The notes under the pieces are model-generated. The model was not told the DNA's origin. It did not search any database and was given only the letters and a program-made list of their open reading frames with translations. Below are positions 1 through 64,000 of a stretch of 64,000 nt of DNA, in pieces (position 1 is the first letter of the stretch; the number at the start of each line of letters is the position of its first letter). This stretch comes from Paraphysomonas bandaiensis (lineage: Eukaryota > Protista > Chrysophyceae): NCBI GenBank assembly GCA_965644295.1, contig CBFFRP010000077.1, positions 183,943 to 247,942 of the forward strand, read 5' to 3'. The position numbers and the translations under genes were made by a program.

Positions 1-561
1 AGATGTTTTTCGTGAAATTCTTTCTTAGTACCACAATTTAGGGGTGCTCCATTCAGGCCCCGTGTCGTAACTAATAATTTAGTGCTATTAACTTAAATAT
101 TTGCTTGCTTGTGGCTGCTATAATACTGCTTCTATTATTCCGCCTCTATTGCATACAACATTATTAGCTAATAGGAGTAATAGGAGACATGTATCAGACT
201 ATCTATCTATCTATGATAGCCATACTCCCTGCGAAATTCCAATCGTGGTGTACAAAAGTAGTGATTACAGAGTATATTTTCTATAGTTGGTGTATATCAG
301 TGTTATGATTCTAACTGTCGCCGACCAATGATGGACCCCGCAGTTCATTAAAGTGATATTCTGCAGGGAACGCGTCTAAATATTATTCAAAGTACTCCTC
401 AAATGCTGCACACTTTGTGTATAATTTCTTTGTTATAAGGGTATATATTCTTAAGTATAAGGTAATATAATATGATCTACAATTTAGACAGTATATATGG
501 CAAAGCTATATCTTGGAAAGATACAGGCATGTGAAGTCGAACCATTGGATGATAAATATCA

Positions 562-1796
562 CTACATAAGTATATCATCCGGTATTACTGAGGTATCATT
601 TCGCGTGATCGCAGTTGCTAAATACTTTCCGACAATAGCATGATAGACTAACCCCCGTGCTCCCAGACCGCCTACAAGCCATACATTGGGCATTCTAGCA
701 TTACAAAGCCTCGATATTACGGGGCGGGAGCCTTCATGCTTCCTTTTTACAGTCCAACGCACACCAGTCCAAGTATCGACTGGGATCTTTCCAGCCAAAG
801 GTGGATACAAAACATTTATTTTTTTTCGTAGCTTGTTTACAGAAGCGGAGTCAGTGAAATTATCACACTGATCAAGGTCGCTCCCAACTATGCCCTCTTT
901 GGTCGCACCACATATAAGTTTTCCACTCTCAACTGGATGGGGTACAACGTATTCTCCCTGCAATATCGCGTGTTTAAGCCCCCTTCCAGATATATGAAGT
1001 GGGTCTTCGTAAATCGATATCTGTCCCTTAGTCAGAGCATGTGGGAGGTCGGCTGGCCACAAACCAGGCGAAGCCGCCCCACATGCTATGACAACTGCAT
1101 CGAACTCTGTGCAAGAAATATCTTGTAGGCATTGCACTGAGCGTACCTCCCAGTGTGCCTCTCTACAAGCATCTTTAATAACTTCCCACAGCCCCTTTAC
1201 ATAGTTGCTAGAGTCGACTATATGTGAGTGCTTTATAAGTGCTGCCCCATGGACAGCATCACATGAATTCGGCGCAAGAGATTTAAACTCGTTTTCATCG
1301 ACAACATCAATCCACTAAACGATGACATCATAAATAGAAATAAAATAATTATCAAGTCACTCACATTAGGTAGAGAAGCAGCCGCCTGAAGGTACCTTTG
1401 ATACTCTTTGAAAGATTTAAAAGGACGCAATATTGCATTGCTTGTAGAGTGTAAAAGTTGACTATTTTGGGCTGTCTCAACACGATGTATTAAGCTCATC
1501 GCGCAGGTGTAGCCCTCAACACCATGCCACAGCAAATTTCCCTTCGGAGTAAGAGGATGCAGTAAGCCAGCAGCAACAGCAGATGCACCTCCGTGCCCTG
1601 GATTGCATGAATCAATCACTGTGAGACATGTTTCTTTGTTCGACAAAAACAGTGCCGTGGCGAGACCCGCCATCCCCCCACCAACCACACAAACCTTACT
1701 ACTTGAATATCTCCACCCTCCACATACTACTGATCGCATAGTGTCTGCGATCACAGGGTTCCAACTCCTAAACCCACAGTACATGGACGACATCAT
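562..1796 (-). CDS. FAD-dependent oxidoreductase, DAO/MnmC-C-terminal-like (multi-exon)
   Basis: Rossmann VCVVGGGMAG, GASAVAAGLLHP, FDAVVIACGA, KGQ, WTGVR and GGLGARGL motifs across ORFs 1233-1880 and 562-1137; first in-frame ATG at 1796. Confidence 0.85.
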
Positions 1797-4214
1797 GCAA
1801 TATATGCCTGATGTTTTAACTATACGATGCAAATAATTCAAAATCCACTCATACCGATGATGATATACCACCAAGAACACAGTTACTGAAATGTTCTACA
1901 TTGGATATTACAGATTTAACTCTCACATGATGATAGCATGAATAGCATCTGATTTGCAATGGACGGTAATGTACACGACAAGTCAAGCTCTGCAAGTCCT
2001 CCAGCTAACGTAGCACCATTATAATATATAAAATGAAAATAAAGTCAGTCCCCTCAAGATTTCGAAGTTGTACAGTGTTGGAAAAAATATTCTATATATA
2101 TACTGTGTATATATATAAAAGTACGTAGAATTTATCCACTAAAGATTGGGGAAAATAAGAAAAAGTGAAAAATTGTTGTGAAAAATGGGTAGTTTTTTTG
2201 TTAAGATACCATTCTTACAGTTTCTTGTTGTCCACAGTGAACAGTAATAACATTATACAGCAGTACATGGAAGAGGAGGAAGACTGTATTGAATATGCAC
2301 TGTATCTGGGTATAGAGGGAGTGCTGATGTGTCTGGTTAAGGTGAATGGATGTGGGTAGTGTTCTATGAAGCGATTATCGGTACATACCAGTTTAACTAA
2401 AGGGATTGATTATGCACATGATATTAAGACAAAGTAGAACAAAAACAGAGCTGGATTAACTCCGAGTGAATCAAATGCAATGACATGTTGGTGATGTTAT
2501 TGCGCTGGAGTAAACTTCATGTATGTAGCTGATGATAATGTCAATGGACATGTCCGGCGCAGTGACAACTACACAACAGAACACATAATGCATTTTACTG
2601 AGGAGAGGTGTGTATGGTCTGCTGTGGGATGGTCTGTTATACAAAATACGTGAATTGTAGATTGTATGTATGATCGCATATTGAAGTATGCATGTCCCAG
2701 CACATGGAATGATGAAGACAGCGTTGGGGGAAACTGTACCTCTGAATATTGTATGCAGCGCTGGATCAAAATTAAAGATATCAAAAACATCTACATTTTA
2801 GGGTAGTACTGCTCCACGACAGTAAGTTTATATTAATTAAACTTATGAGAATTTCTATTTCCTGATGTACACAATACAGGGGTTTTCACTCACATTTAAC
2901 TAAGAGTGAGTCAACTCTGGTGCACTGACTGTAGAGGTAGATTTATCTCGAGTCATGCAAAAAACAGTGTCAATTGCAAATACGGATTGCAGAAGGACTT
3001 GCAAGAGTTCGAGGTGACGTTGGACAGACGAGGAGCTATGACATCAGTGCGTCGTAGACAATTCATGGTGCTTCAAAAGAAGTCTATTCATCGTTCATTT
3101 GTGGCTTATTTTAGTACCTTTATTCATATTGGGGTGATTTCAGACTCCTACTTTCGAGGTTAAAAATAAGACTAGTATCGAACTGTTGGTGGAATGAGTA
3201 TCTCTTGACCGCAGTGGAGATGAGTATTGGTAAATCGGTTCGCATTGATTGGAAATTGGCAGTTGAAGATGTCGGAAGAGAGTAGTCGACACAGCATTAC
3301 TCTAACATATGGCATGTTATGATGTGGAGAGAGACCCATAAATCTTTCAAAGCGATGGTCGGAATGTTTTATGTAATATGTACTTCAGATTTTAGTTTGT
3401 AATATTTTGTATCTGTACGTTAGCGAGTCCAGGTAGTTTTCTTGCTAGAAGAGGGTGTTTAATATTTTCGAAGTAACAACGTAGTCTCTACATTCAGCAT
3501 AGGTGAACAATTGTTCAGCGCAGGTTGTTTTCTTAGTTCGGCGTCTTGTGAGAGTACAGTGTATCCCACGTCTTAGAACATGGGACTGTTGAGTTTTGCT
3601 GATTAAGAGCAATTAAAAGCTGTAGTTCAGAGATATTTGAATTGAAACTGTTAAAGGAAAAATTCAGACAGAATTGGTTAATTGTATTATGAGATATGAG
3701 AACAAACGCCATGTGCAATCATAATAGTGAAACTGAAATATGTTGACCGTACGTAGTCGTGAAATATCTAAGATTGATAGTTAAGACAACGTGAAGTTGG
3801 CAGTGAATGACAAGTGATATTGATCATAAGTTTATTATATATTACTACATGCTTCTAACATATAATCTCCGCATAGAGTGAATATTTTGTTCAGTGTTCA
3901 GCAATGTCATTTTCTAACAGGGACACTTATTCTAGTAAGGAAAAGAATTGTTCTAAGATTGCATAAAGGTGGCAAAATGATATCTGCAATTTTGAATTAT
4001 ATAAGATGAGCACAGAATCATTCAAGTTTCATCAACATATAATGAAAGATGAAGCCGTGCATATATTAGTTTTCGACGTTCTACATTCTCGTGGAAGGAA
4101 TGGTAATATTCCAACAATAATATTTCAATTAAAGCTTATATGGAGATGTCTAGCATCATATTCCCAACTACACTAATATGCGCAACATCAATTCTACTGC
4201 AAACAGCAAGAATA

Positions 4215-5738
4215 CTAGCGCCTCGCCTTATATATGGCAAGAGATAACAAAAAACCTAGCGAACATATCACGCCTGCAGTCATATAGAATTGGGAATTGA
4301 AGTTCCCATTCCCAGTGCAGCCTTCATCAATAACTTCCCCCACAACAGAATATCTGGTGTGCCCAGTGATTTTAACCTTAACCGACCCTCCAATGTATTT
4401 GGGGTCATGAGGAAGCAAGACCTGCACGTAGTTCTTGGTATGTCCCACCATATGTACCTGGTCTTTGGCCATTTCACCTGTCAACCAAACTTTTTCAGTA
4501 GTCCCAACCATCCCGCTATAACAGTCATACGACTCGAAAAGGGCTGTTAATGCCCTTGTGCGCTTTTTCACATCGATAGAGTTGACCTTAGGCATGCGGG
4601 CTGCTGGTGTATTGGGGCGAGGGTAGAATTGAGTTGTATGCATCACAGGGAAGCGATTCTTGTCTACCAATTCATACGTTCCTTGGAAGTCTTCATCAGT
4701 TTCGTAAGGAAATCCACATATAATGTCCGTCGCCACTGTAACACCTGGTACACGTGACACGAGCTCGTCCACAATGTGCTGAAACTGTGCGACAGTGTAC
4801 TCACGCTTCATCAGACCGAGGATCTTGTCACTGCCTGATTGGACAGGAATATGAAGGATAGAGTAGACCTGAGGATGGTTGAGAACAGTTACCATGGTGT
4901 CGATGTGTTCAAGCATATAAGGAGGATTAGTCATTCCGATTTTGAGCATGACATGAGGGTGCTTCTCAATAGTTTTAATTATTGCCATCAGGAGTTCAGA
5001 TATATTCGTTTTGATATCTCTACCGTACGCTCCCGTATCCTCACTAGTGAGCCAGATCTCCGTGACCCCTTCTTTAATCACACTTTCGATGCGGCCTACA
5101 ATAGACTCGATTGTATAGCTACCTAGTTTGCCACGAGCATGTTTTGTTTTACAGTATGTGCACGTGTTCAAGCACCCGGTATTGATAGGTACAATCTCAA
5201 TGTACTTGTTCTTTCGAACTTTTGGAAGGTCTAACTCCGGTCGCTTCCGTTGGCTCATCATACGCACAATGTTGCCTTGTAATGTTTGCTCAACTACTTC
5301 TACAATGCGATCAATTTGTTGAACACCCATCAAACTCACCCCACTGAGTTTCGGATGTTTCGCATCTCCCTGAGGAACACAGCCTGCCGCAATCACTTTA
5401 ATTCCCCGCTCTTGTAACTTCTCCATATATGTGAGAAAATGTCCTTCACTTGGATTCTTTACTGTACATGACACCAATATTGCCAAATCAGCAGTCTCAT
5501 CAGAGTCGACTATAGCATAGCCATGTTCCTGTAGTATACCAGCCATATACTCCTTATCACTAACATTATGTGAACATCCCCATACTTTTAAATATATATT
5601 CTGATTTCCAGGTAAATAGGGATCATTCCCTTGTTTATATGGTTCATTCTTACTCTTAATGACTACTGTAGAGGCTGGTTTGGACTGTCGACTTGTTTCA
5701 GTCCCTGCTTCATCATGAATATCTTCAATATCAATCAT
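4215..5738 (-). CDS. CDKAL1: tRNA threonylcarbamoyladenosine methylthiotransferase (radical SAM, CDKAL1/e-MtaB), intronless
   Basis: UPF0004 WGCSHNVSD and SCTVK, CxxxCxxC (CLNTCTYC), HIPVQSGSD, DIICGFP, TRAM domain, C-terminal TM helix typical of eukaryotic CDKAL1. Confidence 0.95.
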   Translation of the reverse strand: MIDIEDIHDEAGTETSRQSKPASTVVIKSKNEPYKQGNDPYLPGNQNIYLKVWGCSHNVSDKEYMAGILQEHGYAIVDSDETADLAILVSCTVKNPSEGHFLTYMEKLQERGIKVIAAGCVPQGDAKHPKLSGVSLMGVQQIDRIVEVVEQTLQGNIVRMMSQRKRPELDLPKVRKNKYIEIVPINTGCLNTCTYCKTKHARGKLGSYTIESIVGRIESVIKEGVTEIWLTSEDTGAYGRDIKTNISELLMAIIKTIEKHPHVMLKIGMTNPPYMLEHIDTMVTVLNHPQVYSILHIPVQSGSDKILGLMKREYTVAQFQHIVDELVSRVPGVTVATDIICGFPYETDEDFQGTYELVDKNRFPVMHTTQFYPRPNTPAARMPKVNSIDVKKRTRALTALFESYDCYSGMVGTTEKVWLTGEMAKDQVHMVGHTKNYVQVLLPHDPKYIGGSVKVKITGHTRYSVVGEVIDEGCTGNGNFNSQFYMTAGVICSLGFLLSLAIYKARR

Positions 5739-6237
5739 TGAGATAAGAGAACTGGTAGCAATACCAGTCAGATATAAGTAATGGTGAAACTAAATATATG
5801 GTATGTGTTGTGTGGTTTGAGCCGAGTATATATGCATATGTAAACATATATGAGATTGTGCATGTTGTTAACTATGAAATCCCTGTAGACTCATAAACTG
5901 AAAATATAATCGAGGTATCAGAACCACACAGTGTATTTCTGACCAACCAGAGGACAGAAACACGACTGCTGCTCGTGCTATCTATCAATTTTCAGTTCAT
6001 GAAAATGGGGTAATTGGGCTCTCCTGTTTCGTCCAGCGATGTACACCATAAACCAATAAAATTGGGTTAATCGGGGTGTACATATAAACTGACAACCACT
6101 ATTTAATTAGTCGTACGGTGCAGTGGGCTGTATAACTGCAGTTTTAAGCAGTTATTGCACGGTTATTGCATGATTATTGCATAGTTTAGACACGAATAGT
6201 CATTCATCACTTCTATCTTGATTCATTTTAGATCCTA

Positions 6238-6880
6238 ATGGGTAACGACGATATGGATGCTACTGCTACTACTGAAGTTGACGAGGAATCAGTGTCCGCT
6301 CTGAGGGCAAATATTGCAAGAAAAGGCAACAACAGGTGGATAACCATCATCCTATTGGTGACTTCGATAATATAATAGTTTTTATGGATAGTTATTATTA
6401 TGCGCATGGGCATAAAGTGGATGGACCTGAATGGGATGGGAAAGAAGAGCCTCGTCTCCTTGCCACTGTCCCACTAACAGAAAAGGTAGGTGGATTATAA
6501 CTATCTAATATGTTCTGAATATTTCAAATTAGGCCAGGAAAGTACGACCCATTGAATCGTATGGGTGGATGGACGGCAAAAGTACTGTAAAAGTCATAAT
6601 TGATTGGGAAGGGGCTGATAGTATTGCTGAAGAGGATCTGATATTGGTAAGTCAGTACAATTGCTGCCAAATCGTGTTTTAAACATATTTTTGATAGACA
6701 TCTACGGATAATTCGATCGATTTTAGAGTCACTTCAGAGGGGATTGATCATGCCCTGCATATTTCGCCCTTCCATGCTACTGTGGAATCGGCAACTTTGA
6801 AAACGAAAAGCAGTAAGTTTGTTATCCTACTGAAGAGGGCAACCACTGCCCCTTGGTACCAGCTCACTAATAAGTCATGA
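6238..6880 (+). CDS. CS (p23/HSP20-like) domain co-chaperone-like protein, 4 exons, absent from the ORF track
   Basis: Manual splicing at three GT-AG introns gives MGNDD...NIARKGNNSYYYAH...IESYGWMDGKSTVKVIIDW...KFVILLKRATTAPWYQL*, matching the CS-domain pattern (YxW...VKV; LxK...W). Confidence 0.75.
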
Positions 6881-7149
6881 CGCAATGACAAGGTATGATA
6901 GCGGGGGAACTTGTACCAAATATCTAGAGCAGTTGTTGTTTTTGTTGTTGTCATAATAAGTATGTATGCTATGAATACTCTTAGTCGTAGTAGTCATCGC
7001 TGTGAGTATTTTGGCGTACTAGTCAGTGCAATCTTTTATCAAATGAGAGACTCTCACTACACAACGTGATGAGTGCTGCTGTATTCTTGTGCAAGTACTC
7101 AGCTATTGAAGTGAAATTGTGAAAAACTACAGACTACAGTACGTTGATG

Positions 7150-7251
7150 ATTGTAGCTTGTTGATTTTTGATGTGCATCGGGAGTAGCTAGCCCACTCTG
7201 AAGTACGTAATTGTAGCTTGTTGATTGTTGATGCGCATCGGGAGTAGCTAG
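7150..7251. repeat. Two-copy direct repeat, 60-bp period
   Basis: attgtagcttgttgat..gatg.gcatcgggagtagctag at 7150 and 7210. Confidence 0.85.
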
Positions 7252-7629
7252 TAGCCATCCTGTATACTGTGTAGCAATGAAATACAGAATCTACAAAATT
7301 ACAACAACAAGAATAGGAATAAAATATGCAAAGAGCTGAAATACAGTAGCGTTTAAATATATGCCTTGAATTATTGGTGATCAAAGTGTTGCTACAACCA
7401 CGCTACAACAACACAACCTTACTATCCCTCCTATATTTAATTCAGCGATATACAGTATCTTCTAAAGCCCAATTTGAATCATCAATTAATATAAAGATAC
7501 GAAACCGTATCAGTGGCTGCTTTTGGAAGCTACAATTGTGCTAGTGATTTAGTTCATATTAATAGTAATTGTGTTTACGTGTTTATCACACGTAATAGCA
7601 AACTATTGATTTAAAACACTTGAATTAGA

Positions 7630-7724
7630 CCCTCAACCAAGTCGGACTCGCACCCGCACCATTTTGTGGAGTTCTGGGGGATAAGTACCGGAGAGATTCT
7701 CTCTGGGAAACTAACGTGAGCCGA
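7630..7724 (+). ncRNA. Candidate HDV-like ribozyme at the retroposon 5' end (degenerate copy)
   Basis: Elements occur in HDV order P1-P2-P3-L3-P1'-P4-J4/2-P2': P4 ccggagag/ctctctgg framed by AGTAC...GGAA, then CTAA, then gtgagccga pairing with tcggactcgc; small duplication before P3. Confidence 0.5.
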
Positions 7725-8172
7725 AACATAGTCAGCAGATATTATTCTGCCCACTCATAGCCGAATGCTTGTGTGATACAAGGGACACCAATAAGTGTCA
7801 CTTGTGAAGACGCCTTTGGGGCCTGACGAATAAACAGGCATCCGGGGCAGGGCCCACCTGAAGGGTAACCGGGGTATTAGACTGCCTGCTGAAGTGAAGC
7901 ATCCGGGATGTTCACCTTGAAAACTAAAAAAAACATTCTGCTTGCTCGCGGCGTTTGCTTTGAGCGATAGAGCGGAGGGGTTACACCTTGGTGCTTGCTG
8001 CGACGCACAAGCAACAAGCAGCCTCCGTAGCGTTAAATAGTAGGATAATATAGTTTGAGTTTGTACTAGTTACTTACAGGTAGGCGTCTATCTAGCTTGA
8101 CTGGTGGTTTTCTTCTAGCAATTAAAGTGGTGCTGATTCTTAACGCCTATTCCTATTAGTAAGACCTTCAAT
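7630..8172 (+). mobile_element. Short non-autonomous retroposon, copy 1 (full length)
   Basis: Homologous to 22821-23165, 23914-24297 (-) and 36336-36832; flanked by a 14-bp TSD, acacttgaattaga (7616-7629) / acacttgaaataga (8173-8186); 3' end shared with the LINE remnant at ~21 kb. Confidence 0.85.
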
Positions 8173-8391
8173 ACACTTGAAATAGACGACATCAAGAAAA
8201 GATTTTAAGATTGATTGCCTCCGGTAGTGGAACTGCTTCAACCTATCTTGTCTGGATTATGTTGCTTTATATGCTAATATATATATTAGTACGAAATTGT
8301 GCGATTCAATTTATACTATAGTCCACTACCTTTAAATTAAATACAATCACGTCAATATATTCACATTGTCATCATACATACGTAAGAAATG

Positions 8392-11300
8392 TTAAGTGTT
8401 CGACTCTTGAGCTAATTTCTGACATAACTTTGACCCCGCCAACCCAGAGATACTGCAAAACCCAGGCATGCTACCACGCTCACTATTCTTATTCAATGCT
8501 TGTTTCTGATTATCTTTCGACAAAGGGGAACCCAACTTTGTTTCCTCTTGTACAGAAAATTTTCGTGTTATATATGCTTCATCTCTGTTCAGAATTGAAT
8601 TTATCGGCTGATCACCTTCCAATTCCACCTTTTCTTTGTTAGTTTTTGAATCATCTCATCCGAGTATCCCATTCGCTTTAGCAAGGCCACTGGAGGAGAT
8701 GAAAATTCATTTGTCGCTTTCGGCAAAATATCAGAGTGAGAACGTTCTATGGGATTATTCAGCAATTCAGATCCACATGTATCACCCATTATAGGTAGGT
8801 CACCCTCACGGCAACTTTTCATCCTTCCTGGTGTAAAAATATCTTCTTGCCGTTGCCCTTTCTCTACCGAAAACGTCACACTGAGGCCATTGGCTGAGTC
8901 AGTATTCGATTTACGAGCCCCAGTCAAAGGCATTGATTTGGCGTCATTTGGAGACAAACCAAAATGTGTTGTTGACACAGTTCGTGTATTTGCCTCCATG
9001 TCTCGACTAAACGATAATTGATTCAAATATTGTTGAGGTTGAACTAATAGTTGAGGAGCACTTTCGACCGTCTTTATGACAGTGGAAACTAAATATGAAT
9101 CGCTATCGGTAGGCATCCCAGGAGTCCACATGGTAACAAAATTAAACGAGGTAAACACACGAAGTGCTTTGATCATATGTGCTCGTAAAGCAGGTACAGA
9201 CAAGTGCGAAGTAATTTTGGAATTAAAATCAATCATGTATCCAAAAGTAGGCGAGTTTGAGAGCAAAGACAGGGCCCCCATGAACTCTGGACGGCAAAGA
9301 AATTGCAAGACATGATCGGATTTCTCACGTAGAGTCAATGGGATACTGACACTCAAAGGATACCTGTTTCGTGCTCGGTCAGCTGCAGAAAAAAACATTT
9401 TACCCAACGATCCATCTCGATCGACAATAATTGCATCATTCTGTATTTCGTTGTCATTCATTAGGTTCGCACGTCCATGTATGCGAGAGTCTGCCCGACT
9501 AATATATACAGCTGCACGGAAATGAGTCGTTACGGTCTCCAGATATTCATCCTCAGACATTCCATATAGTTCGTATCTAAAAGTTTCTAGTTAGAGATAC
9601 TCAAGCTTATCGGACCTTCTTACCGTTGCACACGATCATCTTGAATCATATCTAATAAACAACATCAAGAGAATCAACCCATGCTACAGTGCAATTCAAA
9701 TGCGTACCATACGGATTCATACGGGCTGTGGGTACCCAAGATACCACTCTGAAGCCTAAGAACTTTAGTTTCGATAGTACCTCGCTTTTACTGAAGGCGT
9801 GAAGGTTGGGATTTCCAAGCGATCGAATGAGGCCTTCGTCCTGTACAAACCCTTTCAAATAGTTCACCCTTAGAAATCCTCGTACAATGAAGTCGGTGTC
9901 ATCACTACATAAAGTTTGTAAATTAATTTATGTTCAGTAATGTTAGTAGTAAACCTTGAACGCGAAATATTACGTCTATTTCGAATGAGTTCATGTAACT
10001 TCTCTTGAACAAAATTTTTGGTAAAAAGCGAGGCACCTATGACGCCATGCAGACCGATCATCTGAAAGTGTACAGAGAGTGAAATATAGCATACTTGCTA
10101 CTTCAATTAAATATTTTACATACCATGTGTAGATCTTTTAAATGGTTTTCGTAGTGAGCACTTAGCGACATACCAGCATTGTACTCGACATAATCAAAGT
10201 AGTTGAATTCACTACCATCAACATCTTTGAGGGCGTCTCTGAACAATTCGTTGTTCTGTAAATCGACGAAAGTAATTTCCGGGCGACTATTTAGCTCTGA
10301 CGAACAGGAGTCTAGTATGTTTTCAATAGTGGCTTTCATTTTCGGGTCAGAAGTGAGGACAGTAATTTTCACCACATGAGAAATTCCTATAGAATCGGAG
10401 AAGGCTATCAACTGTAGCACACTTCTCACATGGAAATATTCTGCGAACAATACACTACAGCACAGTTACTCTAGTGAACCAAGCGAATGAACAAATACCG
10501 GTAAAGTTGGCGATTGTGAGGATTATTCGTGACATAGCCAGCAAATCCTCCGTAAACATGATGCACTATATCAACGATTGATGCAGCCCCAATATACTCG
10601 CCGAGATGGGCCACCTGACGATCCTGCACAGAAGTCATCATATGCGCTGTCAAGAATAGGAGCGAACTTCGATACCTCAGAGGGAGAAGGTTGAAAAACG
10701 TTAAAGTCACGACAGAGTTTTTTATGTTGTATTTTACTATCAATATTTGCACAGGGATGGTACAAATACATTTTTTTCAGCAGGTAAGTCTTGACTTCTT
10801 CGTCATCACACAGAGATAAGGTGTTAGATTCCCTCGGAACTCCTGCAAGAATATCGCTCAGACTATTCAAAACCGAACATAATAGCATACCATATTTCGT
10901 CATGATTGCAGTTAAATCGTGAGGTACTGGAAGTGCCAATTTCTCGTCTGTTGTGCAGTGTCCATCCTTCATCATTAACACCTGTGGTGCACCTCTACTG
11001 AACTACCATAGGTATATATATAATTACCTCACCATCAGTTGCACATACTTCGCATCCCCAGGTGTGAATTTCTTAGTGCTATACTTCTCGACATCTATAA
11101 AAACTCTGGCAGTAATCGCCGGTACAGCACATGACGAGTGTTGTAAATCATTTGATATTGTCAGTTGTTTTCGTTCTCTTCGCAGAATACCCTGCTGGAC
11201 AAGTTACGAACGTGCTAAGTGACATGTAATGCCACCTCAAGTACAGTGAAACTATCATCGACAAAACCTTCAGATTCATAAAAAGAAGCTATACGAAAGC

Positions 11301-12308
11301 CACACTCTGTTTGATAGGGTTCAAATTCATGGCAATACTGAAACCACTTCAATGCTGTCACCTTGTCTTCCTACCAATTCATAATTTGAATGATATACTA
11401 TATATACTTACATGACCTACCAAATAATCCGCATAAACTTTTCCTAAAGTCAATATGGCATAGTACTTCTCCTCTCTGAATTGCGACCGAGCAGCAGTCA
11501 TAGCACATTGTGTGAGGTTGCTGACGGAGTTATTTAAGTGCTCTGAGATGATGGAAGTCATTGTATTTCCAGTGCAATCGCGCATTGCCTCAATATATCT
11601 GATGTGGCTACGTCCCAAATGGTAATGAAAGTATGGATTACTTCCATATTGTACTATGTCCTCCTCTATATATCGTATTTTATCGTTCCAGCGCTCTAAG
11701 GAGACATAGGAACTACTCTTACCCAGCCGCCTTGACTTAGGTGTTCTCACCGTCCAGTTTGTAAAGGTTTCACTGTAATTCTCCCCAATGTCAAGCACTT
11801 CATTGGCATTGTAGCGCATGGCAAGCCCATTCTTGTGTCGAAGAAGCCAATTTACAGAAAAAGTTGTACTTGATTCAGAGTCATATACTGTGAATCTGTA
11901 GACATCATGAGTCGTCATCAATTCTCGTTTGTTTATAGTCGATAAATCGGGTATCCAACTCGGTTGAGCCATAAAAACAAACGCAGCATCTGAATAATAT
12001 TGCCAAGCAATAGAAAAGAGTTTTGTTCTTGCAGATCCAAAACCAGAAAATGAGTGAAACTGTATATTATACGGTCTCTTTCCGTCTAACACTGCAGCAA
12101 TATTTTGAACACTCTTATCTGAAGTTCGATCATCAATAAGAAATACAAAGTAATCCATTAAATGTACCCATTGATGAAGATTATTATGTATATTATCTTC
12201 TTCATCTCGTATTAACATAGTCATCACTATAGATGGATCTTGAGCAGGTAGTGGGGTTATGATAGAGGCTAAGAGACACATTGACAGCATTACTGTTACT
12301 ACCATCAT
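8392..12308 (-). CDS. Large multi-exon secreted-type protein: signal peptide + GT-A/GT2-like glycosyltransferase domain + helical (TPR-like) region + possible methyltransferase-like region
   Basis: IVMTMLIRDEEDNI...IDDRTSDKS...FSGFGSART is a GT2-like start; consecutive minus-strand exon ORFs with GT-AG junctions run down to ~8.4-8.6 kb; 3' end uncertain (8601 or 8392). Confidence 0.55.
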
Positions 12309-12796
12309 GTTTCTAAAAGTAATTTATTCACAATTACAATGATTTGAGGAGTATTCAGTAAGTGGGAGTGGAGTAGAGAGTTAATGGAAAACTATGTCCA
12401 TACCACACAAGTCAGATGGGCGAATGGGCAGTCAGCATCTTATTTTGCGGAAATAAATTGAAGCAATAATACTTTTTATTACTGCTATACAACTACGTCT
12501 AGAATACAGATAATTGCTGCCTCAATAATAGAGGCATCTTTGAACAAAAATACACAAAGGATGCCGATACAGATACCACATGCAGCTAACAACGTGTCTA
12601 CAATATCTGATATAGCATGTGTTCTGTACTTCCCCAATACTCCAGTTTTTTTCACTAAAAACTTCAGATTCTAGAACACATAGTCCGAAAACTAGGAAAT
12701 ATCGAAATACCCTGGTAAATATGTATAGAAAGCAGTCAAAAATATGGACAGCTTGTTCCATACATATATGCTTGTGTTGTACGAGTTCATCCAGAC

Positions 12797-13127
12797 ATGC
12801 AGCAGCAGATGGGGCGTATATTCAGTCAAGTAGCATTATTATTCATCAGAGGTGGACTATTATGCACATAAAACTATGTTAGAGAATATGCCTAAGCAAC
12901 AAGCCCATTTACTTCATGTACAACTCGCAGAACTTCAGAGTCTTCCTGCAGGTAACGTAACAGCAATACATAATTGTGTCGTCATGTGTGTCCTATCAGG
13001 GAGGTCTGTTCACGTTAGATCCGGAGATGTGTTACTACCAGCAGATAAATCTAAATTGATAAATGATATTTCAAGTACATTGGCTTCTATTAAAACTGAC
13101 TCTACTGCGAAAGATGGAAAAAAGTAG
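12797..13127 (+). CDS. Small prefoldin-beta-like protein (ASDURF/PFD-like), 3 exons
   Basis: Spliced product MQQQMGRIFSQEVDYY...LAELQSLPAGRSVHVRSGDVLLPADKSKLINDISSTL has the helix-hairpin-helix pattern of beta-prefoldins. Confidence 0.45.
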
Positions 13128-14974
13128 AGTGCATTTATTACTATTGTTTTTTATGAGTAGTTGATAGCTCAAGAGAAACGTTTAGCGGCAAAGTGGAATG
13201 CTACCTTGACGTTGCATAACTTTTTAAATTGTTATGTTTTTCACTGCTAATATAGTGTATCTTCGATATTGTTTCGCATTGTTTGTAGGGAGATACTGTC
13301 AAGCAGCTGCTTTATGCACCTTGCTAAATTGAAGAAATATATCGGAGATAGATGAACTTTTCCATATGAGAATCATGTGCCTATTGTATTATAGTAATTT
13401 TTGATACATATATAGTCTGCATGATTTGTAGTACTCTGCATACGAAGTAGAATCATGATCATGAATAATGCCAACTGATAGAGAGGTATCATAACTAGAA
13501 GACATATCCCTTTTAGTCACTTCTTATTAGAACTTATAGCCGCAAGTGATGTGATCTACTATTACCGAGTGTGTATGGAAACTTTTAGTGGTCAGCTAAA
13601 TTGCTGAATATGATCAGACCTCCAAAAAACGCTACGTGTTTTGATCTCATTACTACAAGAGCATAAACAAGCAACTCTAGATACAACACTAAACTAATCG
13701 ATTATGCCCAGCTTAGCTGTGATAAAATAAGAAAGCCAATATTAGAAAGTATTATACAATACGAGCCACGAAACAACACGATAGTTACAGTAAGCAATTA
13801 TTATAAAACACTAAAATTAAAATTCCGATGCTCTGTTTACTACCATTGATTGCAGCTTCACATTCTGAAGGATTAAGTGGAGTTCTGTCTACAGTGAAGG
13901 GTTCACCTATTTTTTCTGCCGTTACATAAAATTTCGTGTGCAAGTAGAGTCTGAAATAAGATCGATTTCAACTTCCATGTCGCCGATGACCAAAAATTCC
14001 TTTCCGGCTTGCTTACTTGAAGTTCTTGAAATAAAGACATCACAGTTGATTTGATAGATTTCCCCATGTTCTCAATGACAAACGTATTATGTCTGTACAG
14101 AATCCAGTAACCATCTAATAAGATCTGGTTGCCCCAACCGAGCGACTTTGAAATGATCAGCCCTTTGTTGAGAAAAGGTGAGATGGGGGAAGTATTTATC
14201 GCGTTCGCGATGAACGGGAGTTTCTTGTTGGTGATTCTCTTCTACGTGCTGCGTTTATACGTTACATTGGCCCTTTTCACTAAGGAGTATCACGAATTAC
14301 TAGTGGAGAACACTCTTATTACCATCGCTATCATGTGCTCAGAAGCCGAAGTTGCTGAGTACCAGACTCAATGGAGTTTATTGTATTATGATCACCAATT
14401 GATACTAGAGACTAACAGTTATACATTATTCTTGTCGATGCAGAGGACTACAATACATAGTATATGCAGTTAGATTGTCATATGTTCTGCTTGTAGAGGT
14501 ACTGGAACTATAAGGAAAAGTAACCGAATTACAACCTCTATTACGAGATATCACACATCACTACATTGCCAACACCTCCGCACTGTAAACGAAATTAAGT
14601 GGATAATTGAGAATGAAGGTTGAGAAGTACCTCAATGATTAGTAATGGATTTTACGAATGGAATGATAAGATACTGGATGAAGATACTCCACACAGGCCA
14701 AAGATACTCTGAACGGATCGATGATCTATGGCTGCATGATGTGTACCTTTGTGGGGACAGTTTTCCATGCAGTGGTGTACTGCTGTACATTCGTCATACA
14801 GTACACCGCAGTTTGTAGTTATATATACATCGTACTGCGATACTGTAGATTAGTACAGCCGTACACTGCACATTATGACATTGCACAGCAGTACAGTCCC
14901 ATTTGACTATTAACACACAGCACATACACCACACTATCTCTCTCCATCATGTCCATATCATCCCAATAGAACTC

Positions 14975-16096
14975 ATGTCTTTCTTCTTCGCTTCACAGGC
15001 TCTGACTCTGTTAGCAGAGAGATATGACGAGAGAGAAGCGGTCTCCATCTCAAGTTTATTAAAGGCATGTATGCACAATGATAAACAGCATCTCTCACCC
15101 CTCCTCTCTATCAGGATATTCTAGAAAGCCTTCCCTTTCCTCAAAATTGGTCGATGATTGAACCTGAGCTGCTTATGGTAGCTAGGGCATTGTACTATGG
15201 GTGTTCTCTAGGAGGTGTATATACAGTCACTACTTGTCATGCAACTCACCTGTCGTATATGTAGTGAATGCAACTCCTGGCCAGGACTACTGTGGGTTAT
15301 CGGTAGTATCAGAGCAAACTGTATACTCACCCGTTTCGAAGCAAAGAATGAGATATGTAACTCTCCACCGCGACAGATTAGTTACAATATATGCCTTGTG
15401 CACACTACTCCCATATTTGAGGGACAGATTCTCCTATTTTGTTCGCGTTTGCTCTGCTGTAAATATAGATAATTGGTGGCCGGCCACCTTCGAACACTTA
15501 CATGATGCGCACAGATGCGCGTTTTATTTTGATGGAAGGTAGGCAAGTGTAAGATGTACAAGTGATAAATATGTAACATGTATGCCAGATTTCATACACT
15601 GTCTCGTCGTATGATGAGCGTACGACTTATATCTACCGAGTATCCGTCTCATGGACAGGTACTGTGTAAATTAGTTATTATTGTAACCATTCGATCTTAC
15701 GAATATTTGCATTTGCACTTCAATGTGTGGACAATACAGATCCAGCTCAAAACCGTGGCTTGGATATTACTTTTCAAGCTTGGAATATCTACAGCTGCAA
15801 AAGTTTTTGTTTCAATGTACAGGCGAATGAGGTCGCATCAACGTGCTAGGGGTGGAAACGCTAGCGTATTTCGCCGCGAGAATAGAGGACAGGAGAATTC
15901 TGTACAGCCATTGCCATCAAGGCAGTCTGTGTGTGCTTTGTGCAGAGAGTCTGCAACAGTTGACCCAGCAACCACTGTGTGTGGGCACATTTATTGTTAC
16001 AAGTGTATTACTGGGTGGCTTGCTGTCAATCCTATATGTCCAATTTGTAGAAAGTCACAACGCCCACAGCAAATTAGAGCATTGTATTCGTATTAA
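14975..16096 (+). CDS. PEX10: Peroxisomal RING peroxin, PEX10-like (multi-exon)
   Basis: N-terminal FFFASQ, TPGQDYCGL (cf. TLGEEY), HRCAFYFDGRFHTLSRR, C-terminal C3HC4 RING CALC...CGHIYCYKC...CPICR. Confidence 0.8.
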
Positions 16097-16725
16097 TAAT
16101 TAGGAGTAATAATTCGAGTTGATGTTGATTGCAATCCTATAAGTCGTTGTGCTGTTTCTGTTACGAATTATTCGGAGAGGTTATCTTCATTTTGACATAT
16201 GTCAAGCTGTCAAGGCCTCACAGATATCGTTAACAGAGACTTTTAAGTTTGAGAAGCTAAATCGTCAGGTTGGCTAAATGATTATGACCGTGACTTTTTG
16301 ATACTATAGACTTATAGTGTAATGCAAAGTCGACCAAACACATTACACATTATCCCACTACTTGTGGTAAATAGTAGTAAATGTTTTGATTACTGCGAGA
16401 CATTTTTTATTTCTCTTATTGTATAACGTCATGCATTACATAGTTCACCTTGTTCCTGTGTGGAAACGATATACAACTACGATTATTCTATGACTATGAT
16501 CCTTTCTGAAAGACAACACCAAGCTATTTATTCGGCTTATTAAATTCATCACGTACCAGTATGAAACGCATTATAGGAGTAAGTAGAGGATCGTACAAAA
16601 GCCTTTTTATAATTTTTACAGTGATGCTAATGCATGTGGCTGAATTCTCAATGAGGAGAATTTCTGCAGCAATCTCAACCAATACGCACTACTGGTGTCA
16701 GCCACGAAACGACGAACGATTACCT

Positions 16726-18134
16726 TTAGGTCTCCATTTCTCCCTCACCATTCCTGGAATCATCAGCAATAACGATATCAGGGAGCACTGCCTGAGGCAA
16801 AATGACCACAGAGGGAAGAGATTCGTCAACATCCTCCTCCGGAGGCATGATAGCCTTTATACGTTTGAAGATCTTGCACGGACTCATGCTGCCATCAAAG
16901 CTTCCACTGCGCTTAGAAACCAGAGCTTCTGAGACCTTATACCGGTTCCGTACGCCTTCAACATTGTTGAGGAAGCGAGTAATCTCGCGGATGCATTCAT
17001 GAGGTTCATCGATGGTTTTGCAGTGCCCAGCACGGGGGATGCACACAAGAGGCCATGCGGTAGATATGTGGTCCACAATAAGCTACACCAATATGTAAGC
17101 TCACATAGTGCGCAATAGAAGAATAAAGAATAGAGTAGAGTACACACCTGAGAGCACTCCTCGGTCATCGTATCGAACTCCCCCCGCATAACTAGAGTAG
17201 GCACTGCACGGAATCGAAAAACGTCAGTGTTATTGTTAATATACAGATGGAAGCATTCTATGTTGGAACAGAAAAACTAAATACATTACAGATACACACC
17301 CTTAATTTTCCACAGTCGGTCTGTAATAGACCATTTTTCCAAGACTCCGCTCAGTGCGAACTCGCTTGGACCTTGAATCTCCCTATACACCGCGTTATTC
17401 ATCTTACGCAGACAATTAAGGAAACAGTCCGGTCGTGGCACACAGCGAATAGTAAAGTGACTGGTAAGTATATTATCGATCTCCCGATACAACGGAGAGT
17501 CAAACGCCTTGTCATTCAGTAACTTTTTGAGGAGGTTTTGTGTAAACATGGGCAAGGTAGCAATGCGATCCCGCCACTGGGTCTGAATGTAGGTCTCCCC
17601 ATCACAGAGTGCCCCATCCAGAATAAGGCCCTGCAGACCTCGCAACATCGCATCAGTGGAAGAGCTGATGGATACTGCAAACTCTTGGGCCACGACCGTC
17701 CCCCAGCTGCTGGCATAAAGATAATACTCGTACAGCTGGAAGGTGTGAATCAGAGCCGACAGCTCCTCCACATAATATTCGATAGTAAGCAACCATGGCG
17801 CATCATTTTCAGGATCTTTAACAAACGTGGAGTCTCCACATCTACGTATATGTTACATCGTAAGCAATTCCATCTATGTAATATATTACCCGGCTTGGTC
17901 ATAGAACACCACAGGATAGCCAAACTCAGCTAATAGCTTCAAAGGTAGAAGGTAATTGTGAGTAAATGCTGGCCCACCATGTATGACTATAATAGGTGCT
18001 CGTTGTACGACATTTGGATTGTAGTATATCCATACAGCGATCTTAAGACCATTCTTGGTAAACGAACTCTTCTCGCATATGATATGAGAGGTATCTCCGA
18101 TTAAATTATCCAACGTAATTAATGCATCTGCCAT
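16726..18134 (-). CDS. Proline iminopeptidase-like alpha/beta hydrolase (multi-exon)
   Basis: HGGPAFTHNYL, YDQAG, nucleophile elbow ASSWGT, GPSEF, RGEFD, catalytic His in AGHC. Confidence 0.9.
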
Positions 18135-18909
18135 CTTTCAAAATGACTATTATCTAAGAAGAAGATATGGAATAGTGTTAATGGAAGTATATCATAGAAT
18201 TATGAGAGAATTCTATCTATCTATATATGTATGTACATGTATGTATGTATGTGTGTGTTGTTTGTTGTAGGAATTTCTATATGTATGAGATGCATAGATT
18301 GCAATAGAAAACTATAGAAAACGAAATTCGATCCCAACAACGCCACTGCTTTTTTTTTTACTATGAGAAGATTCGTGAGATCTTCAACTTGTGCATCCCA
18401 CATATGGGACAGAATAAGTTACAAAAATAGATTCCCCTAAAATTAAAAAAAAGGGATTTTATTGCAGATATCACGACAGGAAAAGCCAATTATAATTGTG
18501 ATAATTACAGTACATGGAAGTAGGTGTCACAACAGGCAAGTGTGGTGCTGAGTATTAACAAAGCATCGCTTTTGTAAATTACAAATTACGCTTCCTAATC
18601 ACTACTATCTGCCAACTCCGAACTCTGTACATAGAAAGAGTATATATTGCAGTTTTCTACTCTATTCCATTAAAAACTCAACCTATACAAAAACTATGGG
18701 TTTTATAGTAACAGTTCTTAGAAACATGGGTTTCCTAGATTTCCCTTTTATAACACCTGAGAACAATACAGACATCTGATTGTTCCCACTGGTTCACCAC
18801 AACAGTATTATTCTATAGTTACATGTCGTATACGGGTGGCGGTGGTGCCCCTAATTAACCAAGTCAACATCTCATTCTACTCACTAATGTCATAGTACAG
18901 GCCTAAAGA

Positions 18910-20179
18910 TTGTCTTGTACTCCTTTGCCGAGTCAGGTGGGTGCAGCTCCAATGGAGCAGTGTAATTTAATCGTGAATTACTTGCCCCTATATGTGGATG
19001 ACTCAGCTCTAACGGTAATAGTCAATGCCTCTAGATCAGCATGTATGTCACTCAATCATACTTATTATGCAACAGGAATTATTTTCACCGTTTGGAGAGA
19101 TATTACAAGTAAATATTGCACGAAATAAGACCACAGGAGAGAGTCTATCTTATGGGTTTGTGAAGTTTGCTCGGGCAGAAGATGCCAACTCGGCCATAGC
19201 CGCAAGAAATGGTTATCGGGTGGGAAACAAGCAACTTAAAGTCAGTGTTGCTAGACCGAAGCCAGCTGATATTCAGAATAGAAAGTTGTTTGTCTCGAAG
19301 CTGCCTTTGTCGTATACGGAGAGTCAGGTCCGAGAACTTTTCGCGGAGGTAGGGCGTTGCTTTCACAACGAGTGATTTAAATTATTTTTGTAGTACGGTG
19401 ACATTATTGAGTGTCGTCTTTTGCTAGAATCTGATAGAACAACCTCGAGAGGATCCGCGTTTGTGGAGTACAATCTAGCTTCTGAGTGCGAAGCAGGTGT
19501 GGCATAGTTTATCGTATTGAAGTTTACAATAACAATATGTATAGCCTTAACGGCCATGCACGAGAAAACTCCACCTGGAGCAACCAACAGTATATGTGTA
19601 TATTATGCTCGCCCGCCTCCCTTATCAGACAGCTCATCGAGTGATGTGTCTCGTATAGCGGCTCACTCCCCTCCTGCCACTCAGACTCCACCCTGGGTGG
19701 GGGGGCCCTGGTCTGCCCCTCCGTCCAATGCATCTTTTCCCGTCCCCTACGCGATCGCTCCCCAAGGCGCTTACATTGCTCCTCCGGCTGCCCCCTATCC
19801 CCAGATGTCTAGATCTAGCCCTGTGCAGCAATTCCATCACTCGAGTGCCACACATTATAGGTCATTTTTCCCGGAGTCAAGTCGGACGCCCGACATGCAG
19901 GAGGTCAGTTTAGAGGTTTTTGGTCTACCACCCAATGTCAATGTAAAAATGTTGGTTGAAATATTTGAGCCCTTCGGTCACGTGACAGCACTAGTTATTG
20001 ATCATTCGCTGAGCAATTATAGAGTAGTGTCATGTGGGAATGGTTGGGCTAAACTGATAACTACGCCGCAGCAAGTGCAGGATTTGTTCCGCCTAGTTCA
20101 TAACACCTGTGTGTTCCCTGGGTACCCACCCATTCAACTTTTACTTTTTCAACCATCGTGTGAAAGTTCGAATGTCTAA
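18910..20179 (+). CDS. ELAV/Hu/Sex-lethal-like RRM RNA-binding protein (multi-exon; first in-frame ATG 18952)
   Basis: NLIVNYLP, TGESLSYGFVKF, KQLKVSVARP, KLFVSKLP, SRGSAFVEY, plus a third degenerate RRM. Confidence 0.85.
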
Positions 20180-20995
20180 CTATGGTGATGCATCTCCACT
20201 CAAATCATGGCCTCCAATGTATTTTATGCTTAATTGCAGTGCTGTATGTTTTTTTTCCTTTATTTTTTTGCTGTTTTATTATATACATTGTCTATAAAGT
20301 ACATTATGATGTCATTGCAGCTAAGCTTCACTTGTATCTATGTGAACTCTATATTATAGTGTCCAGCACGTAATAACGTTTTTTTGCCTATCGTATAATT
20401 CTGCTGGTGTTTTTTTAATTTATTTCTATGAGAGCTGCATATGAACTTTTCGGGTGAAAGAAGGCATCATGTTTTTTTATATAATTGATTTTATTGCTAC
20501 ACTTTTCACTCGTTTTCTTTTTTGCTCAGATCTTATTGATAGGCTGGCTGTTTTTTTATGTAGCAGGTAGGAGTGACGACTGATCATCAAGTGCATGTGC
20601 AACTGTTTATGCATAACCTGATCGTCGCAGTTCGGTCATGTCATCTAACTAAATTAAACTAATAAGGTGAGTTTTATCGAACCGTGTGTTAAGAATTTCA
20701 CAATATTAGAGTGGCTCTCAGCTACCCTTCATATTGATAAACTGAAAGCAGGGTAATTTTGTGCTAGATTAACATATGAGCTACAGTAATAGCTAATAGC
20801 TATACTGAAAATATGTTGGTTCAAGCATTAACACCTGTAGCATGTTGCTATTTATCGCTAGTAGCTATCCTGCATTTTGCACAGCAATGAACTATAAAAA
20901 GTAGAAAACTACAACAACAAAAGTAAGAATTAAAATAGTGGTTGTATATTGACAGTAAATACATCCGTAGTTTTTAGTACTTGTCATTATATATA

Positions 20996-22005
20996 TATTG
21001 AAGGTCTTATTATTAGCAATAGGCGTTAGAAACCTGTACCAATATAGTGGCTAGTTGAATGCTAGACATACTAGTTAGACCTCTACCCATGAATAATCCG
21101 TACAAATTCTGTTATCCTACTATTTAACGCTACAGAAGCTGCTTGTGCGTCGCCGCAAGCACCAAAGTGCAACCACTTCCGTTCTTAATGTTGTTTGTGA
21201 GTTTCGCCCTGCTCGTGTGTCTTTGGGCTCACTGGCGCGTGTTGTCCGGGGGTCTCCCCTTGGGATGGTTCCACCAGGCTCTGTGGTACAGGGTTCTGAA
21301 TTAAGGTCCGTAGTAGTGTACCGAGCACTAGATGTGCGTGCTGAGAGGTGAGTCGTGTGGTGGAAGGTGGCGTTGTCTCCATGCATCGTTTGGGCGTCAG
21401 GCATAGATGGAGTTGCCGGAGACGGCGTCTTTGTCTATAGGACCTGATGATTTCATGCTGTCCGGTGCTTTATTCCTGCGTGAATGAGAGGTGGGGTTCG
21501 TGTTTGCGGTGGATGGTATTCCAGTCTGTGGTCGTCTTTGGACTCCTAGTAATCGTAGCACCCTTGAGCGTTTCTGTTTATGTTTTGGACGCGGTCGCGG
21601 GAGTAGCCTAGGGGGTCCTTTGTGTGAGGTAATGTATCGTCGACTTCGATCCTGGATCATTAGTTTTGCTGCAGCGAAAAGCGGTAGAAGCAAGCTGATG
21701 ACCGCTGTTTCAATGTTGCGCAGACCGTGGGGTGTCAAGGGCTCATGGATGTGATCTCCAAAAATCGTCTCGAGTTGTGCAGTGGTGATGGTACCTGTTC
21801 AGAATCTCTCCACCTGTGGCACAGAGGGGTTCCAGGCCCTACTGGATAGTCTCTGTAGCGCAGTGGTGGTCCAGTGGGGTAGGACCGGATTTCTCAGTAC
21901 CTCTTGAAGCGCGTTTTTGTGGCTGTGAAATGCCGATTCCCTAATTTGAGTGATGGCGTCATTTAAGCAGTCTAGGCACATACATGTGCTTGGGGGAGTC
22001 TAGTG
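20996..22005 (-). mobile_element. 5'-truncated, decayed non-LTR retrotransposon (LINE ORF2 C-terminus + 3' UTR)
   Basis: GC-richer island; reconstructed DSPKHMCLDC...IR (HX4C of the LINE zinc knuckle, after removing a 4-bp ATGT duplication); one frame broken by stops; 3' ~180 nt match the tails of the short retroposons. Confidence 0.65.
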
Positions 22006-22820
22006 GTTGTTAAAAATAAGACCTGTAGATAATGATATTGGTGTTGGGGATTAAATGATTGATGTGCTGCCTCAATCCCGTTGATTCAAAATCTGGAAAC
22101 TATGAAAGGTGTACACCTGTGATGGCACAATTTATTGAATTATAATTTAAGTTGTGACGCGGCCAGGGGCATTTACCACGAACCAGACTGATAGTCGTAC
22201 CTTCTTTTCTTATGTGTTCCGCTTTAAAATATCTACTCCAAGGAAACACAAACATACTATATCTACACAGATGTCACGCTGCAGGAAACGATACTGTACA
22301 TAGGGCCCAATAACAACATATTGTAATATATATATTATATATAAATAATTGTAAGTAGTACATACCAGCAGTCACATTGCGTTCTTGTCACACATCTCAG
22401 CTGGCCTTGATACTGATATACACAACCTAACCAAGACTACATGATGTCCCATATTATCATTCATCTCATTAATACTAAAAGGTAATTTTCCTGAACGTTA
22501 CTCACACAACAATCAATTAAAGTTGTAATTTGTATCTCTCATCATTCATATCGCCACAGTGGTTCGCCATTTTGACGTCGTCACTACTACGAACCAATAT
22601 TGTACGATCATTGATAAATACGATCTTATACAGTAGATATATTTTAGTGTCAATAAAAGTTATATATATACGATTTAATTAAATTTATATAATGCTGTTT
22701 TAGCTATAGTAGCCTCACCATCATGTTTAATACATAACCCCACGACTATGATATTATGTGTTGTTTAGACGAATTACACTAATAACTGGGTAGAACTCTT
22801 CTGATCCTTGTGTAAACACA

Positions 22821-23165
22821 CCCTCAACAAAGTCGGACTCGCACCTTTTCGTGGGGTTATGGGAGAGTACTGGAGATATTTATTCGGATAACTAACGTGA
22901 GCCGCATATATATTCCGTAGATATTGTTCTGCCCACTCATAGCCTAATGCTTGTGCGGTACAAAGGGACACTGATAAGTGTCACTTATGTAGACGTCTTT
23001 GGACCTTGACAAATAAACAGGCATCCGGGAACGGGCCCACCTCAAGGACTTCTGGGTTATTGGGCTACCTGCTGAAGTCAAGCATCCGGGCTAATTTACC
23101 TTAGAGACACAGAGAGAGAGCTAAGAAGTGGTTGCACCTTGGTGCTTGCGGTGACGCACAAGCAG
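22821..23165 (+). mobile_element. Short retroposon copy 2 (3'-truncated); ribozyme-like head at 22821-22904
   Basis: ccctcaacaaagtcggactcgcaccttttcgtgg...agtac...actaacgtgagcc head and ggttgcaccttggtgcttgcggtgacgcacaagcag tail segment. Confidence 0.85.
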
Positions 23166-23913
23166 TTTTGATACGCAAAATAGTAGTATATCAGAGTTTT
23201 GCTACACTAATTGTTCTGACGTTTGCTAATAATATCAGACATTCACCACTATGATCATCGGTGCCAACATAATACTGTGTTGCAGTTGTAGTGAACGGAC
23301 CATCTGAATCTACATGTTCTCCTTAACACCAAGAATGGTATTTAAGTTCAATCTCCAATAATGCGATGGTTTATGGAATACCGGAGTCAGCGCAAAGCCG
23401 CGCTCACTTTGGCTATTCAGGAAAAATTTGAGTTCGCACTGTACAGAGTCGAAGCTCTACTAGTTTGGCCGAACACCTCCGATACCACACCAGTTCCTAC
23501 ATTAAATACTAGCATAAAATACGTCACTTGGTATTTGATTGCCACAGATGACGTTGAAACTGTAGCCTGTGAATTTGATTGCCAACACAAGTAAGCGGTC
23601 CTCCCACTTTAAACACATCGTGGGTCGGAGTGATACTCTGTTTCCAGCGCTCAATCCACATCACTTAATATATGTATGTTAACAAGCAGGCTAAATGTCC
23701 GGGAAATGCCTGTGATACCCCTGACATCCTGTAGTATATAAGTGAGTCATTCGTTTGGGTGTTGCTAGAGCTAACTAAAAATTTGATGATGTGATGACCA
23801 AACCTGCTGCACTTACATAAAATACTGACATGAATTAATAAAAGACTTTTATTAAATCCATTGATAATCATCTCTATTATGATCTGGGAGTACTTCTAAG
23901 TTCATAGAGCGAG

Positions 23914-24297
23914 TAATGAATGTTATTATTATTAGCAATAGGCGTTTAAGAGTCAGCGCTTAACTCTGACATCCTACTATTGAATGCTACGAAAGCTGCT
24001 TGTGCGTCACCGCAAACACCAAGGTGAAACCACATTTGCGCTATCACTCCAAGCAAACGCATTGAAAAAGCAGAATGTTGATATATACCTGACACCTGCT
24101 GACATCAAGATTTTGGAGTCCTTAAGGTGAACTAGCCCGGATGCTTGACTTCAGTAGTGATACTTATTAGTGTCCCTTGCACTACACAAGGATTAGGCTA
24201 TGAGTGGGCAGAACAATATCTGCGGAATATATATGCGAAATATCTCCGGTACTCATCCCCCATAACACCACGAAAAGGTGCGAATCCGACTTTGTTT
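23914..24297 (-). mobile_element. Short retroposon copy 3 (internal deletions)
   Basis: Reverse-complement homology to the other copies; candidate TSD aagttcatagagcga (23898-23912) / aaattcatatagcga (24299-24313). Confidence 0.85.
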
Positions 24298-24915
24298 AAA
24301 ATTCATATAGCGAACGATTCGAAGCAGGAAGTTGTGCACGCAGTTCTTTATGTCTGCACTGCCAGGATCCGCATCCAATATTTTCATACACATAGCAAAC
24401 ACTATCATCCTTACTATGAGCTGAGTTTTGTTGAAATTTAGAACCCTTCGGCTCTTCCGTATCAATTGTGCATGCTTCTACCCTCCCTCTTATTCCAGCA
24501 AGAGATAATGTATACAGCAGTATAGGTGAATATATAATATGATGACATATAATTACGGAATGGGGTATGCTGTGTGTGAGTACATTACTGTCAATGAAAA
24601 CACCGTGTCAATTGTACTTCTTGTCGATATTTATCACATAAGGAAAATACTTTCAGTCAACCAAAATTACATATTCAATACCAGTGTACCAATAAACAGA
24701 ATTTAGATAATAGAATTCACACTGTACGTAGTAGCAAAGCAATTTGTTATAATTAAATATAGTACTCTTGACAATAGACTTCACAATATATACACAATGG
24801 TCACAAAAAAAAGTACATGTAAATGCTCCCGTCATCATCAACAGTAAATACAATATGTCATACACACGACAACACCACACGAACGACAATTCCCTTTCAT
24901 AAAATGTCGCCAAGT

Positions 24916-26032
24916 TTACATGTTTTTTTTCATTCCTTTGATTCCCTTTGATAGAATCAGCCACTCGTCAGCAGATGGTCGGATACCCATCACAGATGGT
25001 AGTATGCCGAGAGTATCACCTATCAGGCGTCAACATAAGAAAGGTAACTACGGAAGTAATAAAACACCTCACCATCACATTCAAAATCAGCAAGAGCACT
25101 GAGTGATGATAACGTGCGCATCACTCTTACAGAGCGTAATTGATCAGTAACCGTGACGTTCACTCTAACATTTTAATATTAATTGCCATGAAGGTGGACG
25201 TCATAGAATTGCCATACCGTGACGCACTTGTTATCTCCACTTCCATGGGACTTTCGGGAGCCACGTCTGTGATGGCTTCATTTTCTACGTCCCCATCTTC
25301 TACTTCAGATTGGAAGTTGGCCGTGCTAATGTGTATAATGCAGGGAGGGGGTGAACTCTTTCGCAGCCGAAAGTTAAGTTCTTGTCTAACATAGAACCCT
25401 GTCGTATCGATCTCTATCACGATTGATAAGTAAAGAATATTCCATATTACGTATTCATACCTGCGGATAATGGATGTCCCAGCCGCAGGGCAATGAATGT
25501 ATTAGTGACTGGAGGAGTTGATTTGAATGCATCCTATTCGTCAATAACATGAAAGGTGTTCGTCAAAGGGAAGCAATACATTAGTTTAACACACCTCAGA
25601 CCACATGCTTATAATCTTTCGTATAACTCTTCGACAATTTTTCATTCTCTCATCTTCCGACATATTCATATCCTCCATATTACATACATTGGGATTAAAT
25701 TTGATTGTATATATTTCTCTTGGACATGAAACTGTTGGACCGATTACTATTCGAACTTCATACACAGGAAATTTCTTCGAAAATTCTGTGATCGAAGATT
25801 GAATACTTTTATATTCATTTAAAAATTTGATAGTATTTTTCTGTAAACGATTTGATTTCATAGTCTTCTTATCCTCATCACTGATACTGTCCATATGATG
25901 CTGTAGGAATTCTATTGTTGATGGAATCTGTTCTCTCATGTATAAAATATGAGAGAAGAGGGACATTATAATCTCTGATATTAATGAATTAGGTATAGAG
26001 TTTAGTGGTAGATTAATATAATGTTCGATCAT
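24916..26032 (-). CDS. p31comet / MAD2L1-binding protein-like HORMA protein (multi-exon)
   Basis: LFSHILYMREQIP resembles p31comet LLKHILYQRQQLP; IVIGPTVSCPREIY; last exon EWLILSKGIKG. Confidence 0.6.
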
Positions 26033-26762
26033 GTTTAGAGAGAGGTGTGTGATAAGGTTATGGATGAGAGAGTGGGTTCATATTACTGTGGAGTGTAGTA
26101 ATGAGAACTAGAGCGGGAGGATTATGTATGTATCTATATGTAAAATCACGTACTTGTTACTTTATCTATGTATCTGTAGCATTATACGCATTGTTCTTCA
26201 TGCTGCTGTACTGATGTGTGCATCTTCGCTCCATGTTGCTTGTCGGCATCCTTTGTATATTTTTGTTCCAAGATGCCTCTATTATTGAGACAATAATTAT
26301 CTGTATTCCAGCCGTATTTGTATTACAGTAATATAGATGATTTTTGCATCAATTTACTTCCGAAAAATAAGATATACCATGTACTGCTCTGTATATGATG
26401 TGGATCACAACTATACCCATAAAATACATAGACTACGATGTATACCATGAACTTCAGAGGTAGTTTATCCAATGAAATATTTGACAATTTTAATCATTCG
26501 TAATCATTCGAAAAGGAATATTGAAGTTATATTTACATCCAATGAAAATTGTTATAGTTATATTGGTTTGATGACAATACTTTACTTTTTTCCAATGTTG
26601 ATGTTGAAATACACACTCTGGTTGTTTGTATGCTGTGGATGTATGGATTCTGCTGTATGTGAATGTGTCATCAGACTCATATCGCCACCTCATCACTGAT
26701 ATGATCATATAATACCCTCAAACCTCAGTGTCACATATACTATCAATAGATTTAATATACCA

Positions 26763-40100: not shown

Positions 40101-41714
40101 TACGACCAATAGCCACGGCAGCCCAATAAGATAGTGCGGAATAAGTCCCAGCTTCCCTCTCTCTCAGATAGAGCACCTTCCCAACGAACACCTCTGGCAC
40201 AGCCTCAATATTTCCTAGTACCGCGAAAAGAAGAACGAAAAAAATCGCACTTAAGGTATTGAAGCTATCATCACTTACATCCCCACTCTTTGTAACCACA
40301 TCCTCGCCTGTTACGTCGACCCCTCTCTGAAGGAATATGACTCCGATTAAGAGCGCTGATACCACCTGGCCGGAGAGTCCGGAGAGCATGTACTCTAGCT
40401 GCAACAACGTTGATCGCCATTCACGATGCATAAGTATTCTAGCCGCTTCCATCCATCCGACCTGCTGGATCTTCTCTCCTGTTTCCACCGCTTGTATATC
40501 TGTTCTTCTTCTTTGCCTAATCGATTCAGACTGATTACATGCTTCCACTAAGACTTCCAGCGGCAATGGTACTCGCGACCCGGCAGGAGCTCTACGTCCA
40601 CACGAAATCTCCAGTAAATACTCAGCGGGGTTCTCATCTTCCTTGTATTCGAGAGACAAGGGTGGAGCATTGAAGTGTCGTAAAGCATCTTCAATAGACC
40701 CCTCATAAATAAGTACCCCCCCAGGGGCAAATAAAATTAACCGATCGAAGAGAGTGAACTGCTGTGGACTTGGCTGATGAATAGTGCACAGAATGGTGCA
40801 TGGAGAAGAAACAGATTCATTTCCACCACTGTGGGAGCCTATACTGAATGTCTTGAGAAGTCGCACAACTTCCAGTGCAGTGGTTGAGTCGAGTCCACTT
40901 GTGGGTTCTGTATATACGTGTAAGACTGATCACCGTTCACAACTATCAACAGCATCGCACCGTCTAGACATATTAGCTGCGGCAACAGAACAATTTCCAC
41001 TGCAATACTTAGGCGTCGTAGCTGCCCTCCTATACAGATATTAAAGTGAGAAATGATGTAATGTATATAAGTACAGCCGAGGATAATAGCTCAACCGTGC
41101 GATATGCAACAAGGGGTACCTGATATTCCTTTTTCAAGAGAGGACCCCACAATGACGTCTGCACAATTCTTGAGATCCAGCATATGTAGAAGGCGATCAA
41201 CTCTTTCCAATTCCTCTCTAGATCCTCTACGAAGACCACACCGGAGCTGTACTGCATAAGAAACGGTTTCTCGTACTGTGAGGCAAGATATGTGTACATC
41301 ATCTTGTAGAACATATGCAATTTGTGATCGAGAGGTTTGATCAGGGAAGAGACCATTCACAGCAAGACGACCAGACACTGTACCATATCGACGTCGACCA
41401 GCTACTAGATCAAGAAATGTACTCTTTCCAGCCCCTGAAATCATTTAATACACTCAATACATATGCATATGATCTATACAGTACTATCCTACCTGATGGT
41501 CCCATAAGTGCTACCATATCACCTAAACACAGCAACAGTTATCCTCATCAACACTTACTAATTAATAAACCTTTATTAATATGAACATTGATGTTATCTA
41601 ACAGTCTGATATCCCCAGTAGCCTATAGATATGTGATTACATAGAGATATAGAGTGAGATGATGAGATATACCGTTGAAATACTATAACATAAGTTTCTA
41701 CAATCTATTGACAT
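37176..41714 (-). CDS. Full-size ABCG/PDR-type transporter (NBD-TMD)x2, multi-exon
   Basis: Two Walker A motifs (GPSGAGK), signatures (ISG.../LSGGQRKR), TxGLDS, TIHQP/TIHLP, two ABC2 membrane domains; ATG at 41714. Confidence 0.92.
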
Positions 41715-42017
41715 GTTATCTTTACTTTAATATCATTTAAAGTATCTCTAAAGTATGTTTATAGGATGTCTATGTATGTATATCTATAAGTCTATGGTGT
41801 ATGGTATATTGCTTATGACTGTAATGTGTGGTAGTTTAAGACGAGAAACAACTTGAGACGAAATATTCCGATATTTGTGTTTGTGGACCATGCCATAAAA
41901 TGGAATACCCCTGGAATAGATTGAACCTGGTTTTCATGGAGCATAAATTTCCAGAGTTTTGCACATATTGAAGGTATGTACTACCTATAACAGTAGTCCA
42001 GAAGTAGGGGTAGCAGA

Positions 42018-42578
42018 GTACATACGTACATACATACATACCTACATACATACATACATACCTGCATACCTACATACCTACATACCTACATACCTACCTA
42101 CCTACCTACCTACCTACCTACATACCTACCTACCTACCTACCTACCTACCTACCTACCTACATACATACATACATACATACATACATACATACATACATA
42201 CATACATACATACATACATACAGCTGTACATACATACATACATACATACATACATACATACATACATACATACATACATACATACATACATACAGCTGTA
42301 CATACATACATACATACATACATACAGCTGTACATACATACATACATACATACATACATACATACATACATACATACATACATACATACATACATACATA
42401 CATACATACATACATACATACATACATACATACATACATACATACATACATACATACATACATACATACATACATACATACATACATACATACATACATA
42501 CATACATACATACATACATACATACATACATACATACATACATACATACATACATACATACATACATACATACATACA
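42018..42578. repeat. (TACA)n/(TACC)n microsatellite with CAGCTG interruptions
   Basis: Read directly from the sequence. Confidence 0.98.
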
Positions 42579-42647
42579 GTGACAGTTAAACTCTTATTAA
42601 TTTCTATTCACAGTCACATAGCACTCACTTCTTCTCTATTAGCAAGT

Positions 42648-42926
42648 ATGCGTCCAGAGGTTATAGATTTAATAAATAAAACAAAGCAAAATATTGCCCG
42701 TAGGAAGAGAGAGATAGAGGATGACACTAGAGCTCATGTGGTTGTGGAGAATAGAATTGTATCCCCTAGTCTTGCTCAAATACCAGGAATGCAACAGTTT
42801 CTTCATCAAGCTAACTCATCAAAAATAAATAATAGTGTAGAAGTCGTTCAAGATGTGTGGTGTCATGGGACTCTACTTAGAGGTGAACTGCATCAGAGGT
42901 ACTCTCCCAGACGTAGTAAGGGATGA
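42648..42926 (+). CDS. Small hypothetical protein (92 aa)
   Basis: ATG-initiated ORF MRPEVIDLINK..., head-to-head with ABCG; no recognised domain. Confidence 0.35.
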   Translation: MRPEVIDLINKTKQNIARRKREIEDDTRAHVVVENRIVSPSLAQIPGMQQFLHQANSSKINNSVEVVQDVWCHGTLLRGELHQRYSPRRSKG

Positions 42927-43139
42927 GGCAGGAGGGTGCACTGATATACCGCTGCCATCCGTTATCTGTACATAGAGATTTTTTTGACGACTACATACAT
43001 AGTGTTTTTACGAAATAAGTATTGTATAGGCAGTATATATGGTTTATGTGTTTAGAATTCGTCTATGCACTGAGTGATTTCCATCAGGCATTTCATAATA
43101 ATGAGTCGAAGTCTATACAAAAAAAGAGTTAGTATCACG

Positions 43140-43414
43140 TGCCCCATTCTGAGCGCGTACTTAGGTAGATCCAGGTGGGGTCCGGGTGGGTACCTAACTA
43201 ATACTTGATTTAAGTCCCATACGTTATTTGCTAGCTACCTACTGAACCCAACTAGCTACATCATTATCACACGGTATTCAGCGCTGAATATGCAGTGAGA
43301 ACCCAGAGTGGGGAACTGCTGAACTAAGCAATGTGTACATAGGTAGATGCGAGCAATCGCAGCACTTACTAGGGGGCCGCACGTAGTGATTAGTTACGCT
43401 GTCAATATGGGGCA
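43140..43414 (+). repeat. 5' LTR
   Basis: Direct repeat of 47957-48231 with 8-bp terminal inverted repeats. Confidence 0.97.
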
Positions 43415-43590
43415 GCTACTCTGTTAGCCGCTTCTATGCCCTTGATATATATTTAGCCTGATACTTAGTTCAACGACTAGCTACACTTGCAACAGGGGAG
43501 TGACGGATAGTAATAATAATATATGATAATCATTATTACTACATCCTTTTCTTATTTTTTTCACAGTTCTCCTGTAGTGTAGTGGCCATT

Positions 43591-44361
43591 TTACTTGGAT
43601 TGAATGGACCGTTTTTCAGAGTTCAATATCGTCTCTTCGTGCTTGATGTCAACGGATGATGGACGACTAAAAATTTTCCAAATAATCAATATAGCAAGGC
43701 ATCCTGGCACCACGTGTATTACTTTTAAGACCACACGCTCAATTATGTGCACTTTATCAATTATTGCATGCAAAAAGCCGAAAGTATTCTTTAGCACGTC
43801 CAATATGATTTCATATATGCCAGCGAACAGTGATGGTATGTAGTCGACGTAATACACAGATTGCAGGGCTATTACCAGTACGATTAATTTACCCAGTGAT
43901 ATTGAAACGAGAGTCCTGAAAATTCCACTTACAAGACTCAACAAACCCGGTATATGGGCTATAATCGCGTACGTAGGTTCATACAAACTCCCAACCAGGT
44001 CAACTATACGCCTCACTAGTGACCTAAAGAACTGTCCCCAAGATTCATTGTTGTCCCTATTTGTGTTTACTCTGTTGTGTCGATAAATACACTTGGCATT
44101 TGAACATCGCCCGTCGTTCCTACATGTTGGAGGGTGGTTGCAAGGGCAAGGGGTGAACGTTTTGCCATAGCCATTTGGGCATTTGTTACCATATTGACAA
44201 GGCTGGTGATCGGAATCGTGTTGGAATGTACAGTTCTTGTTGTAGCATTTAGAGTATGATAGACATCTTGTGTTACGATTACGCATTGTTACAGGGTCAG
44301 ATGGTAAGCAGTCAGTGGTTATAACTTCTTTATAATATCCTTCACTTTCACTTCTATTCAC
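43591..44361 (-). CDS. Cargo ORF: three CCCH-type zinc fingers followed by hydrophobic/TM helices (first ATG 44286)
   Basis: CLSYSKCYNKNCTFQH, CQYGNKC...CPCNH, CRNDGRCSNAKCIYRH; LGKLIVLVIAL and VVPGCLAILIIW hydrophobic segments; intronless. Confidence 0.65.
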   Translation of the reverse strand: MNRSESEGYYKEVITTDCLPSDPVTMRNRNTRCLSYSKCYNKNCTFQHDSDHQPCQYGNKCPNGYGKTFTPCPCNHPPTCRNDGRCSNAKCIYRHNRVNTNRDNNESWGQFFRSLVRRIVDLVGSLYEPTYAIIAHIPGLLSLVSGIFRTLVSISLGKLIVLVIALQSVYYVDYIPSLFAGIYEIILDVLKNTFGFLHAIIDKVHIIERVVLKVIHVVPGCLAILIIWKIFSRPSSVDIKHEETILNSEKRSIQSK

Positions 44362-44709
44362 TTCCGGTTTTCCACAGATTTAATGCATTACAATTTAAGA
44401 TCTTATAGCTAACAGGACACAGGCCGCGGTCCGAAAATTTCCTGGATTTTTCTTCGTCTTGGATTATATGGATATACAGCAGGAATACGTACAGTAGAAG
44501 GTAAGTACAGCAGTGTACAGCAGTGTATATATACCAGCCAGATCTAGGTACTGTACTGTATCCAGGATATGGTATAAGTGTACAGTATGGTGCAGTACGA
44601 ATACCTTCTCATACTACAGCAGTACATACACAGCATAGTAGCTACAGCAGCCAGCACCCACTTAACAAGCAAGATAGATGCATAACCATATCATTCATAC
44701 TCATACACA

Positions 44710-45259
44710 ATGCATTGGATATAAATCACTACTCTTCTCATACTATCCACACCTCATATCGTCTCCAGTGGTGCTATTAATCTCGTGTTAGTGAGGGCTA
44801 CAGGGGATCTTGCACGTAAATACTTATGGGAGAGTATATTCATATAGTTCATAGAGGTACGTATGGGGAACACATACACTCATTCACTGTGTCATATTAA
44901 TATATCTGAAGGGTGACTATGACATGAACGTGTATGCTGCTGCTACTAGACCGTATGATAATGCATGGGCCATCATCGAGCCCGCTGTCAGTGGCTTACA
45001 GTGTAAAGACACGTGGAATAGCGACAGCTGCACTGAAGGCAAGAAAAGATTTATTGAGAGTTTGAAATATGTGCAACTGAGAAATGAAGATCACTATGAA
45101 GGGTTACATGATATGCTTTCACAGTTACCCGAATCCATGAGAATCTTTTACTTATCTGTGTCCCCAAGTCTTTACGAGAACATTGCGGCTACTATCAATA
45201 AAGTTGCACGTCCGAAGGATGCGGCGTTGAGGGTAGTGTTCGAAAAGCCGTTTGGAAAT
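44710..45259 (+). pseudogene. Captured 5' fragment of a hexose/glucose-6-phosphate dehydrogenase (H6PD-like) gene, intron retained
   Basis: Signal-peptide-like start with a TAA; LVLVRATGDLARKYLW (GATGDLA with G>R); a TAG; GT-AG intron ~44857-44911; RIFYLSVSP and LRVVFEKPFG, then truncated. Confidence 0.85.
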
Positions 45260-45368
45260 GTATTATTTCCGTTTTTTACAATTATAAATGAGATGAACTC
45301 TAGAACTTGATGTCTGCTGTGTCCTTATCCTAATATACATAAACGAATGGAACTAGGAATTACAACAG

Positions 45369-45812
45369 TTGACTCGATTGGGAAAACTAATGGGGTTTCG
45401 AATATACGTGGTTGGTAAACACCAATTAGCTAATCGAACTCCCATTCAAAATGAAATGATTATCGTCAACATCGATGACGGCTCCAAAGGTACACATTGG
45501 GTCGCCATATTTTCACGGGGTAAACGTTATTTATATTTCGACTCATTTGCCCTCGCGCCACCAACAAATATCGCGGCGTATATTAAACGTGTGAATGGAA
45601 ATAAAAAAATACCCTACAACAATTCCAAACTACAGGATCCTCGTGCAGAATCGTGCGGTTATTGGTGCGTGCTCTGGTTGGACTATATGAGAAAGCGATC
45701 CATTCTGACAAAATGGTCACTCACCCGAATTCACAACGTATTCACTTCATTATTCAATAATGCAGAACAAAACGAAATCGTATTGCACAAACTATACTCC
45801 GGCTTTTTTTAG
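45369..45812 (+). CDS. Adenain-like (C5-type) cysteine maturation protease of the Polinton/PLV/virophage type; N-terminus possibly truncated
   Basis: IVNID...GTHWVA (His), YFDSF (Asp), LQDPRAESCGYWC (Gln, Cys); in-frame TAG at 45354, first ATG 45390. Confidence 0.88.
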   Translation: MTRLGKLMGFRIYVVGKHQLANRTPIQNEMIIVNIDDGSKGTHWVAIFSRGKRYLYFDSFALAPPTNIAAYIKRVNGNKKIPYNNSKLQDPRAESCGYWCVLWLDYMRKRSILTKWSLTRIHNVFTSLFNNAEQNEIVLHKLYSGFF

Positions 45813-45830
45813 TGCTCTACTAGTAAAAAG

Positions 45831-46301
45831 ATGATCCGCAACGACATAAATCCACTACCCGAGCCACCACGCCCACTGCAACACTCACGCGACGAAGGCA
45901 AGTCGCAGCCACCACTCATTCCCAATAAACGCGTCTTCGGGGTTCTTTTTGAAGGAACGGAACAGGAAATAAAACGAATTCGAGACGAAAAACATGCGTG
46001 CGAATTTTTTAAAGCAGTTCGTACCCATTTAATGTTATTCGACAAATCGCAAAACAAATACAGCGACCGGATATTGCTGTGTACGATGCAATGTGTTGAA
46101 AATTTCATCTTGGGGAAATCACGGGGTTTATTCCGCGAACGACTTGTCATCGAATGTGTGTCTGAATTTTTCGGTGGTGACGAAGATATCATTCGCAAAA
46201 TGATCCAACTCCTCATGCCAAAAATTAAAAACTACAAATGGTTCCGTCGTAACATGAAGAAAGCAATCCGTTTTTTTGCAAACTTGCTTTTGACGAAGTA
46301 A
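45831..46301 (+). CDS. Hypothetical helical protein, probably viral
   Basis: Intronless ATG ORF 18 bp after the protease; basic amphipathic C-terminus; viral origin inferred from context. Confidence 0.55.
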   Translation: MIRNDINPLPEPPRPLQHSRDEGKSQPPLIPNKRVFGVLFEGTEQEIKRIRDEKHACEFFKAVRTHLMLFDKSQNKYSDRILLCTMQCVENFILGKSRGLFRERLVIECVSEFFGGDEDIIRKMIQLLMPKIKNYKWFRRNMKKAIRFFANLLLTK

Positions 46302-46394
46302 CCTCACACCTCACAAGAAAATGGATTCAAATTGGATTTCGATATATCCTTCCACTCATACTCGCCGCCGTGTAATATATACTAGAAAGAAATA

Positions 46395-47194
46395 TTATTC
46401 AGTTGACGACTCAAGACTCCATGTATCACCTGTCAATCTAAAATTGATCGTATTAAACATAGTATAACCGGCGGATGCGATTACAATCCGTATGACTGAA
46501 TATCTCTTTGTTGTTGTCACCGGTTCAGTATATAAAGTTGAGTCTTGAGTAGCGGGAATGCTACGTCATCTATATAACTCCATGTTGTTCCATCATCGGA
46601 ACCAAGGATATAACAAGCTTTCTTTGTTCTTTCCTGTTGTGTGCTTCTTTCCTGTGTTGATATAGATGTCAATCGCATCTTAAAAGGCAATTGTATTTGC
46701 ACCCATTCTCCATCTATGGACTGTGATGTATCAGACATTGTTGAGAAGTAATAATCTGTTCCATTACTGCCTATATAATTACCGGTTGTTCCATCATAAG
46801 CTTCACCAGATGGCATCGCATAAAGAACACCGTCTCTATAATTGTCTATACCATTCGGGCCCGTGTTATTTCTGTTATTCCCCCAGAAAGTCTCGTCACT
46901 ATCATCAAATAACAAGTTACATGAATTTAAAGGATCTACCGTCCTGTACCTACCATATGAAGAGCATTTCAAATTGTAGTCTCCGTTTGCATATGCGGTT
47001 GGACCACTGCCCGCGGAATAAGTTTTCGTCATATGAATGTCAAATACATCTTGACCGTCAAACACCGATCTTAAACCCGTGAAATCATTTGGGAATGTCA
47101 CATCAGATTGATACATGGTGTTGGTGAGTGCGGGTGGGCTTTGGTGGGGGCGGGTTGTATAACTATTAATAAGTAGTGAGAGTGAGCTCAACAT
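46395..47194 (-). pseudogene. Discoidin/F5-8 type C (galactose-binding-like) domain protein with a 1-nt frameshift near 46555
   Basis: GEWVQIQLP...YILGSDDGTTW; the alternate frame continues PATQDSTLYTEPVTTTKRYSVIRIVI...FRLTGDTW...* and completes the fold. Confidence 0.7.
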
Positions 47195-47231
47195 TTTTTG
47201 TTATTACTACATATGGGGTCAGAAAGGGCGT

Positions 47232-47766
47232 TTCTGATTGGTGGAAAAAAACACACATAGATTTTAAATTAATTATAATTTTTCAAAATTTTATGTGTTT
47301 TTTCAAAAAAAACTTGTACGGCAATCAATTTAGGAGGGCTCGGGCATCAAAATTTTATTATATCTATATATATATTCAATTCCGGCGCCCGAATAAAAAC
47401 TAAACTTCAAATCCTCGATTCTGATTGGTGGAAAAAAGCACACATAGATTTTAAATTAATTAAATTTTTCAAAATTTTATGTGTTTTTTCAAAAAAAACT
47501 TGTACGGCAATCAATTTAGGAGGGCTCGCGCGTCAAAATTTTATTATATATATATATTCAATTCCGGCGCCCGAATAAAAACTAAACTTCAAATCCTCGA
47601 TTCTGATTGGCTGAAAATAACACACATAGATTTAAATTAATTAAAATTTTTCAAAATTTTATGTGTTTTTTCAAAAAAAACTTGCACGGCAATCAATTTA
47701 GGAGGGCTCGGGCGTCAAAATTTTATTATATATATATTCAATTCCGGCGCCCAGGGAAAAACTAAA
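47232..47766. repeat. ~2.9 copies of a ~182-187-bp AT-rich tandem repeat
   Basis: Units start ttctgattgg at 47232, 47419 and 47601. Confidence 0.95.
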
Positions 47767-47938
47767 TATCTAATCTTGTCCCTAATTGGAGAAATGGACT
47801 CTAGTCAACCGTGCGGCCTGGTCCACGGCGACTTAGGGTAAGAAAAAAATGGTGGTCAAATGAGTCATGTGGAACACTCTCCTTAGTCACAGTGACCGAG
47901 TTGATCACACATGGGAATGCTGTACTACAGTTGCATTT

Positions 47939-47956
47939 AGGAATACGGGTGGGGGG
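47939..47956 (+). other. Polypurine tract of the LTR element
   Basis: aggaatacgggtgggggg directly abuts the TG of the 3' LTR. Confidence 0.7.
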
Positions 47957-48231
47957 TGCCCCATTCTGAGCGCGTACTTAGGTAGATCCAGGTGGGGTCC
48001 GGGTGGGTACCTAACTAATACTTGATTTAAGTCCCATACGTTATTTGCTAGCTACCTACTGAACCCAACTAGCTACATCATTATCACACGGTATTCAGCG
48101 CTGAATATGCAGTGAGAACCCAGAGTGGGGAACTGCTGAACTAAGCAATGTGTACATAGGTAGATGCGAGCAATCGCAGCACTTACTAGGGGGCCGCACG
48201 TAGTGATTAGTTACGCTGTCAATATGGGGCA
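47957..48231 (+). repeat. 3' LTR
   Basis: Direct repeat of 43140-43414. Confidence 0.97.
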
Positions 48232-48669
48232 TCACGGTTTGGTCGTTCTTGACATCACCGTAATTCGTACCACGTTTAATTCGAGTAGTTAATAGCACTA
48301 CTAACAGGCATTGTACTAAATGTCCATGTCTGCACATACTACTACTAAATATTATATATCATACCCCCTAGTACTATTAACTACTGAGAGCAGTATCGGT
48401 GTTGTCGTAACGGGTGAGTTGGACAAAAGTAATGTTGTCGAGTCTAATGCACACAGATCGGCGTTGCACTTATTATGAATCTCATGTCTAGCAATGCCTA
48501 GTTTGCGATGTGTGTAATTTAGTTCGCTACAATACGACCATGAATAATGTAAAATAGCTATACACCATGCATGTCTTTCTGTCACTGTTACCAAATCACC
48601 AAACAATGTAACATTATTATGGTGCCGTACAACTCCTATATCATGAATAAACTACTGCACGAGCAAATA

Positions 48670-51600
48670 TTACGGATTGCTACCAGTCCGTCTCTCTGCT
48701 GCAGATTGGAGTATACTCTGGAGTCGGCCCTGATCACTCTCATCCAAGTTTCTCTGCAGTTGATTGAAAAGATCGGGGTCGCGATTGTGTGCATTATTCA
48801 TAGTGTCGCAAAACATTAACACCATGTCCATAGAATCTAAAGGTGTCACAACTTCATCGTCTTCATCCATATCATCGTCACCAAACTCATTGTATTTGCT
48901 GTGACCTGCAAGCTCAGCCATTACTTCCAGGTACTCCTCATCTTCTACGTTCACACAGTCCTCATCCTCATCGTAGCCCTCTTCTGGAATCACTACCTTT
49001 CCAGCCTTCTTAAGAGTACTTTTGCTAGTTCCTCCTCCAGGTGCGCTGTCAGCTTCGTCATCGTATTCCTCATCAGAGTCGTCCTCTCCATTCTCACTGT
49101 CCGAACCATCCTCATCCAATGTAGACAACACGCGTACCAGCATGCTCATGATAGGTTGTAGATTCATCTGAACGAAGGGTGGAAGCACATCACGAGGCAA
49201 TGCTAGAAGGCTACAAAACACGATTAGTAACAGACAGTGTCTCAAGACTCCATTACTCACGAGCTGAAGGCCGCAATAATTAGTCGCTGCATCGATGATG
49301 CATGCATCACAGGAATGTTGTCAAAAAGCAGTTGGAATATGGACGCCTCTGTGGAACTATCGGTCTGATAAAAATCTTAAAACTTTGATCCAAGGCTATC
49401 ATTATCACTGTCATACCTTGAACATTGCACATGCACCTTCCGGATTATAAACAATTACCGCCAACACCACCCCAAGAAGCCGACATGTAAGGCCATTTTT
49501 GGTACAGTGCGGGAGTCTCCCCATAACCAACTGCCAGAAAATTTAATTTAAAATTTAGTGCAATGACGAAAAAGTACCATCATTATGGGGCCAATGAGGT
49601 CATCAATATACCCTTTACAGCAGGACACTACACAGGTGAGAAGAGTAGCAGCTGTTTTGGCCTCGAGTTCGATCTCACTCCTAAAAAAATTAAAAAGAGT
49701 GTTAAACTATTCACAATCATACTTGTCTTCTTTTAAAACTTTCTCGCATATTCTTAGCAACATTGCAATATACGGCTCTCCGTTGAACGATCCTTGAAGA
49801 AATGACCCTGTGTCCTGTACAACACTATAGTTACAAGTGCACTACAATTGCTTCTGAAGTTTTACCTTGGCGATGAGGTTCATGATAGGCCCAGACATCT
49901 CACGCATGTAGTCAATTGCCCATTGATCCAAGGCGTTCACCATAGGACCAAATATCTCCCACAGGCGCTGCAAAACTTCTCAGTCACGGAGAAAAACAAA
50001 CTTATATACGTACCGGGCTAATGCTCTCCGGGTAATATGTCACATAGGAAAGAATCTCTATCGCGCTGTCAACATACTCAATACCGTCGTCCCCACTTGC
50101 AAATATCCTTTTGGAAAAATAGAAGACGTCACTACAGCTCACAAAGAATTGATGGTCAGAGAACTTACTTGTATACCAGTGGCGACAAAAGCTGTTCCAT
50201 TCCTGCCACCGATACAGGGTCCTCCTTGACCACCTACACGTGTATATAAGTTCAAGTAGTGAAGTAGGTCCAAGAGAAATATACCTCGAGGACAGCTGTA
50301 ATGGTATCTAGACACTGGCAGGCCCCAAAGGCTGCTTCATCATCATCCTCCCCAGCAGTAGAGTATTGAGCGTATGCTTCAAGGAGTTGACTTGTGATGA
50401 GACCAGCTATCTCGCGTACTTCATCACCAAATTGCAGCACGATGGCCTATTTCAAAACATTTATAAACCTTCTTCACTGCATATGATAGCATACTTGCAA
50501 CGCGCCGATGACAACATCGCTCTCGATCTCGGACATGATTCTGAAGTACTCATTCACAACATCTTCACATGACACTGATTACTACACATACACAATACAA
50601 AGCAGAAACGCACCAAATAGCACCGGTCTGATGAGCTCTTTGGCCCCGTCCGCATGAATCATAAGCCTACATCAGGTGTCAGCAGAACGGACAACATTCG
50701 CCGCATCTATCACCTTAGTGAGCATGCAGCAGCGGCTTGAACTGGAAGTGCTGGGTCCCTGAGACCACTCAGCAGCCCCTGAGATTTCATTACTTGCGTT
50801 TCACTATGCAATCTTGCGACCACTAACCTGTAGGATGCTCTGAGTAGTTGACTGTTTCTTCCACTCCATCTCGCTAAAGTATTCAACCACCCAGCATGCG
50901 CGGGCTCGCAAGAAACCTACTGGAGACTACACGCAGTATTACTCATCAGCTCCTCATCGATATAAATACAAACCTGAAACTCAGGGATAATAAAGTTGAC
51001 AATGATAGCCTCAATCTGGTTGCGGTAAGGCTTCTTTTCTTGGAGGATCTACAAGCTTCATTGTCAACTGGTAGTCTCGAAAAACAATCACTCGCACCTT
51101 AGACACCCCTGCAATGGCAACAATTGCGGCTTCTTTGCTCTTGTGGTCTTTCATATGTGGTGGTGCTTGGGCATAATCCTCTAATATACCTACAGTGGAT
51201 AGTGGAAACTTAGCTAGCATTAACGACCACCACTCTAACTCACGTTGCAGATGTGGCATCAGTTTCGGGAGGGTGTCTTTAAGTCTGTATCTGGCTAGAG
51301 TCTGCAATGCACGATAAGTACTATCGTAATTTGTTATTTCATCTAACCTGGAGAAGATTGATGGCAGCGTTTCTAGGATCTAGCCAATCTTCCAGAGGGT
51401 TATGAACCTGTAGATAATGGAAGCATATGACAAAAAGCACAGTACGTCGCCCATATACAGTCTACCTTTCTTATATATTCAGCAGGATCATCTTCAAACA
51501 AGCTAAATACATAGTGTGAGCGCAAAATTGACTCATCGATATAAAGCTCACGTCATATCTGCCTCAGACAGGCTGAGTGTTGGGTATATCACTCCAAACA

Positions 51601-52860
51601 GCAAAAAATCCATGTGAGGCTTGAGAATTTTATAGGTGGGACTCATCTCAACAGAGTTTAGCACATAGGTGATGCAGTTTAGATGCACAATATCGGTGAC
51701 AAATACACCCCGGGACTTGGCTATGAGGGTGTTAACCACGGGCTCTAAAAGAAGTTTGGCGGTGTTGTCTCTGAAATACTCTGCAAAAGCTTTGTTTTCA
51801 TCCCCACAGTATCGGGGGTTGCCGTATCGTTGAATAAATCTAGTAATAATGCGGGACACCCACTTCTTCATCTAAGCACATCACACACGAATAGTCAACA
51901 ACTCTCCAAATCGCATTTGCACAAATACATGGTCAAACTAAATTCGGTGTTCAGTGTACCTTCCACCAGGGCCATGCGTTTCGATCTTCAATACTTTCAG
52001 GCTGTCCGGCCGGTTCTAGTCCTTCCGACGCCTCAGGAAGAGGTTTACTAAGCAGTGTAGCCAGCACATGGAACCACAAATTAACATCTACCCCCTGTAC
52101 CTGAGGCAGTGCGTATTGTGTGGCCGAGTAAAAGATCTTGAGGCACATACGCTGCACCTGCGCAGCCTCTATGGAATTGTTTTCCAGAATCTGAGTCATT
52201 AATTGCTGTAGGTACGGAAAGGACGCACGAACGATGTCATGAAGTGGCTCTCTTTCCTCTCTATCAGTATGTTAATATTCGAAATGTCGATAGATTTAGG
52301 ACATCCAAACTCAGTAACACTTACTTGTGCTTATACTCGTAGCGTTTCACAAGTTTCCTCATAGCAAGAAGGGCATTGTACATCTTGAGCACATCCGACG
52401 TTTGGATATTCGCCAGTAGTGTCGGAACAAGGGATGGCCAGCTGTTAGACAAATACAATTGTTATGTAACGAACATATAGTCAAAACAATCGTTTCACCT
52501 TTGCGGAAAATCATACATCGCAATATTCCGTATTGTTTCCGCCAGCATACCACGTACAGAATTATCTGTTTCAACAAGTAAAATATCCACTAGTAATGCT
52601 TTAGAGTTTTCTTTTTCTTCTAATGAAATGGGTAAATTCGGCTCATCTGGACGCCAAAATTCACCAGCTTTATTTTTCATAACAATAGAAGCTGATTGAC
52701 GAAGTTCTCTAGGAACATTTTGATCTTGAACAAATCCAAGAAGAGAATAAAATGCTCCATGATTATGTAAATATGCTGATAGAGCAGATTCAGCTTCTTG
52801 TCGTAATGATGGATTAGGATTATATGTATTGACTAGTATCTGTTGTAGCATATTATCCAT
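48670..52860 (-). CDS. Importin-7/8 (SAD2/Nmd5-like) karyopherin, many exons
   Basis: IBN_N (LRQEAESAL, RQSASIVMKN, IAMYDFP), WPWWK/KKW...RFIQRYGNP, FEDDPAEYIRK, acidic C-terminus with TPLD. Confidence 0.92.
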
Positions 52861-53065
52861 ACGTAGTTTGGATCTCTGCGGGATGCTAAGACGAGAAGGA
52901 GAACGTGATATGGTATCTATATAGATGTGAGGTAAGTAGAGGAGGTGGTTATGGTGGAAGATGCTATAAGTATGGCGACAAGAGAGTGAAGATGTTAATG
53001 GTGCTCATATCCCTACCATCCATATACAGGAATACATACTGCTGTACATAGATATAAACCTACCG

Positions 53066-53304
53066 TACATACATACATACAGCTGTACATACATACATAC
53101 ATACATACATACATACATACATACATACATACATACATACATACATACATACATACATACATACATACATACATACATACATACATACATACATACATAC
53201 ATACATACATACATACATACATACATACATACATACATACATACATACATACATACATACATACATACATACATACATACATACATACATACATACATAC
53301 ATAC
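53066..53304. repeat. (TACA)n microsatellite with one CAGCTG interruption
   Basis: Read directly from the sequence. Confidence 0.98.
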
Positions 53305-53474
53305 CAACCGACCTACCTCTACCTACAGCAGTACCTACAGTACTGTGTACATAGATAATACACATACATACATATGTATACATGTATTTTCTGCTATTGT
53401 GTATATGAACTTTATGTGTAAGGATCACTCTTATGATATACATGAACACATATATACACACCTGCTGCGGTACA

Positions 53475-55349
53475 ATGAGCGGATCATCGTCAACTAACAT
53501 GTGGGGATGGCTTGAACAAGCTTCGAGTCAAGCAAAAGATTTAATGTCACAGGCACAAGAGGGTATAAACGAGTTATCAAAACAAGCTGTAGAAATACAA
53601 AAAAATTATGAAGCAGAAAGACAAGCGAGTATACGTAAGGCTACAGAGAGTAATACATCATTAAAACCAGCTCAATCAGCTCCTCGAGAACCTGTTAAAC
53701 TTGAAGACTTGGATTTTACATATGTAACTGAGAACGTAGTGGGTATGGGGTTTCCATTTGATCCGGCTAAACGGAAAAATAATCGTGGGAATAGAGTGGA
53801 TGATGTTGCTGACTATCTTCGTCGTAGTCATGGTGGTCATTTTATGATATGGAACATCAGTGAAGATACATACGACTACTCGATGTTCGCAGACCAAGTG
53901 TTAGAGTATAAATTTCCAGGTCATCCAGCACCCCCTCTGGGACTAATGTTCAAGATGTGCACATCTATGGAAAGCTGGTTGGATGCCGACTCTAGGAATA
54001 TTGCTGTAGTGCATTGCCTTACGGGAAAGGGTAGAACTGCTGTAGTACTGGCGTGTGTGTTAACTTGGATTGGTGAGTTTTCCTCACCGATGGAGTCTTT
54101 ATCCTACGTCGCGGATCGCAAGGGATTAACTGTTGACACCCTGACCATCCCCTCTCAACGCCGGTACATACAGTACTTTTCGAATGTTTTAGATGGGGTA
54201 CGACCTCGGGCCGAGCCTCTGCTTCTGCGACGGGTGATTATGAATGGCGTTCCGCGTTACGGGGGGGAAGGTGATGCCGCTGGATGCTGTCCCTACCTAC
54301 AATTATTTAAGAATGGTCGTATCATCGCAAATGCGGTTATAGCGGCGCCTGCGTCCTCTGAACCAACAAAGAGTCAGGACGTTCGGTGGTTGAACTGCAC
54401 TGAGGGTTCTGTATCATTTCAGGTGGACTGCATGGTGCAGGGTGACCTTCTACTCCGCTGCCGACACTTGGAGGTAGCTTCAGGGGCACGAGTTAGCATG
54501 TTCCGGACAGCCTTTCACACAGGCTACGTTCCTAGTGGGGTCTTGCGACTGACAAAGGCACAGCTAGATGGTCCTAATACTGATGATCGCTATGGTGATG
54601 ATTTTTTTATCGATCTCATATTTGCCCCTGTGGAACGTTCATCCGAGGCTTCCAAGAGTGGCGAATCAGGCAAAACTTCTGACTCTGGTATATCTTTAGA
54701 TCCTGCTTTTTCGGATAAGTTCGAGCAAATGTTACACCGAGACACACGATTCTGGGAGTCTGTAAGTGCCAGAAAGGCTCGAGCAAAGCGGCGAAAGAGC
54801 AGAAAGTTTGTCTCAGAGTCTGCTGAAAAGTTTAGCATATTCGATGACATCCCTAATCGCTCTACACAACTACGAGAAGAGGATGAGGATGAGGTGGTAT
54901 TTTCCGCGCAGTTGAGCAGTTCTGCTGCTGGTGCTGGCGGCATCAGTGACGATGACCTCATCAAACAGCTGGCCGAGGCAGAAAACGATGATGTGGTTAT
55001 GGTTGGATCCCAGGGGCAAGGAGGGAGTGATACAGATTCCTTCGTCAAAGCCGACCCTAATTCGTCCCCTTCTTCAACAGGAAAGTCGCATACTTTGTCT
55101 ACAGGTTCTGTATCTTCGTCGCAAACAGCCAGTCAACAGTCGAAGGAAGGAGGGTCCTCTGCTAGTTTAGAGTTGAAAGCTCTAGAGGACTTGGAGAAGG
55201 AACTTGGCTTGGACCTTAGCACATGTGAGACAATCAACGATACAGATAGTGCGGTAAAGCCAAGTGGAGACAGGCCAGTCGCGTCACCCAGTCTTGACGA
55301 TTTGGAAGACTTTCTTGAGAGCTTGAATACAAGTGGTGGCACATCGTAG
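53475..55349 (+). CDS. PTEN/tensin-type phosphatase + C2 domain protein
   Basis: LDFTYVTENVVGMGFP, VHCLTGKGRT (CX5R), IPSQRRYIQYF, MFRTAFHTGY, LTKAQLD. Confidence 0.9.
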   Translation: MSGSSSTNMWGWLEQASSQAKDLMSQAQEGINELSKQAVEIQKNYEAERQASIRKATESNTSLKPAQSAPREPVKLEDLDFTYVTENVVGMGFPFDPAKRKNNRGNRVDDVADYLRRSHGGHFMIWNISEDTYDYSMFADQVLEYKFPGHPAPPLGLMFKMCTSMESWLDADSRNIAVVHCLTGKGRTAVVLACVLTWIGEFSSPMESLSYVADRKGLTVDTLTIPSQRRYIQYFSNVLDGVRPRAEPLLLRRVIMNGVPRYGGEGDAAGCCPYLQLFKNGRIIANAVIAAPASSEPTKSQDVRWLNCTEGSVSFQVDCMVQGDLLLRCRHLEVASGARVSMFRTAFHTGYVPSGVLRLTKAQLDGPNTDDRYGDDFFIDLIFAPVERSSEASKSGESGKTSDSGISLDPAFSDKFEQMLHRDTRFWESVSARKARAKRRKSRKFVSESAEKFSIFDDIPNRSTQLREEDEDEVVFSAQLSSSAAGAGGISDDDLIKQLAEAENDDVVMVGSQGQGGSDTDSFVKADPNSSPSSTGKSHTLSTGSVSSSQTASQQSKEGGSSASLELKALEDLEKELGLDLSTCETINDTDSAVKPSGDRPVASPSLDDLEDFLESLNTSGGTS

Positions 55350-56704
55350 TGTACTATGCATGCTGCATTAGATGATTGTAGCACTCAGTATGATATCGTA
55401 GGTAGCAGGAGTTCATATATTGTTTAAAGGTGTTTTTCGTTATAATTCCCTTACTGTGGTTTGGCTAATAAGAACATTGTATTTCTAGTATAGTGTAAAC
55501 TTAGATGTATTTGTCTGACAATACTACATACATATATATATTCACAATGAAATCAATACACGAACGGCTACGGTGCAGTATTCTCTGCAATCATAGGAAA
55601 GTATACAAGGTACTCATAAAGAAGCATGATATCTTAGCTAGGTAGCAGGAGTTGATATTTATGAGTTTTGCTTCTTGGTAAGAAATTAAAAGTTGCTTTA
55701 AAGTTTTGTGAATAGTGACCGTTACTTGAAGAATACAGAAGTTTAAAACTCTAAAACAGTATCACATGAATTAAAATAATATTATTAACGCCAGTGAAAC
55801 TAAAGTATATTGGCTGTATAATATCATAACTATCTAAGACAATATTGGTTAAAGACAATAAATGATGAGAGGTGATCATAACTTTAAGTTATTGCTTATC
55901 GAGTAATAAATTTGCACCCTCATTTGTTAGGAAAAGAGACGATGCATCATTTCAGGTTTCTAATGTGGTACTGATGTGGTGTCATGACATGAAAGGCCCA
56001 AATGTGGACAAAGATGTCGATACAGTCCTTCTATCATTCCAGCTCAGATAGGGATCATTTGAATCGAAAAAAGATGAAGTATACTCTCATATGCATCCTA
56101 TGAGCACACTATGTGCTCAACACTTAACAGAGGCTTCAACAACAACAACAACGAGCAGATTACTTGAACGCTAGGCTGAATGTATACAACATATGAGTGT
56201 ATCATATTGCACTTACAACACTATGATATCAATTGATCGGATGAATAGAAGAGTGTATTAGCATACTTCAAGAGCATAACCCTAAGGCTCCGATGTTGTC
56301 ACATGACAATGATCGAGTTAAAGCAACAAGAGGAGCTACTGTCTGCTGGGCTGAAGAAGATATTGAAAAGATTCGAAAACCCATCTTTTATAGTATGTTT
56401 TCTTTGACGAAAACCAAAAAGCTTTGTTTTGACAACTCAAAAGCCAGTTTTTGTGTACTTTATGTACAGCAGTTATTACAAGTGTGCACCTTGTGTACTA
56501 TGTCTGTGTGTCGTCTGTCTGTCTGTAAATGTATGTATGTATGTGTACCGTGTATGTATATGTATGTATGTGTATGTATGTGTATGTATATGTATGTACA
56601 TGTGCTGTTGTATATCGTGTAGAGATCTAGACGCATGGCTATATCTCTGAATATATAGATATTAACAGGTCACTGTGTTATATTTACACACCTACCTACC
56701 AATA

Positions 56705-58690
56705 ATGTCAACAGACCTACGATACCCTCATTGGTGCATCCAGGGCCCTGTCGTAGACGGAATCACCCCCTGGGTCCCTATGTGGAGATATGACTCAGAT
56801 ATGCTAGAGAAGAGTTTCCTGCACTCTCATAACAATGAAACTATTGTTTTTGTAGAAAATAGAACATGTCGAGCTGATATTAATCAACGAGAAGTATCAT
56901 CATGTTATGAACTAGATACACCCACACGGAAATTAATAAGAGGGACATGGTTTTATTATAGTGCATCATCGAAAGCCTTCTATCCGTTCAATGAGAGTGT
57001 TGCAGCACGTATTGAGTCATGGTTTCAAGGGGTTAAGGCTGCAGCTGCTTCTGATTCAAAAGAATCATTTCGAGCGGAAATGGAGATATCAGTTACTCTC
57101 TCTCATAGGCCTGGAACAGATTCAGCTAAGTATCGTCTACAAGCCTCAAGGGAACCGGTTGTGGGAGACTCAAAACTTCCAGAAGGATTAATTGACGGCT
57201 TTAGTGTGACAATGAAGTCGCTTTCAATGTCTCTTAATGATATTTTTACTGGTACTATTCAGCTCCAACGTGGCATCGCTGTACCTGTGGATCCAGAGGA
57301 AAGATGGAGTGGTTCAGATGTGAACCACCTCGTATTTGTAGTTCATGGTATCGGTCAGTCCTTCTTTGCTAATACAGAGTCTTCCTTTCGGAATAATGTA
57401 GCGAGTCTGAGAAAATTAGTACTAGAGCAACATGAGGAGTTCATGGTTCTAGAAGCAGCGGCCCAGGCGACCACACCTGGAACTGTAGTTAAACCTCCTT
57501 CGACTGCAACGTCTTCGAGTGGTAGCGGTAAGGTAGTCACACCGTGCGCTGTTTCGGACTCTCCCCCGCCACCTCCTGACCGCTCCAGAATGGAATTTAT
57601 TCGTATCGACTGGTTCGATGTTATGCGATCTGCAGAGATGGGGTTGGACGACGAGTTGGCGAAAGTAACAATGCCCAATCTACAGGTGGTTAGACAACTT
57701 GCGAATGAGGTAGTGCTGGACGTACTTTTGTATCTCACACCTGAGTTCAGAGAAAAGATAATCACTACGGTATGCGAGCGTATGAATATGATGTATCTTA
57801 GGTTTTGTGAGAATAACCCTTCATTTTTGGACTCCGGTGGAAAATGTTCTGTGGTTGGACACTCCCTTGGAACTATAATATTATACGATATCCTGGCCTG
57901 TCAGACAGCAGATATGAGGGGTAGGGTACCATTATTTCCCTGTATATTTTCACAGTTTATTGTGTTCATAGATTCTCCGATGAGTTTAGCTTTTCGACCG
58001 CAATCTTTTTTTGCCTTGGGTTCTCCACTGGGTTTGTTTCTAACAATTCGCAACAGCGCAGTCCACCAGCGTGCGCAATTGAACCGCCCTGTGTCATCTT
58101 CGGAGGACTCCTCTTCTGATCCCCTACCATCCGCCCCTCCACTGGGCCTAAGTTCTCTTCGTTCAGCTGATGTACCAACAATTTCTCCTAATTTCACGTT
58201 TCCCACATGCAGTAGGTTCTATAATATCTTTCATCCCCATGACCCTGTGGCTTACAGAGTGGAACCTCTGCTCGATCCTCAGCTGCAGTCTCGAAGTCCT
58301 GCCATAGTACCTCATCATGACGGGGGATTTCGCGTGCATTATAAGATAAAGAATATAGCGACACAACTCTCAGACACGTTTACTTCGGTGCTCAACCCAT
58401 CCGCCTGGTTTCAGTCAACAGTTAACACAGTAGCGCAACAGCAGCAGCAGATAGTGACCTCCGCAAGTGCCCCTGTAGCTGTAGCTGATGTAACATCATC
58501 TAAGCGGAAACAAGAAATGTGTAAAGTGGAGATACCACATGTACCTTTGAATGGGGGAAGAAGGATTGATTTCATGCTACAAGAAACTTCTTTAGAAGGT
58601 GCTACCGAGTATATAGGGACGCTCACGAGTCATACAGGATACTTTGATATGAAAGATGTAGCTAGATTCATTGCTGTTAATTTATCGTAA
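56705..58690 (+). CDS. DDHD-domain intracellular phospholipase A1
   Basis: RGTWF, HLVFVVHGIG, GHSLG, FALGSPLGLFL, NIFHPHDPVAYRVEP, RIDFMLQE, SHTGY; probable in-frame intron ~57921-57971. Confidence 0.92.
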   Translation: MSTDLRYPHWCIQGPVVDGITPWVPMWRYDSDMLEKSFLHSHNNETIVFVENRTCRADINQREVSSCYELDTPTRKLIRGTWFYYSASSKAFYPFNESVAARIESWFQGVKAAAASDSKESFRAEMEISVTLSHRPGTDSAKYRLQASREPVVGDSKLPEGLIDGFSVTMKSLSMSLNDIFTGTIQLQRGIAVPVDPEERWSGSDVNHLVFVVHGIGQSFFANTESSFRNNVASLRKLVLEQHEEFMVLEAAAQATTPGTVVKPPSTATSSSGSGKVVTPCAVSDSPPPPPDRSRMEFIRIDWFDVMRSAEMGLDDELAKVTMPNLQVVRQLANEVVLDVLLYLTPEFREKIITTVCERMNMMYLRFCENNPSFLDSGGKCSVVGHSLGTIILYDILACQTADMRGRVPLFPCIFSQFIVFIDSPMSLAFRPQSFFALGSPLGLFLTIRNSAVHQRAQLNRPVSSSEDSSSDPLPSAPPLGLSSLRSADVPTISPNFTFPTCSRFYNIFHPHDPVAYRVEPLLDPQLQSRSPAIVPHHDGGFRVHYKIKNIATQLSDTFTSVLNPSAWFQSTVNTVAQQQQQIVTSASAPVAVADVTSSKRKQEMCKVEIPHVPLNGGRRIDFMLQETSLEGATEYIGTLTSHTGYFDMKDVARFIAVNLS

Positions 58691-59938
58691 TCATTCCACG
58701 GTGCATTTTATGGTGTAGAGTTTAGCTTCAGTGATATGAATGGTCTAGTACTTTGTGAGGCTTGGGTCACCATATTGAGCGGTGATTTTTTAATTCAGCC
58801 ACCAAGTATGATTGAACTTCTAGTTTAGTTTACGGCACATAGAGGCCATATGTACTAAATAAACAAGAGTGGCTTCCTGAAAAAAATCTAGGAAATCAAT
58901 GTAATAAATTGGTGTTTGCTTTATATGGTCGTGAAACTGACGCGACCTATAATATAAATAAAGCCAAGCATGTGTTGACTTATCTACTCCTCTTCCCTCC
59001 ATGTTTGCAATTTTAAGATTGATTATTGATTATTTGAACATTTTGTTTCTCAATTTTACGATATACATACTGGAAAGCAAGATTATTTGATATTCACGCT
59101 ACAATTATTACAACGTATGATTTCACGCCGCGAAATATCGAAATCGAGAGATTAAATACCAAAATCAAAATATTACGAAAAGAATAAAATGAATAATCGA
59201 ATATACTGGCAGAAAAATCATCTGACAATAAAGAAAATGAACTTTGTATTTGATATCTATCCATTCCATGTGGACCCGCCTTCAGAGTTACGCTGATCAC
59301 CTTTGAAGTACCTCTTGAAGTTAGATGGTACATAAGGCCATGCTATATAGCCTACACACCACTCTTATGTTATATATATTATTGTATATACTAACCCACA
59401 GCTGCTATAGGAATAGCATACATAATAGACCGCATCCAGATGTTTCCATAGGATTTGCGTATGAAACTTTTAACTGTTCCAAGTTTCTCTTCTTTGTTCA
59501 TTGATTGTGATAAATATGATATGTTTAGATATGATAATGTGTGTGTTTAATAGAGATGAGCAGATGAGGATGAGAGACAGCTATATGTATGTATGTATAT
59601 AGAGGATGTGTGGAGATGTGTATCATGAATCTGCATATCGCTCTGTGAAGTTGAAGATAGGAATATTCCAACTAACTTCGAACATAAAACTGAAAACTGA
59701 AAAGGACTCAAATAGATACGGCGGTAGAGAATACGAGAATACATTCTTGTATATATCCCACCCAATACCACCAACCATCTACTTTTCAAGTCTACAAAAC
59801 TGAAATATGTGCCTTCACAAGATATGTTAACTTCGGATGGAGTTGTGAGGTTTTATATGACTATATGTTTGATTGAGAGTTAAAGAGGCTCCTCTTACTG
59901 CTTATTACTTTGTGGAGGTAGATTATATAGCAATAATC

Positions 59939-60636
59939 ATGGGAAGAAGTAAGTTTGATAATAAAATTGTGTATTGTAAATTATTTTGTGCTTATCTACA
60001 TGTATAGGACCAGCTCGTTGCTCTCGCTTTCAGAAGAACAAGCCTTACATCAAGTCCAGATTTTGCAGAGGTGTCCCCGATGCTAAGATCAGGATCTTTG
60101 ATTGTGGTGCAAAGAAGGCTTCTGTGGACTTGTTCCCCTTTGTCTGCCACTTAGTGTCTGACGAGAAGGAGCAGCTCACATCTGCTGCTCTTGAGGCTGC
60201 TCGTGTTGCTTGCAACAAGTACATGATCAAGACTGGTGGCAAGGACACTTTCCACATCAGATGCAGACCTCATCCTTTCCACGTTCTGCGTCAGAATAAA
60301 ATGCTTTCATGTGCAGGTGCCGATCGTCTGTCATCTGGTATGCGTGGATCTTATGGTAAGCCCATGGAGATGTCCGCACGCATTGCCATCGGACAGATCA
60401 TCTTTTCTATCCGTACCAAGGATGCTCTTGCCAAGAACGCCATCGAGGCACTTCGCCGTGCCAAGTTTAAGTTCCCTGGTAGACAGAAGGTGATGAGATC
60501 TAACAACTGGGGCTTCACTCCCTATGACAGAGCCGACTACGCCAAGGGGCGCAAGGAGGGATGGATCCAGGCTGATGGCAACATCGCCAAGTACATCTCC
60601 AAGCATGGCAGACTCTCTGAGAATAACTGCATTTAA
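59939..60636 (+). CDS. RPL10: 60S ribosomal protein L10 (uL16), one intron after MGR
   Basis: MGRRPARC...[41 protein letters not shown]. Confidence 0.98.
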
Positions 60637-61285
60637 GCAAATGCCTGGTAGCTCTTTTTGGTGGGATAAACTGTCATGTCTGTACATTGCTGCTTGATAA
60701 GTTGTCTGGCCTGTGGTTTTGCTAAAAATGATATCCTTCGCTTCACAAATTTTTGAACTATTCTTTATAGCCTCAAGTGGGTGACACTGGCTGTAGTTAG
60801 CGTGTAGCGTGTGTTTCTCGTGCTACTAGAGAAGAGAATAGCTCTACTGTTCAATGAATTAGCGCATATGAAACGAAAATGACGGGGGGGAGTGTAACGT
60901 GTTTCACTTGACATTAACATCCTCACCAAGGTTTCGCTGTACATTGTTCTCTTTTTTTGATATTATTGAAGCATTCTGTAAAAAGTTAATGGCTGCCACA
61001 CCTCTCATTCTGAAAGCGATAAAGCCACTTTACTTTCGAGGAGGAGTAGTAAAAAAACGGGGAGGAGAGGACAAGGGCAAGCCTTTTTCTACCCCACTGC
61101 CCCTCAAGGGGCCTCTTCTCTTCGAGTGTTTCCAATTACAACCTTCGGTTGTAATTCCTTCTCTTTGCTAATTTAACTTTATATATTTTTAATTACTTTA
61201 TATATTATTAATAACTTTTAATTACTTTATATATTATTTATATTCTTAAATAAAATTAATAACTTTATATATTATTTATAATGTT

Positions 61286-61468
61286 TATAATAAAAAGTAA
61301 TATAGATAACAAAGTAGATTTAATAAGTAGATTTAATAGTAGATATAGAGAGAGGGAAAAATTAAAATGAAAAATAATTTAAATTTGTAAAGGTTGTAAA
61401 ACCCCGGGATTCTACCATTAAAACTACTTATTAAATCTACTTTGTTATCTATATGACTTTTTTATAAT
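61286..61468. repeat. ~58-bp imperfect inverted repeat with a 30-bp perfect core
   Basis: tatagataacaaagtagatttaataagtag (61301-61330) vs ctacttattaaatctactttgttatctata (61424-61453). Confidence 0.9.
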
Positions 61469-61605
61469 AATGTATAATGGCAATGCTTAAAGCTCTGGAA
61501 TGTAGTTGTAGTGATATAATGGCGAAGCTTTAAGCAAAAACTCATAAAACCTTGAATTCTAATTTAAATATAGAATATAATAATGTAATGCTATATTATA
61601 TATAG

Positions 61606-63348
61606 ATGTCAATTTATACAAAGCCCAAAACAAGCAATAATGCCATTTTCAATGCAGAAAATCATAAACAGATTGAAACAGCAAGAGTAATATTAAATAT
61701 GGCGGAATATGCAAGATTAGACAATGCTAAATTTACAGCGAATGTTGAAATCTTGAATGGTAATAACTTAACCATAAACAATGAACCCCAAACAGTTGCT
61801 TTCACAGATTCAAAAAATAATATGTTATTAGATATAAACACAAGATTATTAAACCTGACTGAAAATGAAATACAAACATTAGACGGTATAAATACCAATG
61901 AAACTATACAATCACAATTAGATACATTGACAGCAAGTTTTAATGGTCTTGATGCTCTCCAAGATATAGACTTAATTAATATACCGAATTTACAAACGGA
62001 TGTAACAAACTTGCAAACTCAAGATGTTATACTTCAAAATAATATAAATGCTAAACATGATATAATCGATCTGAATAATAAGTTAGATTCTGGATTAGTT
62101 TATGACTCTACATTTACTGACACAATTGATAATATTATTTCTAGTTTGAATGCTCAAATAACAAGCAATGACACAGATATAACAAACTTACAAAGTGACA
62201 AACACGATTTAATAGATGTAAATAACAAGTTGGATTCTGGATTAGTTTATGACTCAACAGAATTAAACACAATGGATAATATTATTTCTAGTTTGAAAAA
62301 TCAAATAATAAGCAATGACACAGACATAACAAACTTACAAAGTGACAAACATGATTTAATAGATGTAAATAATAAGTTGGATTCTTCATTAGTATATGAC
62401 TCAACAGAATTAAATACAATAGATAATATAATAGTAAATTTACAAGGTCAAATAACAAGCAATGACACAGATATAACAAACTTACAAAGTGATAAACATG
62501 ATATAATCGATGTAAATAACAAGTTGGATTCTTCATTAGTGTATGATTCAACAGAATTAAACACAATGGATAATATTATTTCTAGTTTGAAGACTCAAAT
62601 AACAGGTAATGATACAGACATAACAAACTTACAAAGTGACAAACATGATTTAATAGATGTAAATAACAGGTTAGATTCTTCATTGGTATATGACTCAACA
62701 GAATTAAATACAATGGATAATATTATTTCTAGTTTGAAGACTCAAATAACAGGTAATGATACAGACATAACAAACTTACAAAGTGACAAACATGATATAA
62801 TCGATGTAAACAATAAATTGGATTCTTCTTTAGTTTATGACTCTACATTTACTGATACAATTGATAACTTGCTAAGTACAATAGACGGCAATATTACAAC
62901 ACTTGAAAATACAAAATTGAATTTAACAGGCGGAACAATGACAGGAAATATAACAACTAAACAAATAAGCGAATCCATCAGCACAACATATACGTTTTCT
63001 TCAAATGTGTTGACATATAATTATAGCAATGGTTCAATCATATATTTCAATGGTTTAATAAGTGATACAAATTTTGAACTTGATATAACGAATATTAATT
63101 CAAGTAACTTAACAAATACAAGTTTTACAGTTTCTGTTTTAATAGACACTTCAACATATAAGGCATATATAAACACTTTAAAAGTTAATACAGTTTCAGA
63201 AACGTTGAATGTATCAGGAGGACTCGCAAATATTAATGTAGACGATGTGACAACATCAGGAGCAATATTACAAACAATAACAATAATATATACTAATTCA
63301 GGAACATCACCAACGAAAGTAATATCAAATGTAGGTTCATATTATTAA
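61606..63348 (+). CDS. Virion fibre-like protein with ~5.5 x 49-aa repeats
   Basis: N-terminal MSIYTKP...IFN; 147-bp repeats from 62053; KLNLTGGTMTG tail-fibre motif; beta-rich C-terminal head. Confidence 0.7.
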   Translation: MSIYTKPKTSNNAIFNAENHKQIETARVILNMAEYARLDNAKFTANVEILNGNNLTINNEPQTVAFTDSKNNMLLDINTRLLNLTENEIQTLDGINTNETIQSQLDTLTASFNGLDALQDIDLINIPNLQTDVTNLQTQDVILQNNINAKHDIIDLNNKLDSGLVYDSTFTDTIDNIISSLNAQITSNDTDITNLQSDKHDLIDVNNKLDSGLVYDSTELNTMDNIISSLKNQIISNDTDITNLQSDKHDLIDVNNKLDSSLVYDSTELNTIDNIIVNLQGQITSNDTDITNLQSDKHDIIDVNNKLDSSLVYDSTELNTMDNIISSLKTQITGNDTDITNLQSDKHDLIDVNNRLDSSLVYDSTELNTMDNIISSLKTQITGNDTDITNLQSDKHDIIDVNNKLDSSLVYDSTFTDTIDNLLSTIDGNITTLENTKLNLTGGTMTGNITTKQISESISTTYTFSSNVLTYNYSNGSIIYFNGLISDTNFELDITNINSSNLTNTSFTVSVLIDTSTYKAYINTLKVNTVSETLNVSGGLANINVDDVTTSGAILQTITIIYTNSGTSPTKVISNVGSYY

Positions 63349-63402
63349 AAATTAATTTAAAGAAATGAAAATATTAAAGAGTAGAAAAGAGTAGAAAAGA
63401 AA

Positions 63403-64000
63403 ATGCCCATTGATTACAGTAAAGGTAAAATTTATAAAATTGTTAACTCTGATGAGTCATTAGTTTACTACGGCTCTACGTGTGAACCAACACTAGCAAA
63501 ACGATTGGCAAAACATGTGAGTGATTACAAACAATATCAAAAAAACAAAAAATATACATCTTCTTTTGACATTATCAAAACAGGAGACTATAAAATATCA
63601 CTCGTAGAAAACTATCCATGTTTAACAAGAGACGAATTACATTCAAGGGAAGGATTTTATATAAAAAACAATAAATGTATTAACAAGTTAATTGCAGGAC
63701 GAACACAAAAACAATATCATGATGACAACCGAGAATTACTTATTGAATATAAAAAGAAATATTATGAAGATAATAAAGATAGACTCAATTTATTAAAACA
63801 AGAGTATTATGACAAAAATAAAATTAAAGTAAAAAATTACGCTAAACAGTGGAGGAAAGATAATAAAGATATTTTGAAACAAAAAAAACGTGCATATTAC
63901 GAAAAACATAAAGCAGAGATATATGAATGTGTATGTGGTTCAAGATGTTTAAAAAGTACAAAATCAAGACATCTTAAAACAAAAAAACACATGGATTATA
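63403..64000 (+). CDS. GIY-YIG endonuclease with C-terminal C2H2-like zinc finger (runs off the window; absent from the ORF track)
   Basis: MPIDYSKGKIYKI...VYYGSTCEPTLAKRLAKH...LVENYPC...ELHSREGFYI...CINK; tail CVCGS...RHLKTKKH. Confidence 0.92.
   Translation, partial: MPIDYSKGKIYKIVNSDESLVYYGSTCEPTLAKRLAKHVSDYKQYQKNKKYTSSFDIIKTGDYKISLVENYPCLTRDELHSREGFYIKNNKCINKLIAGRTQKQYHDDNRELLIEYKKKYYEDNKDRLNLLKQEYYDKNKIKVKNYAKQWRKDNKDILKQKKRAYYEKHKAEIYECVCGSRCLKSTKSRHLKTKKHMDY

Follow-up and report, generated by a model that had tools for sequence, protein, structure and literature searches.

A unit with identical LTRs and no gag-pol holds Polinton-like-virus genes and host DNA in Paraphysomonas bandaiensis

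We analysed a 64-kb stretch of DNA (the window) from the marine protist Paraphysomonas bandaiensis and found in it a 5.1-kb unit that has the ends of an LTR retrotransposon and an interior made of other genes. The reading we lean towards, which we hold to be somewhat probable, is that this is a non-autonomous LTR retrotransposon copied by a partner element, and that it took up viral genes and host sequence through stepwise capture. The first-pass annotation had proposed an enzyme-less LTR-type unit that holds Polinton-like-virus genes together with host DNA, and our analysis supports this.

Ends and architecture of the unit

The locus is bounded by two 275-bp LTRs (43140-43414 and 47957-48231) that are 100% identical by self-BLAST, begin with TGCCCCAT, end with ATGGGGCA and are of the TG...CA type. 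An exact TCACG duplication flanks them, for which the yardstick is a chance match of about 1 in 1000 for any given 5-mer. The 17-mer adjoining the right LTR holds 14 purines, and only 1.1% of background 17-mers are as rich. These marks had been read from the letters at first pass and all held up, and a chance pair of solo LTRs is rejected as a reading of the locus. The features are as follows, with the basis of each in brackets.

43135-43139, plus strand: left target-site duplication TCACG (sequence)
43140-43414, plus strand: 5' LTR, 275 bp, imperfect inverted repeat at its ends (self-BLAST)
43415-43590, plus strand: 5' internal region, no TGG-type primer site (common to one sister element)
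43591-44286, minus strand: CCCH gene, 231 aa, intact, antisense (sub-cutoff Pfam, fold, contigs)
44287-44700, no strand: single-copy spacer (unbroken contig with CCCH start and H6PD piece)
44701-45330, plus strand: H6PD pseudogene piece (Pfam G6PD_N, homologue alignment)
44710-44856, plus strand: H6PD exon 1, signal-peptide-like start, 2 stops
44857-44911, plus strand: H6PD intron, 55 nt, GT..AG (interrupts the colinear homologue match)
44912-45259, plus strand: H6PD exon 2
45260-45303, plus strand: H6PD intron, 44 nt, GT..AG, then 9 codons of exon 3
45347-45812, plus strand: predicted adenain (clan CE) capsid-maturation protease gene (relatives, profile and PDB matches)
45831-46301, plus strand: 156-aa ORF, intact (MMETSP match)
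46395-47116, minus strand: discoidin (F5/8 type C) gene (Pfam F5_F8_type_C)
47232-47766, no strand: three 182-bp tandem units, CpG-rich (repeat search)
47729-47939, plus strand: 3' internal region (common to LTR-family members that differ further upstream)
47940-47956, plus strand: polypurine-tract-like 17-mer (composition; variant present in a deletion sister)
47957-48231, plus strand: 3' LTR, same sequence as the 5' LTR (self-BLAST)
48232-48236, plus strand: right target-site duplication TCACG (sequence)

The unit lacks gag and pol, as had been claimed. Scanned for motifs in all six frames, the interior shows no CCHC knuckle, no aspartic-protease motif and no HHCC of an integrase; its lone YxDD match lies within the discoidin gene, and the two GPF tripeptides in it carry no information. 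Pfam searches of eight frames in or near the unit returned G6PD_N (E 4.6e-13), F5_F8_type_C (8.3e-7) and CCCH matches below cutoff, with zero retroelement families. Genes for capsid, packaging ATPase, replication and integrase are likewise absent from the unit, so it is not a complete endogenous Polinton-like virus or virophage. Rfam gave no matches, and the window holds no tRNA genes.

LARD and TRIM elements have an LTR pair, a target duplication, a purine tract and a conserved non-coding interior, and lack gag-pol. The unit has the LARD-type features of direct TG...CA LTRs, a 5-bp duplication, a purine tract and no gag-pol, and like LARDs its interior exceeds 4 kb. It differs from both classes in that no primer site was found, in an interior of intact and broken genes and in its protist host.

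The ends could also be taken in another way. The termini of each LTR form an imperfect inverted repeat, matching at 8 of 8 and at 18 of 24 positions (P ~5e-6 for the latter), which is longer than an LTR needs. In a check for a TGG start, no tRNA-type primer site was found after the 5' LTR, and self-priming pairing there is not above that of shuffles, 61% of which are equally good. The 275-bp sequence might then be a MITE-like unit with 24-bp imperfect inverted ends, two direct copies of which carried the intervening DNA by cut and paste, using a gypsy-integrase-like transposase or a viral integrase. The inverted ends, a unit depth in the hundreds and the missing primer site favour such a composite DNA transposon, which would also account for the kept introns and missing donor of the H6PD piece. 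We nevertheless find it distinctly improbable: the purine tract beside the right unit persists even in a deletion variant, and many variants of the 275-bp unit exist (seen as identity bands), so identity of the two is not the default. Reverse transcription naturally yields identical direct ends.

Host and viral cargo

The CCCH protein has three CCCH-like fingers, below the Pfam cutoff, and two long helices. Its gene has two genomic copies, with an LTR next to the sister copy, and RNA contigs ending at 44366-44375 cover it; RNA cover is missing over 44471-44776 and the repeats, which we do not count as evidence. Protein-pattern scans gave no true relative, and the predicted fold (pLDDT 60) is too weak, its fold search giving no matches at E < 0.001. 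This antisense gene probably belongs to the LTR family as an accessory gene; a part for its protein in handling unspliced element RNA is a guess.

The H6PD piece is present in one copy by depth and is about 86% identical (14% diverged) to a separate single-copy, native-like contig. Both introns survive, in the same sense as the RNA presumed for the element and with intact GT..AG ends, and because of them a spliced mRNA retrocopy is rejected. The kept introns together with the single copy are not predicted by ordinary LTR retroposition of mRNA. The host piece does lie inside the unit, as the first-pass annotation had said, but that annotation had not anticipated its two introns and its single copy.

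The identity of the protease rests on its relatives, as the protease alone gave no Pfam match. In a family of 40 sequences H53, Q99 and C106 are invariant and D68 is kept in at least 90%; the best PDB match is the adenovirus proteinase (E 4.9e-9), and Peptidase_C5 is matched by 23 of the 40. Judged by these sequence comparisons it is a true adenain (Peptidase_C5, clan CE) with a predicted His-Asp-Cys triad and oxyanion Gln, in agreement with the initial naming. The copy in the unit has a frameshift near its start, and full-length 157-aa relatives exist at 94-97% identity. A Pox_A32 ATPase, the packaging ATPase of Polinton-like viruses, accompanies the protease relatives in all five viral contigs scanned (21 were fetched). 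A tblastn search of phage records found none, and the sole locus matching the protease pattern (L001) was rejected as an unrelated phage. The predicted fold of the protease (pLDDT 41) is too weak to use and gave no fold-search matches at E < 0.001.

The intact 156-aa ORF has an MMETSP transcript product 99% identical to it and differs from its sisters mostly at silent positions. No homologue of it was found in the 21 viral loci and no true relative in a protein-pattern scan; its Atlas score of 0.88, with Preplasmiviricota clusters in the top three, is below the level of trust. The discoidin gene, whose relatives are high-copy, lacks 1 nt at 46556 when set against most sister copies, a frameshift that leads to an early end at 46517. 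The downstream frame has no Pfam match alone and was assigned via the sister insertion. For discoidin the protein-pattern scan gave no true relative and PHROGs one match of unknown function, and scans of P0011 and P0016 were also without a true relative.

Observed over expected CpG is 1.53 in the protease and ORF and 1.72 in the repeats against a host mean of 0.74, and no background window is as high. With no homologue of the 156-aa ORF found among the 21 viral loci and no CpG enrichment in the discoidin gene, the protease alone can be called viral in origin with firmness. The cargo had also been described as decayed, which fits the two stops of H6PD, the protease frameshift and the 1-nt loss in discoidin, but not the CCCH gene and the 156-aa ORF.

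Sister copies, assembly and timing

Contigs and depth were compared in 8 of 24 listed public runs, in which sisters are visible as short contigs only. The LTR has a depth of roughly 240-490 times single-copy in two DNA runs, the purine tract about 13-19-fold and the protease with the 156-aa ORF about 5-8-fold. Downstream of the ORF some 3 of 8 depth units (about three copies) take the window's path to discoidin. One sister has discoidin joined straight to the purine tract and LTR (joint 46929 to 47954, in 3 of 4 runs); it has lost the 1024 nt before the right LTR and kept a variant of the purine tract, as expected if plus-strand priming needs it. Another copy has this LTR in reverse inside the protease gene (loose end 45535, in X3 and X7). 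The 5' internal region is found in two contigs, with 0 and 22 differences and both beginning at 43433, and has only about two copies, whereas the 3' internal region is in many, including family members with other upstream DNA (loose ends 47729 and 47854 in X7; depth in X3). LTR patterns had no matches in metagenome, viral and prokaryote-genome collections.

Because the sisters join the LTR to viral genes in several arrangements, the viral block is linked to the LTR family at several sites rather than being a single nested virus. Among the findings that would overturn it, the first-pass annotation had named a later nested insertion, with a viral block that has its own TIRs and TSD and is absent from sister copies. 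The block has no such inverted ends (within the unit, self-BLAST gave no match on the minus strand at E < 0.01), sisters do link viral genes to this LTR, and a whole nested virus is rejected.

The same sisters bear on a rival account in which the interior was remade at the site itself. In that case an ordinary member of the family would have inserted and had its interior replaced or extended at the DNA level, by gap repair or by ectopic recombination with a sister bearing the viral block, so that the mosaic was never one RNA; LTR identity would come from a young insertion or from gene conversion. The kept introns and single copy of H6PD, the many deletion or replacement joints among sisters (15 in one listing of contigs) and the unequal copy number of the 5' and 3' halves suit this account. 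It is unlikely all the same: if capture was recent, the 14% distance of H6PD from its only other copy means that the donor is missing here too, and if capture was old, complete conversion of 275 bp is required.

An artefact of assembly or polishing could have joined pieces of different loci between LTR copies or made the LTRs identical. Nearly every part is repetitive. Among the listed contigs none covers the unit from end to end and none crosses the H6PD-to-protease joint near 45330 or the joint of the left flank to the LTR, nor was a spanning long read found; at the other LTR edges contigs overlap the LTR by only 28-29 letters, below the 31-letter bridging rule. On the right side a single-copy contig runs without a break from 48204 past the LTR end into the flank (X1 and X3). 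Yet the 5-bp duplications match, and a 1038-nt contig (44216-45253) links the CCCH start, spacer and H6PD piece with 0 differences in two samples, X1 and X3. An 867-nt contig equals 46272-47138 with 1 difference, and the viral block carries 14 differences of its own relative to the majority contig; polishing had thus not turned it into the consensus. We regard such an artefact as very improbable.

The viral block is 2.6% diverged, at which level identical LTRs have a probability of 7e-4; at the 14% of H6PD it is about 1e-18. Provided that LTR identity marks the last LTR copying event, the cargo diverged before that event.

Proposed history and meaning

Insertion by an LTR integrase is likely, and graded no higher because no partner element and no primer-binding site were found. 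The identical LTRs, TG/CA ends, 5-bp duplication and purine tract count for the favoured reading, as do the depth of the tract, its persistence in the deletion sister, the varied upstream DNA in the family, the reversed LTR in the protease gene, the path to discoidin that about three copies have in common, the ATPase found with the protease relatives, the high CpG, the low chance of LTR identity at the divergence of the cargo and the published retrotransposons nested in such viruses. Against it stand the kept H6PD introns, the single H6PD version with no donor copy seen, the search for a tRNA-type or self-priming site that found none, the absence of matches to the LTR in the collections searched for a gag-pol partner, the few copies of the 5' internal region beside the many of the 3' region, the long inverted LTR ends, and a viral origin that is firm for the protease only. 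A stepwise capture might have begun with insertion of the LTR family into endogenous Polinton-like viruses. Read-through or recombination of a nested copy would then have put the protease-ORF-discoidin-repeat stretch before the family 3' end, giving a small sub-family that carries it, and one lineage would have picked up the H6PD 5' end from DNA or unspliced RNA. Finally, unspliced RNA of the whole unit would have been reverse-transcribed, its identical LTRs remade, and integrated with the TCACG duplication.

A bolder version, which we think quite unlikely, would make the protease-ORF-discoidin block a maintained, expressed module of the LTR family. The family would have made morphogenesis genes of Polinton-like viruses its own, and an antisense RNA-binding gene would keep its RNA unspliced. 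Viral DNA and host DNA with introns would in this way be carried around the genome, by a hybrid of retroelement and virus or by an antiviral cassette that the host tolerates.

The errantivirus env is known to come from a baculovirus. Several published systems resemble the unit in part. LTR retrocopies derive from spliced mRNA in Tan et al. 2016 (PMC5131818), where Bs1 is named; there as here internal ORFs are replaced by partial host-gene copies with several parents per unit, and further rounds follow as a non-autonomous element, but here the host piece has two introns and the remaining cargo is DNA-virus genes. Retrotransposons nested in virophages or Polinton-like viruses (PMC8547959, PMC10120064, PMC12220804), and one virophage situated within an Ngaro element (PMC8547959), also entangle retroelements with such viruses, as does our sister with an LTR in the protease gene. 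In those accounts either an element has broken into an entire virus or an entire virus lies nested, whereas the unit described here has only a fragment of a virus, one that lacks inverted ends and forms an interior part common to several LTR-bounded copies. Bdelloid LTR retrotransposons with env from paramyxoviruses (PMC5408684) share viral genes in the 3' part and small extra ORFs with membrane segments; the env cases described concern envelope or enzyme ORFs carried by autonomous elements, and ours is a capsid-maturation protease, broken, with its neighbours. In Aedes, sequence of RNA viruses is captured under the direction of retrotransposons (PMC6797480), which likewise gives retroelement-linked viral fragments as possible silencing-RNA templates, an idea that the first-pass annotation had put forward speculatively for the unit; the source here is a DNA virus. 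Our literature search, which reached few subscription papers, turned up no account of an LTR element with genes of Polinton-like viruses as cargo.

Polinton-like viruses are numerous in protist genomes and are known targets of retrotransposon insertion. The locus suggests a reverse flow, in which pieces of virus leave inside an LTR element and spread with host DNA. Were the unit no more than decaying debris in a genome full of repeats, the importance would be modest. The kept introns raise the question of how an LTR-type unit copies its cargo without splicing. If true, the reverse flow would be a route for shuffling genes between virus and host, and it would scatter stray viral genes, which are then counted as virus insertions.

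Boundaries of the unit and the surrounding window

The LTR-bounded unit runs from 43140 to 48231. The first-pass annotation described it as carrying identical 275-bp LTRs with TG...CA ends and a TCACG target site duplication, and sequence comparison agrees: the two ends are identical to each other, starting with TGCCCCAT and finishing with ATGGGGCA, and TCACG adjoins the unit on left and right. A motif scan likewise bears out the claim that motifs of gag, aspartic protease and integrase are absent from the interior; the single YxDD there falls within the discoidin gene. The right end is preceded by a 17-mer with 14 purines, a count that 1.1% of background 17-mers reach.

Features of the unit and its neighbours
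Left neighbour: unannotated frame
43591-44286, antisense: CCCH gene
44701-45330: H6PD piece
45347-45812: protease gene
45831-46301: 156-aa ORF
46395-47116, minus strand: discoidin gene
47232-47766: repeats
Right neighbour: end of an importin-like gene (weak Pfam hit)

In two samples contigs cross the right junction into the flank without a break, at single-copy depth, and give no sign of an empty allele. Contigs of the left flank stop at 42983 and 43008 (window 42983-43139), which means that the 130-150 bp before the left LTR are variable or repeated. In two runs a contig joint connects one LTR start to another (43140-43167 and 47957), perhaps because the LTR is truncated or the family has a very short member.

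Elsewhere in the window, 61140-64000 is an AT-rich block (GC about 0.27, hairpin at 61285-61470) with two notable ORFs, one of 580 aa that contains 147-bp repeats and one of GIY-YIG type (Pfam 5e-6), and is likely the left end of a viral insertion unrelated to the LTR unit. A dispersed family of about 500 bp, 72-85% identical and in both orientations (7629-8173, 20996-21185, 22820-23251, 23912-24296 and 36336-36839), is probably an older non-autonomous element. Long TACA microsatellites adjoin genes at 42019-42578 and 53066-53304, and 12437-12567 and 26243-26373 form a 131-bp inverted pair, 86% alike.

Host and viral cargo

The H6PD piece opens with a signal-peptide-like exon and has two stops. 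With its two GT..AG introns (55 and 44 nt) taken out, it aligns to two H6PD homologues over three exons, the third ending after 9 codons, 16 nt ahead of the protease start; host introns are short. A separate 2007-nt single-depth contig, taken as the native H6PD gene, matches 44701-45253 over 548 nt, with 77 differences and 7 gaps. The kept introns and this divergence indicate that the cargo is an old copy, made from DNA or from RNA that had not been spliced. In two samples one unbroken 1038-nt contig, with 0 differences and at single-copy depth, carries the element's version together with the CCCH gene start. An assembly artefact is unlikely, although among the contigs listed none bridges the joint between the H6PD piece and the protease.

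Judged by sequence, the protease gene is an adenain, as initially proposed. A full-length relative 95% identical to it counts 2299 relatives of its own (E up to 0.001); among 40 of these aligned, H53, Q99 and C106 are invariant, D68 is nearly so, and 23 match Peptidase_C5. The best solved-structure match of the profile is adenovirus proteinase (E 4.9e-9). The window copy is frameshifted near its start. Of 21 viral contigs retrieved with protease relatives, 5 were scanned, and all 5 also encode a Pox_A32 packaging ATPase. The proteases of these loci share only some 30% identity with it, and no homologue of the ORF that follows occurs in any of the 21, so they point to no particular donor virus. 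That 156-aa ORF is intact, and 7 of the 12 codons differing from the commonest sister version are silent (expected 21%, P 0.005), an excess indicating that it diverged as a working gene.

CpG observed/expected is 1.53 for the protease-ORF stretch and 1.72 for the 182-bp repeats, values reached by no equal-sized background window (mean 0.74); the discoidin gene, at 0.87, is not set apart from background. PMC12220804 reports that Polinton-like viruses can have discoidin domains. In each of the four runs of DNA type, most sister contigs carry 1 nt more than the window's discoidin gene. Summed depth is extreme in one sequencing run (X1) over 46443-46473, in the downstream part of this gene (27818 at 46443). 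The unit is not a complete Polinton-like virus.

Sister copies and RNA contigs

Contig depth, only a rough guide to copy number, was 240-490-fold that of single-copy contigs for the LTR, 13-19-fold at the purine tract, 5-6-fold for the 5' part of the protease, about 8-fold for the 156-aa ORF and 3-4-fold along the ORF-to-discoidin path. Past the ORF stop other copies run into different DNA (3 of 4 runs), which places part of the viral block in a second context, perhaps that of a fuller virus. In one sister the middle of the discoidin gene runs straight into a purine-tract variant followed by the LTR (3 of 4 runs); in another a reversed LTR start is joined, at 45535, to the inside of the protease gene (2 of 4). 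The stretch 47729-47956 is common to other family members, which diverge upstream of it, and the LTR-adjacent region with the CCCH gene has a second copy at about 92-95% identity.

Sequence of the host, a eukaryote, is contained in marine runs and an MMETSP transcript, which points to a marine protist. RNA contigs, which give neither strand nor level, include a polyA metatranscriptome contig spanning 43400-44371 with 1 difference and contigs of the majority type carrying the protease-ORF stretch. The discoidin region of this copy is matched by an 867-nt contig that differs from it at 1 position. Two other runs, of guessed type (one as RNA, one listed as DNA), have contigs that stop at 44375 and 44366, positions past which DNA contigs continue; this hints weakly that an RNA begins a little upstream of the antisense CCCH gene.

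Origin of the unit

The reading we favour is that of a non-autonomous LTR element assembled in steps. Were the LTRs as old as the cargo, their identity would have a chance of 7e-4 at 2.6% divergence, which makes it likely that the unit moved when its cargo had already diverged. Several results count against this reading: no donor copy was seen among sister contigs, no primer site was found after the left LTR, no autonomous partner was found in the metagenome, viral and prokaryote-genome collections searched, and the 275-bp repeat has 24-bp inverted ends. An interior rebuilt in place seems rather improbable to us, and a composite DNA transposon somewhat more so.

In the way it works the unit resembles the cargo-bearing LTR units that Tan et al. 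describe (PMC5131818); however, those are defined by intron loss in the cargo, which is not the case here. LTR elements capturing viral genes are known for envelope genes (PMC5408684), and a literature search of incomplete coverage, supplements excluded, found no report of an LTR unit with a Polinton-like-virus protease block. LTR elements export unspliced RNA, at least one with an accessory protein (PMC10309623), thus kept introns are possible for such an element. From sub-cutoff Nab2-type finger matches we would guess that the CCCH protein may export unspliced element RNA. Under the LTR-element reading, the family would insert into endogenous viruses, as retroelements do in other protists according to PMC10120064, PMC12220804 and PMC8547959; viral DNA would have come to sit ahead of the family's 3' end and been copied a few times, and one lineage would have acquired the H6PD piece.
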